Shown here piece after piece: positions 1 through 64,000 of a stretch of 64,000 nucleotides of DNA. The notes beneath the pieces are model-generated. The model saw only the letters and a program-made list of their open reading frames with translations. It was not told the DNA's origin and searched no databases. The DNA is from a virus. Numbering within the stretch: the first letter of the stretch is position 1; every line of letters starts with the position of its first letter. The translations under genes were made by a program, and so were the position numbers. Location: the IMG/VR virus record IMGVR_UViG_3300045988_073134; one strand, given 5' to 3'.

Positions 1-2262
1 CTTCGCAATATCTTTATATTGTGCAGCAACTTCATTTACTGCCCCTTTAATATCTTTAGCAGTTGTATTTAATGTTTCTGTACCTAATTCAGTTTTAATA
101 CTATCTATATCTGTTTTCATATTATCTACATATTTCTTAGTAGCTGGATGATAATTTTCTGTTGGTGTATATTCTTGCGTATTTCCTATTTTTAAATATC
201 CATATAAACCTTTTTCTAGTGTTTTAGTACTTTTAGTATATGTGTATTTATTTGTGCCACCTAATATAAGTATAAATAAAGTATCAGTATTTCTTGTACA
301 CAATATAAAATCATCTCTAGTCATAGCACCACCAACAAGGGCTATTTCTGTTTCACTCTTATCTTCATTTGTATAAATAAATGAAAATCCATACACATTA
401 GCATACTTATTTGGTACAAAGTATTTTTTATATGTTCCCATATTATTACAATTAACATATATACGTTTATTAGTTTCATCAATTCTTAATATAGGTAGTT
501 GTTCAAGTAATATATTATCATCTACATATTTTTTAGTAGCTAAATCTTTGTTTTCAGTAGGAGTACCTTCTTGAGATAATTTACCTGCAAACCATGCATT
601 TCCTTCCCAATCTAAGGTATGTGCGTTAGAATTTTTACCATCCTCACCATTACCTACTATATGTGCATATTTACCTTCAGTATCTTCTATGTTGTATTTA
701 CCTTGCACATGTTGGTTTTGAGAAGAAGCAATAGTACTAGCACCTTCTGCGTGAGAATTTTCTCCTGAAGCTGTTGTACCGCCACCTTCAGCATGAGAAA
801 AATTACCTGTTGCGTGAGAATTATCACCTTCTACGTGAGAAGATTCACCTGAAGCTTCTGTATATTTACCTTCTGCATGAGAATTTTCGCCTGAAGCAAT
901 AGTACTAGCACCCTCAGCGTGTGAATATCTACCTGAAGCAGTCGTATCATTACCCTCAGCGTGTGAACCAACACCACTAGCTATTGTATTAGAACCTTCT
1001 GCATGTGAACCATAATCACCTGATGCAGTTGTAGAATTACCTTCTGAGTGTGAATATAATCCTGAAGCAGTTGTGCCACTACCTTCAGCATGGGAACCAG
1101 TACCACTAGCAGTTGTACCATCTCCTTCAGCATGTGAACAATCACTTGTCGCTTGAGTATTATTACCTTCTGCATGTGATTGATTACCTGAAGCAGTTGT
1201 ATACTTGCCTTCAGCATGAGAACATTCATTTGATGCGATTACTCCCTCACCTATAGCACTACTTCCCATTCCTATATCGCCTACTCTTCCTAAACTTATA
1301 CTATTTTGTAAGACTAAATCAGCTTCTAAATACTTATTGTCTATATATTTAACTTCTTCCTCATATATGATTAAATCAGTAAAAGCATCAGTGGTAATAT
1401 CTGCATTTAGTTTTTCAATGTATAATGATATATTAAATGTGTTATTATGTACTTCTATAAAATAATTACCTATACTACATACAATACAATCACCATATAT
1501 TTCACTTATTAATAAACTACATAATTTTTTACTATTTAAGAATTCTATATAATATCTTCTGTCTTTATTAATAGAGATATTATTTACAGTAATTTCATCA
1601 TTTATTTTTATATCACTAGCAGGTACAGTAGTCAATACTTTACTAGAAATAATATGAGGCAAATTACTGTTTTGACTTTTTATGGCTTTGGTATTAGTGT
1701 CTAGTGCTTCCTCAAATTTATTTATTAATTGTGCAGATAATATATCGCCATCATTATGGATTTCTCTAATATAATTACCTTCACTATCAAAAGCATTTTT
1801 TATCTCACCACTCGCTAAACTACTCAACCCTAGCACTGCTCTACCCATAATTGCCTGATTATCCACAAGTGGCTCACATACATGTAACTGTTGTTTTACA
1901 ATAGGCATGGAAATCATACTTGTTTTGTCGGCATCCAATAATGATATTTGGAAATCATATTCACCTAATTCAATAGGGTCATTTATAAGGTCGTCTGTTA
2001 TTGTAAGTACTGCCACTCCATCTTGTGTAGGTTGTATTGCAAAAGTATATTTTATTTCATCACTTCTATATAATCTTATTTGGAAATAGGCTGCATTAGT
2101 TTGTGCTATAATATTATTTAAATCACTTTTATCAAATTTGTATCTGTTATTTACAATTGAAAAATGCAACTCAATATTTTTATCCAGTCTAAATAGATAA
2201 ATATCTTCGTCAAGTGTGGCATTATTTTTATTGATTGTCATAATACATTTCTTATAAATCAT
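1..2262 (-). CDS. Tail-fibre-like protein, partial (start in window, runs off left edge, 754 codons seen), with about 12 YadA-head/Hep_Hag-like 14-aa repeats (SHAEGxxTTASGxx)
   Basis: Hand translation of the minus strand from ATG 2262 (RBS AGGAGGG 2273-2279, 10-nt spacer) has no stop down to base 1: MIYKKCIMTINKNN...AKDIKGAVNEVAAQYKDIAK. It is missing from the ORF track only because no stop lies in the window. It carries the fibre-type motif TPTENxxxATKKYVD twice. Confidence 0.8.
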   Translation of the reverse strand, partial: MIYKKCIMTINKNNATLDEDIYLFRLDKNIELHFSIVNNRYKFDKSDLNNIIAQTNAAYFQIRLYRSDEIKYTFAIQPTQDGVAVLTITDDLINDPIELGEYDFQISLLDADKTSMISMPIVKQQLHVCEPLVDNQAIMGRAVLGLSSLASGEIKNAFDSEGNYIREIHNDGDILSAQLINKFEEALDTNTKAIKSQNSNLPHIISSKVLTTVPASDIKINDEITVNNISINKDRRYYIEFLNSKKLCSLLISEIYGDCIVCSIGNYFIEVHNNTFNISLYIEKLNADITTDAFTDLIIYEEEVKYIDNKYLEADLVLQNSISLGRVGDIGMGSSAIGEGVIASNECSHAEGKYTTASGNQSHAEGNNTQATSDCSHAEGDGTTASGTGSHAEGSGTTASGLYSHSEGNSTTASGDYGSHAEGSNTIASGVGSHAEGNDTTASGRYSHAEGASTIASGENSHAEGKYTEASGESSHVEGDNSHATGNFSHAEGGGTTASGENSHAEGASTIASSQNQHVQGKYNIEDTEGKYAHIVGNGEDGKNSNAHTLDWEGNAWFAGKLSQEGTPTENKDLATKKYVDDNILLEQLPILRIDETNKRIYVNCNNMGTYKKYFVPNKYANVYGFSFIYTNEDKSETEIALVGGAMTRDDFILCTRNTDTLFILILGGTNKYTYTKSTKTLEKGLYGYLKIGNTQEYTPTENYHPATKKYVDNMKTDIDSIKTELGTETLNTTAKDIKGAVNEVAAQYKDIAK
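700..1240 (-). repeat. In-frame tandem coding repeat of about 42 nt (14 aa) inside the fibre gene
   Basis: Translation gives SHAEGKYTTASGNQ / SHAEGNNTQATSDC / SHAEGDGTTASGTG / SHAEGSGTTASGLY and so on, about 12 units. The alternative-frame ORF 981..1229 in the track is a by-product of this periodicity. Confidence 0.85.
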
Positions 2263-2283
2263 TGTAGCTTTTCCCTCCTTTCA

Positions 2284-2526
2284 TTATTTATGTTTTATTC
2301 CGTCTAATCCTTTTGTTGAATTGTCATTCCATATACCTAGAAAAGCAGTTATTATTGCCACTATTGCCACTGGGTTATTTATAATACCTTTAAGTGCTTC
2401 AATAAATAGTGGCCAACTAGTTAATTGATTAAAATCAACACCACTCGCACTGAATATAAGTGCCACTACAGATAGATAGAAATATGGATTTCTAAGTTTT
2501 GGATGATTTAATAAAAATTGTTTCAT
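2284..2526 (-). CDS. Holin (phi LC3 / Phage_holin_4_1-like)
   Basis: 80 aa with two hydrophobic helices (YLSVVALIFSA, VAIVAIITAFLGIW). The C-terminal NDNSTKGLDG tail resembles the TTKG(L)sD ending of that holin family as I recall it. It lies directly after the XhlA-like gene. Confidence 0.6.
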   Translation of the reverse strand: MKQFLLNHPKLRNPYFYLSVVALIFSASGVDFNQLTSWPLFIEALKGIINNPVAIVAIITAFLGIWNDNSTKGLDGIKHK

Positions 2527-2537
2527 ATTAACACCTC

Positions 2538-2837
2538 CTAAAATAAAATATTAGTTATTACTGTTAGAATAATACTGAACATAGCTAGACCTAAAGAAGT
2601 CCATAATCCTTTATTTGCCTTTTCATGCTCAACTAAAGTATTCCTTACATATTCTTCCAGTTTACTATTCCTGTTTTCCAGACCTTTTATTACTCGCTCT
2701 TGCTCTCGGGTCTGAGCTTCAATTAAGTCCAATCTACTTGCTAATCTCTGTTCATTAATACTGTCTAGTTTTGCATTAATTGTTGCTACATCTTCAATTA
2801 ATTTTAACAATAGTTCTTGCACTTTTTCATCACTCAT
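2538..2837 (-). CDS. xhlA: XhlA-like lysis-associated membrane protein
   Basis: 99 aa with an N-terminal coiled coil (IEAQTREQERVIKGLENRNSKLEE) and a single C-terminal TM helix (LWTSLGLAMFSIILTVITNILF). This is the PBSX XhlA architecture. Confidence 0.6.
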   Translation of the reverse strand: MSDEKVQELLLKLIEDVATINAKLDSINEQRLASRLDLIEAQTREQERVIKGLENRNSKLEEYVRNTLVEHEKANKGLWTSLGLAMFSIILTVITNILF

Positions 2838-2845
2838 ACATTCAC

Positions 2846-3004
2846 CTACTTTTTAGGTGGACTCTGTAGCTCCTCCAATTGCTTTTTAAGTTGTTCCACC
2901 TGTTGTTTATAAATCTCACATTGAGCCTCAGTCATCACCTTCTTTTCAATGGCGTCTGCCAATTCTCTTTTGTAAATTGCATTTAATAAATTTAAAGCAT
3001 CCAT
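2846..3004 (-). CDS. Small coiled-coil protein (52 aa), below the ORF-track size cut-off
   Basis: Hand translation gives MDALNLLNAIYKRELADAIEKKVMTEAQCEIYKQQVEQLKKQLEELQSPPKK. RBS GGAGGT 3011-3016 with a 6-nt spacer. The stop lies 8 nt before the xhlA-like ATG. Confidence 0.5.
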   Translation of the reverse strand: MDALNLLNAIYKRELADAIEKKVMTEAQCEIYKQQVEQLKKQLEELQSPPKK

Positions 3005-3047
3005 TGCATTACCTCCTATATATCATGTTTCATATTGTATATTAGTT

Positions 3048-3076
3048 AAAAAAGGACTAGATTAAACTAGTCCTTT
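3048..3076 (-). terminator. Intrinsic terminator after the 635-aa fibre gene
   Basis: The minus strand reads AAAGGACTAG-TTTAAT-CTAGTCCTTT followed by TTTAAC. The core stem is 7-10 bp at 3051-3060 / 3067-3076. Confidence 0.55.
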
Positions 3077-3081
3077 AAATT

Positions 3082-4989
3082 TTATTCTGTATAAGTAACT
3101 TTCATTGTTACACTACCACTACATACTGCATAACTACCTGAGTTATATGCTGACTGAATACCAAATCCTTTTACAGTTCCGTTTGATATTGCGTTTAATA
3201 TAGTACTGTTAGTAATAGTTAATTTACCACTATCACCAACTGCAATGCTAACACTGCCACAACTAGAACCGTATGAAGGTTTTCCACTTGGTCTACTTGC
3301 GTAGTTATGAGTTTTTACTTGTAATGCTACTCCACTATAAGAACCACCGGAAATTCTCTTAATAGTAAGCTCAATTTTACTAATAGATTTACCATTAAAT
3401 TGGTTAAATTGACTACCAAAGAACCAGCAACCATTGCAATCACCATAACCATAGTCACCCTGTCTACAAGTATTATCTTTTTTCCAGTTGTTATATACTG
3501 AACTTCTATAAGTATCACCACTGTTAGATTTTATTGTTACAGTTTTAGTAGTTGATGTAGAAGGCGCTTGGTTGCCGTCTGTAGTTTGGTTACCACTTTC
3601 GTGGTTAACATTTGTAGGAGCTATTATTTGACCTGGTAAACTTACGTGAGTATTGGATTTACTACCACCGCATTGTGGACTGTTTGCTATTGTAATGGTT
3701 CCACCACTTACTGCCTCAAATCCATACTGACTACATACACCACTTGAACTTGCAGCGTGTATTCTACCTCCTGCGTTTGCTCTAAAACCTACATCACAAT
3801 TGATAAATTGTAAATCTTTATAATATCCACTGGCGTATGAATCGCAAGCCATACCTACAATTGTAGTGGCACTACCGGAAGCATTATCGCTACCATATAT
3901 TTTTAAACTATACGCATTAATGCAGGAACTTTCCTGTCCAACCAAACTAGCCGTTCTACTGGCAACTGGACAACCTGTACTTGGGTGTATTACACCAGTC
4001 CTTGCAGTTTCATATTTCATATAGCCTCCATATACATACACTTTAATACTACTCATATAATTTCTAATCCATCCATATACAGTATTGCCGTCTAAATATA
4101 AGTTAATTCTACCACTGGAAAAATATCTAATGTCTATATTTTCATAAATATCTTCTTGTATCCATATATCTACTACTTTACCATTTAAGAACTTAGGTAA
4201 GGCCTCTAATGCTCCACTTACTGTAGCGAATGACACACCGTCATATAATTCATTATCATCACTACCGCTACTATTAATTGATATTTGAATGTCATCTTCC
4301 AAAGTACTTGGATACTGAGCACTATTTATTTTGTTGGCAGTGATTGTATCGGCAGTAAGTTCTCCCTCAACTGAGAAACTATCTCCGATAACCTCAGAAC
4401 CTTGTATTTGAGCACCGACTATATTACCTTCACCGTCTACACTAAATGTATTACTTTGGTTCCTAAAGGTGCTACCTATTATAGTTGCACCTGTAATAGT
4501 TTTACCGTCTATGGCACCGTCAACTATCATATCTCCATTTACTTTTACTTGCTTAGTTATAATCGCTAACATCTCGTCTGTTAAGGTCATTGAACTTGCA
4601 CTATTACCTCTAACCATCCATGAAAATCTATCAGCCAATTGTTCATATTTTGTTTCATTGGCTTTTATTACTGAACTTTTGGTAATAGTCGCAACTGGGA
4701 TAGTTTTATTCACAGTTGATTTTCCTTCTATATTAATAGTGACGTGTATTTCTCCTGCATTGCCAGTTGCAGTAAGGAGAGTGATAGTTTTATAATCACT
4801 CTCTAGTTTTGCAGTACAGTTAGTGGTATCTGTTATAGTTACTTTATATTGTCCTGTAGTTGGAGTCGTATTAACTGCGACTAATGGAGTAGTTCCATTG
4901 TATATATCAATTTTAGTATTTTTACTTGTTTGTTCTACCACAACTTTATTAACTGTTGTAGTAAACGTATTACTATAAATCTCACTCAT
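3082..4989 (-). CDS. Putative tail fibre / receptor-binding protein
   Basis: 635-aa ORF rich in Gly, Ser and Thr within the distal tail gene block. I recognise no catalytic motif, so the call is positional. Confidence 0.45.
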   Translation of the reverse strand: MSEIYSNTFTTTVNKVVVEQTSKNTKIDIYNGTTPLVAVNTTPTTGQYKVTITDTTNCTAKLESDYKTITLLTATGNAGEIHVTINIEGKSTVNKTIPVATITKSSVIKANETKYEQLADRFSWMVRGNSASSMTLTDEMLAIITKQVKVNGDMIVDGAIDGKTITGATIIGSTFRNQSNTFSVDGEGNIVGAQIQGSEVIGDSFSVEGELTADTITANKINSAQYPSTLEDDIQISINSSGSDDNELYDGVSFATVSGALEALPKFLNGKVVDIWIQEDIYENIDIRYFSSGRINLYLDGNTVYGWIRNYMSSIKVYVYGGYMKYETARTGVIHPSTGCPVASRTASLVGQESSCINAYSLKIYGSDNASGSATTIVGMACDSYASGYYKDLQFINCDVGFRANAGGRIHAASSSGVCSQYGFEAVSGGTITIANSPQCGGSKSNTHVSLPGQIIAPTNVNHESGNQTTDGNQAPSTSTTKTVTIKSNSGDTYRSSVYNNWKKDNTCRQGDYGYGDCNGCWFFGSQFNQFNGKSISKIELTIKRISGGSYSGVALQVKTHNYASRPSGKPSYGSSCGSVSIAVGDSGKLTITNSTILNAISNGTVKGFGIQSAYNSGSYAVCSGSVTMKVTYTE

Positions 4990-5002
4990 TATTAACCACC
5001 TC

Positions 5003-7450
5003 CTAGCTTGTTTTAGTTAAATTACAATATGATAAATATTTTCGTGGGTCATAACATCCATATCTTATTTTAGTAGTTTCAGCAACAAAAGTATATTTAG
5101 TATTATAATCACCTGTAGTAGTAAATAACTCTTTAACAAAGTTATCATTATCATCATAAGCATAACACCATACCCATGTAGCATCCATTTGTAATGAATA
5201 GTGTGCGCCTTTCTCAACTGTTACTGGATTGACTGTCGCCCAGTCATCTGTACTATTAACTATCTTATGTGTACTATTATCCACTTTTTTACCATATGTC
5301 ATATTTCCTATAGTACCTGGTTCAGGTTCAGGAGTTGTACCGCCTGAATCTTTAGCTCTCAATACCCCATTTGATACAGTTAATGTAATTTGTTTTGATA
5401 CACCTGAATGTGAAGTACCTGTAATTACTACTTCACCATTAGCACCTGCATAACTACTACATAATCCACTATGACAAGTTACTAGGCTTGTATTACTAGA
5501 TTGCCATGTTAGTGATTTATTTATACAGTTATCATTAAAAGTAGGTCTTACCATACAGTTATGTGAACTATCATTAGCATCCATAGCAGCTAGTGTAAAG
5601 TCACTAGAGTTTAATACTACATTATCAGTACTTAATGGATAATATTTTACCCAGTCAACGTATTGTGTGATTTCAGTAGTATTACTGTCAGGTGTGCCAC
5701 CACTAGCACCAATTGCTTGATTAAGTAAAATAAAGTGTGGTATATGGAATGCTCTATTATCAGTAGCACTTGTTCTGCTTAATTCATGTCCATCTATAGA
5801 GAACACTAAACTACCATCTGTATTCCATTCCATAGCAAACTCGTGCCAATCACCAGTAGGATAATTATTATACCATACACGGCCGCTTTCTTCTTTTTCA
5901 TTAAAGAATGTACCACAAGTTAGTTTGCCATTATAAAATTCCATTACGTCGAATTCACCACAATAAGCCCACCATTCACCTAATGTATCAGGGCTACCAT
6001 TTTCTTTATATCCAAATTCAAAACTATCTCCTAAAGTCCAAAATGCGCCAAAAGAACCATTCCAATTACATGGTCTAACTCTAGCCACTATTTTACCATA
6101 CATAAAAGCAAAATGTCCTTTAGAGATAATTGATGCAGATGTCCAAGAACCATCACTTGCTTTTTTACCTCTTAGTGCTAATATGCCATCATTGATTTCA
6201 GCATTAGTATTTGTATATCTTTGAGTTTCATTATTTCTAACATAACCTAATTCATATCCCCATTTATTTGAGTCTACACTACTGCCTGAGAAGTCATCTA
6301 TTACATAAGCACCAGTAGAATCTAGTAATGAGCTTGAACTTGAGCCATTTTCTTTTAATGTACCTGTGATAGCAGTACTTGCATCACCAGTAGCACATAT
6401 TAATATTTTAGTTATATTTGCTGGTACAGTAAACGTATATGATAAGGCTTTATTTGACCAGTCATCTGTGTTGCCTTCGACATATGATACATAAGAATTT
6501 GATGAATTATAATAACAAACACATACATAATTAGCTTTATTAAGATTTATAGTATAAGATTTACCGGCAGTTACACTTATATAATTTAATGTACTATAAT
6601 ATGTACCATCTGTGGTATCTGTAATTACACCATCATTAAGTCTTTTATATTGAGTAAAAGTTAAGCCATCTTTATTTACTAAATTAACTGTAAATACATT
6701 ACTTGTCTTAGTAGTGCCTTTTGCAGTTGTAACTCTTATAGCCATTTGATAAGTTCCAGCACCGGCTTTATTATCATGTTTAAATTTATAATGTGTTCCA
6801 TTAGCAGTTACATCCTCTGTTTTATCGTAGAATGTATTTCCTCCATCCCATGAGACTTCATGTTTTACTACTGCTATATTTGTACTGTATTCAATATAAA
6901 ATTCAGTTTTTTCAGTTTGAGTTATGTTTGCTATATTACTTATAGTTAGAGTTTCAGGTGTTACTGGAATTGCCTCAGTTGTAACAGTGATAGTGATGTT
7001 GCCAGTAACATTTGGTATATTAATATTACTACCTCTAATAACAGTATTACTTATATCAGTTCCACCCATCACAACACTAATATTTTTTACATTATAGCCT
7101 TCATTAGCTGCTACAATAGTTGAATAGCTAGAACCCTTTTTAATAGATTTAGTTGAGTTACTACTTGTTGCCTGATTTAAAGTGTATGTTATAGTGTAGT
7201 ATGTATCGGTAGTTCCTCCTCCACTCTCAGTATATACACATTTTAACTTACAATTACTATAAGTTCCATTATCCCAGTTACTAATATTGAAAACGGCACT
7301 AGACTTAGTAAAGGAAGTGGCACTTATATAAGTACTACCTCCATCTTTACTAAGTAGAATGTCGGAGATATTAGTAACATCGGTTGTAAAATTCACGGTC
7401 AAAGTATCTCCAGATGTACTGGGATTACTTGATACAGTTATTGTTGCCAT
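5003..7450 (-). CDS. Tail fibre protein with an internal GH16 (laminarinase-type beta-glucanase / ConA-like) domain
   Basis: Contains GAFWTLG followed by GEFDVMEF, which matches the GH16 ExDxxE catalytic signature (E-F-D-V-M-E). The N-terminal part is Ig-like and Thr-rich. The GH16 region is encoded at about 5636-6310. Confidence 0.65.
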   Translation of the reverse strand: MATITVSSNPSTSGDTLTVNFTTDVTNISDILLSKDGGSTYISATSFTKSSAVFNISNWDNGTYSNCKLKCVYTESGGGTTDTYYTITYTLNQATSSNSTKSIKKGSSYSTIVAANEGYNVKNISVVMGGTDISNTVIRGSNINIPNVTGNITITVTTEAIPVTPETLTISNIANITQTEKTEFYIEYSTNIAVVKHEVSWDGGNTFYDKTEDVTANGTHYKFKHDNKAGAGTYQMAIRVTTAKGTTKTSNVFTVNLVNKDGLTFTQYKRLNDGVITDTTDGTYYSTLNYISVTAGKSYTINLNKANYVCVCYYNSSNSYVSYVEGNTDDWSNKALSYTFTVPANITKILICATGDASTAITGTLKENGSSSSSLLDSTGAYVIDDFSGSSVDSNKWGYELGYVRNNETQRYTNTNAEINDGILALRGKKASDGSWTSASIISKGHFAFMYGKIVARVRPCNWNGSFGAFWTLGDSFEFGYKENGSPDTLGEWWAYCGEFDVMEFYNGKLTCGTFFNEKEESGRVWYNNYPTGDWHEFAMEWNTDGSLVFSIDGHELSRTSATDNRAFHIPHFILLNQAIGASGGTPDSNTTEITQYVDWVKYYPLSTDNVVLNSSDFTLAAMDANDSSHNCMVRPTFNDNCINKSLTWQSSNTSLVTCHSGLCSSYAGANGEVVITGTSHSGVSKQITLTVSNGVLRAKDSGGTTPEPEPGTIGNMTYGKKVDNSTHKIVNSTDDWATVNPVTVEKGAHYSLQMDATWVWCYAYDDNDNFVKELFTTTGDYNTKYTFVAETTKIRYGCYDPRKYLSYCNLTKTS

Positions 7451-7464
7451 ATAAACACCTCCAT

Positions 7465-10116
7465 TTATTCACAAGTTGTTACTATACACTCTTTACTAAG
7501 TATTATAGTATATCCATCTTTATTTTGAATTGATTCCTTAACCTCGTTTAATCCTTCTTTTGTTGCATAAGTATCACTTACTGTCATCTTGAATCCATCT
7601 AATGATTGTTCCAATTTTGCTTGTTTACTAGTTACTACTTTTACTTGTTCTGCCACTTGTTCTAATGTTGGAGTTGTATAAGTAGTTGATGTAGGATTTT
7701 GCCATACTAATTTATATCTTAACCATAAGTATTTATTTTCTGTTACAGCAGGCATACTCTCAACCCAATTACCACCAGTTTGTGTTGTGTTACTAGTAGA
7801 TAGATACCATTGTGGAGTTGAGTTAGTTAATGATTGTCCTTTATCACCAGGTTTACCATTTGCTCCTTGTTCACCTTTTATCTTACTCCATGTGTACGTA
7901 GTAACAGACTCACTATCTTTATTGTTTGTATCAGTATAAACTCCTATATAAGCTCCAGGAGTTTCGCCTTTATTCGCAGTAAAAGTTTTACCTCCATCAT
8001 CACTATATTTTATGTGTAGGTAATAAGTTTTACCGTCTGTACCATTAGTTCCAGGTATACCTTGTTCACCTTGTTGACCTTCAAATCTACTCCATGTATA
8101 AGCTGTATAATCAGTGCTATCATTTGGATTATAATCAACATATGTACCTATATAAGTACTTGGAGTTTCACTCATTGGATTACCATTCGCATTGGCACTA
8201 TATTTTATATGAAAATATGTTGTCTTACCATCTTTTCCTGGTGTTCCTGGTGCACCATCTTTACCAGGTGTACCATCTTTTCCTGGTGTTCCAGGGATAC
8301 CTTGCTCCCCTTGTTCACCTTGTAAACCTTGTAGTCCTTGTGGACCCTGTTCACCTTGTGGACCTTGAATACCTTGTGAGCCTTGTTCACCTTTATCTCC
8401 TTTATCTCCCTTAGCACCTTGAATACATACTGGTGTTGAGTATGTTACACTACCATCACCTTGAGTGTATTTTATTCTTTGCCATATATATTTTCCACTT
8501 TCCCATTCAGGAGTAGTTTCTATCCAACTACCTCCAGTTTGAGTAGTATTACTTGTAGATACATAGTACTGAGATACAGTCTTTGTTAATGTTCCGTTAA
8601 AACTAGTTTCTAATTTTCCTATTGCAGTTGTATGTTTATTTACAGTATCTACAGTGCTATTATATTCATCTTTTAGTTGAGTAACAGTACCATCTGTCTT
8701 AGTGATAGTTGTATTACTAATTAACTGACTAATTTGACCTTGTGCTATGCCTATATTAGTTGTATTGGTAGATACCTGCTCAATAACACTACTTAAATCT
8801 CCACCGATAGTAACATCTTTTATAGTTTCAACTGTCTTCTTAAGTTGGTTAAATGATACATCTAAAGTTTGGTCAGTATCACTAAATTTTATTTGACTTG
8901 CTTTTATAGTATTAGTGTTATTATTGATATTACTGATAACACTACTAATATCTAATTTACTACCACTTATATTGGCATTGTCTGCCACTTTACTATCAAC
9001 TATTAATCCATCTTTTATAGCGTCACTTGATTGAATACCATTCTGATTAATAAGTTGACCTTTACCAGTTTCATCATATAATACAAAAGTAAAATTACCT
9101 TTAGCATCTTTTCCTAGTTGAATACGTACATTACCTTTGCTATCTTTAAATTGTTGAAGATTACCTTGTAATAACATAGAGCCATCATCACTCTGAATAT
9201 TTACATTGTTAGTATTAATTGTACCAGTATTGATTTTATTTGCACTTACAGTATCTATCATGGCATCTTTTATAAGTGCGTCTGCTATAGTGACTTTACC
9301 AGCAGTAAGATTTAATGATTGTATATTATCCATAGTAAGATGACCACCAATTAAGGTTTGTATTTCTGCCACTGTAGCTTTTAAGTTTGTTATAGTGGCG
9401 TTAATGGCATCTAAATCACCGACTTTTAAGTTATCAATTTTAGCATTTATAGCTGTAAAGTTATTTGTTGTAAGGTCTTTGAACTCACCATAATCTGCTT
9501 TTATCTTTTGTGCCTCTAACTCAACTACTTTTAATTTTGGAACGCTTTCTCCGTCTAATAATAGATTACCTTCATCATCTATATATAGCCATGGAGCCTT
9601 TCCATCTTTTGTAAGTGTTTCTAATAGTTCTTGTAAGTTTTGAGGAATTTTCGTATCAGGGTCAGTTTCTAATACTTTAGTATCAGGGTCACCACATAAA
9701 TCAGTTATTGTTTGTTTAGCAGTTTCCATATTGTTAGTGGCGTCTTGTAGTTCTGCACTCATCTCCTCTGTCATTTCTTCTGTACTTAATGCTTGTATTA
9801 ATACAGAGACAATTCTATCCATGGCCTCGTTATAATCTTCTCCAGCCTGTTGAATATCTCCTATCTTAGCGTCCTCACATTCTTCATCTTCGATACCCTC
9901 AACTTGTACATCAATTCTATCTTGGTCATCTTCTACAGTGTCAGGTACTTCATAATACGTATCATCTTCTGTAGTATCGTCAGAAGCAGCTACAGTAGCT
10001 ACTTCTGATTCCTCTGCAAATTCTTCCATATCTTCATCTAATGTTGGCCATATAATCATCTCACCGTCATCATCGTATATCGGTCTATCAACGTGTTCTC
10101 GTCCATCATCCATCAT
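7465..10116 (-). CDS. Collagen-like-repeat tail fibre / baseplate protein with duplicated modules
   Basis: 883 aa with an acidic N-terminus and three G-X-Y tracts. It has duplicated modules Y(F/L)HIKYS...YTWS and [10 protein letters not shown](S/N)W(I/V)E. Confidence 0.65.
8221..8418 (-). repeat. Collagen-like G-X-Y tract, 22 triplets
   Basis: [66 protein letters not shown]. Shorter tracts lie at 8026-8079 (6 triplets) and 7831-7875 (5 triplets). Confidence 0.9.
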
Positions 10117-10127
10117 GTAAATCCCTC

Positions 10128-13100
10128 CTATCCAATCATAAATCTACCAACAAATAATATATTTTTACTTGATAAACTTTTTACTTTTACTTTTCTGAAT
10201 ACTCCGTTTGTCAATCCATTTGTACATTCAAGTGCCACAAAGTCGCCATCTTTGTCTTTTTCAACTACTATAGCTGTATGAGATATGGCCATAAATTCAC
10301 CATTATTCTTACTGTCAGCGTCCATAAATATAATATCTCCAATGGCTAAATTTTTAAATGTTTCTAAGTCTGCCACGTCTACCACCCAGTTTTTCTGCAC
10401 AAAATATTTTCCTATATTAGCTTCATTTCTAGTGCTTGGAATTGCCCAACTAATACTATTATTTCTATTATTATCAGCTTTCTTTTCGTTGCCATATGGA
10501 GATTTTTCATAAGTCCAACCAGTTAATACATAATTAAGAAAACAACTATCATCTATTTGATATTTTCCGTTTACTTTCCACTTACTGATATTCTCAGCAG
10601 GATTCTTGAAGTCACAAGGTGTAGTAGAATTATAACTGAACTTACTATTATTTTTATAATAACTATCAGCTATTTTAACTAGGTCTGAGGAATATTTAAA
10701 AAGAGGCTGTGCATAATTTGTGCCTTTTTTCTTAGCTCCAACACTTCCCAAATATGCCTTATCACTAATAGTAGTATCTGGGTTATAATAAACTGATACA
10801 ATATAAGTAGTATTTTCTTTTGGTAATAATACCCCATTCTTACAATCTACACCTTCCAAATACACGCTGTCAGGTTGTATTAATTTAAAACCTTTTGCAG
10901 CAGTGAAAACAATACGTGCATAGTAACTATCATTATAATTTGTTGATGAAGTTGCTGGCACCCTAAATTGTAGTTTTGTTAGTGGTTTATTATAAGTGTA
11001 CACTCTTTGGCTATCCAACATTTTATTACTAGTAGCACTGTCACTTTCCCATTCTGCTCCTTCACCAAAGTATAATATTTTCTTTTTATATTCCTTATAA
11101 TATGTTTGTGTACTTGCTTTGTCCTTCATTCTATACCCGTCTGTAGTTAAGCTACTTAGCCAGTAATATTTATCAGTGGCATCACACATATCCTTTGGTT
11201 TTCTTAAGAATATTACGTATTTTGTTTTATTGCAGTAGTCTAACATCATATTATTAAGTGAGTCTATCGCCTCGTTCATTTGTTTGTAGTTGCCGGACTG
11301 TGAACTTCTTAAACGAGCTTCTTCACATACAAATATAGGTTTCTTTGGATATTTCTTCAATAGTGCTTTTATAAGAGATTGATAGTCTTCCACAACGTTA
11401 TCAACATTATCCCCAAGTGCAGGAACTCCGAAAGCTAACATGACATGACTGACAGTCTTAGGATATGGTGTTTTATCAGTAACTCCATTGACAGTAATAT
11501 TAGTAATAAGGTTTCCATTCTCTACAAAGTCTTTAGGAGCCGCGCTATTAAGTCCTTTATAAGTAACTTCGTAAGTTGTTCCGTCATCATCATCTACTAT
11601 GTCTTTTGGAGGAGTTGGTTTTGTAGCTGATTGATTTTTCACTTTTGCCTCTTTGTCTGCTCTTGCTAAATCCCAAGGTCTAAGTATTATACCATGTGTA
11701 TACCAATGTGTCATACTACCTCTTGAGCTATATGTTATGCTCATGTCTTCATATCTTATCGCTCTTGGCCATTTATGACCTCCACTTGCATGAGCTATCA
11801 TACGTTTACCCTTAACTTTTCCACAATACACAACTACGTGGTGAGTACCGGCTTTGGCATATTTAGAATCACCACCTGGTTTTGATGCCCAATCAACAGT
11901 TACATTTGATGGAACTGTGGCATTACTTAACATTATTAAGTCTCCAGGTAATAGTTCGTCAATTGTTTTACTTGTTAATTTCTTTAATGTATACCCACTA
12001 TATTTTGTAGCATATCTTACTAAAGAACCATAAGCACAATTGGCTCCACCATATTTTGCAGTTACACTTCTAAGTCCTGCATATAAGTAAGCACAACTAC
12101 TAAGAGAACTACATACGTAGCAGTATGGGTTTTTAATACCGTGTATAGTACCGCTTACTCTAAATCTTTTACTGTCGTCGTAAATACAAGCTCCACCATA
12201 ATAAGTAGCTTTTTTATATTTTTGATGTAGGTCACAAATTTCACGTGCTTTATTTACTATTTTCTTTCTTACGTTCTCAGCAACCCCTTTTGTATTTGTA
12301 GTATTACCATCTATTTTCCATGTAGGAGCATTTTTAACACTGGCTGCTCTAGTCATAGAAGACTCAGTAGATACAGCAGTAGCTTCTGCACTCTTATTAG
12401 AAGTACCAGGTTTTACTGCTCCATACCCTCTTTTTTTACCTTTATCATCAATACAATATGGTAATTGTCCGTCTACTACCTTATACCATCTTAAATAGTA
12501 TTCTATATTTTTTGCTGTACCCGCATGTTTTGTAGATACATACCATTCTCTACCACCAGCCCATGCGGCAGTACCTTTTTCCAATTCTTTAAAATATAAA
12601 GATTGTACTTTAGAACTTTGTACTGTATATCCATATTTATTAACCCATGATAAGTTGTTCTTCATTGCAACATATCTACATATTAATAAATCACATCCAT
12701 ATAAACCAAAGTTATAGCCAACTAACGCTGCGAATATATTCCATTTAAAACGTTTTAGGGATTTTCTAAGTTCATTACAACCAAACATTACTTGATTAGC
12801 TACACCCTTATCCACTTTTATCCCATTAATAGTACGTGTGCCACAACTTTTAGGTTTCATATTACTATAGCTTGGGGTAAAGTAGTCTTTACTGCCATCC
12901 ATAAATTCTATAGTTTGCTTTTTATTAAAATATGCCGCACGTTCGCATTGCATAAGTCCATATCCACCAGCACTTGATTTAGTAGCGTCATATGGATTGC
13001 CACTGGATTCTGCATATATCATAGCATAAACTAGCTGTGGGTCAAGTCCAAATTTTTTACTATAATGTTCTACCATAACATATATTTTCCATGTATTGGA

Positions 13101-14681
13101 TTTACTTCTTAGATTTTTTAAATCACTATACTTATCACTCCATTTACCTAAATCAAATTTAGCATAATAATCTACGGCTGCTTTGTACTGTTTTGCAGTT
13201 TTACTGCTATCCTCTTTCTTGTCTGGTTGTGGTTGTGTAGTAGGTGTTTTACCTTTTATTTCGCCACATTTATATTTAATACAGTCATGAATTCTACTAT
13301 CACCTATCCATAGTCCATTATCTATTTTCTTTATGTTAATACTTCTATAGTCTTCCGTATCTTCACTTATTTTGTCTGAGTCATCACCTGGTTTTATAGG
13401 GTCAGGCACTACTTTGTCTGTATATTGTTTAATAAGTTTGTCTATTAATTTCTTATCAATGCCTAGTTGATTTAGATAATTTCTAATAGCAAGTAAATCA
13501 CTAGCAGTCAATTTTCCGTGTTTCTTAATTATATCTACAACATCATTGACAATGTCATCTTTATTCAAAGACTTCATCTTACTACGTATTTGTTTGTAGT
13601 TTCCTAAAGTTATACTGTTTTTAGTTCTGTCAGTAAAACTGATTTCAAATTTTGTAATACGTGCTTCTAACTGAACTGGAGGATTAAATTTTCTACTAAC
13701 AACATAGTTAGTATCACCAATATCAATTTCCTCATAATCTTGCTCAGTCATATATACTGGTATCTCATAACTGAATTTAGTTTTATTTAGTTCTTTTAAT
13801 TTTGCATACCCTTCGTGTATCAATGTATATATATCTTCTGCATCACTTTTATATTTCATCAATACATATTTACCACCATTATTCAACATCTCATGCGCTT
13901 TCTCATCAAATATATAGTTCTGACCAAGCGGTTTGTCGGTTGGGTCGCCTTGTTCTTTTTCCCACTTCACATCACTAATAGTAAGTCCATTTTTACCTAC
14001 TGGAATAATACCGCTACAAAAGTTTGTAATATCTCCAGTACGTTTCATACCATAACTATTTCTGTCACTCTCAAATCTTTTATATCTTTTAGTTCCTCTC
14101 TCACCATTCGCAAAGCAGTCTACAAAGAAGTTAAATTTACCTCTTTTTATGTCTACTGGAACTGTTCTAAATTGCCATTCACATTCATATAATATTGAAG
14201 TCGCATTCTGTATGACTGAATATACACTAGTAACTTCTGTAGTCTCTACTCTAAAGGCTTCCTCATCTAATGAAGGACTTACATAGCCAACTTTATAGTT
14301 AGTATCCATTAGTATAGTTTCCAATAATTTTGTCGCGTTTCCGTCTGCCACAAATTTATCCACATAACTATTATACAATTCAATACCAATAAACTCTGCA
14401 TAAACTGTAATAGTCACATCATCTATGTGTTCAATACTAGAGGTTTTCTTAATCTGCATAAGTTTAAAATTATCTTGCCAATAAAATCCAATATAGTTAC
14501 CTTCTAAAAATATTGGTTGGTCTTGATAACTTACTTTAAAGGAGGCAGTATAAGTCTCTGCCCCCGTTATAAGTTCACTAGTATAAGTGTCATCATATAC
14601 TTTTATGCTATTGGTATTTGTGGTATTTATTAGTTTTAATAGTTTTTTCGTATTGTCAAATATATATAAGTTTTTAATCAT
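10128..14681 (-). CDS. Tail-associated lysin / tail tip protein (Tal) with one SLT and two NlpC/P60-like domains
   Basis: 1517 aa. The N-terminus resembles phage minor structural / prophage tail endopeptidase proteins. SLT motif AESSGNPYDATKSSAGGYGLMQ is encoded near 12960-13020. It has Cys...His pairs CSSLSSCAY...HHVVVYCG, and C-terminal DDSCFLNYV...ISHTAIVV. Confidence 0.7.
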   Translation of the reverse strand: MIKNLYIFDNTKKLLKLINTTNTNSIKVYDDTYTSELITGAETYTASFKVSYQDQPIFLEGNYIGFYWQDNFKLMQIKKTSSIEHIDDVTITVYAEFIGIELYNSYVDKFVADGNATKLLETILMDTNYKVGYVSPSLDEEAFRVETTEVTSVYSVIQNATSILYECEWQFRTVPVDIKRGKFNFFVDCFANGERGTKRYKRFESDRNSYGMKRTGDITNFCSGIIPVGKNGLTISDVKWEKEQGDPTDKPLGQNYIFDEKAHEMLNNGGKYVLMKYKSDAEDIYTLIHEGYAKLKELNKTKFSYEIPVYMTEQDYEEIDIGDTNYVVSRKFNPPVQLEARITKFEISFTDRTKNSITLGNYKQIRSKMKSLNKDDIVNDVVDIIKKHGKLTASDLLAIRNYLNQLGIDKKLIDKLIKQYTDKVVPDPIKPGDDSDKISEDTEDYRSINIKKIDNGLWIGDSRIHDCIKYKCGEIKGKTPTTQPQPDKKEDSSKTAKQYKAAVDYYAKFDLGKWSDKYSDLKNLRSKSNTWKIYVMVEHYSKKFGLDPQLVYAMIYAESSGNPYDATKSSAGGYGLMQCERAAYFNKKQTIEFMDGSKDYFTPSYSNMKPKSCGTRTINGIKVDKGVANQVMFGCNELRKSLKRFKWNIFAALVGYNFGLYGCDLLICRYVAMKNNLSWVNKYGYTVQSSKVQSLYFKELEKGTAAWAGGREWYVSTKHAGTAKNIEYYLRWYKVVDGQLPYCIDDKGKKRGYGAVKPGTSNKSAEATAVSTESSMTRAASVKNAPTWKIDGNTTNTKGVAENVRKKIVNKAREICDLHQKYKKATYYGGACIYDDSKRFRVSGTIHGIKNPYCYVCSSLSSCAYLYAGLRSVTAKYGGANCAYGSLVRYATKYSGYTLKKLTSKTIDELLPGDLIMLSNATVPSNVTVDWASKPGGDSKYAKAGTHHVVVYCGKVKGKRMIAHASGGHKWPRAIRYEDMSITYSSRGSMTHWYTHGIILRPWDLARADKEAKVKNQSATKPTPPKDIVDDDDGTTYEVTYKGLNSAAPKDFVENGNLITNITVNGVTDKTPYPKTVSHVMLAFGVPALGDNVDNVVEDYQSLIKALLKKYPKKPIFVCEEARLRSSQSGNYKQMNEAIDSLNNMMLDYCNKTKYVIFLRKPKDMCDATDKYYWLSSLTTDGYRMKDKASTQTYYKEYKKKILYFGEGAEWESDSATSNKMLDSQRVYTYNKPLTKLQFRVPATSSTNYNDSYYARIVFTAAKGFKLIQPDSVYLEGVDCKNGVLLPKENTTYIVSVYYNPDTTISDKAYLGSVGAKKKGTNYAQPLFKYSSDLVKIADSYYKNNSKFSYNSTTPCDFKNPAENISKWKVNGKYQIDDSCFLNYVLTGWTYEKSPYGNEKKADNNRNNSISWAIPSTRNEANIGKYFVQKNWVVDVADLETFKNLAIGDIIFMDADSKNNGEFMAISHTAIVVEKDKDGDFVALECTNGLTNGVFRKVKVKSLSSKNILFVGRFMIG

Positions 14682-14692
14682 TTAAATACCTC

Positions 14693-16903
14693 CTATTCAC
14701 TAGTTAAATTTAAATTCTCAGCTGGAGTACTTCTATCTTCATCTACTACTCCTAACCATTTTTCTCTTATCAATACACCTAGACTTGCAGATGTATCATC
14801 GCTAACTACTTGTAATGTTGTTTCACCTTCATCTACAGTAAAATATGAACTACCAATATCTACTAAATCATTTCTCAACTCATTGTTTAAATAACAATCA
14901 CCATTCTCAAAATCCAAGTCTAATTTATCTCCAGACTCAAAGTATTTTATATTAGAAATTTCTTCACTCTCAGGATTCAATTCATATACTTTTATATCAC
15001 TAATACCTACTCCACAAGCATTTTCTAATTTATCTGCCATAGTTCCAATATATATTGCTAAGTAACTTAATGGTTCTGTAGAGTATTCACTACTACGCTT
15101 GTTATTAGCTGATACAGACTGAGTAAATGTTCCATCATCATTCTTTTGTACTTGAGCACTATATACATAGTTTTTACCAGTTTTCTTCCTAGTTAATGTA
15201 AAGTATGCGTTGGCATCATTCCAACTACCATATTTACCACTCATATAATGATTAGTAACAATTTTACCATTATTATCAACAGTTTGGTCAGTTTTTTCCT
15301 TTGGCGTATCATTACTTGTTATCAATATAGATTTTTTACTAACACTTACTTCTGCTTGGTTATACTCAAAATATTGATTAATATCACCTAAATACAATCT
15401 AAATATCTGAGTACCGTTTATATCGAATCCATATACCTCAGCTATTCCTGTCTTGTGGTCTGCGTATGCAGGGTCATCACTATAATCAACACTATTATCC
15501 ATTGCTGCCGCACCTTTAAGATTGTCTACATTTATATAACCAGTATGTTTCTTACCATTCTTATCTTTCCAAGGTTTATATATTCTGTAGTAAGTTATTG
15601 TCTGAGAGGCACTATTAGAATCTTTTGGTTTATATGTATATGTTCTTTGTATTATTCTAAGTTTTGTGCCATATGGTATAGTACATTCTACTTTACTGCC
15701 AGGGTTAGGTTTCGTATATACTACACAACTACCGCCTGTTAGTGTTTTACTTGGAGTCAACCACATATTAGCTACTGTGAATTCCTTTACAACACTTTTA
15801 GAATTGTCTTTTACTTGTTTCTTTATATATTTTGCTGATACATAATAGGTTTTAGTTTTGTATTTTATCTTTGCCCATCCATTCTGAATTGTTACATCGG
15901 TTAATTTAGTGCCTTTTGGAATAATCCCTTGAGATTTTCCCTTTGTACTTGGTTGAGTTCTGTAATTAACTCCGTTGGCAGTTACTTCATAATAAGTAAC
16001 TTTGCCACCTTCCACTACAGTTTCTTTGACTTTTTCTTGCTCACTCAAGACATTGTTAGGGTCTCCATTTTTACCACTTGACCTACATTGCATTCTCACC
16101 ATTACTTTAAAATCATCAATATTTTTACTCAACGCAATACGTGCGCACGCTCCTTTTATTTTCTCTGTACTGCTACTACCCAATTCACTAAGAATAAAAC
16201 TATTACCACTTGATGAAATAGTAAAGGAACCACCTGTGCCACGGCCACTGTTAATATTTGCGCCGCTTTGAATTAATGTACCTACACTTTCACAAGGGTT
16301 GTGTAGTATTAATGTCTGTTCCTTCTTTGTAGTGCTTAATTGTAGTTGTGGATAATCTCCTACCAATATTTTTTCTCCAGTCTTATTATTTTGAAGTTGA
16401 GCAAAATGAGCGTCTGCTCCAAAGCCTATACTTACATATGGTAGAGTTGCTAACTCACCATTGTTCTCAACTACCACAGTCTGTTGACCATCTTCGGCAT
16501 TGTATGCCTGTACATTATCACTGTAACTATATGGTGTATGACATATTAATTCTATGTCAGCGTACCCACTCATACTATTCTTTTTCTTTACTTTAAGTGC
16601 TCCTTTTAACATTCCATATATGGTGATATTCTCACAAAACTTTATTGGTACTTCTTGTTTTGTATTAAGAATATCATGAAGACATTGAACACGAGTCTTA
16701 TATTCTTCCTCAGTATCACCTATTATCACAAGTGAGATAGGAATAGAGACAGGGTCATATTTGGCCCCGTCAAATATCTCACCGTCTCTACTAGATACAT
16801 TAATAGTATCAATAGATTTTTCAGGTATATATGGTTTCTCTATACTAGTTACTATCGCTAAATCATTTATCTGAGTTCCATTAAAATTAAAATAATTATA
16901 CAT
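14693..16903 (-). CDS. Distal tail protein (Dit) with SH3b-like insertions
   Basis: The N-terminus MYNYFNFNGTQINDLAIVTSIEKPYIP is siphovirus tail-component-like. The internal GVNYRTQPSTKGKSQGIIPKGTKLTDVTIQNGWAKIKY looks like SH3b. I prefer ATG 16903 (RBS GAGGTG) to the track start at 16939. Confidence 0.65.
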   Translation of the reverse strand: MYNYFNFNGTQINDLAIVTSIEKPYIPEKSIDTINVSSRDGEIFDGAKYDPVSIPISLVIIGDTEEEYKTRVQCLHDILNTKQEVPIKFCENITIYGMLKGALKVKKKNSMSGYADIELICHTPYSYSDNVQAYNAEDGQQTVVVENNGELATLPYVSIGFGADAHFAQLQNNKTGEKILVGDYPQLQLSTTKKEQTLILHNPCESVGTLIQSGANINSGRGTGGSFTISSSGNSFILSELGSSSTEKIKGACARIALSKNIDDFKVMVRMQCRSSGKNGDPNNVLSEQEKVKETVVEGGKVTYYEVTANGVNYRTQPSTKGKSQGIIPKGTKLTDVTIQNGWAKIKYKTKTYYVSAKYIKKQVKDNSKSVVKEFTVANMWLTPSKTLTGGSCVVYTKPNPGSKVECTIPYGTKLRIIQRTYTYKPKDSNSASQTITYYRIYKPWKDKNGKKHTGYINVDNLKGAAAMDNSVDYSDDPAYADHKTGIAEVYGFDINGTQIFRLYLGDINQYFEYNQAEVSVSKKSILITSNDTPKEKTDQTVDNNGKIVTNHYMSGKYGSWNDANAYFTLTRKKTGKNYVYSAQVQKNDDGTFTQSVSANNKRSSEYSTEPLSYLAIYIGTMADKLENACGVGISDIKVYELNPESEEISNIKYFESGDKLDLDFENGDCYLNNELRNDLVDIGSSYFTVDEGETTLQVVSDDTSASLGVLIREKWLGVVDEDRSTPAENLNLTSE

Positions 16904-19493
16904 AATCTCTCTCACCTCTAAATCTTTCCTTTTGGTCATTGTAGTAGTCGTTTGTCTCTTGTACTGACTTAGCCACCTTTTGTCCTACCACTACTTTGTC
17001 CATAAGTATTGGAGTATTAGTATCTTGTAATGCCTTTTTATATTCTTTTCCCATTTCTTTATAGTCGAATTCTTGCTTACTATCTTGCATTGCTTGTGCC
17101 ATACCTTTTATCGCATACAATAAATTATTATCCACTGTGTTTTCACTATTTATATTAATACCTGCTGTACTCATATTAACTTTACCTAGGAATTTATTTG
17201 TGTCTATAGTTTCTACTAAATTACTAGCATAATCTTTAATTGCTTTTATAGTTTGACCTGCATTCGCCTCAATACCAACAGTAACACCAGCCGGTATCAT
17301 TTTCCCTACCATGTCTCTAAATACTGTTGATGGAGAATGAATACCCAAAGCGTCTTTTGCTGCATTTAAAGCTCTACTTGCTATATTTTGCATTGTACTA
17401 AATAGTTGACCAGCCGCATTAGTAATACCAGTAATAATACCATGTATGATATTACTTCCTATAGTCACCATTCTTCCAGGTAAACTACTAATACCATTTA
17501 TGATATTATCTTTGAATCTCTGTGCAGCTTCTCTACCCTTTTGAGCAAAACTTGCCGCAAAAGATATTACTCTTGAAATTGTTGATACTAGGAAAGACCA
17601 TACACGACCTGGTAATTGTTGTATGAATGTACTTACACCATTTAAAAATCTACTACCAGCTTGTTGAGCTCTACTTGCCATTTGAACTACCCAACTTCCA
17701 ACACGACTAATAGTAGTTGTTAGCCAAGTCCAAATACGTCCTGGTAGTTGTTGAATAAATGTAATTACATTTTGTACAAATTTACTACCTGCTTCATAGG
17801 CCTTTTGAGCCATCTGTCCAACCCATAGTACCGCATAAGCTACTGCATAACATAGCCAATACCAAATAGTTTCAGGTAAGTTACTGAACCAATTTCCTAT
17901 ATTACTTATCATTTCAGGCACAGTTTGAGTAAAGAAGTTTTTTAGTGAATCTATCGCATTACTGGCTATAGTTTTTATATTCTCCCAAAGATTAATCCAA
18001 AACTCTTTGAATCCATCAATATTATTCCATGCCCATATAAAAGCAGCTACAAGTGCAGCTATAGCTGCCACAACTAATACAATTGGATTAGCTAATAATA
18101 CTCCCCATAGACTTTGTAAGGCGGGTATTACAGTATCAACTATTACTGGTACAATTGTATCCATTATAACTGATTTAAATATTAAAAAGGCTGTTCGTGC
18201 TGCGCCGAATGCAGCTTTTAATATTCCTATTGCTTGCTTCATTTTTAAAAATGCCTGAATACCTTTACCAATAACAAGTAGTATAGGCCCTACGGCTGCA
18301 AGTAATAGTGCCAGTGATACTATTACTTGTTTAATAGGCCCCGGTAAGTTTAAGAAGGATTGAAGTAATTTTGTTAGCATACCTACAACTAATGATAATG
18401 GACCTGTAGTATTCCCAATATCAAGTTGTACTGCCTCCCAAGCACTACTCAATTGTTTTAATGCTCCAGTTAAATCTGAGTTCATCATATCAGACATTTT
18501 TTTCGCAGTGCCTTTACTTTTTTCTAATTCTTTAGTAAAGTTATCAATACTGTCTGCTCCTGTATTACATAAGATACCCATACCTTTTATAGAGTCAGCA
18601 GTAAATGTTGTCATAAGAGCAGCCGTCTTCTGAGCATCTCCCATGCCTTCTGTTGCCTTATCTACATCTCGTATAATATCAGTCATACTTCTAAAGTTAC
18701 CATTAGCATCTTGAACTTTTACTGACGTATTTCCTATTTGTATTGCACCATTTTTCATCTTCTGAGTCATATCTCTTATGATTGCATTTAAGGCAGTACC
18801 ACCTTCACTACCTTTAAGACCTGCATCTGCAAATTTACTTAAGATTGCAGTAGTTTCTTCTAGTGTCATACCTGCGTTGTGAGCATTAACTGCACAGTTC
18901 TTAAATGCTTCTCCAAGCATCTCAGTAGTTGTATTTGAGTTAGCTTGTGCATAAGATAGTACGTCTGCCATACGACCTGCTTGGTCAGCCTCTAACCCGA
19001 ATGCAGTTAAGTAATCAGTTACCAAATCGGATGCTTGTGCTAAGTCCATTCCAGAGGCTGCCGCCAAATTAAGTACTCCAGGTAAACCTGCTGCCGATTG
19101 TTGAGCATCCCAACCCGCCAGTGCCATATATCCTAACGCATCGGCTGCCTCACTCGCACTATATACAGTAGATGCCCCCATCTGTTTTGCAGTATCTTCC
19201 AATAATTTTAAGTCACTACCAGTAGCTCCTGATAATGCTTTTACTTTTGACATTGAATGCTCGAATGTCATCTGAGTTTTAACAACACTGGCTCCCAAAG
19301 CCATTACTGGAGCAGTTACTCCTGCTGTAAGAGCAGTACCTACACTTGACAAACTTTCCCCAGTAGCCTTTAAGCCACTAAAGCTACTTTGTGTCTGATT
19401 TACTTGCTCAACTGCTCTATTTAAGTTACTATTAAAATCACTCATTTCCAATTTTAGGTGAGCAACAATGCTCCCTAAATCTACACCAGCCAT
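16896..19493 (-). CDS. Tape measure protein
   Basis: The TP901-type core MSKVKALSGATGSDLKLLEDTAKQMGAS is present, with central TM-like segments and three ~44-aa repeats (FIQQLPGR(I/V)W...). ATG 19493 has RBS AAGGTGG, whereas the track start at 19511 has none. Confidence 0.8.
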   Translation of the reverse strand: MAGVDLGSIVAHLKLEMSDFNSNLNRAVEQVNQTQSSFSGLKATGESLSSVGTALTAGVTAPVMALGASVVKTQMTFEHSMSKVKALSGATGSDLKLLEDTAKQMGASTVYSASEAADALGYMALAGWDAQQSAAGLPGVLNLAAASGMDLAQASDLVTDYLTAFGLEADQAGRMADVLSYAQANSNTTTEMLGEAFKNCAVNAHNAGMTLEETTAILSKFADAGLKGSEGGTALNAIIRDMTQKMKNGAIQIGNTSVKVQDANGNFRSMTDIIRDVDKATEGMGDAQKTAALMTTFTADSIKGMGILCNTGADSIDNFTKELEKSKGTAKKMSDMMNSDLTGALKQLSSAWEAVQLDIGNTTGPLSLVVGMLTKLLQSFLNLPGPIKQVIVSLALLLAAVGPILLVIGKGIQAFLKMKQAIGILKAAFGAARTAFLIFKSVIMDTIVPVIVDTVIPALQSLWGVLLANPIVLVVAAIAALVAAFIWAWNNIDGFKEFWINLWENIKTIASNAIDSLKNFFTQTVPEMISNIGNWFSNLPETIWYWLCYAVAYAVLWVGQMAQKAYEAGSKFVQNVITFIQQLPGRIWTWLTTTISRVGSWVVQMASRAQQAGSRFLNGVSTFIQQLPGRVWSFLVSTISRVISFAASFAQKGREAAQRFKDNIINGISSLPGRMVTIGSNIIHGIITGITNAAGQLFSTMQNIASRALNAAKDALGIHSPSTVFRDMVGKMIPAGVTVGIEANAGQTIKAIKDYASNLVETIDTNKFLGKVNMSTAGININSENTVDNNLLYAIKGMAQAMQDSKQEFDYKEMGKEYKKALQDTNTPILMDKVVVGQKVAKSVQETNDYYNDQKERFRGERDYV

Positions 19494-19522
19494 ATTATTC
19501 ACCACCTTCATATAATTAAAAA

Positions 19523-19548
19523 ACAGTAGAACCTTCGTCCTACTGTTA
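19523..19548 (-). terminator. Hairpin plus T-run between the tail chaperone genes and the TMP gene
   Basis: The minus strand reads AACAGTAG-GACGAAGGTT-CTACTGTT followed by TTTTAATTAT. Confidence 0.4.
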
Positions 19549-19554
19549 ATTTTA

Positions 19555-19821
19555 TTAGCTCATCAGTAAATCTAAACCAGGATTTTTATTCTTAGTTTTA
19601 CTTTCAATTTCATCTTCTCTAAATATTGGTTTTTTAGTTTTGCCTTCTTTGTCAGGCTGCATCATATTGTATAGATATGTAGCCGCCTCATCTATACAGT
19701 AACGACCATACACATCATCTTCATCTATACCTAATAAGTCACTAGGTCTACATCCAAAGGTCTTAGCAGTAGAAATAACATTTAGTATTCTTCTACTTTC
19801 GAATAGAGGGTATGGCAGCAT
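19555..19821 (-). CDS. Second tail chaperone ORF (T-like), in the +1 frame relative to the upstream ORF
   Basis: 88 aa. Its frame is closed by TAA immediately 5' of its own ATG, and AAGGAA lies 7 nt upstream. See the finding on this overlap. Confidence 0.45.
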   Translation of the reverse strand: MLPYPLFESRRILNVISTAKTFGCRPSDLLGIDEDDVYGRYCIDEAATYLYNMMQPDKEGKTKKPIFREDEIESKTKNKNPGLDLLMS

Positions 19822-20191
19822 TTACATTTCCTTGTGCCTCTCCCATTATCTGCATTTTTTGAGTATCTGTTATTACATCTTTAATTTCTTCAAACGTAGG
19901 TTCCACCAAACTTTGTTCACATACTAAATCTATTATTTCCATTATATCTTTTATTTTATTCTCATCTTGTTCAAATAATTCCATTGGTTTATCTTTTCCA
20001 GTTCGTTCAAATAAATCATTTACTGTTCCTAAAAGATTATTTGGAAGTTTTCCACTCATCAAAAGATTTAATAGACTAGCTGGTTTTATTCTTACTGCTA
20101 TTTTCTCACCAGGTTCAAATCCATCTATTTCTATTATTCTAGTTGCTTTTTTTCTAAATTCTCTTGCACTTATTACTTTTAACTCACTCAT
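19793..20191 (-). CDS. Tail assembly chaperone (G-like)
   Basis: 132-aa acidic protein between the major tail protein and TMP genes. It overlaps the next ORF by 29 nt. Confidence 0.55.
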   Translation of the reverse strand: MSELKVISAREFRKKATRIIEIDGFEPGEKIAVRIKPASLLNLLMSGKLPNNLLGTVNDLFERTGKDKPMELFEQDENKIKDIMEIIDLVCEQSLVEPTFEEIKDVITDTQKMQIMGEAQGNVNAAIPSIRK

Positions 20192-20216
20192 TGTATTCTC
20201 CTCCTATATACTTATA

Positions 20217-20789
20217 TTATTTTGTAGCAGGGTCAGCAGGTAACTCATCAACAAAAGTTATTTCTTTTATTGGTAGTTTTGCTTTTGTGTTTTCTCTAGC
20301 TTTTATTTCAAACTCAGGAGCAAAGAATCCATCTCCTACAGTCATTGTAGGGAATTTTCCTGTACATTTATTCAATGTTACTTTAGCGTAGTTAACAATT
20401 GAGTCTCCGCTATAGTTAGCAACATATAAGTCTAGTTTAAATGGTTTTGCTACGTTTCCTTCACTCATCATTGGAGTTGATAACTTTTTAGTACCGCTTT
20501 TATCTCCTTCTTCCACTTTATATCCAGCTACAAGTCCTGCCATTGTGTCATCAAATTGATTATCTGTAAGTTTTATATCGTATCCATAAATTAAATCGTC
20601 TGTTCTAACAACTGCTAAGATACTAACATCATTTCTTAATATATCTTCTTCACCTTCACTAAGCACCGGTTCCAATTCTGCCTTTTGAGCAGTTTTTATA
20701 TGAGCTACAACTCCTTCAGTTTTAGCTGCCCCTGTAGTTGGGTCAAGTTCAGTTATTACTGCCTTTTTAATATTGTACAATATAGCCAT
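20217..20789 (-). CDS. Major tail protein
   Basis: 190 aa. The call rests on position upstream of the chaperone pair and on size and composition typical of siphovirus major tail proteins. Confidence 0.55.
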   Translation of the reverse strand: MAILYNIKKAVITELDPTTGAAKTEGVVAHIKTAQKAELEPVLSEGEEDILRNDVSILAVVRTDDLIYGYDIKLTDNQFDDTMAGLVAGYKVEEGDKSGTKKLSTPMMSEGNVAKPFKLDLYVANYSGDSIVNYAKVTLNKCTGKFPTMTVGDGFFAPEFEIKARENTKAKLPIKEITFVDELPADPATK

Positions 20790-20801
20790 TTTATTTTCCT
20801 C

Positions 20802-21152
20802 CTATTCATTATAATTAAAAATTACTGGTGTTCTGCAAGTTAGAGAACACACATAACATCTTAAATCTTGGTCATACATATCATCGCTCATGTCGTGCGT
20901 GATTTCAATGCCAGCTACATATAACGCTTTTCTAACTTTGTTTCTCAACGTATCTAGTTGTAGAGGGCTATGTGGAGTATAGATATATATAATCCAGTTA
21001 TCCCATCCACAAAGGGTATTATCAAAACTTTGGTTAGCGCTTGTTCTCATTATTATTGCAGTATCTTCTGTGATACGTGCAGGACGGTCATGTACTGGCA
21101 CTGTTCTCAACACGTCTTTTACTACATTATATATATTAAGTCTCGCACTCAT
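20802..21152 (-). CDS. Tail terminator / completion protein (positional call)
   Basis: 116 aa, between the gp10-like gene and the major tail gene. Confidence 0.4.
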   Translation of the reverse strand: MSARLNIYNVVKDVLRTVPVHDRPARITEDTAIIMRTSANQSFDNTLCGWDNWIIYIYTPHSPLQLDTLRNKVRKALYVAGIEITHDMSDDMYDQDLRCYVCSLTCRTPVIFNYNE

Positions 21153-21166
21153 TTTTTAACCCTCCT

Positions 21167-21517
21167 TTAAAACAAGTTGCGTATCATGCCTTTAAAATTA
21201 TTTATCTCACTGTCTCTTGCTTTTTCTAATATCTGATATTTACCATCAAAGTCAGCTCGTGTCTCTAAGTAGTAACCATAGTAAACACCATGTTTAATAC
21301 TAATATCTAAATCGTTCTCAGTTACTTTATATTCACCTTTCAATTTATTTTGCGCTGTCTTAGTTCTATTTGTCCAAGGGTGATTAGCTTTTGCATAAGT
21401 TTGCATATTTTTACTAATAGTACTACCTACTACCTTTAACTCAGCCTGCATTGTTTTGTCAAAGTTTTTTATTTTGTCATTGAATTCTTTAGTATCGAAT
21501 GTTATTGTATTAGCCAT
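21167..21517 (-). CDS. HK97 gp10-like head-tail joining protein
   Basis: 116 aa. The call rests on position and on a HGVYYGYYLE segment reminiscent of the gp10 family. Confidence 0.4.
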   Translation of the reverse strand: MANTITFDTKEFNDKIKNFDKTMQAELKVVGSTISKNMQTYAKANHPWTNRTKTAQNKLKGEYKVTENDLDISIKHGVYYGYYLETRADFDGKYQILEKARDSEINNFKGMIRNLF

Positions 21518-21911
21518 CTAAATCAACCCTTTCCAATGAAACTTGGTATAATAGATTATAATGCACTACATCTATTATCTCCAGTACTTTGTAATAAGCA
21601 TTTTCATAAACTATAAAATCATCTTCCTGTAATGGAAAATCTTTTACATATGTAGCATAAAGTGTAGCATATGAATAACCTTTTATAATACCTTGGTCAT
21701 TATTAGTTATACTTTTACTTCTGCCACTGGAACTGTTATCTATTACACATTGTAAATCTTGTACATGAACCATTTCTTCTTTTAATACTTTACATCCCAT
21801 TGCATCCACTTCATATATATCCCTATATATTGGTACTTGATAACCATAACTATTTATGACACTCTGTACCTTCTTAATTACTCCAGCCTGTATTGTTTGT
21901 CTATTGCTCAT
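21510..21911 (-). CDS. Head closure / head-tail adaptor (positional call)
   Basis: 133 aa with coupled overlaps to both neighbours. Confidence 0.4.
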   Translation of the reverse strand: MSNRQTIQAGVIKKVQSVINSYGYQVPIYRDIYEVDAMGCKVLKEEMVHVQDLQCVIDNSSSGRSKSITNNDQGIIKGYSYATLYATYVKDFPLQEDDFIVYENAYYKVLEIIDVVHYNLLYQVSLERVDLDG

Positions 21912-22209
21912 CTACTCTACGTGGCACCTTTCCAGTTATGGAGGTCGCTTTTCCGCCGTTTATGTCTTTGTTGTATTGGTCTAAAAACATCTTGGCCATA
22001 TTGTTCCACATATCAGCGCTGTTCTTTATTGTTATGGCACCAATTGTGATTTCATCTGCACTCGCTTTAGCTAAACAACATATATAGGCCAATTGATATA
22101 TATTATCATACATAACCGCCATTGCCATTAGTTGTTCATCTGTAAATGTAGGATATTGGTCTTCCATTATCAAGACTTTTAGTTGGTCAATATTTACCAC
22201 GCAACCCAC
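21901..22209 (-). CDS. Head-tail connector (gp6-like, positional call)
   Basis: 102 aa and the first gene after the capsid gene terminator. Confidence 0.4.
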   Translation of the reverse strand: MGCVVNIDQLKVLIMEDQYPTFTDEQLMAMAVMYDNIYQLAYICCLAKASADEITIGAITIKNSADMWNNMAKMFLDQYNKDINGGKATSITGKVPRRVDEQ

Positions 22210-22214
22210 CTCCT

Positions 22215-22261
22215 ATAAAAAAATTGAGTAGGCTAAGCTGTATTGTTAGCCTTGCCTACTC
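22215..22261 (-). terminator. Intrinsic terminator directly after the major capsid gene
   Basis: The minus strand reads GAGTAGGCAAGGCTAACAATACAGCTTAGCCTACTC followed by AATTTTTTTATAGGAGG. The T-run runs straight into the next RBS. Confidence 0.6.
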
Positions 22262-22294
22262 TGTATATATAAGGGAATACAATGAGCTATTTAA

Positions 22295-23395
22295 TTATGC
22301 ATCTATTGCAGCTTTACCACTTACATCTATTACTGCACAATTGTCTATTGCTTCGAATGAAGGAATCATAACACATGATACAACAGTTACAACTTGCACT
22401 GGATGTTTTTCTTTGAATGTAGTAACAGTAGTACCATAAGCAGCTTGTGCCACTTGAGCATCTGTTCCTGACATTAAGTCAGATGCTTCAGGAGTAGTAC
22501 CATATACAGTATTACCTAAGTTTCCACTTGGCATTAATACAACTTTATTATCAGGTATTAATGTTACTTGTTCTGTGGCATGAGCTAAGCCAGTTGAGTG
22601 GTCTAGTTTACCAAATTTCTTACTGTATACGTAGATTGATATTCCAGTTACTTGTTCAATGAATGATTTCTTTTGTTGTTCACTAACAAAGTAGTGCATT
22701 GTAGAATCGTCTGGATACATCATCTTTTGAACTGTATCACAGTTTATCATATTTAAAAATGTGTTTCTATTCATTACTGCTCTAGAAGGTCTTATACCAG
22801 TTTTTAATTCCATATCATCACAGATATCAATTAAGTCTCTAACTGGGTCAGCAGTAGTTTTAGATGCTGGTAACCATGCATCTCTAACAGCTTTGTATAA
22901 GTTTGTCATACCATAATCATATACATAACGTGCTCTACCATCTGCACTAGCAACATCTATTTTACCGTCAACCATTAGTTGACAACGCATAATTTCTGCT
23001 TGAACTCTAGCACCTTCTATTAATCTAGCAGCTTCATCAAATATTTTTCTTATAAGTGGTAGTGCCACTGTGTTATCAGGGTGAGCTAATAATAGATTTA
23101 ATTGTTGTCTATCTTTTTCACCAATTCTCATAGCTTCTCTAAAGAATGCCATTTCAGTAGCAACTGCTTCAAATCCTTCTTTTTCTCTCATACGTGCTTT
23201 AACATCGTATTCAGATGGTTGTAGTGCCACTGGAAGTCCATTAGCTCCTTTTAACCAGCTTATATCAGTTCCCATACTTGTACGTGAAGGGAATAGTGTT
23301 TCAGCAAAGTATGGTTCTTTATTTATAGGGTTTTCTTTCACATATGCAGCAATTTCTTTTGCGTTTATATAATCAAATAAGTTTACATTTGCCAT
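22295..23395 (-). CDS. Major capsid protein (lambda gpE-like family)
   Basis: 366 aa. The N-terminus MANVNLFDYINAKEIAAYV...YFAETLFPSRTSMGTDISWLKG matches my recollection of the Phage_cap_E family. It lies downstream of scaffold and decoration genes. Confidence 0.8.
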   Translation of the reverse strand: MANVNLFDYINAKEIAAYVKENPINKEPYFAETLFPSRTSMGTDISWLKGANGLPVALQPSEYDVKARMREKEGFEAVATEMAFFREAMRIGEKDRQQLNLLLAHPDNTVALPLIRKIFDEAARLIEGARVQAEIMRCQLMVDGKIDVASADGRARYVYDYGMTNLYKAVRDAWLPASKTTADPVRDLIDICDDMELKTGIRPSRAVMNRNTFLNMINCDTVQKMMYPDDSTMHYFVSEQQKKSFIEQVTGISIYVYSKKFGKLDHSTGLAHATEQVTLIPDNKVVLMPSGNLGNTVYGTTPEASDLMSGTDAQVAQAAYGTTVTTFKEKHPVQVVTVVSCVMIPSFEAIDNCAVIDVSGKAAIDA

Positions 23396-23409
23396 TTACA
23401 ATACACCTC

Positions 23410-23832
23410 CTAGTTATTTACCACGTGAATTAAATCACTAAAGTCTAAGTTTTCTTTGTCACCTATTAATCTATCTTTTCTTACAAATCCATGCACTAAT
23501 ACGGCTGCATTAACATATGGGTCTGTAACTGCATCATAGTCTTCTATGTCTATAGTGTTGAATAATACTGCATTAGCTTTAGTACCGTCAGTAACAGTTT
23601 TAGAATAAGTTGGTTTTGATACATTACCATCTGCATCCATATAAACTAAAGTACCTCTTGCAATAACTTTACCACTCTTTTCTCCATAAGTATCAGCATC
23701 TGTAGTTGCTAACTTAGCAAGTTCTGCAAAAGCTATTTTACCAGGTAAGTTAACATAGTGGTCAGGAAATGCTAAAAATTGTCTCTCTGGTGGTAGAATT
23801 TTCTTAGTTCTTAATTTTGGCATATAAGCCAC
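23410..23832 (-). CDS. Head decoration protein (gpD-like)
   Basis: 140 aa immediately upstream of the gpE-like capsid gene, as in lambda. It has a GTLVY...AVLVHGFV pattern. Confidence 0.5.
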   Translation of the reverse strand: MAYMPKLRTKKILPPERQFLAFPDHYVNLPGKIAFAELAKLATTDADTYGEKSGKVIARGTLVYMDADGNVSKPTYSKTVTDGTKANAVLFNTIDIEDYDAVTDPYVNAAVLVHGFVRKDRLIGDKENLDFSDLIHVVNN

Positions 23833-23841
23833 CTCCTAAAT

Positions 23842-24495
23842 TTATTTATCATTATTAAAGAAATAATTACTATCGATTTGTTGAGCTTGTTCGTTACATT
23901 GTTTACCTAATAGTGACCCAAAGTCACCTTCATGTGTAGTTTTACTACCAAAAGCATTTAAGTTACTTGGCTTTCCAGGAGAACCAAGATTTAAAAAACC
24001 CTTATTGGGTTGTGGTTGTGGCTCTGCATTATCAAATAGATAGGCCTTGTCCTTTTGTAATGCAGTTAACTGGTCTGTTAATCCTTCAACAGTACCATCA
24101 TCTTTTAATACGACTTTTTCCATATCTAAGAATTTCATCAAGTCGTTTACATCTTTAGGTTTAGCCTCAGCTAACTCTTTATTTATGGCAGTTGTTAATT
24201 TCTCTTTTTTAGCAGTCGCTTCCATGCCGGCAATTTTTTCTTCTAAAGCTTTAACTTGTTTCTCAGCTTCAGTAGGATTTTTTACTTGCTTTTGTAAGGA
24301 CTCAATCTCATCATTAGCCTCTGCTAACTCCGCTATCTTGGCATCTAAGCGATTTTTAGGTACATATTTATTATCCTTACCATCATCTATCAGTACTTTG
24401 CATCCCTGCTCTTCTAGGGCTTTTGTTATAGCTAATTCTACCTCAGCTGCATTATCAAGTCCTGCTAAAAATTCTCTTAATTTTCTTTTCGCCAT
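23842..24495 (-). CDS. Scaffolding protein (GP20-like coiled coil)
   Basis: Rich in Ala, Glu and Lys with coiled-coil character. ATG 24495 (MAKRKLREFL) has RBS GGAGGT, whereas the track start at 24519 lacks one. Confidence 0.6.
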   Translation of the reverse strand: MAKRKLREFLAGLDNAAEVELAITKALEEQGCKVLIDDGKDNKYVPKNRLDAKIAELAEANDEIESLQKQVKNPTEAEKQVKALEEKIAGMEATAKKEKLTTAINKELAEAKPKDVNDLMKFLDMEKVVLKDDGTVEGLTDQLTALQKDKAYLFDNAEPQPQPNKGFLNLGSPGKPSNLNAFGSKTTHEGDFGSLLGKQCNEQAQQIDSNYFFNNDK

Positions 24496-24611
24496 ACTTA
24501 CCTCCAGTTTAACGTCCATCGACGATTATATGCAGTGTTTTGAGAAAACAAAGAAAACATTATTAATACTTAATACGAGGATTTAAAGGGTATCCAAGAA
24601 CCTCTTGTCGT

Positions 24612-24649
24612 ATTTATATATTACATTCATTGGAAAAATATTAACTAAA
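24612..24649 (-). promoter_or_regulatory. Degenerate copy (38 nt) of the 37-bp promoter motif, upstream of the scaffold/capsid operon
   Basis: The + strand reads tttatatattacattcattggaaaaatattaactaaa. The minus strand has TTAGTT ... TAATAT. It lies just downstream of terminator 24660-24688 and about 115 nt before ATG 24495. Confidence 0.3.
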
Positions 24650-24659
24650 ATTGAGCAAT

Positions 24660-24688
24660 AAAAAACACCCAACAATTAAGTTAGGTGT
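24660..24688 (-). terminator. Intrinsic terminator after the 122-aa HExxH gene
   Basis: The minus strand reads ACACCTAAC-TTAATT-GTTGGGTGT followed by TTTTTTAT. The stem is 9 bp with one mismatch. Confidence 0.55.
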
Positions 24689-24696
24689 TTAATAAT

Positions 24697-25065
24697 CTAT
24701 TTAGTTTCCTCCACTGGTGGGTATTTCTTATCATATTCCTCTGGTGTTAGTGTTAGGTCGGGGTTGTCTAGTAATACCTGGTGCATCATCATTCCCATAC
24801 CGTCTATAACTTTTTCAAAGTCATCATAGCTAAGTCCCATTGCTTGTAAGTCTATGCCACGCTCAAACATCATTGCGTGTGCTAACTCGTGGTAAAATGT
24901 TTGCATCAAACCTTGGTCATCTTGTAGTGTTGGGTCTAGTTGTATAGTATGGATATCTTTATCACATACTCCCAAACACTGTCTATCATTAAATGATATT
25001 GGTCTATCAGTTAACTCCACTTTATAAAATACACTTCCAACTCTTACTTCTTCAGGTATTACCAT
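24697..25065 (-). CDS. Small putative zinc metallopeptidase (HExxH)
   Basis: 122 aa with the motif YHELAHAMMFERG, encoded near 24868-24895. Confidence 0.45.
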   Translation of the reverse strand: MVIPEEVRVGSVFYKVELTDRPISFNDRQCLGVCDKDIHTIQLDPTLQDDQGLMQTFYHELAHAMMFERGIDLQAMGLSYDDFEKVIDGMGMMMHQVLLDNPDLTLTPEEYDKKYPPVEETK

Positions 25066-25077
25066 ATAAATCCCTCC

Positions 25078-25254
25078 CTATTTTATTATATCTTTATTTT
25101 TACCATCTGCATAAAATATTTCACCATAAGTTTTATTGCTAGATATACATCTATCTATGATGTCTATTATCTCTTGTTCAGTAAGTCCTTCTACTTCCAT
25201 TAATGGAAAGTATTCTTCAAATTTGTCTAAATAGTTTTGTAATTTTTCTCTCAT
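25078..25254 (-). CDS. Hypothetical protein
   Basis: ATG 25254 (MREKLQNY...) has RBS AAGGAG at 25264-25269. The track start at 25263 is a TTG inside the spacer. Confidence 0.5.
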   Translation of the reverse strand: MREKLQNYLDKFEEYFPLMEVEGLTEQEIIDIIDRCISSNKTYGEIFYADGKNKDIIK

Positions 25255-25269
25255 TCTTATCAACTCCTT

Positions 25270-25306
25270 ACATATATAGTATAGTAAATCTCATCTATTT
25301 ACTAAC
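25270..25306 (-). promoter_or_regulatory. 37-bp promoter motif copy P1
   Basis: The + strand reads acatatatagtatagtaaatctcatctatttactaac. It abuts the RBS of 25078..25254 and contains the stop codon of 25306..27201. Confidence 0.5.
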
Positions 25307-27201
25307 TACTTTTTAAATTGTTTTAATGTATCTTTTACTATTTTATCATATGACTTCATCATCTCAGGGAAGTTTTCATATAGGAATTTTCTAGTCTCGG
25401 GTTGTGTCATATTCGAACTAATCTCAGCCCATAGTTCACTAGATACTTCTATACAAGCTGACTCATATGCACTAATATTTCCATCTTGATTTCTTGTATA
25501 GTACTTAGCATCATGTCCCCATTTAGTCTTCACTGCTCCTGCCGACATCCCTTTAGCTGCATCTTGTAATGCTATTGTAAATACTTCATTATCATGTAAG
25601 AAGTCTGCAAATTTACCATTAACTAAAGCTGCTGGTGTATTTTCTAATGTTTTCTTACCATGGAATTTTTCTTGTACCCATTTAGCCTGCCAGTTATTCA
25701 TATCTCGCTCAAAAGCTTGAGCTAACCCAGTAGGTTTTATGGCGTTCTTTAATGTTATCTTAGAATACATAGGTTCACTACCTCCGGAGAACCTATACAT
25801 TTTAAAATCATCGGGTGTTGCTTGGTCGTCTATCATATGTCCCCACTCGTGGAATAATACGTCATATCTATGTTTTTCCCCAAACTGTATTCTAAGGTTT
25901 CGTTCATCTTTTAAGGACATATGTATCTTTTTATCAGTAGGTGAATAAAATGCTCCACCAGTTGAATTTGTACGTTGGAACTTACCTATACTTAAGTACA
26001 TATCTTGTACCTCTAATGGTGCTTGTTTTAACGCCTCTAATATACCTTCAGTAGTGTATTTTTTATTTGTTTTGGATATTTGTTTTTTAAGTGTTTCATG
26101 TAATTCAGTATATTTAGCTGCACGCTCTTCCTCAGTATAAATACCACGTTGTTTAACTGCTTTCTTAATTGTCTTCTTAATTGATTTAGCTGGTTGCTTA
26201 GTTCCTCCAAGACCTTTATACTCAGGTATTTTGTTCATAGCACCGCTATTCTTCTCGCCATTCGCCCATGCTCTCATGTCTTTAGCAATCTCCTCAGGTG
26301 TTGCCTCTTTGCCATTTATCATCCATACTGGTTCTAGCCAACACGCTCCATTTGGATGGTCAAGTGGGATATCTTCTTTATCAACTATAAATATATGACC
26401 ATCTCTCTCGTTACACAAATCACAAGTTCTACCTGCTTCGTGATTACTATGCCATTTAACACCTCCCATGTATGGATTAACTTTTCTAGTATTAATTGTC
26501 TCTATCTGAGATTGATGTGTGATTGTAGTTCGTGCTAATCTTAATGACTCATAGTCTAGTCCACTACTATATTTTCTAGCATAACCACTACCTAGTTTTT
26601 CTCTTATCTTATTTCTACTCCATGTATGATGCCCACCCATAGCAAACTGTTTTAAGTTCTCAGCCATCTCAGCAGCTCCCATACCTTCTGCCATACAACT
26701 AGCTACTGCGTCCTCTATTTTTTCACCGCTAGTATTAGTGCAGCTCCATAGTCTTTTATCCAGTCCTTTTCTATCCTGGTATAGTTTTCCCCTTATTACT
26801 TGGTCTACTGTATCTGCATTAACTATGTCCACTAAAGTATCCACTTGGTCTTTAATTTGTTTATATCCATCTCCCATTAATAGTTGCATCATTTGTTTAT
26901 TTATATCAGCTAAATCATTAGCAACCTTACTATTATATTTCTTAACTACCTTTAGTAATTCGTCGTATATTTGCTGGCTGTATGCAGCAGTTAAGTTCTT
27001 TACAGCCTTACTATCTCCATAAGCATTTTTTATTCCTCTATTAATTGTATCCATATAAGCCTTTTTATAGACTTGTATTATCTGTTGTTGTTGATATTTA
27101 GTCAGCTCTCTTGGTTTATTTCTCAATTGTTTATTTAATGTTTCTAAGTACTCTAATCCGTTCTGTGTTTGTGTATCGCTAATAAACTGAGTCTTTGCCA
27201 T
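25306..27201 (-). CDS. MuF / SPP1 gp7-family head morphogenesis protein fused to a C-terminal HExxH (zincin-like) domain
   Basis: The MuF-type segment is RLARTTITHQSQIE...VKWHSNHEAGRTCDLCNERDGHIF. The C-terminal ~250 aa contain YDVLFHEWGHMIDD, encoded near 25832-25858. Confidence 0.65.
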   Translation of the reverse strand: MAKTQFISDTQTQNGLEYLETLNKQLRNKPRELTKYQQQQIIQVYKKAYMDTINRGIKNAYGDSKAVKNLTAAYSQQIYDELLKVVKKYNSKVANDLADINKQMMQLLMGDGYKQIKDQVDTLVDIVNADTVDQVIRGKLYQDRKGLDKRLWSCTNTSGEKIEDAVASCMAEGMGAAEMAENLKQFAMGGHHTWSRNKIREKLGSGYARKYSSGLDYESLRLARTTITHQSQIETINTRKVNPYMGGVKWHSNHEAGRTCDLCNERDGHIFIVDKEDIPLDHPNGACWLEPVWMINGKEATPEEIAKDMRAWANGEKNSGAMNKIPEYKGLGGTKQPAKSIKKTIKKAVKQRGIYTEEERAAKYTELHETLKKQISKTNKKYTTEGILEALKQAPLEVQDMYLSIGKFQRTNSTGGAFYSPTDKKIHMSLKDERNLRIQFGEKHRYDVLFHEWGHMIDDQATPDDFKMYRFSGGSEPMYSKITLKNAIKPTGLAQAFERDMNNWQAKWVQEKFHGKKTLENTPAALVNGKFADFLHDNEVFTIALQDAAKGMSAGAVKTKWGHDAKYYTRNQDGNISAYESACIEVSSELWAEISSNMTQPETRKFLYENFPEMMKSYDKIVKDTLKQFKK

Positions 27202-27230
27202 ACCTCCACCTCCTATACAATTTATTCTAT

Positions 27231-27257
27231 TAAAAAAGGAGGTTTATTAACCCCCTT
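27231..27257 (-). terminator. Terminator-like hairpin flush with the MuF gene RBS
   Basis: The minus-strand RNA reads AAGGGGGU-UAAUAA-ACCUCCUU followed by UUUUAAUAG, with one G-U pair. Confidence 0.4.
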
Positions 27258-27262
27258 TACTG

Positions 27263-27694
27263 CTACTTAATGTAGCCTTTATATTTTTCTTTTAATACTT
27301 TACCACGTGCAGCTATATCACGTCTAAGTTCTGTTATTGTGTCTAAATAATCTTTTTCCTTTTTATTTATTCTGTCCTGTATATCTTGTGGAACAAATCC
27401 ATGTATTTTAAGTTGTTCTTTTACTTCATATCTATTGCTATATTGTATTTTCTTTAGTTCTTCTAATAAATCTTGTAGTTGTGCCATCTCTCTACGTAGT
27501 TGATTGTCAGTTACAACTGTTACATATTGAGCTCCACATCTACATTCAAATCCTCTAATAATAATACAACCTTTTAATATAGCTAATTCTTTTTCTCTTG
27601 GATAAAACTCTCTGCCACACTTATCACATTTACATTTGAACTTCAATTGTTTTTCCCCTCTACGTCCTTTTGTCCATCCACCTTGTTTACTCAT
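27263..27694 (-). CDS. Zinc-ribbon plus coiled-coil protein, function unknown
   Basis: Contains CKCDKCGREF...CRCGAQY and then a coiled coil. ATG 27694 has RBS GGAGG at 27704-27708. The track start at 27703 is a TTG. Confidence 0.5.
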   Translation of the reverse strand: MSKQGGWTKGRRGEKQLKFKCKCDKCGREFYPREKELAILKGCIIIRGFECRCGAQYVTVVTDNQLRREMAQLQDLLEELKKIQYSNRYEVKEQLKIHGFVPQDIQDRINKKEKDYLDTITELRRDIAARGKVLKEKYKGYIK

Positions 27695-27723
27695 ATCAAT
27701 CAACCTCCTACACTTTTTTATCT

Positions 27724-27760
27724 ACATATATAGTATAGAAAATTAGTTGTTTTTACTAAT
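27724..27760 (-). promoter_or_regulatory. 37-bp promoter motif copy P2
   Basis: The + strand reads acatatatagtatagaaaattagttgtttttactaat (variant last base). It lies between the portal gene and 27263..27694. Confidence 0.5.
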
Positions 27761-29335
27761 AGAGCCATTTAAATCGGCCATACTATTTTGAGTCATGTTG
27801 ACTTTATCCATCTCATCTAGGATTTCATCAAACTCTTTATCAGCTTCCTCAGCAGAACCAAATTCTCTAATGTAACTTTGTTTACTACGTACATTGGCTT
27901 CTACTTCTTTGATTGCTATTGTCTTAGTATCAACTTCATCATCAGGAATTGGATAGTTATGGTCTAAATCTAGACTTACTTTATATTGCATAGATTGTTT
28001 AATAGTTGGGTCTTCAGGATATAAATCACTCTTTAATACTATTTCTTCAATTAATCTTAATAGCCATACAATCGCCTCATCCCATGTTGCCCATTTTTCT
28101 TCACAACGAGTAATAAGGTCATCATATAACATACGTAGAGCTTTACCACTGGCCACATTTACTAATGACTCAGGTAATGGTTGTTCCATGCATTCATACA
28201 TATCTTTTTTCAATCTCTCAAGATAAGCATCGGCTGCTCCTTGGAAGGTGAACTCACTACCGACCTTTTGTACAGAGGCTTGTTTATAGCTACCATTAGA
28301 AGTACCCATTCCTAAAGATGTATCAGTTTTTATATCTAGTATTGCTCCTGGAGCAATAACAATTCCTTCAATAGAAGCACTATCTGCATCTATGAATGCA
28401 GTTTGGTCAAACATAGCAAATCTTAAACTGTCTCTGTAGTCACTGACAGTCTTGTTATAGTCTATCTGCATATCCATTAAATCTTTGACATCACTACGTC
28501 CTCTAATATCACCTGTAAGGCCATCGTTAAATACAACAGTGCAAGGTATGCAGCTCAACCCAGTATTCCATTCACTACGTATTTCTACTTGTTGCATCTG
28601 TTGTTCATCTTGTTCCTCACCAGCTATACTACTATTTAATATGTTTGGTACTTCGGCATAGGCTATTGTGTTAGTACCATCTACTACCATATAAGTACAC
28701 CAGCATTCTTCGCCTCTCATCTCATAAATCCATTTATGCCATCTTTGTTCGTTTTGTAGTTTACCCACTGTACTCTCATCTTGATATGCTATCTGAACTT
28801 TAATTAATTTGTCACAGTCGTTTGGGTCATATTCATATAAGAACTCAGGCATTGTATAAAATCTAAATTTGATAGGAGCATTGTCTATTGGATTGCCATA
28901 GTCATCTACATCTAACATTAATGCTAATAATACACGTTTACCTATAACACAGTCCATAAATGCTTTACTGAACTTATTCCAAAACTTTCCATCATCTAAT
29001 ATTTTCTCAAAGGCAATACGTTTATCATCAACTAGTGTTGGGTCAGTACCATCTACACTCTTTACTACTATAGTAGGTGGTACACTGGTCATAAATCTTC
29101 CTTGTTTCTTTAGTAGTTTCTTTGTTAGGTTTCTTATCTCTCTTGTTGGTCTATAATCTCTGTCTTTTACTGCCCATAGTTGGCCAGTTCCATCTTCTAA
29201 ATCATCTTCTAATTGTTCAGGTCTACCTTCATAGAATTCATAGTAAGCTTTTACTTGTTGAAGTTCTTCTAAAAATCTTCTATCTGTACTGTATAATCCT
29301 ACTAAGGCTCTATCTATACTGTTATACAAACTCAT
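27743..29335 (-). CDS. Portal protein (SPP1 gp6-like)
   Basis: 530 aa. The call rests on position between the terminase and MuF genes and on an acidic C-terminus. Confidence 0.7.
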   Translation of the reverse strand: MSLYNSIDRALVGLYSTDRRFLEELQQVKAYYEFYEGRPEQLEDDLEDGTGQLWAVKDRDYRPTREIRNLTKKLLKKQGRFMTSVPPTIVVKSVDGTDPTLVDDKRIAFEKILDDGKFWNKFSKAFMDCVIGKRVLLALMLDVDDYGNPIDNAPIKFRFYTMPEFLYEYDPNDCDKLIKVQIAYQDESTVGKLQNEQRWHKWIYEMRGEECWCTYMVVDGTNTIAYAEVPNILNSSIAGEEQDEQQMQQVEIRSEWNTGLSCIPCTVVFNDGLTGDIRGRSDVKDLMDMQIDYNKTVSDYRDSLRFAMFDQTAFIDADSASIEGIVIAPGAILDIKTDTSLGMGTSNGSYKQASVQKVGSEFTFQGAADAYLERLKKDMYECMEQPLPESLVNVASGKALRMLYDDLITRCEEKWATWDEAIVWLLRLIEEIVLKSDLYPEDPTIKQSMQYKVSLDLDHNYPIPDDEVDTKTIAIKEVEANVRSKQSYIREFGSAEEADKEFDEILDEMDKVNMTQNSMADLNGSISKNN

Positions 29336-29349
29336 CTTTACCTACCTCC

Positions 29350-29595
29350 TTATTTAATCTTCTCATATTTCTTTTCAAATACATCTGGTTTACAAGGGTA
29401 AAATTCACCCCTTAAACCCTTTATTATATAATCATTAATATTCGCTTTCATTCTACCTTCTAATGTATCAATAAATAAATCATCTACATCATTCCAAAGT
29501 ATTTTACCTTGGCCCCAATCTAATAGTTCTATTATATTTTTACCTGTCCATTGAATAGCCTCAATCTCGCATGGTTTTGTTTTGTATCTTGCCAT
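29350..29595 (-). CDS. Hypothetical protein
   Basis: ATG 29595 (MARYKTKPCEIEAIQW...) has RBS GGAGGA at 29601-29606. The track start at 29631 overlaps the terminase gene and has no RBS. Confidence 0.5.
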   Translation of the reverse strand: MARYKTKPCEIEAIQWTGKNIIELLDWGQGKILWNDVDDLFIDTLEGRMKANINDYIIKGLRGEFYPCKPDVFEKKYEKIK

Positions 29596-29608
29596 ATTAA
29601 TCCTCCTT

Positions 29609-30967
29609 TTAATATATAGCACCTTTACCACTTAATACTCTTAGTGCATCATCTAATGTTCTATAGTTAATACTGTCTGTCATTACTGCATAACGTATTT
29701 TATCCATAGCATGGTCATTCATCTTTAGTATTTCCTCCACGCCTTTGTCCAGTTTGTCTTCATCCCAACAATATGAACCAAATTCTTCAATATCACTTCT
29801 ACAGCTTGGGTCTAATGTAAATCTATCTTGATTTAATAGATAACTCACTAGTTGAATTCCAAGCTCAACATTATTCTTAGCTGGTACTACTTTGATATTA
29901 TGTCTTTGGAAGAACTTATTCTTCTTTACTTCTACTATCAGTGGAGCTGCACTTGGGTCAATCGTTATGTATTCAGGCATTACATTATTCTCTTGTATAA
30001 ATGCAATTAAATCTGTCACGTACTCAGCGACAGTTTTCTGTCCTTCTTTTCTACCATTATGATAGTAACTTGCTATTTGGTGATATCTCTTTGTAGGAGC
30101 ATAATATCCAAATATACCAAAAGTAGTAGCATTCTGAATACCAAAGTCAGCACTAATAAATATTCTCGTCCAATTAAGACTTAATTTCTTAGCATGTCTA
30201 TCAGGGTCAAACATTGGATATATAACTCCATCTGCCATTACCCATAGTCCTAAAATAAATCTCTTATAGAACACTCCACTGTACATTGATTTATATCTCT
30301 CTATGACATCTTGACTTAGACTTAAATTATCTTCCATTGTAAAATGTATATGTAGTGCGTTTCTCTCTTTACTCTTTTGAATCCATTCTTGATTGAACCA
30401 GTGGAAAGGACTATCAGGGTTACAGTTGAACCAAAACTTAGCACCTGTTACTGAGCAACGAGCAGTCGCTTGGTTGACAAAAGATTGTGGCATAAGTGCT
30501 ACCTCGTCAAAGAATACACCAGCTAAAGTTATCCCTTGTATTAAGTCTTGTGAACTCTCGTCCTTCCCACCAAATATATAAAAATAGTTTATTGCTTTCC
30601 TTATATTACCTTGCTTAGTTTTCCATGTTCTGCTAATAGTTAATAAGTTTTCACTTCTATTGTCATGGACTACATAACCTCTACTCATTAGCATTTGTTT
30701 CAGTGGCTGCACAACATTACGTCTACATGACGCTATTGTTTTACCACACAATGCAAAGTTCATACCATTAAATCTTTCTGTAGCCCAGTTTATATAGCTG
30801 AAACTCATACAAACTGTTTTCCCACTACGTACTGCACCGTCACATATTAGTGCAGTATTGTTTTTATAACGTGGGTCTAACCACCAAGACAACACTTGTA
30901 TTTGTTTGGGGCTAAATGGTTTCCAACCGAATGGCACTACTTTATTTAGTTTACTCATAGTCATCAC
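29609..30967 (-). CDS. terL: Terminase large subunit (PBSX-type)
   Basis: 452 aa with Walker A CDGAVRSGKT and Walker B-like GVFFDE. An acidic nuclease half follows. Confidence 0.85.
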   Translation of the reverse strand: MMTMSKLNKVVPFGWKPFSPKQIQVLSWWLDPRYKNNTALICDGAVRSGKTVCMSFSYINWATERFNGMNFALCGKTIASCRRNVVQPLKQMLMSRGYVVHDNRSENLLTISRTWKTKQGNIRKAINYFYIFGGKDESSQDLIQGITLAGVFFDEVALMPQSFVNQATARCSVTGAKFWFNCNPDSPFHWFNQEWIQKSKERNALHIHFTMEDNLSLSQDVIERYKSMYSGVFYKRFILGLWVMADGVIYPMFDPDRHAKKLSLNWTRIFISADFGIQNATTFGIFGYYAPTKRYHQIASYYHNGRKEGQKTVAEYVTDLIAFIQENNVMPEYITIDPSAAPLIVEVKKNKFFQRHNIKVVPAKNNVELGIQLVSYLLNQDRFTLDPSCRSDIEEFGSYCWDEDKLDKGVEEILKMNDHAMDKIRYAVMTDSINYRTLDDALRVLSGKGAIY

Positions 30968-31508
30968 CCTCGTTGATACGTTTTAATGAATCCGCTAATA
31001 TTGCCACAAAGTCGTCTTGTACACTTTCATCACCACCAAGTCCTGCAATAGCTTTTTTAAGTTCCATTTGTTCGTATTTCATCTTAAGCTCCATAGCTTC
31101 TTTAAATGGAATAGTACCAGTACACTCATCTAAGAATGTCTTTATGGCCACCATATTCTGTATTGCCTGAGCTAATTTAAAATGAGATATCTTTCCTTCT
31201 TTGTCTAATATACTGCTGCTATTGTTTACCATTGATTGTTCCCAAAGACATAGTAGCTTATATCCTGCTTGATAATATCTATCTACTAACTCTTTATTGG
31301 CATCTACATATACTGCTTGGCATTTATCTAATGCTAGTTGTTTTGTTGCTTTTCTTTTCTCAGCCCAACCTTCGTTGTGTATTAGCTTTGTTAATGTACT
31401 GTTACTAATATTCCACTTATCACACAATTGTTTATGAGTCATATTAGCACAATAATCTAAGAATAATTGGTCAATCTCATCTCCTGTTAGTTTTGCTTTT
31501 CTCGCCAT
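30951..31508 (-). CDS. terS: Terminase small subunit
   Basis: 185 aa with an N-terminal HTH (MTHKQLCDKWNISNSTLTKLIH). It overlaps the terL start. Confidence 0.6.
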   Translation of the reverse strand: MARKAKLTGDEIDQLFLDYCANMTHKQLCDKWNISNSTLTKLIHNEGWAEKRKATKQLALDKCQAVYVDANKELVDRYYQAGYKLLCLWEQSMVNNSSSILDKEGKISHFKLAQAIQNMVAIKTFLDECTGTIPFKEAMELKMKYEQMELKKAIAGLGGDESVQDDFVAILADSLKRINEGDDYE

Positions 31509-31516
31509 GTTATCAC

Positions 31517-31825
31517 CTACTTTCTAAAATGTTTTGGAGTATTATGATAGTGTTCTATCTCCACTTCCCCATCAATTCTCCTTTGTATTTGCTCTCTATA
31601 TTTCTTGCTATTACTCAATCTTACTAGGCTAACTAAAAAGTACTTGTTTACCTTCTTTGGTATCTTGTTATTGATAATACAATCAACTAGATACATTGCT
31701 TGTTTGTAACTATGAATGTGAGTATGTCCTTCATCCCATTCCTTCTTTGTATTATATACTACAAATTCATCATGTTCCTCTCTTTGGAATACTACCATAT
31801 ATTTCTTAGCAAATACTTTTTTCAT
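31517..31825 (-). CDS. Hypothetical protein
   Basis: 102 aa with RBS GGAGGA. It is the first gene after terminator 31965-31999. Confidence 0.5.
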   Translation of the reverse strand: MKKVFAKKYMVVFQREEHDEFVVYNTKKEWDEGHTHIHSYKQAMYLVDCIINNKIPKKVNKYFLVSLVRLSNSKKYREQIQRRIDGEVEIEHYHNTPKHFRK

Positions 31826-31964
31826 AAGACCATCCTCCTATCACAAATTTATATTAGTTATCAGTAACAATTATTAATGTAAGAATTCCTATTTTATGTC
31901 TTATTTTAGTACAATTAAAACTCATTTAGGACTTAATTATATAGGTTTATTGTTCTATTTGTAT

Positions 31965-31999
31965 TAAAAAAGGGCAATTAATGTACTATTAATCACCCT
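31965..31999 (-). terminator. Intrinsic terminator after the methyltransferase gene (boundary between early/middle and late modules)
   Basis: The minus strand reads AGGGTGATTAAT-AGTAC-ATTAATTGCCCT followed by TTTTTTAATAC. Confidence 0.55.
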
Positions 32000-32012
32000 A
32001 TTTAGCTGTTAT

Positions 32013-32936
32013 TTAATTGTTATTAGATACATTTTCCAATCTTTTATATATTATATTCTCTATATACTCATTGTTTATCTCTGTCGCTATATAATTTCTA
32101 TTATACTTTACACAAGATATTATCTCTGAACCACTACCTGCAAAGGGTATATAAACTAAATCATTTGGATTACTTGAGGCATTTATTATTCTGTCTGTTA
32201 CATCTTGTGGTTTCTGTGTTTTATGACCATATCTAACTTTATCAGGAATAAAATCCCATACATCAGTTACCCCAACAGGAAGATTAAATATATATCTTTC
32301 ATTTTTATATTGCTCTATAAGAGTATTGTATTCGTTTCTTATGTTGAATAATTTACAAATCTTTATCCATTGTTTTTCTGTTGGTACTTGAATTCCTTTT
32401 AATTTATTATGCACCCATCCAGTAGGTTTACCATTTTTACTCAATTCTAATTTTGAAATGTCTGATTGTGTTAAATTTAATTCTTTCATTTTTTGTTTCA
32501 TAATTCTACTAAATGGAGTATCAAAGAACTCATCTTGTTTTACATAATAAAGCAAATATTCGCTTGCTGTTGGAAACATTCTTAATTTATCATTTGTTCT
32601 GCCGGCTATTGCTCTTAATCCTTTAGATAAGGTTATATTCTGCCTAAAGTTTAATTGTTTATCAAATATTAATACCTTTTGCTTAGATAATATATCAAAA
32701 TTACCATAACAATAAAATACCCCTGTTGGTTTTAATACTCTCACACATTCATTAAACCATTGTTGTGTCCAATTAAGATATTCATCCTCAGTCTTCCATT
32801 GTTTATCCCACTTCTCGTTTATAGCCTTATAATATGGTGGGTCAGCTATTATTAGGTCCACACATTCATTTGGTAGAGTTCTCATATATTCCACACAATC
32901 ACAGTTATATACTTTATTTAATTCCAAAATAATCAT
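32013..32936 (-). CDS. Orphan DNA methyltransferase (beta-class N6A/N4C, DPPY)
   Basis: DLIIADPPYY is near the N-terminus and IPFAGSGSE near the C-terminus. No restriction endonuclease partner is seen. RBS GGGAGG touches ATG 32936, so TTG 32927 may be the real start. Confidence 0.75.
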   Translation of the reverse strand: MIILELNKVYNCDCVEYMRTLPNECVDLIIADPPYYKAINEKWDKQWKTEDEYLNWTQQWFNECVRVLKPTGVFYCYGNFDILSKQKVLIFDKQLNFRQNITLSKGLRAIAGRTNDKLRMFPTASEYLLYYVKQDEFFDTPFSRIMKQKMKELNLTQSDISKLELSKNGKPTGWVHNKLKGIQVPTEKQWIKICKLFNIRNEYNTLIEQYKNERYIFNLPVGVTDVWDFIPDKVRYGHKTQKPQDVTDRIINASSNPNDLVYIPFAGSGSEIISCVKYNRNYIATEINNEYIENIIYKRLENVSNNN

Positions 32937-32947
32937 CCTCCCAATAT

Positions 32948-32984
32948 AAATAGGAATTATCGCAGTGGTAGATAATTCCTATTT
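32948..32984. promoter_or_regulatory. Perfect 14-bp inverted repeat immediately upstream of the methyltransferase gene
   Basis: aaataggaattatc-gcagtggta-gataattcctattt. There is no clear T-run, so it may be an operator, a processing site or a weak terminator. Confidence 0.45.
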
Positions 32985-32989
32985 GGTTG

Positions 32990-33196
32990 TTATTTAGTTG
33001 TATTATTATTATTTGGTAGTGTATATTCAGTAATTAATTGTGTAAGATTATTAATAATTTTAGGTACGTCGTTTGCTTCTATACAATCTTCCTCTAATAA
33101 TGCTTGTATTACTCTTACTACTATGCTTGTAGCTTCTACTAATAAGTCTTCACTACTACCATCTAACATTATTTCTCCATCTTTACTTTTAATCAT
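32990..33196 (-). CDS. Small acidic protein, MIK-family paralogue 1
   Basis: MIKSKDGEIMLDGSSEDLLVEATSIVVRVIQALLEE... It shares an N-terminal pattern with the next four genes. Confidence 0.5.
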   Translation of the reverse strand: MIKSKDGEIMLDGSSEDLLVEATSIVVRVIQALLEEDCIEANDVPKIINNLTQLITEYTLPNNNNTTK

Positions 33197-33199
33197 ATA

Positions 33200-33745
33200 T
33201 TAATCCTCCTTACTTTGTTTATCTATCATTGCATCTAATAAGTCATCCATATCTATTCCTGCATCCTTAGCTTCTTTACGTAGTTGAATCATTTCTTCTT
33301 TACTCATTATATGGTCATTCATTACTGGCCACCATTTTTCTATTAATACACTCATCGCATACATTTCCCATGTTAAGTTATCCATATCTATTCCTAATCC
33401 TCCTTTTATAATATCATTTACAGTTATTTCTTCCGCCTCCTCTTTTGGCTCCTCTTGTAGTGGTTTTATGTGTTGCACTGTAGTTGATGTATCACTAGTA
33501 TATTTATGGTTACTCTCTATAGATATTTTTGTTGTTTGTGCTATTGTATCTATCATATTAAACTTAGCAGTTAATTCATCAACACCTGGTTGTAAGTTTT
33601 CTTTATTTTGCTCCACTATACTATTTACTAGCGTAGATTGTAGTGCAGTTAATTCATATAATAAATCTTTTAATGTACCTCTTACTATTGTACCTTCCTT
33701 TACTATTTGTACTCCATTTTTAGTATCCACAGTTATTTTAATCAT
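33200..33745 (-). CDS. Acidic protein, MIK-family paralogue 2 with a C-terminal extension
   Basis: MIKITVDTKNGVQIVKEGTIVRGTLKDLLYELTALQSTLVNSIVEQ... Confidence 0.5.
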   Translation of the reverse strand: MIKITVDTKNGVQIVKEGTIVRGTLKDLLYELTALQSTLVNSIVEQNKENLQPGVDELTAKFNMIDTIAQTTKISIESNHKYTSDTSTTVQHIKPLQEEPKEEAEEITVNDIIKGGLGIDMDNLTWEMYAMSVLIEKWWPVMNDHIMSKEEMIQLRKEAKDAGIDMDDLLDAMIDKQSKED

Positions 33746-33757
33746 ATATAGCCCTCC

Positions 33758-33958
33758 TTAATTATTTAAATTATTTTTTACTTGTTGTGCAAATTCGTCT
33801 ATAAAATCATTTATATGCTCTTTATCTAAATTACCCCTTTCTACTAATGTCATTATTATACTTATTGTGGCATTTAATAATTGCTCCACTACATCTTCTA
33901 CTTCTCCTTTAACTCTTGTTTTTACAGTTCCATCGTTATTTCTTGTTACTTTAATCAT
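33758..33958 (-). CDS. Small protein, MIK-family paralogue 3
   Basis: ATG 33958 (MIKVTRNNDGTVKTRVKGEVEDVVEQLLNATISIIMTLVE) has RBS GAGGAGGAG. The track start at 33988 has none. Confidence 0.5.
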   Translation of the reverse strand: MIKVTRNNDGTVKTRVKGEVEDVVEQLLNATISIIMTLVERGNLDKEHINDFIDEFAQQVKNNLNN

Positions 33959-33959
33959 A

Positions 33960-34118
33960 TTATTTCTCCTCCTCATTTTTAATATCAATAAAATATTTAG
34001 TTGTATCTAAATTACTCAAACTTAGTAATATGTATTTTAAATCTTCTATTGTAGAATGTCTATATATAAAACAATTCATGCCATTCTCTTTATTTACTAC
34101 TCTTACTGTATACTTCAC
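33960..34118 (-). CDS. Small protein (52 aa, GTG start), possible MIK-family relative, below the ORF-track cut-off
   Basis: Hand translation gives (M)KYTVRVVNKENGMNCFIYRHSTIEDLKYILLSLSNLDTTKYFIDIKNEEEK. RBS AGGAGG at 34126-34131 with a 7-nt spacer. The start overlaps the upstream stop (TAGTG). Confidence 0.4.
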   Translation of the reverse strand: MKYTVRVVNKENGMNCFIYRHSTIEDLKYILLSLSNLDTTKYFIDIKNEEEK

Positions 34119-34351
34119 TATTTAGCCTCCTTACTATTTAGTTCTTTTTCCATTGCCTCTACAGCCTCTTTAATATGTTGTATAGCTGCGAAGTCTGAGT
34201 AGTCCTTTAAGACTACATCTCTGTAGCCCATTAACAGGGCTACTAATTCATATTGAGATATTAATGGTTCTTGATGTGGTGTTACTTTCATCTTTACAAA
34301 CGCTTGAACCTTTCCATTAATTGGTTTTAATTTACTTTTTACTTTTAACAT
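34118..34351 (-). CDS. Small protein, MIK-family-like paralogue
   Basis: ATG 34351 (MLKVKSKLKPINGKVQAFVKMKV...) has RBS GGGAGG at 34358-34363. Confidence 0.5.
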   Translation of the reverse strand: MLKVKSKLKPINGKVQAFVKMKVTPHQEPLISQYELVALLMGYRDVVLKDYSDFAAIQHIKEAVEAMEKELNSKEAK

Positions 34352-34384
34352 ATTGTACCTCCCGTTATTTCCTTCATTCATCTT

Positions 34385-34421
34385 ACATATATAGTATAGA
34401 AATAATGCTCAATTTACTAAG
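34385..34421 (-). promoter_or_regulatory. 37-bp promoter motif copy P3
   Basis: The + strand reads acatatatagtatagaaataatgctcaatttactaag. Confidence 0.5.
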
Positions 34422-34428
34422 TAGATAT

Positions 34429-35031
34429 TTAATTATTTTCTATTGTTTCACTTGGAGATTCCTCAACATCGTTGTCTGTACTAGTTGTATCTTCAGGGTC
34501 TATACAGCTATCATGTACGTCCTTATTAGGATAATCTTCATCGTCGTCATAATTTTCATGTCTATTCCATTCTTCTTGTTTCTTTTGTTCATATTCAGGT
34601 GTATAGTTACCATTTTCATCATTTATTTGAGTACCATCTTCATCATAGCAAATAGGATATTTACCTTCTTGTTGTTCTTGGTCTTCTTGTTCATGTATTT
34701 TTTCTTGTTTCTTAGCTTCATCTTCTAGATGTCCACCATTTTTCTTAATTAATCCTTTTTCTTGCATTTCGTCGTCTGTCATATCGTCTTCATCTTTAGG
34801 TTGTTCTTTTGTAGTTTGTTCTTTTTTATCAGTGTCAGTAGTTTGTTGTTTTCTCTCTATTTGTTTGGCTTCATCTTTAGTTACTTTTTCTCTTTTAACG
34901 TTGCCATTTTCATCAACGTATTTAATTGTTACAGTGTCATCATCTTTACTGTCGTTATTACTACTACATCCAACTAATAAACTTGCACTTAAAATACCAG
35001 CTAATCCTAAACTCATTAATTTTTTCATCAT
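34429..35031 (-). CDS. Secreted acidic lipoprotein
   Basis: MMKKLMSLGLAGILSASLLVGC has a signal peptide and the lipobox LVGC. The mature part is very rich in Asp, Glu and Lys. ATG 35031 has RBS GGAGGT at 35039-35044. Confidence 0.65.
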   Translation of the reverse strand: MMKKLMSLGLAGILSASLLVGCSSNNDSKDDDTVTIKYVDENGNVKREKVTKDEAKQIERKQQTTDTDKKEQTTKEQPKDEDDMTDDEMQEKGLIKKNGGHLEDEAKKQEKIHEQEDQEQQEGKYPICYDEDGTQINDENGNYTPEYEQKKQEEWNRHENYDDDEDYPNKDVHDSCIDPEDTTSTDNDVEESPSETIENN

Positions 35032-35032
35032 A

Positions 35033-35290
35033 TTACTTACCTCCATTTAAACTTTTTATTTTTTTAGTGTTGTATTGTTGCTCACTTGTTTTGTAAGCAG
35101 TTAAAAAATTGTTATCTTTGTCTAATACTATTGTAGTCAAGTTCATTGTGTATATTAACTTGTTGCTTTGTTTACCAGTTACTACATCTTTGATGCCAGT
35201 TTCTAATGCTTCTAATATCTTAGATTTGTTAAGGCCATGCTTTTGATAACTATGAAGTAATTCCATCTTGCCAAATTTTATATCTAACAT
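35033..35290 (-). CDS. Hypothetical early protein
   Basis: 85 aa and the first gene after sigma-A-type promoter E1. Confidence 0.5.
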   Translation of the reverse strand: MLDIKFGKMELLHSYQKHGLNKSKILEALETGIKDVVTGKQSNKLIYTMNLTTIVLDKDNNFLTAYKTSEQQYNTKKIKSLNGGK

Positions 35291-35305
35291 TTACCTCAAC
35301 CCCTT

Positions 35306-35371
35306 TTTCTTATCTTTTATTAACTTAATTATACATCTACTTGTATAATTAATCAAGTGTTTTTTGAAAAA
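35306..35371 (-). repeat. 66-nt early promoter/leader element, copy 1 (paired with 56667-56732)
   Basis: tttcttatcttttattaacttaattatacatctacttgtataattaatcaagtgttttttgaaaaa, compared with copy 2, has about 8 mismatches. Confidence 0.7.
35328..35356 (-). promoter_or_regulatory. Sigma-A-type early promoter E1 (TTGATT-17-TATAAT)
   Basis: The minus strand reads TTGATT AATTATACAAGTAGATG TATAAT with an A/T-rich upstream tract. It overlaps the 9-6-9 palindrome AATTATACA-TCTACT-TGTATAATT at 35327-35350. Confidence 0.6.
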
Positions 35372-35406
35372 AAATAAAAAAAATCCCACATTTTTTTATG
35401 TGGGAT
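35371..35406 (-). terminator. Strong (bidirectional-looking) terminator upstream of E1
   Basis: The stem is atcccaca / tgtgggat with loop ttttttta. The minus strand is followed by TTTTTTTATTTT. Confidence 0.65.
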
Positions 35407-35418
35407 TGTGAAGTACGT

Positions 35419-35922
35419 CTATTGGTTTTTATATTCTTTTTCCACCAACCATAGTAAACAATAATTAGCTAAGTCCAATATAGTGTCATCTATTTTCTCG
35501 TCCTTTACCTTTTGTTCGTTGTTTGGGTTGCACAATGTTAATAGTCTATTATATTTGTCTGTAATCCTTACTAAGAATGATAAATCACCAAATTTTTTAT
35601 ATGTGTCTGCAACACTATTACCATAGTCATTATTTTTATTTTTATAAGTTTCCTCTAAGTTGTTTAATATATATTGGTATATATCCAATCTATCCATTTT
35701 AGCTTGGTTTATTGTTAGTGCCGGTTCTAACATATCTTTATTCCATACATAAGGGTTATTATAAGTAGCTAAATGGTAATCCCCGTCTTGGTCTATATAC
35801 TCTATAGTATCAACTAAACCTCTAAATTGCAGCATATCTTCTATAACACTACACTCTCCATATTTTTCACCTGCTTGTATACTATCTTTTATTTTAACTA
35901 AATCACCTATTTTATATTCCAT
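35419..35922 (-). CDS. DUF1599-like (nucleotide-modification-associated) protein with an N-terminal SH3-like domain
   Basis: The C-terminal half ETYKNKNNDYGNSVADTYKKFGDLSFLVRITDKYNRLLTL matches my recollection of the DUF1599 KNxDYG...R..DK..R signature. Confidence 0.45.
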   Translation of the reverse strand: MEYKIGDLVKIKDSIQAGEKYGECSVIEDMLQFRGLVDTIEYIDQDGDYHLATYNNPYVWNKDMLEPALTINQAKMDRLDIYQYILNNLEETYKNKNNDYGNSVADTYKKFGDLSFLVRITDKYNRLLTLCNPNNEQKVKDEKIDDTILDLANYCLLWLVEKEYKNQ

Positions 35923-35940
35923 ACTATTTACCTCCCTTTA

Positions 35941-36183
35941 CTATTCATTAAAACTTAATACTATATCACACGCTTTTATAATTCTATTATTTTTATATTT
36001 AGTTCTAATTTCGTCACCATTATTATATATTCTTACATTATTAGTAGTTTCGCTTAAATCTATTGTAATTGCTTTTTGCTTAACATAATCCCAGCCTACT
36101 AATAAATAACTATCTCCATCTATAATTATATCTCCACTAGTAACCAAATCCCCTTTAGGGTAGTTTTTCTTTTTAATTTCCAT
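35941..36183 (-). CDS. Hypothetical protein
   Basis: 80 aa. Its 5' region (catactatttacctcccttt) is identical to that of 35419..35922. Confidence 0.5.
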   Translation of the reverse strand: MEIKKKNYPKGDLVTSGDIIIDGDSYLLVGWDYVKQKAITIDLSETTNNVRIYNNGDEIRTKYKNNRIIKACDIVLSFNE

Positions 36184-36184
36184 A

Positions 36185-36274
36185 CTATTTACCTCCCTTT
36201 GTTACTATATAAAAATATATAAGTCCTAATAATAACTCACCAACAACACCAAATATTAAAACTTTAATTATCAT
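36185..36274 (-). CDS. Micro-ORF, 29-aa hydrophobic peptide
   Basis: MIIKVLIFGVVGELLLGLIYFYIVTKGGK. RBS GGAGGA at 36283-36288 with an 8-nt spacer. Confidence 0.35.
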   Translation of the reverse strand: MIIKVLIFGVVGELLLGLIYFYIVTKGGK

Positions 36275-36362
36275 CGTCTTTATCCTCCACACATAATAAA
36301 ACCATAACTATTAACCAAAGTATTGCTGCTAACCCTAATAAACATCCCATTAATTGTATCAT
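36264..36362 (-). CDS. Micro-ORF, 32-aa hydrophobic peptide
   Basis: MIQLMGCLLGLAAILWLIVMVLLCVEDKDDDN. RBS AAGGAGGA at 36371-36378 with an 8-nt spacer. Confidence 0.35.
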   Translation of the reverse strand: MIQLMGCLLGLAAILWLIVMVLLCVEDKDDDN

Positions 36363-36363
36363 A

Positions 36364-36552
36364 CTATTTTTCCTCCTTTAAATAATTGTCCAAGAACTGG
36401 CACAAATTTATTTTATTTCTATCCTTATATACAATGCAGTCAAAGCATAAATGGCAAAACTCACATTGTCTATGCTCTTTTAACCTTGCTATATTGCAGG
36501 GTGCTAAGACCCTGCATTCTATTTGTTCATTAGTGTAATAATATTCGTCCAT
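36364..36552 (-). CDS. Cys-rich small protein
   Basis: 62 aa with CRVLAPC...CEFCHLCFDC. Confidence 0.45.
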   Translation of the reverse strand: MDEYYYTNEQIECRVLAPCNIARLKEHRQCEFCHLCFDCIVYKDRNKINLCQFLDNYLKEEK

Positions 36553-36701
36553 TATTTATCCTCCTTATATGTTAAATATGCACATCCTATTGTTGTTGCT
36601 CCAATAATTCCCAAACTTACTGGGAATGAAAATCCAGCTATTATAGTAGCTATTGTAATTCCACCTATAGTAGCTAAGTTTGCAACTGTTGTATTATTCA
36701 T
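36552..36701 (-). CDS. 49-aa glycine-zipper-like membrane peptide
   Basis: MNNTTVANLATIGGITIATIIAGFSFPVSLGIIGATTIGCAYLTYKEDK. RBS GGAGGGGG upstream. TAATG overlap with the next gene. Confidence 0.4.
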   Translation of the reverse strand: MNNTTVANLATIGGITIATIIAGFSFPVSLGIIGATTIGCAYLTYKEDK

Positions 36702-36714
36702 TCTTTTCCCCCTC

Positions 36715-36897
36715 CTATTTTATTTCTGTTAAATCTATTAATTTAGCGATACCGTAACATACTATCACACATGAGCCACTTATTATAGCCCATGTATACT
36801 CTCTTAAACGTATATCACCAAACATAAGTATAAAATTTACTATTGCAAATACTTTGAAAATAAATCCTAAAAATTTTAATACATTATTGTTATTCAT
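36715..36897 (-). CDS. Small two-TM membrane protein
   Basis: 60 aa with FLGFIFKVFAIVNFILMF and AIISGSCVIVCYGIA. Confidence 0.45.
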   Translation of the reverse strand: MNNNNVLKFLGFIFKVFAIVNFILMFGDIRLREYTWAIISGSCVIVCYGIAKLIDLTEIK

Positions 36898-37098
36898 TTA
36901 CTCCACCTCACCTTTACTTAATATATATTGCATATATGCCAACCTACAGTCCGCCGTGTCGTATTGTGCTAGGGGGCAATCTTTGCAGCCCCTAGTTTTA
37001 CCATCATACATACTATCACAAAATAATTTAACTCTGTCTGTCAAGTCTGCCACTAATTCTCTATCACTTTTACTTTTTCTTCGGCTCATACATTCCAC
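36898..37098 (-). CDS. Cys-rich small protein
   Basis: 66 aa with CDSMYDGKTRGCKDCPLAQYDTADC. Its start overlaps the end of thyX. Confidence 0.4.
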   Translation of the reverse strand: MECMSRRKSKSDRELVADLTDRVKLFCDSMYDGKTRGCKDCPLAQYDTADCRLAYMQYILSKGEVE

Positions 37099-37762
37099 AC
37101 CCTTTCATCTCTGGACAATAACCTAACTTCTTACATTGTGGTACTAATAACTCTTTGTATCTCGGCTCAACTGCCACTACTTCTTTTACCATTTCTTGTA
37201 CTAAATAATGTATTGGTAATTCAGCTCTATTACATAATCTTACATTAGCTAAATGTATAAGACCTTCAATGTTTACTGCAAAACTACAAGCACTTGCTAT
37301 TCCTATTGGTACAAAAGTTCTTGCTATCTCGTTTGCACGTTCTTTATCAACTCCTGCCTGCTTCATCTTTTCAATTGTTAATTGATAACAAGTGGCTGCA
37401 TATTCTTCAGTTAAAAAATGGTCTCTAACTAGTAGAGGGTTTTTTCTTATCTCAGGAGCTGCGTATACATCCATTCTATCTTTTGTAACATATCTTAAAG
37501 ATTGAACATTTTTAACTACTCCTACCTCATGTCTTACTAGTTGGTCAATTGTAAAACGTGGAACTCTTTGTAAGTCAAATACAAAATATAGATGTCTGCT
37601 ACCGCTTAAATGTCCACTCTTAAGACAATGTAGTCCTACTTTTTCCGCCTGCTCTTTTGGTGTGTCATAACATACACAAGCAAATTCTCCATGTTTCTTG
37701 ATAAATTGTGTTACCTCATCTTTATTAACTAAAGTTACTTGAAAATTATTTTCTCCAAACAT
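37070..37762 (-). CDS. thyX: Flavin-dependent thymidylate synthase
   Basis: The ThyX signature RHEVGVVKNVQSLRYV (RH..x..S.RY) is present in a 230-aa protein. Confidence 0.8.
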   Translation of the reverse strand: MFGENNFQVTLVNKDEVTQFIKKHGEFACVCYDTPKEQAEKVGLHCLKSGHLSGSRHLYFVFDLQRVPRFTIDQLVRHEVGVVKNVQSLRYVTKDRMDVYAAPEIRKNPLLVRDHFLTEEYAATCYQLTIEKMKQAGVDKERANEIARTFVPIGIASACSFAVNIEGLIHLANVRLCNRAELPIHYLVQEMVKEVVAVEPRYKELLVPQCKKLGYCPEMKGCGMYEPKKK

Positions 37763-38019
37763 TATCTCATTACCTCCTCGTATTCTTCTTTTGTTATATT
37801 AACAACTTCACCACATCTAACACATTTTACAAAATAGTGAGTTGGAACTAATAACATTAATATTGCTAATATAAAACATATTGGGGCAGCAATCCAACCA
37901 AGTATTGGTATCCACATCATACATCCACCAGTTAATAAAAATATTAAACTGTAGCTACCTCTACCCATTTTACAATATTGTACATCACCATTACATTTTT
38001 TACATTTACGTCTAGTCAT
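37762..38019 (-). CDS. Zinc-ribbon membrane protein
   Basis: CKKCNG...CVRCGE flank two TM helices. Confidence 0.45.
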   Translation of the reverse strand: MTRRKCKKCNGDVQYCKMGRGSYSLIFLLTGGCMMWIPILGWIAAPICFILAILMLLVPTHYFVKCVRCGEVVNITKEEYEEVMR

Positions 38020-38268
38020 TTATTTTCCCTCCTTTAAACTCTTTTTAATATCCTTTTCCAGTTTATTTAAGGTATCTAATACGGTTTTTAAATCTTTTAA
38101 TTCAGTTTGCAATATACCTAATTTTAAACAATCAACTAACGCTTTCTCTAATGTCGGATAATATCTCTCTTTTGTTGTGTATGTTCCAACTTTACTCTTA
38201 TAAGTTTGAATTAATACATAATTTTTATCCTTATCAGTAGTAATTTCAAATTCTTTGTTTATTTTCAT
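38020..38268 (-). CDS. Hypothetical protein
   Basis: ATG 38268 (MKINKEF...) has RBS AAGGAG at 38278-38283. The track start at 38277 lies in the spacer. Confidence 0.5.
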   Translation of the reverse strand: MKINKEFEITTDKDKNYVLIQTYKSKVGTYTTKERYYPTLEKALVDCLKLGILQTELKDLKTVLDTLNKLEKDIKKSLKEGK

Positions 38269-38281
38269 TACTATCATCTCC

Positions 38282-38318
38282 TTGTATATAGTATAGAAAA
38301 ATTTAACATTTTACTAAC
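38282..38318 (-). promoter_or_regulatory. 37-bp promoter motif copy P4
   Basis: The + strand reads ttgtatatagtatagaaaaatttaacattttactaac. It contains the stop codon of the holA-like gene. Confidence 0.5.
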
Positions 38319-39213
38319 AACAACTTAAAATTTCTACAATTAAACTATAACAAGCCATTACACCGTCATATTTACCAGTTTTAATCCCTTTATCATATTT
38401 CTGTACCAATCGTAGTGCAGTAAGTAATTTAGAAGGTTCTATACGGTTATCACGTAGTATATTATTACATATCCAACTATTAATACCAGTTACTTTGCTT
38501 ATATTCTTCTCGCCTCTGTATCCTTCTACTAATACACATTTATGAAGTTGAGAATATATAGCATATATAATACCCATTACATTATTTTTATCTTCTAGTA
38601 ATTGGTCTAATAACTTGAATGTTAGTTGCTCATCTTTTCTCATTACTGCATCGGCTAACTGGAATACAGTTACATCTTCTTTTGTTGGAATATACTCATC
38701 TACTATCTTTTTATTCAACTCTTTTATTCCTGCTCTCTTGAATATATCAAGATAATTATTTATTGTATTCAGGTCATTATTACAGGCTTCAATAAAATAT
38801 TGTTTATTACTCACACTACAGTTCATATTGACTACATTCAATAATTGTTTTGTAGTCATGTGATTGAATTCAACTACACAATCATTTAATTCTTTTATGA
38901 ACTTCTTACATTTATTTGGTGTTGTAACTTGTATTACTAATACTGCATTTCTAATTCTATCACTTATACTGCTCCACGTTTTCTCACTCTTTATAAAATC
39001 CATATCATCTCTAACTACATATACTGCAAATTTACCACTTATTAATTTACTAGTTATTTTGTTATAGATGTCTGCCACTCTGTCTACTCTTATTACATTG
39101 CCCATCTGTTTTAAGTAGATATTCTGTAATTCTATTTCTTCTCCAGTAAAAACATAAAAGGGAAGTAAACTACCTTCCCTTATTTGTGTTTGTAAGTCTA
39201 ATAAACCTAACAT
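38314..39213 (-). CDS. holA: DNA polymerase III delta-like clamp-loader subunit
   Basis: About 300 aa. MLGLLDLQTQIREGSLLPFYVFTGEE resembles a HolA N-terminus. ATG 39213 has RBS GGAGGA at 39222-39227. The track start at 39249 has no RBS. Confidence 0.55.
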   Translation of the reverse strand: MLGLLDLQTQIREGSLLPFYVFTGEEIELQNIYLKQMGNVIRVDRVADIYNKITSKLISGKFAVYVVRDDMDFIKSEKTWSSISDRIRNAVLVIQVTTPNKCKKFIKELNDCVVEFNHMTTKQLLNVVNMNCSVSNKQYFIEACNNDLNTINNYLDIFKRAGIKELNKKIVDEYIPTKEDVTVFQLADAVMRKDEQLTFKLLDQLLEDKNNVMGIIYAIYSQLHKCVLVEGYRGEKNISKVTGINSWICNNILRDNRIEPSKLLTALRLVQKYDKGIKTGKYDGVMACYSLIVEILSCC

Positions 39214-39371
39214 AATTTTATTCCTCCTACTATTTGTACTAAGTACCATATTGCTATTGAAATTGCTATTGCGCTCATCCCGTCAATGTCTCTATCTCCT
39301 ATTGTTTGTGTTATCCAATCAATTACTATACTCATCGCAACTATTAAACACATAAAATTAAATATTATCAT
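39207..39371 (-). CDS. 54-aa membrane peptide, below the ORF-track cut-off
   Basis: MIIFNFMCLIVAMSIVIDWITQTIGDRDIDGMSAIAISIAIWYLVQIVGGIKLC. RBS GGGAGGA upstream. Confidence 0.4.
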   Translation of the reverse strand: MIIFNFMCLIVAMSIVIDWITQTIGDRDIDGMSAIAISIAIWYLVQIVGGIKLC

Positions 39372-39372
39372 A

Positions 39373-39696
39373 CTATTTTCCTCCCTTTTGTTTTTTTCTC
39401 TTTACTCCATGTTTCTTCATGTCTTGTTTTTCCCTTTGGTTGTGTTCTTGTTTCATATATAGTATATTATTTAATGTTATTTTGCTAAATTCATCTACAA
39501 ATAATTTTTTATTTTTCTTACTTATCTTGATGCCATTCTCATCTTCATTGATAGCACATACAGTTTCAAAATGTCTCGTAGCAAACCCACGGACATATTT
39601 CTCCTCGCTATACCAGGCAAAACAATCTTTATAAGCCTCTGCAAATTGTTTGGCAAACTTTTTAATTGCTCTTGCATCATTTTGTAGTGGTAACAT
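39373..39696 (-). CDS. Hypothetical protein with a basic C-terminus
   Basis: 107 aa ending in KKHGVKRKKQKGGK. Confidence 0.45.
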   Translation of the reverse strand: MLPLQNDARAIKKFAKQFAEAYKDCFAWYSEEKYVRGFATRHFETVCAINEDENGIKISKKNKKLFVDEFSKITLNNILYMKQEHNQREKQDMKKHGVKRKKQKGGK

Positions 39697-39697
39697 A

Positions 39698-40501
39698 TTA
39701 TTTCCCCCTTAAAGTTCTAATATTTAATACCCAAATATCGAATATCAATGGTTTATTGGCTCCTCTTATTCTTAAGTCCCATAGAGCTGAGCTAGTATAC
39801 TCTATCATCTTATAATCTACATAGCTGTTATGTTTCTGCTCATCTATTACTACTTGTTTAAACAATTCTAAAAATAATTCCACTGGATAACCATCATTCT
39901 CTTTAAATCCTATTGGATTACATATCTTAAAAGCATTGCCAGTGCTGACCTTCAATATATTGTTGTATACCTTTAACGCGTATTGATACATATTAATAAA
40001 ATCTTTATCAACATATTCCAATATCTGTCCAGGTGTTGTGGCTACTCTACATAATATATCTCTAGGTACTTCTCCTAAGTCGTATAAATCAAAGATGTCA
40101 TTTAACTCATGTACACTGTAATTATCCATTATTAATAGTTTTGCTCTACTACGTATTGTAGCTAATAAGTTATCAATGTTTCTTACTCCAATCATTATAT
40201 ATCCCTTACTAGGTGGTTCTTCTGCTAATTTAAGAAGTGCATTCTGTGCTGGTATAGATAACTCATCTCCCTTTATATAAAATAATGTCGGTGTTGATAT
40301 AGCAGTACAGTCTTCTATTAACTGTCTAATACCTTCTATATTATTCTCTACTGATACATAATTGTAGTGGTTATTATTAGCTATTTGTTTACTCATCAAA
40401 TACTTTCCAGCTCCTCTATCACCCCACAATATAAAAAAGTGGGGGATAGGTTGACCATTCAACTTAGCTTGTAATTTACTTTGTCCTATTATTTTAGACA
40501 T
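39698..40501 (-). CDS. holB: DNA polymerase III delta-prime-like clamp-loader subunit (AAA+)
   Basis: Degenerate P-loop WGDRGAGKY, NALLKLAEEPP, and SRC-like TIRSRA. Confidence 0.6.
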   Translation of the reverse strand: MSKIIGQSKLQAKLNGQPIPHFFILWGDRGAGKYLMSKQIANNNHYNYVSVENNIEGIRQLIEDCTAISTPTLFYIKGDELSIPAQNALLKLAEEPPSKGYIMIGVRNIDNLLATIRSRAKLLIMDNYSVHELNDIFDLYDLGEVPRDILCRVATTPGQILEYVDKDFINMYQYALKVYNNILKVSTGNAFKICNPIGFKENDGYPVELFLELFKQVVIDEQKHNSYVDYKMIEYTSSALWDLRIRGANKPLIFDIWVLNIRTLRGK

Positions 40502-41502
40502 AAAATAATCAACTCGCTTTCAATCAAATTTTTAGGATTCTGCTCATATTTTATCTTGTCTAATAAGTTATTTACTCCGTCTAATATATCTACTAAGTCA
40601 TATTTTGAAGTATTAGTTGCTATGTGGATACACTGTCTCATTATGTCAGTTGGTATCATTGTTAGTTCTTTATTTCTTGTTATGTTCAGCTTACATAGGT
40701 CTAGTACAAACTTATTTAAATCTTTTACAAATAGTTTTAAGTCCTTGCCGTCTCTGTATATACTGTCTATTATTTGTATTGGCTCATCTGCTTGTTTATT
40801 TATAATACCTTGTACTATCTTTAATAGATGTTCATAGTTAGTAATACCTAGACAATCTAATACAGCTTGTAATGTAATATCAGTTGTGTAACCAAGTACT
40901 GTATCTAGTTTCATTATGGCATCTCTCATTCCACCGTCGGCCAACTTAGCTATATACTCCAATGCCTCTATGTCATAAGTTATTTTTCCCTCTTGTTGTA
41001 ATATATATTTCAATCTTTGTACTATCTCAAACTGAGGAATACGTTTAAAGTCAAATCTTTGTAGTCTGCTCAATATAGTTGCAGGTATTTTATGAGGGTC
41101 AGTAGTACATAGTATGAATATAACTCCTTTTGGTGGTTCTTCTAATACCTTTAATAGTGCATTAAATGCACCAATGCTTAACATGTGCACCTCGTCTATT
41201 ATATATACCTTGTATTTACTATCCAGGCTCTTCATTCTACAGTCGTCAATTATACTACGTATATTATCAACCCCGTTGTTACTGGCACCGTCTATTTCAA
41301 TTGGTTTTCCTTTACCACCATTTACATCACTTGCAAATATTCTTGCACTCGTAGTTTTCCCAGTACCACTTGAGCCACAAAATAGATAAGCCTGTTTTAT
41401 CTCACCAGTTTGTAATTGATTACTTAATACCTTTTTCACATTATCTTGACACACTACATCCTCAAAATGTTGTGGTCTATATTTAACAGCTAAATTCATC
41501 AT
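40489..41502 (-). CDS. dnaX: DNA polymerase III gamma/tau-like clamp-loader ATPase
   Basis: KYRPQHFEDVVCQ, Walker A GSSGTGKTT, IIDEVHML, NALLKVLEEPP and ILSRLQRF. ATG 41502 has RBS GGGAGGA at 41511-41517. Confidence 0.8.
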   Translation of the reverse strand: MMNLAVKYRPQHFEDVVCQDNVKKVLSNQLQTGEIKQAYLFCGSSGTGKTTSARIFASDVNGGKGKPIEIDGASNNGVDNIRSIIDDCRMKSLDSKYKVYIIDEVHMLSIGAFNALLKVLEEPPKGVIFILCTTDPHKIPATILSRLQRFDFKRIPQFEIVQRLKYILQQEGKITYDIEALEYIAKLADGGMRDAIMKLDTVLGYTTDITLQAVLDCLGITNYEHLLKIVQGIINKQADEPIQIIDSIYRDGKDLKLFVKDLNKFVLDLCKLNITRNKELTMIPTDIMRQCIHIATNTSKYDLVDILDGVNNLLDKIKYEQNPKNLIESELIILCLK

Positions 41503-42001
41503 ATAATATATCCTCCCTTTGTATATGTTTATAAGTTTCATAATAATAACAACTTATTATAGTACTTTCCTTTATTTCTGGAAATAAATTACATACTTCA
41601 AATCTACTTAATCCAGCTAACCTAAGGCGTCTAATTAAAATAACCTGGTCATCTGTTAATTTACAATTACCACTTTTACCTCGTTGATACCCATGTTTAT
41701 ATGAATGCTGTGTATTATGGGCTATTGTACACCATTCCAAATTACTTACAGTATTATCCAATTTATTACCATTTATATGATTAACACAAGGATAATTATT
41801 GGCATTGGGTAAAAACGCTTCGGCTACTAATCTATGTACTCTTTTATAATAACGTTTATAGTTAACACATAAACATATTTCCTCATAACCACTAGACCCT
41901 ATAACAGTACTCATTATTTTATTATACTTATTTTTTATACGTCCTTTATTACTTACATAATAAATCCGTCCTTGTATATTAAAAGGTCTCCACTCCTCCA
42001 T
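41483..42001 (-). CDS. HNH_3/NUMOD4-type homing endonuclease
   Basis: WRPF...YYVSNKGRIKN (NUMOD4-like) and VNHINGNKLDNTVSNLEWCT (HNH_3-like). It overlaps both neighbours. Confidence 0.7.
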   Translation of the reverse strand: MEEWRPFNIQGRIYYVSNKGRIKNKYNKIMSTVIGSSGYEEICLCVNYKRYYKRVHRLVAEAFLPNANNYPCVNHINGNKLDNTVSNLEWCTIAHNTQHSYKHGYQRGKSGNCKLTDDQVILIRRLRLAGLSRFEVCNLFPEIKESTIISCYYYETYKHIQREDILYDEFSC

Positions 42002-42333
42002 TATAACTCCTCCTTTAATTTCTCAATATAATCTTTTAAATCTTGTAAAGGTATTACTGCATATTCTTCCCCTACTTTTCCAAAGTCAAAGACTAATGCA
42101 GTATAAGGTCTATGCATTGCTAATGATTGTTGTTGTAGTTTTGTCAGCCACTCCCTTTTTATTGTGAACTGTGTTGTAGGTTGCATTTTTGTCTTACATT
42201 CTACTAAATAGAAGTTATCAACTAGCACATCACCTTTTTTAGTGTGGCCAGCTCCACTATTTGGTGTCACTTCTCCTTCTAAGTAATTTGCTACATATTG
42301 CTCCTGTTCATCACTTTTACTTCTCGTACTCAT
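42001..42333 (-). CDS. PD-(D/E)XK nuclease, Hjc/resolvase-like
   Basis: E...GDVLVDNFYLVECKTK gives the E-D-ExK arrangement. ATG 42333 has RBS AGGAGG at 42342-42347. The track start at 42342 is a GTG inside the RBS. Confidence 0.5.
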   Translation of the reverse strand: MSTRSKSDEQEQYVANYLEGEVTPNSGAGHTKKGDVLVDNFYLVECKTKMQPTTQFTIKREWLTKLQQQSLAMHRPYTALVFDFGKVGEEYAVIPLQDLKDYIEKLKEEL

Positions 42334-42345
42334 TAAAAACACCTC

Positions 42346-42382
42346 CTATATATAGTATAGGAGGTATCTCTTATTCGCTAAC
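42346..42382 (-). promoter_or_regulatory. 37-bp promoter motif copy P5 (variant -35-like block GTTAGCGAA)
   Basis: The + strand reads ctatatatagtataggaggtatctcttattcgctaac. It overlaps the 9-5-9 palindrome cctcctata-tatag-tataggagg at 42342-42364. Confidence 0.45.
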
Positions 42383-42997
42383 TTGGTCTTTAACTTTTTT
42401 AAAAAAATCTTTTACTACTCTTGATACATAAGCAGGTGATACACTGTACTGATATGCTATGTATGTACCTTTTATGCCACACAGATAATCTGCTATTATA
42501 GCACGTTGTTTGTCATTCTTCACGTTCTTTAATTCTTCTCTAATAATTTCTTTTAACTCACGTACTAATGCACTAAGCTCTACATCTTCTTTACTTTCCA
42601 AATAATTCTCTAATGATGTGTATCTAATATGACCATGATGTTTGAGTTGTATATATCCATCTATGGATAATATCTTATATATATTTTGTTCACCATCTGT
42701 AGTATATCTATTATGTTTGTCTATTCTATTTCTGTACTGTCTTAATTCTCTTTTTATTGAGGGATATGCAAAAGTTGTGAATAGTGTACCATATGAAGGG
42801 TCATAATGGTCTACACACTTCATTATACACTGCCATGCGACCTGGTACAGCTCATCTCTATCATTGTATAATTTATATGGTTTTAATAGGGAATATACCA
42901 TATTGTCTATGTACTGTGGTAATTCGTTTATCGCCTCTTTATCTCCGTTTTTATATCTCATAACAATTTCCTGGCACTTATTTCCATTATTACTCAT
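42371..42997 (-). CDS. Sigma-70-family factor (regions 2 and 4)
   Basis: DELYQVAWQCIMKCVDHYDPSYGTLFTTFAYPSIKRELRQY is region 2-like. The C-terminal IAYQYSVSPAYVSRVVKDFFKKV is a region 4-like HTH. Confidence 0.65.
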   Translation of the reverse strand: MSNNGNKCQEIVMRYKNGDKEAINELPQYIDNMVYSLLKPYKLYNDRDELYQVAWQCIMKCVDHYDPSYGTLFTTFAYPSIKRELRQYRNRIDKHNRYTTDGEQNIYKILSIDGYIQLKHHGHIRYTSLENYLESKEDVELSALVRELKEIIREELKNVKNDKQRAIIADYLCGIKGTYIAYQYSVSPAYVSRVVKDFFKKVKDQVSE

Positions 42998-44156
42998 CTA
43001 ACATCACCTCATTTAGTCTAGTTAATAACTCATGTACCACGTCTTCATGTTCATGTAGATAATTAATAAATCTAGTCATACCTTGGAAGTTCAGTTCATT
43101 CCCTTCTTTATCTAATACTATATTACCTTGCTCATCTATTACTCTATACCAAGAACCTGCTTGTTGTACTATTTTATAAAACATACAAACATTAATCATA
43201 TCGTATAGTGTATCTACACCCTCTAAGTATTTTAATGTGTAATATCCTAATCTTCTATTTGGTTTGCATACTTTAGTTTTTATTATCTCCATGCCAACTC
43301 TGTTGCCGGCAGGATTTTCAGCTTTACTACTCAACTCTTTATTATTCTCATCTAATAATGTATCTTTTCTAAATCTTATTCTTAAACTACAAGCATGTTT
43401 CCATCCTTTTCCTCCAGGTGTGCTTATAGTACTGAACATACTACCTAAGTCTTCACGTATTTGATTAATTCCTATGAACGCACATTGATTTACTGTTAAA
43501 TGAGGTAAAATTTTACTACAAAATACAGTTAGTGGTTGAGATACACCACCATACGCTTTCTTTTCCATACTCTCATCAAATATTTGTTGAGGAACTAGAC
43601 ATGGTATACTGTCTAATACACATAAACCTACATTGCCAGTTGATATTAATTCAATTATTATTTGTAGTACCTGTTCAGCAGTCTGTTCTTGTGGTCTTAC
43701 TAATATCATCTTCTCTGTATCTACTCCAAGTAACTTAGCCCATTCAGTATCCAATGTTTGTTCTGTATCTATGTATAATACTAATTTTTCTCCTTTTTCT
43801 TGTACTTTATCTAATTCTGCACTCAACTTATTAAGTTCCTTTTGAGATTGTTTTGTATTAGTTTGTTGTAATAGTTCTATCTGTTGTATCAATTCACCAA
43901 CTTTTTTACTATACACCTCAGCAAATTTCTTTTGTGCATTACCACAAATATCAAGAGCAGATGTTGTTTTTCCTCCACCTTCACCTCCAAAGAACTCAGT
44001 TATTTTTCCAATTGGTATTCCTCCATATGTCATATAGTTTGCCATAGGTGAACTAAAAGGTATTTTATCTACCTCTATTATGTCAGTACCTCGTTGTATT
44101 ATATCTGCACCAAATTTTTTATTTAATGCAGCCATTTTTAAATCTATTTCTCTCAT
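42990..44156 (-). CDS. RecA-family recombinase
   Basis: 388 aa with Walker A FFGGEGGGKTT and Walker B-like LCVLDSI. Confidence 0.65.
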   Translation of the reverse strand: MREIDLKMAALNKKFGADIIQRGTDIIEVDKIPFSSPMANYMTYGGIPIGKITEFFGGEGGGKTTSALDICGNAQKKFAEVYSKKVGELIQQIELLQQTNTKQSQKELNKLSAELDKVQEKGEKLVLYIDTEQTLDTEWAKLLGVDTEKMILVRPQEQTAEQVLQIIIELISTGNVGLCVLDSIPCLVPQQIFDESMEKKAYGGVSQPLTVFCSKILPHLTVNQCAFIGINQIREDLGSMFSTISTPGGKGWKHACSLRIRFRKDTLLDENNKELSSKAENPAGNRVGMEIIKTKVCKPNRRLGYYTLKYLEGVDTLYDMINVCMFYKIVQQAGSWYRVIDEQGNIVLDKEGNELNFQGMTRFINYLHEHEDVVHELLTRLNEVMLDE

Positions 44157-44157
44157 A

Positions 44158-44634
44158 TTAATACATCTCCTTATTAGTTTCTTGGTATTCTTTGTATAGT
44201 TCTCTTACTTTGTCTCTAGATTTAGGGTCATGCTCCACGGGAACCACTTCTCTATTCTTACAATCTCCTTTTATAAAATCATATATAAAATCATCTCTAA
44301 AACCTATTTCTTCAGCATCTTTTACATCACCAGCATATATCACTTTATCCAAGTTAGCCCATATTATTGCAGCCATACACATTGGACAAGGATACCCAGT
44401 TGCATATAGAGTATATCCTGTCAAATCAAAAGTATTTAGTATCTTACACGCAGTTCTTATAGCACATATCTCAGCATGAGCAGTTGGGTCATTATTACCT
44501 AATACATGATTACTATCTACACAAATTATTTCTCCAGTTTTACTATTTACTATAGCAGCTCCAAAGGGACCTCCTATTCCTTTACTCATAGTCATTTTAG
44601 CTTGTTTAATTCCTAAATCCATTGGTTTACTCAT
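44158..44634 (-). CDS. CDA-fold zinc deaminase, closest by eye to guanine deaminase (GuaD type) rather than dCMP deaminase
   Basis: GGPFGAAIV, NDPTAHAEICAIR, YPCPMCMAAIIWA, KVIYA and AEEIGFRDDFIYDF all parallel B. subtilis GuaD as I recall it. ATG 44634 has RBS AAGGAGTG. The track start at 44643 is a GTG. Confidence 0.6.
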   Translation of the reverse strand: MSKPMDLGIKQAKMTMSKGIGGPFGAAIVNSKTGEIICVDSNHVLGNNDPTAHAEICAIRTACKILNTFDLTGYTLYATGYPCPMCMAAIIWANLDKVIYAGDVKDAEEIGFRDDFIYDFIKGDCKNREVVPVEHDPKSRDKVRELYKEYQETNKEMY

Positions 44635-44664
44635 ACTTATCACTCCTTACAGTTTATTTATCTT

Positions 44665-44701
44665 ACATATATAGTATAGAAAAAGTGGGTGATTTACTAA
44701 C
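44665..44701 (-). promoter_or_regulatory. 37-bp promoter motif copy P6
   Basis: The + strand reads acatatatagtatagaaaaagtgggtgatttactaac. Confidence 0.55.
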
Positions 44702-44708
44702 CACCCAC
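44681..44708 (-). terminator. Terminator hairpin embedded in P6 (loop holds the -35-like block)
   Basis: The minus strand reads GTGGGTG-GTTAGTAAAT-CACCCAC followed by TTTTTCTATACT. Confidence 0.55.
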
Positions 44709-44714
44709 TTTGTT

Positions 44715-45278
44715 TTATTTACCAGTAGTATATTTAAAAATATATCCACCTGTAGAGTTCCATACACCATTACATACATCCACAATATACTGTCGTTTAA
44801 TACCTGTTTGTTTGGAGGTTTCACCTGCATTAATAAACGTTTTAACGTATTGTCCTTGTTTGGTATACATCTCTACGGGTTTTAAATCGCGTTCCCAACG
44901 TTTTTTACTCATATTTGATAAATGTTCTTTACTACTATAATCTCTGTTCCCACATTCTAAGGCGTGTATATTATTATGTTGTACCGTACACCATTCTAAA
45001 TTTTCTACTCGATTATCATCTCTTATACTATTAATATGATTAACTACGGGCAGATTATTTGGGTTAGGTATAAAGGTCATTGCAACTAATCTATGCACTT
45101 GGTAGTAATAACATTTACCTTCCTTATATAAATTTACTTTTAAATAACCATCCTTACTATATGGCAAGTGCATCCAATGTTTTCGTTTAACACCATATAT
45201 TTTCCCATCTCTTGTTATTTTATATAGACCTTCAAAACCAGGTATATCATATAATTGATTATCGATTCGTAGTTCCAT
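44715..45278 (-). CDS. HNH_3/NUMOD4-type homing endonuclease
   Basis: IPGFEGLYKITRDGKIYG and VNHINSIRDDNRVENLEWCT. ATG 45278 has RBS AGAGG. It overlaps the 3' end of dut. Confidence 0.7.
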   Translation of the reverse strand: MELRIDNQLYDIPGFEGLYKITRDGKIYGVKRKHWMHLPYSKDGYLKVNLYKEGKCYYYQVHRLVAMTFIPNPNNLPVVNHINSIRDDNRVENLEWCTVQHNNIHALECGNRDYSSKEHLSNMSKKRWERDLKPVEMYTKQGQYVKTFINAGETSKQTGIKRQYIVDVCNGVWNSTGGYIFKYTTGK

Positions 45279-45717
45279 AACCGCCTCTATCTGGGTTGCC
45301 AAGCTCATCCACCTCCTCTATGTCTAAAGGAGTACTTTTTTTCACACTTATCTGAACTAATCTATCACCTTTTTTAAATGCTCCATATCTAGTACTATAA
45401 AACATTGCTAACCATTCATCATTATCTCCACAATACGTATCATCAACTAATCCCATGCTATTAGTAAGTAATAGACCAGTATTTTTAAAGGTGCTACTAC
45501 GTGGTAGTATATACCCCTCGTAGCCTTTTCCCATGTCCATTGCAAATCCTAAATTGACTACTATTATATCTCCAGGTGAGAACCTTATTATATTACCTGT
45601 AGGTTCCACACCATTCACACTTGCAGTACGTACATAACAGTCATACCAATTACCATTTTTACTTTGTGGAGCTTTACCTCCTTCAAATAATCTTACTTTT
45701 ACTTTTTTATTTGCCAT
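45259..45717 (-). CDS. dut: dUTPase (trimeric type)
   Basis: GYILPRSS, GLVDDTYCGDNDEW and C-terminal DRGGYGTT match dUTPase motifs. Confidence 0.75.
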   Translation of the reverse strand: MANKKVKVRLFEGGKAPQSKNGNWYDCYVRTASVNGVEPTGNIIRFSPGDIIVVNLGFAMDMGKGYEGYILPRSSTFKNTGLLLTNSMGLVDDTYCGDNDEWLAMFYSTRYGAFKKGDRLVQISVKKSTPLDIEEVDELGNPDRGGYGTTNR

Positions 45718-46235
45718 TAATAATCCCTCCCATTGGCCATCATATTATTTCTTGTTACATTAAATTCATTAAGTCTCAAGTTCATTAATTTCTTCAAGCT
45801 ACTGTGTAGCATATCTGCTATATCTAATTTCTTCTCACATTGTTTATACACTCTTATATATATGTCTTCAATAAATTGTTCTTCTTCCACCATTAGTTGA
45901 GCATCACTTGTTTTAGCTGCCACTGTACTCTCATCACTGTGCATATAAGCAGTGTTAAAACGTGTTTTCTTTTGAGTCTTAGCTGCATCAACTCTAACTC
46001 CTAGTACCTGCATTTTATCTATTAGTTCATACATCAACACTGGTAATAGTGCTATATATTTCTCTAAGTCATCATTACTTAGTGTAGAGGTATTTTGTAG
46101 TAGTTCTTTAACTTCATATATGCAATCATCCAATGTACTTGTATATTTTTCACTAATAGTTAATGCAGTATTAACTACATCACCACATTGTTTATTGAAC
46201 TCTTTTATAATATCTAATTTACTCATTATCAGCAC
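45717..46235 (-). CDS. Hypothetical protein
   Basis: 172-aa helical protein with ATGA-type coupling to dut. Confidence 0.45.
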   Translation of the reverse strand: MLIMSKLDIIKEFNKQCGDVVNTALTISEKYTSTLDDCIYEVKELLQNTSTLSNDDLEKYIALLPVLMYELIDKMQVLGVRVDAAKTQKKTRFNTAYMHSDESTVAAKTSDAQLMVEEEQFIEDIYIRVYKQCEKKLDIADMLHSSLKKLMNLRLNEFNVTRNNMMANGRDY

Positions 46236-46704
46236 ACTCCTTCAATTGAGCCATTAAGAATATTCTACTGTTAAAAGTTTCCTTGTCCAGTTTAAAATTT
46301 ATCCTTTGGTATTCCACCGGTAGTCTACAAACACTAACTATTACTGCACAATCATGTATAGTTAAACTTTGCTTATTGTTTGCTATTGTTCTTTTTATAG
46401 TACTCCAGGGTATCATATATACTTCTTTATAATCTCTGAACTCAACAACTACCATTGGATTACAGCCTTTTATATGGCTGTAAAAATCCAATTGTTCCTT
46501 TTGATTGTCGGTTATATTGCTAAAATCAAATCTACTACCTTTTACACTTTTTAACTCAAATAAGTACTGATAAGGGTATCTGTAATAGATAAAATCACAA
46601 GGATTCTTTACTCCTGCATATCCATTAGTAGTATCATATAATCTCACTAATTCTTTTCCGACTCCCTTCTTAAAGTTATTCTCGAATTTCTTTCCATAGT
46701 TCAT
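46219..46704 (-). CDS. recU: RecU-like Holliday junction resolvase
   Basis: NYGKKFENNFKKG...NPCDFIYYRYPYQYLFELKS gives the D...ExK arrangement. ATG 46704 has RBS AAGGAGG at 46711-46717. Confidence 0.55.
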   Translation of the reverse strand: MNYGKKFENNFKKGVGKELVRLYDTTNGYAGVKNPCDFIYYRYPYQYLFELKSVKGSRFDFSNITDNQKEQLDFYSHIKGCNPMVVVEFRDYKEVYMIPWSTIKRTIANNKQSLTIHDCAVIVSVCRLPVEYQRINFKLDKETFNSRIFLMAQLKECADNE

Positions 46705-47470
46705 TGGCATCCTCCTTAGCACAGATAGTTTTATATTTACAGTACGTGCATTTCGGCTCTTTTGGTGGTACTACATTCAATCTCACACAGTCATCTACGT
46801 ACTGTATAGTATCTTCTATGTTCTCAATCATTTCTTTTGGTACTTCAAATAAATAACCTTTTTTACTACAATTATCTCTATTCTCATAGATGAATATTAC
46901 TTTTGGTACGCCTATACACATAGAATAACAAGCTGCTTGTAGTTTATGTGCTTGATGTGGTCCCTCGTGTGAGTTATATTTATGTGTACTCTCAGTTTTA
47001 ATCTCTATTATATAGTACTCTCCTTTATAGTTCACTAATCCATCACACATAAATCTCATATTATATTTCTTACTGAATAACTTAGTTTCATTTCCTTCTT
47101 GAGATACCACCTGAGGGTCAGTAATTCCTTGTCTGTGTAAATACTCAGCTACATTAATCCATTTACAATTATTAGTGTATTTTGCCATTTGTTGTATATA
47201 ATCTTGTATTGTCTCATGTCTATCAGTTCCACTCTCACAGATACCGATTAAATTTAATCCACTACTTTGTTCATCTGGTTGAGCACCTATCATCTGATAA
47301 TATAGACCTCTCTTACAACCTGCTATCCCACTAGGTTTATAAGACCTAGTTGGGATATAATCACTTTCATTCTCCTTCTCTATTGTATATATTAAGTCAT
47401 TCACAAACTGTTGGGCAATCTCATTACTCTTTTCAGCTCTGACCATTTTGGCTATTTTATTCAACTTCAT
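46676..47470 (-). CDS. Cas4/RecB-like PD-(D/E)XK exonuclease with a 4-Cys cluster
   Basis: N-terminal Cys in GIAGCKRGLYY, IIEIKT, and C-terminal CTYCKYKTIC. ATG 47470 has RBS GGAGG. Confidence 0.6.
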   Translation of the reverse strand: MKLNKIAKMVRAEKSNEIAQQFVNDLIYTIEKENESDYIPTRSYKPSGIAGCKRGLYYQMIGAQPDEQSSGLNLIGICESGTDRHETIQDYIQQMAKYTNNCKWINVAEYLHRQGITDPQVVSQEGNETKLFSKKYNMRFMCDGLVNYKGEYYIIEIKTESTHKYNSHEGPHQAHKLQAACYSMCIGVPKVIFIYENRDNCSKKGYLFEVPKEMIENIEDTIQYVDDCVRLNVVPPKEPKCTYCKYKTICAKEDANELWKEIRE

Positions 47471-47480
47471 ATGAAACCTC

Positions 47481-48539
47481 CTATTCTTCATCGGCAGTTG
47501 CCAACAACATTATACTATCTTTAGTTTGTAGTTTAAGTGTTTCCTCTGCCCCAAATTCTATAGTTACATTAGGTTCATCTACTGCACTAAATAAGTCCTT
47601 CATATAAGCGCTATTTACACTGATAATAAATGGCTCTGATAAATCTATCGGCTTAGTATATTCAATCACCTCTAGGGACTTACTAGAAGTTGATATGACC
47701 ATATTAGTTTCACTAAATACTAAATCTATAATACCTTTATCGTATATACCTATAAATAAATCTAATCTATCTAATGCTTGTAAAACTTGCTTAACGTCTA
47801 CTTCACAAGTATGAGGATAATTACTAGTCAATAATGGAAATACATCGGGATACTCATCTGCTCCCTCTTGTAAGGCTCCAGTAATAGTTATATTTTGTCC
47901 TACCGCTCTCAATGTTGAGCAATCTTTATCTACCATAAATTTTATGTTCTCAACATCTATTGATTGTAATAAGTTTGCTAATGTTGGAGGTATTAATAAT
48001 TCTATTTCTTCTAAATCTTTACCGTCTAACTCAGTACTATATACTTTTATTGCATCAGCAGTAACTATCTCACTATCTCTTACTAAGTAACTAAATAATA
48101 CACCATCTGTTGGTACATTACTCTTAGCTTTAGCGCCACTAGTTATTGCATTACTTAAAGTTGTATAAGTTATAGTAAATTCCTTATCAACATCTATGTC
48201 TAAAGTTGGGTAAACTTCATCATTAACTATTTCAACTTTGTAATTACCATTACCTTTTACTTCTAAGTAGTTATCTGTCAATTTAAGTGTCACTGTATCT
48301 TTAGTAGTTTTATTAATTAATTTACTAAATTGGTCAGCTTTTACTATAACTGACATGTTCTCATCACATTCTGTTGGGTGATTAATTGTTATGAAGTTTA
48401 TGCCGTCTGTTGCTCTCAATGATAATCCTTCTACACTAAAATCTAACTCATAGTAATTAGTTATTTCTAATATTTTACTTGGTTTACAACTACTTACCGC
48501 TTTCAACATATCTTTTAATATACTTGTATTTACTTTCAT
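47481..48539 (-). CDS. dnaN: DNA polymerase III beta-like sliding clamp
   Basis: 352 aa with DnaN-like periodicity: ILKDMLKAVSS...LRATDGINF, EYPDVFPLL and VKQVLQALDRLDLF. Confidence 0.6.
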   Translation of the reverse strand: MKVNTSILKDMLKAVSSCKPSKILEITNYYELDFSVEGLSLRATDGINFITINHPTECDENMSVIVKADQFSKLINKTTKDTVTLKLTDNYLEVKGNGNYKVEIVNDEVYPTLDIDVDKEFTITYTTLSNAITSGAKAKSNVPTDGVLFSYLVRDSEIVTADAIKVYSTELDGKDLEEIELLIPPTLANLLQSIDVENIKFMVDKDCSTLRAVGQNITITGALQEGADEYPDVFPLLTSNYPHTCEVDVKQVLQALDRLDLFIGIYDKGIIDLVFSETNMVISTSSKSLEVIEYTKPIDLSEPFIISVNSAYMKDLFSAVDEPNVTIEFGAEETLKLQTKDSIMLLATADEE

Positions 48540-48550
48540 AATTTTCCCTC

Positions 48551-49462
48551 CTAAAATAATCTTTTTTGGTATCTGTTATTACCTTTATATTTATAGTTAT
48601 CTGCCCAATCTTTAAAGTAATTTATATTGTATAATTGTCTACTCTCTTGGTTTTCCATACATTGCTCTATTGATGTTCCATATGAAACGCATTGCTCATC
48701 TATTTGTCTCTGTACTAACTGTGGTAATTTATTGTAATGACTGACTTTGTGTTGTACTTTTGGTGATACACATATTCTACCATATTTGGTACATAACTCT
48801 CCATTTATTGCAGCCATTAACCACGTTGTACTGTCTGCACTCTCAAAGGGATAATTTTCTAATATGTCTAAGTTAGTCATCCCAAACGCATGAACTTTTA
48901 CTTTTGGATTCTTACTTTGTTGTATAATCTTAAAACATTGTTTATACCAATCTTCTTTTACTGAGCTGGCCAATCCAACAGTTCCACCAAGTCCTATATA
49001 TGGAATATGTTTCCCATGAAACGTTGCCTCTAACATATTTTGTAGATGTCTAAAGTCTTCTCCAATATGAAATACTGGTAATAATTTGTCTTTGTCTCTT
49101 ACTTGCTCTCTCATATATAAATAATTGTGCCATGACTTCTCAGGCGATTCACGTTGCTCTAATAATGTAGGTTTTCTTTTTAACTCACCTGGAATGTCAT
49201 CTACACTTGCAAACAAAGTAAATTTGTCTGTATTATCATTTATAAACTTTATATAATCTTCTACGTCTATATGTTTATTTTTACTCCAAGCACTGTATGC
49301 TCCCGAGTCTATAAATAACTTATTATTGGACATTACTTCTAAAAACTTCATTATAACTTTTCTGTCATTTATTTGTGAAAATAGTACATCACATTCTCTT
49401 TTTATTATTATGTCATTCTGAGTATTTACTTTACTTCCCGCTAAATATAAGTTAAAACTCAT
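48551..49462 (-). CDS. dpdA: DpdA-like DNA guanine transglycosylase, paralogue 2 (TGT fold)
   Basis: LFIDSGAYSAW, GLGGTVG, HAFGMT and ESADSTTW parallel the TGT motifs DSGGFQ, LxGVG and DxFDS. It lies downstream of the preQ0 genes. Confidence 0.6.
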   Translation of the reverse strand: MSFNLYLAGSKVNTQNDIIIKRECDVLFSQINDRKVIMKFLEVMSNNKLFIDSGAYSAWSKNKHIDVEDYIKFINDNTDKFTLFASVDDIPGELKRKPTLLEQRESPEKSWHNYLYMREQVRDKDKLLPVFHIGEDFRHLQNMLEATFHGKHIPYIGLGGTVGLASSVKEDWYKQCFKIIQQSKNPKVKVHAFGMTNLDILENYPFESADSTTWLMAAINGELCTKYGRICVSPKVQHKVSHYNKLPQLVQRQIDEQCVSYGTSIEQCMENQESRQLYNINYFKDWADNYKYKGNNRYQKRLF

Positions 49463-49474
49463 TCAGCTCACCTC

Positions 49475-50398
49475 CTAAAATAATCTCTTTTGAAACCTAT
49501 TGTTACCTTTGTATTTATACTTATCTGCCCAGTTTTGTATATAATGAATATTAACAACAGTTCTCAAGTTAGTATTTTCTACACATTCTTCTAATGTCAA
49601 ATTACATTCAGCTATTTGTGCTTCCACTTGTTTCTGTACATCTTTTGGTAATTTTAATATGTGGTTAGGTCTGTGTTGAGCAGAATTAGATAATCCTACA
49701 ACACCATATTTTGTAAGAATATTTCCATTAATTGCCAACATCATCCAGGTAGTACTATCAGCACTTGTAAATGGATAATTCTCTAATATATTCAAACTAG
49801 TCATTCCAAAAGCATGTGTTTTTATATTTGGGTTATTACTCTCTTTTATTACTTTAAAACATTGTTTATACCAATTACTCTTTACTGAACTTGGTCTAAC
49901 TCCAACTGTTCCTCCTAACGCTATATATGGTATATGTTTTCCGTCTAATATTGTATTACACATATTACTCAGATGTTTAAAATCTTCTCCCATATGAAAA
50001 ACTGGTAATAATTTGTCGGGTTCTTTAACTCGCTCTCTCATATATAAATAATTTTCCCACGATAATAATGGAGATTGTTGTTTCTCTTTTAGTGTTGGTG
50101 TTCTCGTTAATTCTCCTGGTATATTATCTACACTAGCAAACAATGTTAACTCATTGGTATTCTCATTTAAATAATTTATATACTCATCTGTATCAATACT
50201 TTTACCTCTTGACCAGGCACTATATGCTCCACTATCTACAAATACTTTTGTACCTGGTTTTTCTTTAGCTTGTTGTAACCATAATTTTCCTCTACTCCTA
50301 TCACGTAGTTGAGAATATAATCTACAACTTCCTCTTGCCATCATGGCTTCATCAGCTTCAATATCTCTCACTCCTGCGAAGTATAAATCAAAACTCAT
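49475..50398 (-). CDS. dpdA: DpdA-like DNA guanine transglycosylase, paralogue 1 (TGT fold)
   Basis: VFVDSGAYSAW, ALGGTVG, HAFGMT and TSADSTTW. It is roughly half to 60 percent identical to the next gene by eye and shares its C-terminus KYKGNNR(F/Y)QKRLF. Confidence 0.6.
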   Translation of the reverse strand: MSFDLYFAGVRDIEADEAMMARGSCRLYSQLRDRSRGKLWLQQAKEKPGTKVFVDSGAYSAWSRGKSIDTDEYINYLNENTNELTLFASVDNIPGELTRTPTLKEKQQSPLLSWENYLYMRERVKEPDKLLPVFHMGEDFKHLSNMCNTILDGKHIPYIALGGTVGVRPSSVKSNWYKQCFKVIKESNNPNIKTHAFGMTSLNILENYPFTSADSTTWMMLAINGNILTKYGVVGLSNSAQHRPNHILKLPKDVQKQVEAQIAECNLTLEECVENTNLRTVVNIHYIQNWADKYKYKGNNRFQKRLF

Positions 50399-50419
50399 GT
50401 TATCAACTCCTTTTTAATT

Positions 50420-50456
50420 ACATATATAGTATATAAAAAGTGGCCAGTTTACTAAC
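50420..50456 (-). promoter_or_regulatory. 37-bp promoter motif copy P7
   Basis: The + strand reads acatatatagtatataaaaagtggccagtttactaac. It lies upstream of dpdA paralogue 1. Confidence 0.55.
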
Positions 50457-50463
50457 TGACCAC
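50435..50463 (-). terminator. Terminator hairpin embedded in P7, after folE
   Basis: The minus strand reads GTGGTCAG-TTAGTAAA-CTGGCCAC followed by TTTTTATATACT, with one mismatch. Confidence 0.5.
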
Positions 50464-50471
50464 TTAATTTT

Positions 50472-51050
50472 TTATCTAAATAATTCATATGCTTCTTGTC
50501 TTAATTCAATATTAGTTTTAAATCTACCTCTTATAGTTGCAGTTCTTGTTTTAGCTCCACGAGATTTAATTCCTCTTGCAGTCATACAACTATGTTCACC
50601 TTCTACTACTACAATTATATCTTCTGTATCTAATATCATCTGTAGTATATCAGCAATATCTTCTCCAATACGTTCTTGTAATTGTAGTCTCTTAGCTACC
50701 ATGTCTGCCACTCTAGCAATTTTACTAAGTCCTATAACCTTTCCGTTTGCTATGTATCCAACACTGACAGTCATATTATACATTAATGCCAAGTGGTGTT
50801 CACAATAACTAAAAATTGGTATTTTAGATACAGTTACAAGGTCATCTGCTCCCTCATCATAAAAACATTTATCGAACATCTCAGCTATTTCTTCATTTGT
50901 ATAGTTCATACCTTCAAATACTTCTTGATACATTTTAGCGACTCTTTTAGGAGTCTCTTTTAGTCCTGCTCTGTCTGGGTCATCTCCTAACGCCACTAAT
51001 ATATCTCTTACTGCACTTTCAATTTTCTTAGTATCTATCATATTATACAC
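50472..51050 (-). CDS. folE: GTP cyclohydrolase I
   Basis: [34 protein letters not shown] and [11 protein letters not shown]. Confidence 0.85.
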
Positions 51051-51699
51051 CTCTCATATTTGGATTCCATATTATTTTATGCAACTGAACTTGTACTTTT
51101 ACATTGTTTAATCTATTATCCAGTATATACTCAACTAATTCTTTTGGTTCTATTTTACCAAATACTGGTGATACATAAGGCTGAGCTTTACATTCGCTCT
51201 CCTCTAGTATATATTCCATTTTCTCTAATTCATTGTAATTACTAACTACAAATTTAATTACATCTTTAGGTTGAAGTAATTTTAAATTCCACAACTTCAT
51301 TTTATCTTCCATGCCACTACTTGCACATTTATAATCCATTGTGAATATTACTTTACTATTATACTTGTATTCCCAAAACTTATCTAAATCAACTGCTCCA
51401 TTAGTTTCTATATTTACTTCAACATCATTAGCTACTAAAGAGTTGATTAAATCTTTTACATTCTCATGTATTAATGGTTCTCCTCCAGTTAATGTTACAC
51501 GAGGAACTCCGTATGTTAATACCTCATCTAATATATCCATTAATGGCATTTCAGTATATTCACTATTTTCACAACTATAACGAGTATCACAGTAACTACA
51601 TTTTAAATTACAGCCATACAGTCTTATAAAGACTGTAGGCAACCCAGTTCTAACTCCTTCTCCATCTATACTAAGAAATATTTCATTTACTTTATACAT
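51043..51699 (-). CDS. queE: 7-carboxy-7-deazaguanine synthase (radical SAM)
   Basis: [42 protein letters not shown] 51699 lies just after the queD stop. The track start at 51765 is inside queD. Confidence 0.85.
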
Positions 51700-51700
51700 T

Positions 51701-52075
51701 TTATCTTCCACAATTACATCCCCCTTTAACTTCATATATTGCAGTGTTATGAGCACTTTCCTCAACGCTTACTCTAGTACATTTTACATATATGCCATCA
51801 AACATACCAGTTAATTGGTCAGCTATCCATTTAGCAATATTCTCAGCAGTTGGATTAACTCCAACAACATCATTTATATACGCATGGTCTAATTGGTTTA
51901 CAACTCTTTTTATATGAGTAAAATCCATTACCATTCCATACTCAGTTAATTCTTCACTCTCTATTTGAACTTCTATATTCCAGTTATGACCATGTAGGTT
52001 ACTACATTTACTTTCATAAGGTAAATCTAATTTATGAGCTCCTGCAACTTCCATTTTCTTTATTATTTTATACAT
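51701..52075 (-). CDS. queD: 6-carboxy-5,6,7,8-tetrahydropterin synthase
   Basis: 124 aa with SKCSNLHGHNW and the PTS-fold size. Confidence 0.8.
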   Translation of the reverse strand: MYKIIKKMEVAGAHKLDLPYESKCSNLHGHNWNIEVQIESEELTEYGMVMDFTHIKRVVNQLDHAYINDVVGVNPTAENIAKWIADQLTGMFDGIYVKCTRVSVEESAHNTAIYEVKGGCNCGR

Positions 52076-52076
52076 A

Positions 52077-52811
52077 TTATTTTTCCTCCCAATCTATTTT
52101 TATTTTATATGGTACAGGGTCAACTGCTCCATTTGCCTTAAAGGCATTTATTCTATCTATACAAGTACCACAAGTACCACAACAAGGTCTTTCACCTTCA
52201 TAACAGCTATGAGTTAATTCGTATGGCACTTTTAAATCTAATCCCAAACGTACAATATCTTTTTTAGTCATATTTACAAAAGGAGCATGAACTCTAACTT
52301 TGTCATAAGTACCAATTGATATAGCTTTATCCATAGTCTCAGTAAATTCAGGACTACAGTCAGCATAGGCTTCACCGGCTGCATCATCTACATGAGCTCC
52401 TAAATATATAGTAGCAATTGTGTCTGGTTTGTCTTCAACTAGACTCATCGCTATGGCAGCTACACTACTTAATAATAATCCATTTCTAAATGGTACATAA
52501 GTTCTTACCATTCCCTCTCCATCTTTGGCTATTTGGTCTGCATAACTCTCATGTCTAATTTCTTCTGTACTATTAGATAATAGAGAACAGTTACTATATG
52601 CAAATATTTTACTTAAATCTATTTCTATATGTTTTACATCATAATACTCAGCTATATCTTTTGCACATTTCAATTCAATACTGTGCTTTTGTCCATAATA
52701 CGCACTAACTGTAACAACATTCTCTTTTCCATATAAATCTACTGCTAATCCCACTGCTGTTGTACTATCTACACCACCACTATTTAATACTACTGCAATT
52801 TCTTTACTCAT
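52077..52811 (-). CDS. queC: 7-cyano-7-deazaguanine (preQ0) synthase
   Basis: PP-loop VVLNSGGVDSTT and C-terminal zinc motif SCYEGERPCCGTCGTCIDR. Confidence 0.85.
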   Translation of the reverse strand: MSKEIAVVLNSGGVDSTTAVGLAVDLYGKENVVTVSAYYGQKHSIELKCAKDIAEYYDVKHIEIDLSKIFAYSNCSLLSNSTEEIRHESYADQIAKDGEGMVRTYVPFRNGLLLSSVAAIAMSLVEDKPDTIATIYLGAHVDDAAGEAYADCSPEFTETMDKAISIGTYDKVRVHAPFVNMTKKDIVRLGLDLKVPYELTHSCYEGERPCCGTCGTCIDRINAFKANGAVDPVPYKIKIDWEEK

Positions 52812-52842
52812 TATTACACATCTCCTTTTTCTTATTTGTTAT

Positions 52843-52879
52843 ACATATATAGTATATAAAAAACTCGGCTTTTACTAAC
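52843..52879 (-). promoter_or_regulatory. 37-bp promoter motif copy P8
   Basis: The + strand reads acatatatagtatataaaaaactcggcttttactaac. It lies upstream of queC. Confidence 0.55.
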
Positions 52880-52886
52880 CGAGTTT
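52857..52886 (-). terminator. Terminator hairpin embedded in P8, after polA
   Basis: The minus strand reads AAACTCGG-TTAGTAAAAG-CCGAGTTT followed by TTTATATACT. Confidence 0.55.
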
Positions 52887-52896
52887 TAAATATTTA

Positions 52897-55251
52897 TTAA
52901 ATTTCTATTCCCTCTCCATACCATCTATACGTACATTCAATATCAGTTTTCATTGGTATTTCAAATTTTCCGTCTACTACGTGTACCATAATGTACTCTA
53001 ATATATCTCTCACCTCTTTGGCATTCTCTTTTGGACATACTCCTAATACTTCATCATGCACCGGTATGATTAATTTATATCCCAATTCTTGTAGTCTTTT
53101 ATTGTCATGAATTCTTATCATTGCTATCTTTGTCATATCAGCCGCACTACCTTGTATTATACTGTTAACACATTGTCTCTGAGCATCTGCTATATACCCA
53201 CCATTATCAACTATTTTATAACCTTCATCTTTGGCCAGTTGTTTAATCTTCTCTTTTGCCTCTCTACCAAAGGCTCTATTCATTAATTTAAGATATTTGA
53301 AGTAAACTTCGTCACTCACCTCTGTATTAGCAGTTCCAGTAAAATCTAATGGATTAAATGTATCAACTAAGTTAGGATTCTCAACTGTTATTTCAATTGG
53401 GTCTAACTGCATATTTGGTAATCTTCTTTTTCTTCCCCACGCAGTCTCTACAAAACCATACTCTCTCGCATTCTCTTGAGCAAAGTCTACAAATCCTTTT
53501 ACTTTTGGGAACTGATTGTAAAAATCGTTAATAACTTGCTGTGCCTCCTCTTTACTGATATTCATCTGCTCAGCTATACTTGTTACACCTCTACCATACA
53601 TAATTCCTAGTAATATAGGTTTTACTGAACTTCTACGTTGTTTCCCTTCAGGGTTAACTGTACCGTCAGGTCTGAACTCTTTACACTCATCATATGGCAT
53701 ATTATACAACTTACTGGCTATAGTACTATATAAATCTTTACCGTCTAAATATGCTTGTATCATATGTTCGTCCTGACTCATATGTGCCAAACATCTCGGT
53801 TCTTGTTGTGAGAAGTCACCACCAATTATTACATTACCTGGGCCTGCAACAAACATCTGTCTAATATCATGTCCAGCATCTATTACAGTGCCATCACTTA
53901 ATTTTTTAGTCCTACTTGGTATATTTTGTAAGTTTGGGTCACTACTACTAAATCTACCAGTTTTAGCTCCATACTGATTAAAGTTTGCGTGTAACTTACC
54001 AGTTCTTTTGCTTATATGTTCAGGAATAGCATCAATATAAGTACTTAATAGTTTACTCATACCTCTATACTCTAAAATACTGTTAACTAATGGATGATGT
54101 AATTGTTTTAGCTGCTCTTCACCAACACTACGTTGTCCTTTCGGTGGCTCTAATTTTAAGACATCGTAGAATAATATTACTAACTGTTGATTACTTCCTA
54201 TATTAATATTTACTTCTCCAAACTCACTTATTTTGTTATATTTATCAGGATGTTTTACTCTTAAGTCATTGAATACTCCTTGTTTATCAAGTTCAGATAC
54301 TTGTGTATTGAACTCATTAAGTGCATTATCCATATACGTAGTATATCGCTCTTTAAGTTGTTGTGCTAAGTTTGTATCTATGTCTACTCCTTGAGCCTCC
54401 ATATCAAATACTACTTCTATTAATGGCATTTCTATATTTCTAAATACATCTGCCACTCTCTCAAGTCCTTTTTTATAACAGTATTTTCCGTCTCTGTCCA
54501 AATACTCACGTTGAAATTCATATAATTCAAAAGTCATTATAGGGTCAAAGGCTGCATACATATAGCCAACATCGGGAGGTATTTTGTTGAACTCAATACC
54601 ATTGAACAATTCACCAAATTTCCCTACCTCAGCACTCTCTCCTGTACAATACTTTTGCCATAATACTTTTAAGCCATGAGGTTCATTTTCATTAAGTAAA
54701 TACCCTCCAATTAATGTATCCCAGTATGGCACTATTTTTACTCCTATCATCCAATATAGTATATGCATATCGAACTTAGCATTATGGAGTACAAATCTAA
54801 TATTATTATCTGACCAAGATTGTATTAATTTCCTAACTACTTCAATAGATACATTACTTTGTAATTCCATATTTGTCATATAACTTATATGTCCTACTGG
54901 AATATATATCCCTTTTTCATATGGAGTATAAAGACATATACCAGCTACTTTTCCATCTATTCTATCAAGTCCGTTTGTCTCAGTATCTAATGCTACTATG
55001 CCATTGGCTACTACTTTTTTATCAAACTGTCTTAATCTATCTTCACTAGTTACTAATTCCATTCTATCCAGTCTGTCAGCAAATATTTTAGTAGACATCA
55101 TCTTTGCATATTCTACTTTATCCTTCATTGTCTTAGGTACTATTGATGTTACTGGCGCTCTTTTATTTTTCTTTTTATTCAACACTTCTAACGCTTTTTT
55201 ATTCGCTTCTTTATTATTACAACGACTAAATGTATCTTTAAACAAACTCAT
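52897..55251 (-). CDS. polA: Family A DNA polymerase with a 3'-5' exonuclease domain
   Basis: Exo I ALDTETNGL. Motif A GDFSQQEPRCLA. Motif B KPILLGIMYGRG. Motif C IPVHDEVL. Confidence 0.9.
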   Translation of the reverse strand: MSLFKDTFSRCNNKEANKKALEVLNKKKNKRAPVTSIVPKTMKDKVEYAKMMSTKIFADRLDRMELVTSEDRLRQFDKKVVANGIVALDTETNGLDRIDGKVAGICLYTPYEKGIYIPVGHISYMTNMELQSNVSIEVVRKLIQSWSDNNIRFVLHNAKFDMHILYWMIGVKIVPYWDTLIGGYLLNENEPHGLKVLWQKYCTGESAEVGKFGELFNGIEFNKIPPDVGYMYAAFDPIMTFELYEFQREYLDRDGKYCYKKGLERVADVFRNIEMPLIEVVFDMEAQGVDIDTNLAQQLKERYTTYMDNALNEFNTQVSELDKQGVFNDLRVKHPDKYNKISEFGEVNINIGSNQQLVILFYDVLKLEPPKGQRSVGEEQLKQLHHPLVNSILEYRGMSKLLSTYIDAIPEHISKRTGKLHANFNQYGAKTGRFSSSDPNLQNIPSRTKKLSDGTVIDAGHDIRQMFVAGPGNVIIGGDFSQQEPRCLAHMSQDEHMIQAYLDGKDLYSTIASKLYNMPYDECKEFRPDGTVNPEGKQRRSSVKPILLGIMYGRGVTSIAEQMNISKEEAQQVINDFYNQFPKVKGFVDFAQENAREYGFVETAWGRKRRLPNMQLDPIEITVENPNLVDTFNPLDFTGTANTEVSDEVYFKYLKLMNRAFGREAKEKIKQLAKDEGYKIVDNGGYIADAQRQCVNSIIQGSAADMTKIAMIRIHDNKRLQELGYKLIIPVHDEVLGVCPKENAKEVRDILEYIMVHVVDGKFEIPMKTDIECTYRWYGEGIEI

Positions 55252-55263
55252 TATATCCCTCCT

Positions 55264-55296
55264 ATAAAAAATACCAGGTAATTACTACCTGGTATT
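55264..55296 (-). terminator. Intrinsic terminator between the SSB-like gene and polA, flush with the polA RBS
   Basis: The minus strand reads AATACCAGGTA-GTAAT-TACCTGGTATT followed by TTTTATAGGAGGG. Confidence 0.6.
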
Positions 55297-55316
55297 AACT
55301 TGTTATTTATTTGTTA

Positions 55317-56000
55317 TTAAAATTCATCATCTACAACTCTACGTCTTCTACTCTCCCTTCTAGGTGTCTCATCACGTCTACTTGGAGCAGGTTCAACATC
55401 ATTATGAGCTTTATTACCGCCCCAATCATATATGCCATCTACAATATCTATCATGTCAGCTTTACTTACTTTTGTAATATATGTTCCTTCTATATTGACC
55501 TTCTCAGGAAAATCTTCTAGTCCTTTACCATCTTTTTCTAATGCAAACATCTCATAAGTAGTATTAGTATCACCTTTTTTACCTTTTCTCTCAATCTCGA
55601 TAGGACGCTCAACTAAGCTACCGTATCTATTCAAGAAACTTACTATTTTACCTACAAAGTTTTTACCTCTCTCCCAAACTTTAAGCTTGCCATCAGTTTC
55701 GTCATATAATTGTAGGAATAATTTTTCCTGTGTTCTATACCCAGCTTTACATAATGGGCAATCATCTTTGTGTATATGTCCATCTTCGTCCACTGCTAAG
55801 CAACTTACATATTTTCTTACTTTTTTACCGTTAACTTCAATTTCTATTTGGTGTACTAAAAAGAAGTCCATATCTCCACCTTCTGGGTCAGTATATAACA
55901 TTCTTACTTGTGCAATATCACCATCATCTTTTAGTGTAAAGTATTCACTTGAACCAACGTTTGTAAATTTACCTGCATCCTTTATATTTATTTTAGCCAT
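55317..56000 (-). CDS. Putative ssDNA-binding protein (phage type, zinc-containing, acidic tail)
   Basis: 227 aa with HIHKDDCPLCKAG and a C-terminal RRESRRRRVVDDEF tail. It sits between replication genes. Confidence 0.45.
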   Translation of the reverse strand: MAKINIKDAGKFTNVGSSEYFTLKDDGDIAQVRMLYTDPEGGDMDFFLVHQIEIEVNGKKVRKYVSCLAVDEDGHIHKDDCPLCKAGYRTQEKLFLQLYDETDGKLKVWERGKNFVGKIVSFLNRYGSLVERPIEIERKGKKGDTNTTYEMFALEKDGKGLEDFPEKVNIEGTYITKVSKADMIDIVDGIYDWGGNKAHNDVEPAPSRRDETPRRESRRRRVVDDEF

Positions 56001-56035
56001 TTAACACCACTCCTTATTTTTTATTTATTTAACTT

Positions 56036-56072
56036 ACATATATAGTATAGAAAACCAGGTTATTTTACTAAC
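56036..56072 (-). promoter_or_regulatory. 37-bp promoter motif copy P9
   Basis: The + strand reads acatatatagtatagaaaaccaggttattttactaac. Confidence 0.55.
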
Positions 56073-56080
56073 CTGGTTTT
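56047..56080 (-). terminator. Terminator hairpin embedded in P9
   Basis: The minus strand reads AAAACCAGGT-TAGTAAAATA-ACCTGGTTTT followed by CTATACT. The stem is 10 bp. Confidence 0.55.
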
Positions 56081-56088
56081 TAAACTTT

Positions 56089-56457
56089 TTACATATTAAA
56101 ATCATTTAGTGGCTCTTCGCTAAGTATTATATTAACCATTGTTTCGTATCCAAGCCAAGCTAATGTATCTACATGAACTTCTTCTTTAGGGTCTAAATAT
56201 ACTTTAGCTTCATTATATATGTCTAATATTTCACTTAAATGTTCTTTTACAAATTCTTTACACTCGTCGTAGTAAATTAAATTTGGTATTGCTGAATTAA
56301 TGCCACCATGTTTATATACATTCATTAAATAATTTTGTACTTCTTCGTCTGTATCACATTTATCCAATACATCTTCAATTACATATGCCATTAAACCACT
56401 TTCAGTAGTATTTAACATTCTCCATAAATCTTTTTTAGTTACTGCCATATAACTCAC
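56089..56457 (-). CDS. Hypothetical early protein
   Basis: 122-aa acidic protein. Confidence 0.5.
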   Translation of the reverse strand: MSYMAVTKKDLWRMLNTTESGLMAYVIEDVLDKCDTDEEVQNYLMNVYKHGGINSAIPNLIYYDECKEFVKEHLSEILDIYNEAKVYLDPKEEVHVDTLAWLGYETMVNIILSEEPLNDFNM

Positions 56458-56463
56458 TCCTTT

Positions 56464-56649
56464 TTATAAATATAAATCATATAAATCTTGTTCAGCTTCT
56501 TCTACAGTTTTATATGAACATCCATTAACTAATTCACCAACTGTACCAAAGTTATCACTGATTTTATTTTGTCTATAAATGTAATATTTATTATCCATCC
56601 AATGTTGTTCAATATAGAATACACCTTTTTTACTTTCATATGTTTTCAT
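56464..56649 (-). CDS. Hypothetical early protein
   Basis: 61 aa and the first gene after early promoter E2. Confidence 0.5.
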   Translation of the reverse strand: MKTYESKKGVFYIEQHWMDNKYYIYRQNKISDNFGTVGELVNGCSYKTVEEAEQDLYDLYL

Positions 56650-56688
56650 CTAACTTCAACTCCTCTTTTCTTATCTTTTATTAACATA

Positions 56689-56717
56689 ATTATACATCTA
56701 CTTATATAATTATACAA
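56689..56717 (-). promoter_or_regulatory. Sigma-A-type early promoter E2 (TTGTAT-17-TATAAT)
   Basis: The minus strand reads TTGTAT AATTATATAAGTAGATG TATAAT, inside the 66-nt element 56667-56732 shared with E1. Confidence 0.55.
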
Positions 56718-56755
56718 CACTTTTTTGAAAAATTTTTTTTAATTTTTTTTCAAAT

Positions 56756-56791
56756 AAAAAAGATAGGTCAATAAAATGACCTATCTTTTTT
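56756..56791 (-). terminator. Strong (bidirectional-looking) terminator downstream of nrdJ and upstream of E2
   Basis: aaaaa-agataggtc-aataaaat-gacctatct-ttttt. Confidence 0.65.
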
Positions 56792-56880
56792 CTATTTATA
56801 ATATAATTTATAAAACATTAACATTGACATTCTTAGTCTTGTTATACTCTTAAACATTTGTTCATTCATATAATCACCCC

Positions 56881-59031
56881 TTAATCACATTTTGTATATC
56901 CACATTCAGGACAACTATTACATCCACCAGTGAAGTTTAATTTGGCTCCACATTCAGGACAATTATTTACTGTCATTTCTTCTCGCTTAAGTTCTCCAGT
57001 ACTCATCTCAATGTGGTCTTCAATATATCTTTGTTTTAATTCCATTAATGCTCTTCCTATTGCACTTGGACAACATTTACCAGCACTGGTATCTTTTTTC
57101 AACGCAGTTCTAACAGAATAAGATGGACAAGCAGGAACACTATTTAATTGGTCGCATATACCTTCTACTGTTCCACCTAATTTACCTGCATAACTTATCA
57201 TTCTACTAAGTCCTATCATGAAACTATTACATCCACCTTGACTACCCTTATCTAAGAAGATATGACATAGCTGACCTGTTTTCTTATGGAAGTATACTGA
57301 CATCCATAAACTACCACATCCAGTTGTTAGTTGAGTACCATATGCTACACAGTTATCAATAGATGTGTCAGTTATTGGTATGTGTATAGTATTCTCTGTT
57401 GTTTGTTCTTTTGGTTTATCTACTACTAATACACCTTCCTTTTTACAACCGGCTCTATAAATTGTTAACCCTTTACAACCTTCTTCCCATGCAGCTTGGT
57501 ATAAATCTCTTATAGTTTCAACAGTTGTATCATTAGTAACGTTAACAGTACTGCTTATACTAGCATCAATAAATCTTTGCCATTGTGCTTGTATTGTAAC
57601 TCTGTCAAACGGGTCTATATTTTGAGCAGTGGCTATAGTACTTACATTTTCCTCAGATATTACTCCTGTATCAATCATCTTTTGTATTATTGGAGTATAT
57701 ACATTATAATATATATCTTCTCCATGTAGGGATTGAGTTTTTCTTGTATAATGTGTAGCAAATATTGGTTCTACTCCACCACTAACTCCTAACATTGTAC
57801 TTATGCTTCCAGTTGGCGCTATTGTGAATAATTGAGAATTTCTAAGGCCATAACGTTTTATCAAATCAATTGTATTATCTTCAATAACATTACTATTTCT
57901 TAATACGGTTATAAAAGTACTTGCTAGTATTAAACGTAGGTCACATTCAGGGAAGGATTCAGTATCCATAGCTAGTAGAGCACTTTCCTCTAATCCTGTA
58001 TTAACTAAAGTTTTACCTATTATCTCAATTATATCAAGTGCTCTTGATGAGTCATATTGACATCTCATCTTTAGTAACATATCAGCAAACCCCATAATAC
58101 CAAGTCCTATTTGTCTCCAATCACGTACGCTGTTTCTTTGTTCTTCTAATGGATGTAATTCTAGTCCTTCATCTAACACATCATTTAAGGCACGTATCGC
58201 TATTCTTACTGCACTTTTGAACTCAGGTATATTAAAGGCAGCTTTATCTGTAAATGGGTTTTCTACAAATTCACTTAAGTTTAATGCTCCTAATAGACAA
58301 CTACCACCTGCCGGTAATGGTTCCTCAGCACAAGGATTTACTCCTGCATATTCAAAATATGCAAATTCATCTAATAAGTTATAACGTTTTATTGTGTCCC
58401 AGTACAGTATGCCAGGCTCTGCCCAGTCATAATTATTTAATGCGATATGGTCTAATATATCAGGTTTATTTTCCATATCATCATCACTCATACGTACTGA
58501 GATATTACATTTTTCTAATTTGTTATCTAGTTTAGCATCTATAAAGTCATGTATATCAGGATGACTACTGTCCATACTTATCATCAAGGCTCCACGTCTC
58601 CCATTCTGACCAATAACTCTCGCAGTTTGTTCCAAGACATCCATAAATGAGACTGCACCACTAGTTGTAAGAGCTGCATTATGTACCTCTGCTCCTTTTG
58701 GTCTTAATGTACTAATATCAACACCACATCCACCACCATAGCTAAATGTACGGGCTAACTTCATTGCAGCCTCATATATACCCTCGATACTATCATGTGG
58801 AGGTTCTATTACATAACAATTACTGTAAGTTACACCTCTGTCTGTAATACCTCTATTACTAAGTATTCTACCACCAAATAAAAATTTCTTATCCACTATC
58901 AGTTGAGCAACTTGTGTATCTCCACCACTAACTCTCTCTAGCCAGTCTTCAAAACTTTCACCATTGCGTTGATATTTTTTCTTCCAAATATCTTCTCCTA
59001 ACTCACTTAATTTCCAATCTTGTAGTTCCAT
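56881..59031 (-). CDS. nrdJ: Class II (adenosylcobalamin-dependent) ribonucleotide reductase
   Basis: 716 aa in a single chain. N-terminal WKKKYQRNGESFEDWLERV, GGGCGVDISTLRPKGA, NPCAEEPL, and a C-terminal CPECG...CNSCPECG zinc ribbon. Confidence 0.75.
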   Translation of the reverse strand: MELQDWKLSELGEDIWKKKYQRNGESFEDWLERVSGGDTQVAQLIVDKKFLFGGRILSNRGITDRGVTYSNCYVIEPPHDSIEGIYEAAMKLARTFSYGGGCGVDISTLRPKGAEVHNAALTTSGAVSFMDVLEQTARVIGQNGRRGALMISMDSSHPDIHDFIDAKLDNKLEKCNISVRMSDDDMENKPDILDHIALNNYDWAEPGILYWDTIKRYNLLDEFAYFEYAGVNPCAEEPLPAGGSCLLGALNLSEFVENPFTDKAAFNIPEFKSAVRIAIRALNDVLDEGLELHPLEEQRNSVRDWRQIGLGIMGFADMLLKMRCQYDSSRALDIIEIIGKTLVNTGLEESALLAMDTESFPECDLRLILASTFITVLRNSNVIEDNTIDLIKRYGLRNSQLFTIAPTGSISTMLGVSGGVEPIFATHYTRKTQSLHGEDIYYNVYTPIIQKMIDTGVISEENVSTIATAQNIDPFDRVTIQAQWQRFIDASISSTVNVTNDTTVETIRDLYQAAWEEGCKGLTIYRAGCKKEGVLVVDKPKEQTTENTIHIPITDTSIDNCVAYGTQLTTGCGSLWMSVYFHKKTGQLCHIFLDKGSQGGCNSFMIGLSRMISYAGKLGGTVEGICDQLNSVPACPSYSVRTALKKDTSAGKCCPSAIGRALMELKQRYIEDHIEMSTGELKREEMTVNNCPECGAKLNFTGGCNSCPECGYTKCD

Positions 59032-59052
59032 ATAACTACCTCCTTTGTATTT

Positions 59053-59086
59053 AAAAAGTCTTACTATATATAGTATAGTAAGACTT
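59053..59086 (-). terminator. 13-bp perfect palindrome around the -10 of P10, followed by a T-run
   Basis: The minus strand reads AAGTCTTACTATA-CTATA-TATAGTAAGACTT followed by TTTAAAT. Confidence 0.45.
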
Positions 59087-59100
59087 CGGTTTTTACTAAC
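59064..59100 (-). promoter_or_regulatory. 37-bp promoter motif copy P10
   Basis: The + strand reads ctatatatagtatagtaagacttcggtttttactaac. It lies upstream of nrdJ. Confidence 0.5.
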
Positions 59101-59698
59101 TTAATAAATAATTTAATTTCTTTTGAAGTGCACGTCTAATTCCAACAACACCTGCAGTACTAACTCCAATTTCCCTTGCCATGTGAGATTGTTGTAAGTC
59201 ACACATATGGTCAAGTGCTACCATACAATATTGTAATTGTTTTTCAGATAAATCTTCCTTATGTACTAAGTCAGATAATTCAACTTTGTCATATTCATCT
59301 TCAACACTTGCTTCCTCCCATCTATCTTCAGTTGTCTCATAACAACTCATTGGAGTACATTGGTCGCCGTTGTTCGCTTTACGTTTATTACTTGCATTAC
59401 TTTGTGTTAGAGTTCTAAGAGCATTCTTGATATAAACACATATCATAGAAGTTAATTTACCACTAGTACTCTTTTCAGCATCAAAGTTTTCAAAACATTT
59501 CCATATTTGTTCTAATATTACACTTGTAACTTCATCATCACTTACACCAACGTATTTTTTACTTACTTGATAAAATAGACTCTTATTTGTCTCAAATACA
59601 TATGCAATAACTTCATCATGAAAACCTGCTTGGTAATCTCTAACTAATTCCTCATCAGTGTGTTTTAAACCATAAACTTTAACTACATCTTTAAACAT
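59096..59698 (-). CDS. Sigma-factor-like protein (region 2-like N-terminus, region 4-like HTH)
   Basis: 200 aa. C-terminal SHMAREIGVSTAGVVGIRRALQKKL is HTH-like. The N-terminal VILEQIWKCFENFD segment is region 2-like. It is the first gene after early promoter E3. Confidence 0.5.
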   Translation of the reverse strand: MFKDVVKVYGLKHTDEELVRDYQAGFHDEVIAYVFETNKSLFYQVSKKYVGVSDDEVTSVILEQIWKCFENFDAEKSTSGKLTSMICVYIKNALRTLTQSNASNKRKANNGDQCTPMSCYETTEDRWEEASVEDEYDKVELSDLVHKEDLSEKQLQYCMVALDHMCDLQQSHMAREIGVSTAGVVGIRRALQKKLNYLLS

Positions 59699-59746
59699 AC
59701 ATCATTCCCCCTGAACTGTTTTTTTTATTTACTTTTTATACTTATA

Positions 59747-59775
59747 ATTATATAGACCTTTATATAATTAATCAA
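59747..59775 (-). promoter_or_regulatory. Sigma-A-type early promoter E3 (TTGATT-17-TATAAT)
   Basis: The minus strand reads TTGATT AATTATATAAAGGTCTA TATAAT. It overlaps the inverted repeat TAATTATATA-N6-TATATAATTA. Confidence 0.55.
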
Positions 59776-59782
59776 CCATTTT

Positions 59783-60781
59783 TTATAAATTTATTGGAGA
59801 AATTTTTAAATTGTCAAATTCAGTGTCTAAATCGTTGATGTCTCTACTATCTAAATAGTTTACTTTACTCAGTAACTTAGTCTTTCCTAAATGATGTAAT
59901 AATTTTCTACTACCATTCTTGCCAGCTTCGTCTGGGTCTAGTGCTATTATATAATGTCTTATAGGCAATTTATTCAACATAGAATACTGATTTCCTCCTC
60001 CAGTACCAAATATACATATAGCGGGATGACCTAACTTCCAAAGAGTTAACATATTAAATGGAGATTCCACTATATATACTGGCTGTCTATATAATTTCTG
60101 TCTCAGTATCTCACTTGCTCCCAGTAGGTAATCAGTTTTATTTATGCCACTTGGTATATAATATCTCTTACCTATAATACTTCTACGTTGTATCCACTTT
60201 ACTTCACCTTTTAAGTTGGTAACTGGGATAGTTATACAATCATCTTTTCTGTCATACCCTATGTCGAACTGTTCTATTATATCATCGGTCAAACCTCTGT
60301 TATACATATAACCAACAGTGTATCTATAACCTTGTAACACCTCCTCAGGGACGTTTGGTAGCTCCTCTTGAGTAATTGTTCCTCTGCTTAAATTTAGCTC
60401 CACCTTGCGGGTTTTATGAGTTAGACCTGTATTATATTGAGCCTTAATCCATTTATTCCCAAATACTCCACCATCGTTATAGCCAAAGCAAGAACTAATA
60501 AAACTTATCAGTGATGCAGTATAGCCACAAGTAAAACAATGTACTGTGCCAGGTTCTATTATTTTAGTACCCTGATACTTTGGAACAATAGAAACCCCAC
60601 AAGAGGGCTTTCGTTCATGTCCATCTTTATGTACTGGACAAGTTATCATGATGTTATCTCCTGTGGGTTTTATATCATTCAATAAAAATATTCCATTACT
60701 CATCAAACTACCTTTTAAATCAATTAATAACTGTTGATACGTTGTATCAAGTTCCATGCCATTTACATTAATCATCTTCAC
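59783..60781 (-). CDS. dnaG: DNA primase (zinc finger plus Toprim)
   Basis: CPVHKDGHERKPSC...HCFTCG, Toprim YIVESPFN, and ALDPDEAG. The track start at 60781 is a GTG, and ATG 60775 is an alternative. Confidence 0.75.
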   Translation of the reverse strand: MKMINVNGMELDTTYQQLLIDLKGSLMSNGIFLLNDIKPTGDNIMITCPVHKDGHERKPSCGVSIVPKYQGTKIIEPGTVHCFTCGYTASLISFISSCFGYNDGGVFGNKWIKAQYNTGLTHKTRKVELNLSRGTITQEELPNVPEEVLQGYRYTVGYMYNRGLTDDIIEQFDIGYDRKDDCITIPVTNLKGEVKWIQRRSIIGKRYYIPSGINKTDYLLGASEILRQKLYRQPVYIVESPFNMLTLWKLGHPAICIFGTGGGNQYSMLNKLPIRHYIIALDPDEAGKNGSRKLLHHLGKTKLLSKVNYLDSRDINDLDTEFDNLKISPINL

Positions 60782-60926
60782 ATAACTCCCATCTACTATG
60801 GTCTTCTATCCACTCGTCTAAGCATTCAGTGCTGCAAAAGTTTAATTCCTTATAACCACAATAATCTGGTAGTTCTAATACTAAATAATCCCAATCTAAT
60901 CTTTCTTCACATTGTTCACACTTCAT
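60768..60926 (-). CDS. 52-aa zinc-ribbon-like protein, below the ORF-track cut-off
   Basis: MKCEQCEERLDWDYLVLELPDYCGYKELNFCSTECLDEWIEDHSRWELCEDD. RBS GGAGGGG at 60932-60938. Confidence 0.45.
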   Translation of the reverse strand: MKCEQCEERLDWDYLVLELPDYCGYKELNFCSTECLDEWIEDHSRWELCEDD

Positions 60927-60928
60927 AT

Positions 60929-61084
60929 TTACCCCTCCTGTACTTTATATAATAAATCAAATAGTGGGTCTAGGTGCTCAAATACTAAATCACCTTCATC
61001 CACTGCTTTATTTATGAGCCATTTTAATTCTCTTACTAAATCTTTTTCAATTTCCATTTCTCTTATTTTTCTACCAGTTAACAT
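60929..61084 (-). CDS. 51-aa hypothetical protein, below the ORF-track cut-off
   Basis: MLTGRKIREMEIEKDLVRELKWLINKAVDEGDLVFEHLDPLFDLLYKVQEG. RBS AAGGAG at 61094-61099. Confidence 0.45.
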   Translation of the reverse strand: MLTGRKIREMEIEKDLVRELKWLINKAVDEGDLVFEHLDPLFDLLYKVQEG

Positions 61085-61097
61085 ATAATCAACTCCT

Positions 61098-61134
61098 TTA
61101 AATATATTATATTATATTTCTATAATTTACTAAC
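61098..61134 (-). promoter_or_regulatory. Degenerate 37-bp promoter motif copy P15 (-10 is TATAAT)
   Basis: The minus strand reads GTTAGTAAATTATAGAAATATAATATAATATATTTAA. It has the same end-to-end length as the other copies and abuts the RBS of 60929..61084. Confidence 0.35.
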
Positions 61135-61144
61135 TAACAATTTT

Positions 61145-61187
61145 AAAAAAGAAAAACCCCTGACATTGTCCGCTCCAATGCCAGGGT
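61145..61187 (-). terminator. GC-rich intrinsic terminator closing the short unit started at P11
   Basis: The minus strand reads CCCTGGCATTG-GAGCGGA-CAATGTCAGGG followed by GTTTTTCTTTTTT, with one A/C mismatch. Confidence 0.6.
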
Positions 61188-61241
61188 AAAAAAGGGGAGT
61201 TATATTATGAGTAGAAGAATGTGCCTCCACATTTCCTCTAC
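61147..61241 (-). ncRNA. Candidate ~95-nt small RNA or attenuator (P11 to terminator)
   Basis: It lies between a full motif copy and a terminator and has a 5' hairpin AATGTG-GAGG-CACATT. The only ORF is a 10-codon MWRHILLLII whose ATG is 1 nt from a GGA-rich patch. Confidence 0.3.
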
Positions 61242-61276
61242 ATATATAGTATAGAAAAAAGTGCCATTTTACTAAC
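61240..61276 (-). promoter_or_regulatory. 37-bp promoter motif copy P11
   Basis: The + strand reads acatatatagtatagaaaaaagtgccattttactaac. It contains the dnaB stop codon. Confidence 0.5.
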
Positions 61277-62571
61277 TAAAAAACATCAGTAACGTCATTT
61301 ATTTTATTATTATTTCTAAGTGGTAATTGTGGCTCAATCTCAGCTCCATCTTCCAGTTGTTCAGTCACAAAGGAAAATATACCGTTGTCTATGTCCCACA
61401 CATATAATAATTGCTTATTATTTTCTCCATATCTATTCTTAGTTATTTTAAGACTCAATCCCGCTTTAGTCTGTACTAAAGAAATTACTCTACTGCTATT
61501 CTGAGCAATACCATCACTCTCGCCTATGTCTGCTAATTCAGGATTCTCAGGTTTATCAATGTCCGCCTTGTTTCTATTTGCTTGAGCATCAACTATAATT
61601 GGAATACTAAATTCAGTACTCATATTAAATAAATCTTGTGCAATATGAGTGTACTGAGTTCTTGTTTGGTCTCCCTTTGCTCGTCTCTCATCTTCCATTA
61701 ATGATATTTGGTCAATACCAACTATGTCTGGTTTATACTCTTTTATAAGAGCACGTAGTTTGCTCACTGTTAACATTTTTCCACCAAAGTCTACTGGTGT
61801 TACTACTATATATGGAGGTAATTCTTTATTGTTCTCTAAGTCATTAATATATTGAGTATAATCTCCATCTGCTATTGTACCTCTCATTAATTGAGAGTTT
61901 GTGTAGTTCATACCTAAAGTATCATTTCTATACGCCACTTGTAATACTCCCATCTCACCACTATAATGTAATACTTTTTTATGTTGTTTATTTGCCTCTG
62001 TTAGAAACTTTTGTAATAGCCAAGATTTACCTTGGTTTACTCTACCAACTATAGTCACTAATTCTTCACCTGGTAGCCATCCATTAAGTATCTTATCTAG
62101 TTCAGGTAAGCCACTACCAATTCCTAACATACCGCCTTTAGCACGTTTATTCTCTAAGTCCTTTATTTTCTCATCAACCATGTTGTTAATATTTACACCA
62201 TTACTTTGAACAGTTTGGTCAAGTAGTCGTTGTGCCCTTGTGACTATATGTTGTAAGCCATCAAAAGCATTCTGTTCTAATACATCACCACTAGCTTGAA
62301 ATAGTGCCACTCCTTGGTCAAATAGATAGTTTTCTTTTAGATTATAAATAATATATTTTAGTGGCTCTAATACTTCAACAACATCAAAGTCAGGAAATTT
62401 TCCCATGAATGTTTCCCAGTCAGGTACTTTTCCATAAGTTCTAAAGTGAGTACATATAAAATCAAACTCATCTTGATAGTCTTTAAAATACTCTTTTGTT
62501 ATCCCTTGACTCGTATATGCGTCTAAATTATTATTATTCAGTATATCATTTATAGCTTGTAACTGTACCAT
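61276..62571 (-). CDS. dnaB: DnaB-family replicative helicase
   Basis: 431 aa with Walker A GRVNQGKSW, Walker B IVGIDQISLM, and a DnaB-like N-terminal domain. Confidence 0.8.
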   Translation of the reverse strand: MVQLQAINDILNNNNLDAYTSQGITKEYFKDYQDEFDFICTHFRTYGKVPDWETFMGKFPDFDVVEVLEPLKYIIYNLKENYLFDQGVALFQASGDVLEQNAFDGLQHIVTRAQRLLDQTVQSNGVNINNMVDEKIKDLENKRAKGGMLGIGSGLPELDKILNGWLPGEELVTIVGRVNQGKSWLLQKFLTEANKQHKKVLHYSGEMGVLQVAYRNDTLGMNYTNSQLMRGTIADGDYTQYINDLENNKELPPYIVVTPVDFGGKMLTVSKLRALIKEYKPDIVGIDQISLMEDERRAKGDQTRTQYTHIAQDLFNMSTEFSIPIIVDAQANRNKADIDKPENPELADIGESDGIAQNSSRVISLVQTKAGLSLKITKNRYGENNKQLLYVWDIDNGIFSFVTEQLEDGAEIEPQLPLRNNNKINDVTDVF

Positions 62572-63284
62572 TATATTCTCACCCCTTTTGGTTTCCTTTG
62601 TGTTTTGTTGGTGAATTCAACTATCGTGCTTGTATCTAATATTCTACTCGACAATCTACCTCCAATATTATCATCTAATTGCTCATCAATAACATTACTT
62701 GTAAATATGTTAGCTTTGTTATTGACTATACGCGGATTGATTAAGCTGAATAATATTTGATGGTCATATTCTTTTAACTTAGTTACTCCTATGTCATCCC
62801 ACACTATTAAGTCTACAGTTGGTATTAATTTCTCCATTTCTTCTAATCTTATATCAGGTCGTTTTATCGCATTTCTTTTGGCCATTAAGAACTCATCTAC
62901 ATTTATAAATAGTCCTCTACAACGAGTGCCATTACCATTCCAAATATTACTAAAATATTTACTCATCAACTTTATTGCCCACGTAGTCTTGCCATTACCA
63001 AAGTAAGGACTATATAGATACAAGTTACATCCATCATGTACAAAGTCATTGATATTTTCTTTTATACTATTAAGATACTCATACTTTTTAATATCATTAC
63101 CTGCACTCAACTTCAAATCCTCAGGCTGTTGTTTATTTGGTGGAATATTAGCTAAGTTAACTAAATAATAATATTGAAAATATACACTACAGCTACAATT
63201 ACAATCTTTTGTGCCATACATAGGGCAGTTAGTTCTAAACCAACATTTATCTTTAATAAATTTAAATTCTTTTACATCATACAT
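62571..63284 (-). CDS. DnaC/IstB-like helicase loader ATPase with a Cys-rich N-terminus
   Basis: Walker A YFGNGKTTWA and Walker B LIVWDDIG. ATGA-type coupling to dnaB. Confidence 0.6.
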   Translation of the reverse strand: MYDVKEFKFIKDKCWFRTNCPMYGTKDCNCSCSVYFQYYYLVNLANIPPNKQQPEDLKLSAGNDIKKYEYLNSIKENINDFVHDGCNLYLYSPYFGNGKTTWAIKLMSKYFSNIWNGNGTRCRGLFINVDEFLMAKRNAIKRPDIRLEEMEKLIPTVDLIVWDDIGVTKLKEYDHQILFSLINPRIVNNKANIFTSNVIDEQLDDNIGGRLSSRILDTSTIVEFTNKTQRKPKGVRI

Positions 63285-63299
63285 ATGTAAAACCTCCTT

Positions 63300-63336
63300 T
63301 TATCTATAGTATAGTAAAAAATGCACTTTTACTAAC
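63300..63336 (-). promoter_or_regulatory. 37-bp promoter motif copy P12
   Basis: The + strand reads ttatctatagtatagtaaaaaatgcacttttactaac. It abuts the RBS of the loader gene. Confidence 0.5.
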
Positions 63337-63338
63337 AT

Positions 63339-63377
63339 AAAAAAACCCTCGATACCAAAGGGGGTAGGTACCGAGGT
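63339..63377 (-). terminator. GC-rich intrinsic terminator closing the short unit started at P13
   Basis: The minus strand reads CCTCGGTACC-TACCCCCTTT-GGTATCGAGG followed by GTTTTTTT. It has the same 5 bp / A-C mismatch / 4-5 bp layout as 61145-61187. Confidence 0.6.
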
Positions 63378-63434
63378 AAAAAACAAATAGATATTAAGGG
63401 TTGAGTATATAAGGAGGTTTCCCATATTCCTTAC
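63341..63434 (-). ncRNA. Candidate ~95-nt small RNA or attenuator (P13 to terminator)
   Basis: The architecture is the same as 61147-61241. The 5' end AAGGAATATGGGAAACCTCC resembles AGAGGAAATGTGGAGGCAC of the other unit. There is no credible ORF. Confidence 0.3.
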
Positions 63435-63469
63435 ATATATAGTATAGAAAAAATCATTGTTTTACTAAC
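63433..63469 (-). promoter_or_regulatory. 37-bp promoter motif copy P13
   Basis: The + strand reads acatatatagtatagaaaaaatcattgttttactaac. Confidence 0.5.
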
Positions 63470-63473
63470 TTTA

Positions 63474-63512
63474 AAATAAAAAAATCCCAACGGGTTACCA
63501 AGCCGTTGGGAT
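63474..63512 (-). terminator. Strong intrinsic terminator (10-bp stem)
   Basis: The minus strand reads ATCCCAACGG-CTTGGTAAC-CCGTTGGGAT followed by TTTTTTTATTT. Confidence 0.65.
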
Positions 63513-63650
63513 ATATTTGGGGATTGTTAATAATTTCTTATTAGTTGGTTATATGAAGTTAATCACCTACTCTCTTATTATACACTATTGGGTCATATAA
63601 GAAAATAATAAAAATTAAAATAATATAAAAATAATTTAATAATAAGTTAC
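63476..63650 (-). ncRNA. Candidate ~175-nt non-coding transcript (P14 to terminator), 5' half almost pure A/T
   Basis: There is no ORF longer than 3 codons with an RBS. The span 63601-63648 is almost pure A/T with one G. An alternative reading is an origin or DNA-unwinding region. Confidence 0.25.
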
Positions 63651-63685
63651 ATATATAGTATAGAAAAATTGTGTAGTTTACTAAC
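63649..63685 (-). promoter_or_regulatory. 37-bp promoter motif copy P14
   Basis: The + strand reads acatatatagtatagaaaaattgtgtagtttactaac. It contains the stop codon of 63681..63953. Confidence 0.5.
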
Positions 63686-63953
63686 TAAAAAATAATTTTA
63701 TTTCTTCTTTATCTAATTTTATTACATATATATTATCTTTAATTATAAACTTATTTCTAGTACCTCCCTTTTTAATAGGTTCTCTAAAATTATCATTTTT
63801 AATATGTGTTCTAATACAACTATTAAAACTTTTTAATTGAGTAGCATTTAATCTATAACAACTATGTTTAATACTATTAATAATATGTCTAATATCATTA
63901 CATAAAAAATAATTGTCAGGTGTAACTACTAAATAATTATTAGTACTTATCAT
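63681..63953 (-). CDS. Hypothetical protein
   Basis: 90 aa with RBS AAGGAGGA upstream of ATG 63953. Confidence 0.5.
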   Translation of the reverse strand: MISTNNYLVVTPDNYFLCNDIRHIINSIKHSCYRLNATQLKSFNSCIRTHIKNDNFREPIKKGGTRNKFIIKDNIYVIKLDKEEIKLFFS

Positions 63954-64000
63954 ATAAATTCCTCCTTTTTTAGTTGAGAGAATTATGCACTTTCGGTGCA

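Follow-up and report, generated by a model that had tools for sequence, protein, structure and literature searches.

Organisation of the locus

The window, a stretch of 64,000 nucleotides (IMG/VR virus record IMGVR_UViG_3300045988_073134), comes from an uncultured, gut-type, lytic phage of low GC content and Firmicutes type, distantly related to Streptococcus phage Dp-1 and Clostridium phage phiCTP1. Two adjacent genes on its minus strand, here called U and D, are 12 nt apart and lie directly after folE-queE-queD-queC, which make up a complete preQ0 pathway within the replication module. The features of this region are the following:

47481-48539, minus strand: phage sliding clamp (DnaN-like), directly downstream of D (NCBIfam dnaN, E=3e-15)
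48551-49462, minus strand: D, downstream DpdA paralogue, 303 aa, the conserved accessory copy, always second of the tandem (ORF; PHROG 887; AlphaFold2; Foldseek TGT matches)
49463-49474, minus strand: 12-nt spacer between the stop of U and the start of D, with the GGAGG for D, sequence TAGGAGGTGAGCTGAATG
49475-50398, minus strand: U, upstream DpdA paralogue, 307 aa, the hypervariable allele class and also the sole dpdA of sibling phages (ORF; PHROG 887; AlphaFold2; Foldseek TGT matches)
50438-50465, minus strand: terminator-like hairpin between folE and U, 12-bp stem and T-run (scan; RNA fold)
50472-51050, minus strand: folE, GTP cyclohydrolase I, first preQ0 step (NCBIfam NF006826, 241.5 bits, cutoff 162)
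51043-51765, minus strand: queE, CDG synthase of the 'Clostridial' type (TIGR03963, 275.1 bits, cutoff 260.1)
51701-52075, minus strand: queD, CPH4 synthase (TIGR03367, 95.5 bits, cutoff 89.25)
52077-52811, minus strand: queC, preQ0 synthase, plain form without Gat domain (TIGR00364, 161 bits, cutoff 150.3)

The true start of queE is likely near 51708. The hairpin has a folding energy of -20.1 kcal/mol (z=-3.8) and none of its shuffled versions was as stable (0/200). No QueF, ArcS, Gat-QueC or other tailoring enzyme was found in the window. It does have a guanine-deaminase-like gene (44158-44643), which might raise the level of modification by taking away the guanine set free. A YhhQ-type transporter of precursors occurs in some relatives.

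A sequence-only reading of this DNA had placed two neighbouring ORFs of 303 and 307 aa here, and they were found exactly at those positions. Each gene is preceded by its own GGAGG ribosome-binding site and the 12-nt spacing is identical in all tandem loci. The pair does not stem from faulty assembly, because it was seen again in independent IMG/VR, ENA and Logan assemblies. By BLASTP the two proteins align end to end with 172 of 307 residues identical (56%), 75% positives and four gap positions (E=6e-134), in agreement with the earlier estimate by eye of about half or more. The common termini described in that reading are also real, with D/N and F/L variants at the N-terminus, MSF(D/N)LY(F/L)AG, and an F/Y variant at the C-terminus, KYKGNNR(F/Y)QKRLF.

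Both U (E=5e-55) and D (E=7e-58) match PHROG 887, annotated 'queuine tRNA-ribosyltransferase'. In tblastn searches they aligned over their full length with the DpdA of Dp-1 at 42-44% identity (E of 2e-71 and 2e-76) and at ~31% with the region annotated as the CAjan DpdA gene (CAjan/Seurat-type; E~6e-26). The Pfam scan of the two proteins assigned no family, and megablast of the locus against GenBank phages gave no match. The search for a host through bacterial genomes returned only ~40% relatives, all single-copy, in MAGs of Clostridia, Bacilli, Lachnospiraceae and Izemoplasmatales.

Fold and active site

The AlphaFold2 models of U and D have pLDDT values of 90.4 and 91.6, respectively. A profile search of PDB sequences gave chance matches only, and a fold search and hhalign to E. 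coli TGT were therefore used. For both models the top PDB matches in Foldseek were the TGT of Z. mobilis, the archaeal (archaeosine) TGT and the mammalian TGT (E~1e-8, probability 1.0, TM~0.6). U and D are DpdA1-type guanine transglycosylases with the TGT fold.

Among 63 relatives, with identity down to 28%, the sole invariant columns are D55, D91, H135, H195, G198, S212 and D214 (U numbering), and all seven residues are present in both U and D. The aspartate triad D55/D91/D214 of U corresponds to D52/D88/D210 of D, with predicted roles as acid/base, in base recognition (D91, a role assigned from motif and offset only) and as nucleophile. The codons of the predicted acid/base and nucleophile are:

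48833-48835, minus strand: Asp210 of D, in SADSTTW, predicted nucleophile (invariant column)
49307-49309, minus strand: Asp52 of D, in FIDSGAYSAWS, predicted general acid/base (invariant column)
49757-49759, minus strand: Asp214 of U, in SADSTTW, predicted nucleophile (invariant column)
50234-50236, minus strand: Asp55 of U, in FVDSGAYSAWS, predicted general acid/base (invariant in 63 diverse family members)

By hhalign, D55 of U falls on Asp89 in LTDSGGFQVFS of E. coli TGT (E=0.063), and D214 falls on D264 in MFDCV with GGTVG on GGLAVGE (E=0.0028). The probabilities of these alignments are low because the template was a single sequence. The residue offsets relative to the NCBIfam DpdA model agree with the aspartate assignments. 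As for the two histidines, H135 and H195, invariant in the family and present in U and D, His196 has been described in the DpdA1 of phage 9g (PMC6884629), and the conserved DpdA1 histidine is absent from DpdA2. No conserved Cys columns that could form a structural Zn site (Cys/His cluster of the C-terminal subdomain) were seen in three family alignments, and the clade appears to lack the Zn subdomain.

The active-site motifs of the two copies are nearly identical: DSGAYSAWS, SVD(N/D)IPGE, FH(M/I)GEDF, LGGTVG and SADSTTW. The divergence between U and D is concentrated in peripheral segments, at residues ~10-50 and ~220-270, and residues 1-50 and 231-270 hold an excess of both fixed differences and variable sites. 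Of the 29 fixed differences between U and D, three (N92D, S201N and T211E) adjoin active-site residues.

The earlier statement that both copies retain TGT-like motifs and that neither is decayed holds. Neither copy lacks the catalytic aspartates in the alignment of the 63 relatives, and dN/dS is 0.05-0.22 overall (0.12-0.22 for U and 0.05-0.13 for D). Decay of one copy to a pseudogene is ruled out by the invariant residues and these ratios. Both proteins look functional, as predicted from the retained residues and from purifying selection.

Distribution, recombination and age of the pair

Within metagenomic phages the pair is restricted to a single clade, where it is common and was found in many metagenome assemblies. 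Every D-type gene examined (30-plus) is placed immediately downstream of one of U type and none occurs without U, while sibling phages of identical synteny carry U alone. For example, the U allele of one tandem-bearing locus (L013) is 88-98% identical at the DNA level to the sole dpdA of four loci of identical synteny (L010-L012 and L014). The junction between single-copy L011 and tandem L013 holds too few diagnostic sites to tell deletion of D from its insertion. U alleles at 72-100% identity combine freely with D alleles at 85-100%. One conspecific has a single U/D mosaic gene in place of the pair, the family has many mosaic alleles (P0003, P0011, P0018 and P0036), and natural chimeras exchange the C-terminal third, with a U head and a D tail. 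The locus is dynamic: U is a core gene, D is an accessory gene, and the copies recombine into single mosaics. No fused two-domain U-D protein was present among the best 150 of 5882 relatives; some of these 150 have short partial N- or C-terminal repeats.

The synonymous divergence between U and D is ~1.26 (dS). Within every locus the two proteins are 56-59% identical and homogenisation was not seen. The duplication is old and the copies have been kept distinct. A recent duplication in situ is ruled out by this dS and by two well-separated clades in the tree, which was built by neighbour joining (a distance method) and is affected by recombinant sequences. The suggestion of a tandem duplication thus stands for the side-by-side paralogues; it does not stand as a recent event or one peculiar to this genome, since the divergence is deep and the pair is widespread in the clade. 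Foreign acquisition of D was also considered and is unsupported, as U and D have the same GC and GC3 as the neighbouring genes and D is nested in the DpdA radiation of the phage group itself.

Between U and its orthologues identity is only 72-74%, in phages that share 86-98% in the flanking genes. D-type proteins keep 85-100% identity across phages, and in distant phages D (85%) lies above the genomic background given by the clamp (63%), with the extra conservation of D relative to U being partly built into the clade thresholds.

Relation to known systems

U and D resemble the phage DpdA1 enzymes of 9g, CAjan, iggy and Dp-1 in their PHROG 887 family, TGT fold and invariant Asp and, probably, His residues. 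The genes likewise lie beside folE-queD-queE-queC and near a processivity factor, and a post-replicative exchange of G for preQ0 is predicted. They differ in that the window has two diverged tandem paralogues and not one gene. Moreover the clade of the window shows an optional second copy, allele replacement and U/D mosaics.

The bacterial DpdA of the Dpd restriction-modification system (S. Montevideo, PMC10164549) is also a TGT-like DNA transglycosylase that inserts preQ0. It shares with U and D the three aspartates and the histidine of the active site, and the NCBIfam match is weak with consistent offsets. However, NF041059 scores D at 25.7 and U at 20.1 bits with a cut-off of 200, and U and D are ~100 aa shorter and have no conserved cluster of Cys for the structural Zn. 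Near U/D no partner ATPase DpdB was seen. A further likeness is found in eukaryotic QTRT1/QTRT2, where two paralogous TGT-fold subunits occur per genome (7owz, 7b2i and 7nq4 are among the fold matches), although U and D both keep the catalytic residues and their substrate is presumably DNA.

The sequence-only reading held that phage systems are described with a single dpdA. This agrees with the part of the literature that was searched, in which paired dpdA is not described, and with GenBank phages homologous to the U/D pair, none of which has two copies. It does not hold for Microbacterium phages Megan (NC_073368) and Nicole72 (OR159674), which carry an independent pair of full-length DpdA paralogues, 48% identical (E=4e-69). 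Both paralogues are annotated in Megan, an isolated phage, as its genes 2 and 4, and no paper was found on the Megan/Nicole72 pair. It has DSGAF and TTDSST motifs and adjoins QueC-like, QueD, QueE and FolE genes, as the window pair does with its own motifs and preQ0 genes. Nevertheless it belongs to actinophages, is of independent origin, has PHROG 7068 as best match and went undetected with the U/D proteins of the window as query. A 70-aa ORF lies between its genes, a ParB-like nuclease is adjacent and its QueC-like protein has 462 aa. The two 'DpdA-like' genes of Arthrobacter phage Sonali were rejected as a precedent, since they are not paralogues (BLASTP E=14; different PHROGs).

A proposed pair of sequence-context specificities

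Of the three functions suggested in the sequence-only reading (hetero-oligomer, two sequence contexts, two substrates), the evidence leans to two sequence contexts and away from both a different base substrate and an obligatory heteromer. That the two are independent preQ0-DNA transglycosylases with different sequence-context specificity is an explanation to which we give about an even chance, and the difference in their motifs is our inference. Each enzyme would act alone after replication, swapping guanine in double-stranded phage DNA for preQ0 by the double displacement of TGT, with the Asp of SADST as nucleophile and the Asp of DSGA as acid/base. U and D would read different short sequence contexts, set by the diverged peripheral segments (~10-50 and ~220-270), and together may raise the fraction and the variety of modified G positions. 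Wider modification of G could then allow more restriction or CRISPR-type defences to be evaded. Hypervariable alleles of U, a D that may be present or absent, and mosaics of the two would represent alternative 'specificity repertoires' shuffled by recombination under the pressure of host defences.

The DpdA1 enzymes described so far each act at a specific motif and saturate it, so that the breadth of the motif caps modification. DpdA motifs are known for two enzymes only, CAjan and iggy: the iggy enzyme modifies GA only, at 97% of GA sites and 16.5% of G, and that of CAjan modifies GA plus GGC/GGT. The presence of U as sole dpdA in L010-L012 and L014 counts for independent action over an obligate complex, as do the free pairing of U and D alleles and the lack of a fusion protein. 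The near-identity of the active-site motifs, the peripheral differences, the chimeras that exchange the C-terminal third and the outlying divergence of U count for the specificity idea. The fact that D is never without U would also fit a dependence of D on U, for instance in a heteromer, and N92D, S201N and T211E beside the active site leave room for a difference in substrate or chemistry.

Alternative explanations

A U:D heterodimer, either obligate for D or facultative, in which D tunes the specificity or efficiency of U inside one complex, is in our opinion unlikely. Enzymes of the TGT family are active as dimers (PMC6884629), one subunit holding the substrate in place while the other catalyses. 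In mammals two paralogues make up a heterodimeric TGT (PDB 7owz and 7b2i, among the fold matches), and such an arrangement would agree with the 30-plus loci in which D never stands without U, with a 12-nt spacing that suits coupled, equimolar expression, and with U-head/D-tail chimeras that suggest structurally compatible parts. Both U and D, however, keep every catalytic residue, unlike QTRT2, the accessory subunit of eukaryotic TGT, which is without them. Moreover U is the only copy in sibling phages, and a D of almost constant sequence (92%) stands beside U alleles that differ widely (72%), with no co-evolution in evidence. No 'Rosetta stone' fusion exists among the best 150 of 5882 relatives.

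It is less probable again that the second copy is redundant, serving as dosage or simply tolerated, with its main role that of a recombination template diversifying a single essential gene. D is indeed dispensable in nature, given the single-copy siblings and the conspecific in which the pair has collapsed into a mosaic, and mosaic alleles are common in the family. Nevertheless purifying selection on D (dN/dS 0.05-0.13) is stronger than on many neighbours, its conservation in distant phages exceeds the genomic background (85% against 63% for the clamp), and U and D remain 56-59% identical at every locus, with no homogenisation. Their divergence is also old (dS ~1.26), and redundant copies seldom last that long in compact phage genomes.

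We consider it improbable that U and D insert different bases, for example preQ0 in one case and host-made preQ1 or CDG/ADG in the other, which would place two 7-deazaguanines in the DNA. Substrates do shift within DpdA subfamilies, since the DpdA2 of VH7D inserts preQ1 and preQ0 less well (PMC10516641), and Dp-1, the closest characterised relative, has dPreQ1 in its DNA. The substitutions N92D, S201N and T211E flank active-site residues and the YhhQ-type transporter of some relatives could supply a precursor. However, the pocket motif equivalent to GGLAVGE is LGGTVG in both U and D and ISPAND in the dPreQ1-associated Dp-1 clade, the remaining pocket motifs are identical between the two copies, and the window was found to hold neither QueF nor another tailoring enzyme. 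That one copy acts on DNA and the other on host or phage tRNA, like a canonical TGT, is scarcely credible: the family descends from tRNA-guanine transglycosylases and early Dp-1 annotations assumed tRNA modification, but U and D have no PUA or other tRNA-binding domain and apparently no Zn subdomain, they are alike in architecture, tail and replication-module context, and the DpdA literature consulted records no action of any phage DpdA1 on tRNA.

C-terminal tails and the sliding clamp

Both proteins end in the same short motif:

48554-48568, minus strand: C-terminal Q-K-R-L-F of D, the same candidate clamp-binding tail as in U (pLDDT ~40)
49478-49492, minus strand: C-terminal Q-K-R-L-F of U, disordered tail, candidate clamp-binding motif (pLDDT of the last residues ~43)

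The consensus for beta-clamp binding is Q-phi-x-L-F, in which positions 1, 4 and 5 weigh most (bioRxiv 10.64898/2026.05.27.728225). The tails of U and D have Q at position 1 and L-F at positions 4-5, in a terminus modelled with low confidence, and depart from the consensus at position 2, where Lys stands in place of an aliphatic residue. A Q..LF ending is present in 115 of 118 close family members; in the wider family it occurs in only 16 of 135, and 78 of 135 end in LF. The DpdA of CAjan ends in VMELF. These comparisons make the Q-K-R-L-F tails candidate sliding-clamp-binding motifs. In addition, the neighbourhood of DpdA and clamp is kept in Dp-1 (DnaN gp10) and CAjan (processivity factor gp33).

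A 'tool-belt' can be imagined in which the dimeric clamp ring holds U and D by their tails, so that two preQ0 motifs are written behind the replication fork. This seems to us an improbable proposal. It would account for the finding of D only beside U and the gene of the clamp, and for a neighbourhood of DpdA and processivity factor that is conserved from Dp-1 to CAjan. If true, it would couple DNA hypermodification to replication.

Biological significance

The sequence specificity of DpdA decides which defences a 7-deazaguanine phage escapes. This clade offers a natural experiment within one genomic frame, as it includes U alone, U with D, varied U with the same D, and mosaics whose breakpoints are mapped. 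Should the motifs written by U and D differ, comparing the alleles would show which parts of a DNA transglycosylase determine its specificity, and this could help in making DNA that resists restriction or Cas9. If U and D instead form a heterodimer, it would be the first among DNA-acting relatives of TGT. Should the reading as two sequence-context specificities be true, these phages would stack and shuffle modification specificities in the way that bacteria shuffle the specificity subunits of restriction-modification systems.

Tandem DpdA paralogues

Two open reading frames encoding paralogues of DpdA, the TGT-like transglycosylase that exchanges guanine in DNA for a 7-deazaguanine (preQ0 or a derivative), are adjacent to each other and are here called U (upstream) and D (downstream).

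Genes of the pair and its downstream neighbour
49475-50398, minus strand: U, 307-aa ORF, DpdA paralogue
48551-49462, minus strand: D, 303-aa ORF, DpdA paralogue
47481-48539, minus strand: phage clamp gene, directly after D

U and D are separated by 12 nt, and a GGAGG ribosome-binding site precedes each of them. The sequence-only reading had described adjoining paralogues, half or more identical, with common termini; BLASTP confirmed this over their full lengths (56% identity, 75% positives, E=6e-134), and the shared N-terminus and C-terminus, KYKGNNR(F/Y)QKRLF, are real by alignment. Both proteins matched PHROG 887 'queuine tRNA-ribosyltransferase' (E~1e-55), the bacterial DpdA model gave weak scores (25.7 bits for D and 20.1 for U, with a cut-off of 200), and a Pfam scan of the two returned no family.

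Apparent functionality of both copies

The AlphaFold2 models are confident (pLDDT 90.4 for U and 91.6 for D), and both folds match the TGT of Z. mobilis, archaeosine TGT and mammalian TGT (Foldseek E~1e-8, prob 1.0, TM~0.6). Across 63 relatives with identities as low as 28%, the sole invariant columns are D55, D91, H135, H195, G198, S212 and D214 (U numbering), and all seven residues are kept in both copies, H132 being the counterpart of H135 in D. With hhalign, D55 of U (FVDSGAYSAWS) aligns to D89 of E. coli TGT (LTDSGGFQVFS), LGGTVG to GGLAVGE and D214 (SADST) to D264 (MFDCV); probabilities against this single TGT sequence are low, and the placements are consistent with the fold matches. In bacterial DpdA the equivalent residues, Asp95 and Asp256, are essential (PMC10164549), and the aligned copies keep D55/D52, D91/D88 and D214/D210. 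No conserved Cys cluster was found in the family alignments, including that of the 63 relatives, therefore the TGT Zn site appears to be missing from this DpdA clade. The dN/dS values against orthologues (Nei-Gojobori) were 0.12-0.22 for U and 0.05-0.13 for D, similar to neighbouring genes, and GC and GC3 of both are unremarkable. Both copies look functional, and the earlier view that neither is decayed and that the TGT-like motifs are kept agrees with the invariant residues and the low dN/dS.

The tails of U (49478-49492, minus strand) and D (48554-48568, minus strand) both read Q-K-R-L-F-COOH, and the models show them as disordered. A Q..LF ending is present in 115 of 118 close relatives and an LF ending in 78 of 135 members of the wider family, and DpdA ends in QRRLF in Streptococcus phage Dp-1 and in VMELF in phage CAjan. 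As in the window, where the clamp gene follows D, DpdA has a processivity factor as neighbour in both of these phages. In the bacterial clamp-binding motif, Q-phi-x-L-F, positions 1, 4 and 5 matter most (bioRxiv 10.64898/2026.05.27.728225). Position 2 of the tails is Lys and departs from the motif, and the wider family does not share the Q throughout. The tails can be put forward, as a hypothesis only, as candidate beta-clamp-binding pentapeptides.

Genomic surroundings

The phage has a low GC content (32%) and all its genes lie on one strand. Upstream of the pair lie, in order, PolA, queC, queD, queE and folE, the four preQ0-synthesis genes (4/4) exceeding NCBIfam cut-offs, and downstream are the DnaN-like clamp, a RecB-type exonuclease, RecU, dUTPase, a deaminase and RecA. 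Since a search of the neighbouring genes turned up no QueF, ArcS, Gat-QueC or any other tailoring enzyme, preQ0 is the predicted inserted base. Among isolated phages, Dp-1/MS1, Clostridium phage phiCTP1 and Bacillus phage Flasso come closest (PolA 42-48%), with DpdA identities of 39-44% in Dp-1, MS1 and Flasso. Dp-1 has DpdA, DnaN, RecB, RecU and dUTPase in the same synteny; it encodes a QueF-like protein and dPreQ1 replaces ~1.7% of G in its DNA (PMC6884629).

A strong terminator-like hairpin (50438-50465, minus strand; 12-bp stem and T-run, z=-3.8) lies between folE and U, so that the preQ0-synthesis genes and the transglycosylase/clamp genes may be transcribed separately or attenuably. The deaminase (44158-44643, minus strand; 161 aa, CDA fold) is kept by every relative in this phage group. 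Among solved structures it matches B. subtilis guanine deaminase best (1TIY/1WKQ, E=3e-30) and plant guanosine deaminases next. As DpdA releases free guanine from DNA, this suggests removal of a product or competitor base, which would drive preQ0 insertion. A 167-aa protein (35419-35922, minus strand) with DUF1599, 'nucleotide modification associated domain 1' (E=4e-7), may provide a further nucleotide-modification function, and with an N6/N4 DNA methyltransferase (32013-32936, minus strand; PF01555, E=5e-34) the phage probably joins methylation to 7-deazaguanine modification. An HNH/NUMOD-type homing-endonuclease-like ORF (44715-45308, minus strand) lies between dUTPase and deaminase in the window and in L014, and is lacking in L011-L013 (L-numbers denote dpdA loci of related phages); a second HNH-like ORF is found at 41483-42001, and in L031 one lies between exonuclease and RecU. 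These look like mobile endonuclease genes dispersed in the replication module.

Age and distribution of the pair

U and D differ by a dS of ~1.26 (saturated) and a dN of 0.34. In a neighbour-joining family tree, which includes recombinant sequences, D-type proteins form a tight clade (>50 clusters, 84-92% identity) whose sister is the diverse U-type clade, with Dp-1-like enzymes outside both. In surveys spanning ±1.5-6 kb only, the tandem was found in 11 of 78 distinct IMG/VR family loci, all of this phage lineage, the other 67 being single copy within ±3 kb. It is common in ENA and Logan assemblies; a single D-type cluster, P0083, accounts for 323 indexed blocks there. All D-type genes examined immediately follow a U-type gene, whereas U-type genes are also found alone: L010-L012 and L014 have no D, yet share synteny and U allele with the tandem-bearing L013, and L125 and L128 are single-copy as well. 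Between the window and L011-L014 flanking proteins are 82-98% identical and D (L013) 92%, U only ~72%; against the more distant L029, identity is 85% for D, 63% for the clamp and 43% for RecU. U-D identity is 56-59% in every locus, therefore no homogenisation has taken place.

Tandem-bearing assemblies (L030, L123, L124, L144-L152) are labelled GAIO21, XIAO16 and ANDE20, which look like animal gut metagenome studies, probably pig. The window queE is of 'Clostridial' type, and the host is probably a gut Firmicute. Related tandem phages have a Vut_1/YhhQ-type 7-deazaguanine precursor transporter upstream of queC (L029, 1-123; L121, 1-93), and L029 a 303-aa HNH-QueD fusion (856-1767); the window phage has neither. 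In L124 (2319-2432) and L145 (383-496) the folE call is only a 37-aa fragment, with queC/D/E and both dpdA genes intact, which could reflect loss, a frameshift or use of host FolE instead.

Recombination and sites of divergence

Three DpdA-family proteins (P0003, P0011 and P0018) have a D-type tail on a U-type head. P0003 is encoded by the only dpdA of L031, whose phage belongs to the same species as the window phage (flanking proteins 92-100% identical). At the DNA level this gene alternates between the window's two genes in a U-D-U-D mosaic. Its main breakpoint is at ~nt 565; to the left the informative sites are 158 U, 25 D and 6 other, and to the right 116 D, 5 U and 6 other. The active-site motifs of U and D are close to identical, and both have the pocket motif LGGTVG, against ISPAND in the dPreQ1-associated Dp-1 clade. 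Between the U and D clades 29 positions are fixed differently and 65 more are fixed in D and variable in U, both classes being enriched at residues 1-50 and 231-270; the fixed differences N92D, S201N and T211E adjoin active-site residues.

Some relatives have a full DpdA domain fused to an additional C-terminal repeat of ~60 aa (P0134, P0145) or N-terminal repeat of ~45 aa (P0160, P0199, P0154), which is a partial second copy of the respective variable segment. These may be leftovers of tandem-copy recombination or ORF calls entering a decayed copy.

Other DpdA pairs

The sequence-only reading held that described phage systems have a single dpdA. This stands for the literature searched, where two dpdA genes in one phage are not mentioned, and for the GenBank phage records homologous to the pair (193 and 184), all single copy, but not for Microbacterium phages Megan (NC_073368), whose two TGT-like proteins surfaced in a viral fold search, and Nicole72, whose genes 2 and 4 encode DpdA paralogues (48% identical, E=4e-69).

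Paired or pair-like genes in other phages
670-1638 and 1834-2751: Nicole72 (L141, OR159674) DpdA paralogues, 70-aa ORF between
2930-3547 and 5917-6807: Arthrobacter phage Sonali (L140, MK411746) 'DpdA-like'/queuine tRNA-ribosyltransferase genes

The Nicole72 pair adjoins genes for a ParB-like nuclease, a 462-aa QueC-like protein, QueD, QueE and FolE. Its members are annotated as hypothetical, those of Megan as two queuine tRNA-ribosyltransferases; in GenBank the arrangement was found in those two phages only, and a literature search on it returned no paper. This pair is independent of U and D, so paired DpdA paralogues arose at least twice. Sonali was rejected as a paralogue pair because its two genes have no detectable similarity (BLASTP E=14); its gene 81 falls in PHROG 15826, a family without assigned function. 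Paired DpdA paralogues are rare among isolates and uncharacterised.

Possible roles of the two enzymes

The published DpdA1 enzymes each act on a specific motif and modify it to saturation: that of phage iggy modifies GA only, at 97% of GA sites or 16.5% of G, and that of CAjan GA plus GGC/GGT (PMC10484667). Coverage would therefore be raised most simply by adding an enzyme that prefers a different context. U and D would then be preQ0-DNA transglycosylases acting independently and recognising different sequence contexts, which would raise modification coverage. We favour this explanation, at about an even chance, because U is the sole dpdA in siblings, alleles of U and D combine freely with each other, the two active sites hardly differ and the divergence is peripheral. 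Of the proposals in the sequence-only reading (hetero-oligomer, two contexts, two substrates), the second is thus the one preferred, and that reading as a whole is supported in part.

A U-D heterodimer is rather unlikely; it has in its favour that TGTs are dimeric and that D was never seen without U. Among the best 150 of 5882 relatives there is no fused U-D protein. It is unlikely that the copies are redundant or that one serves as a recombination template, quite unlikely that they insert different base substrates, and very improbable that one acts on tRNA and the other on DNA.

Independent enzymes with different contexts remain our preferred explanation. DpdA1-type 7-deazaguanine DNA modification is of a known kind; what is new is the stacked, recombining transglycosylase pair. 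Its value lies in a natural allelic series (U alone, U with D, different U alleles and mosaics), which makes the sequence specificity of DpdA directly testable.
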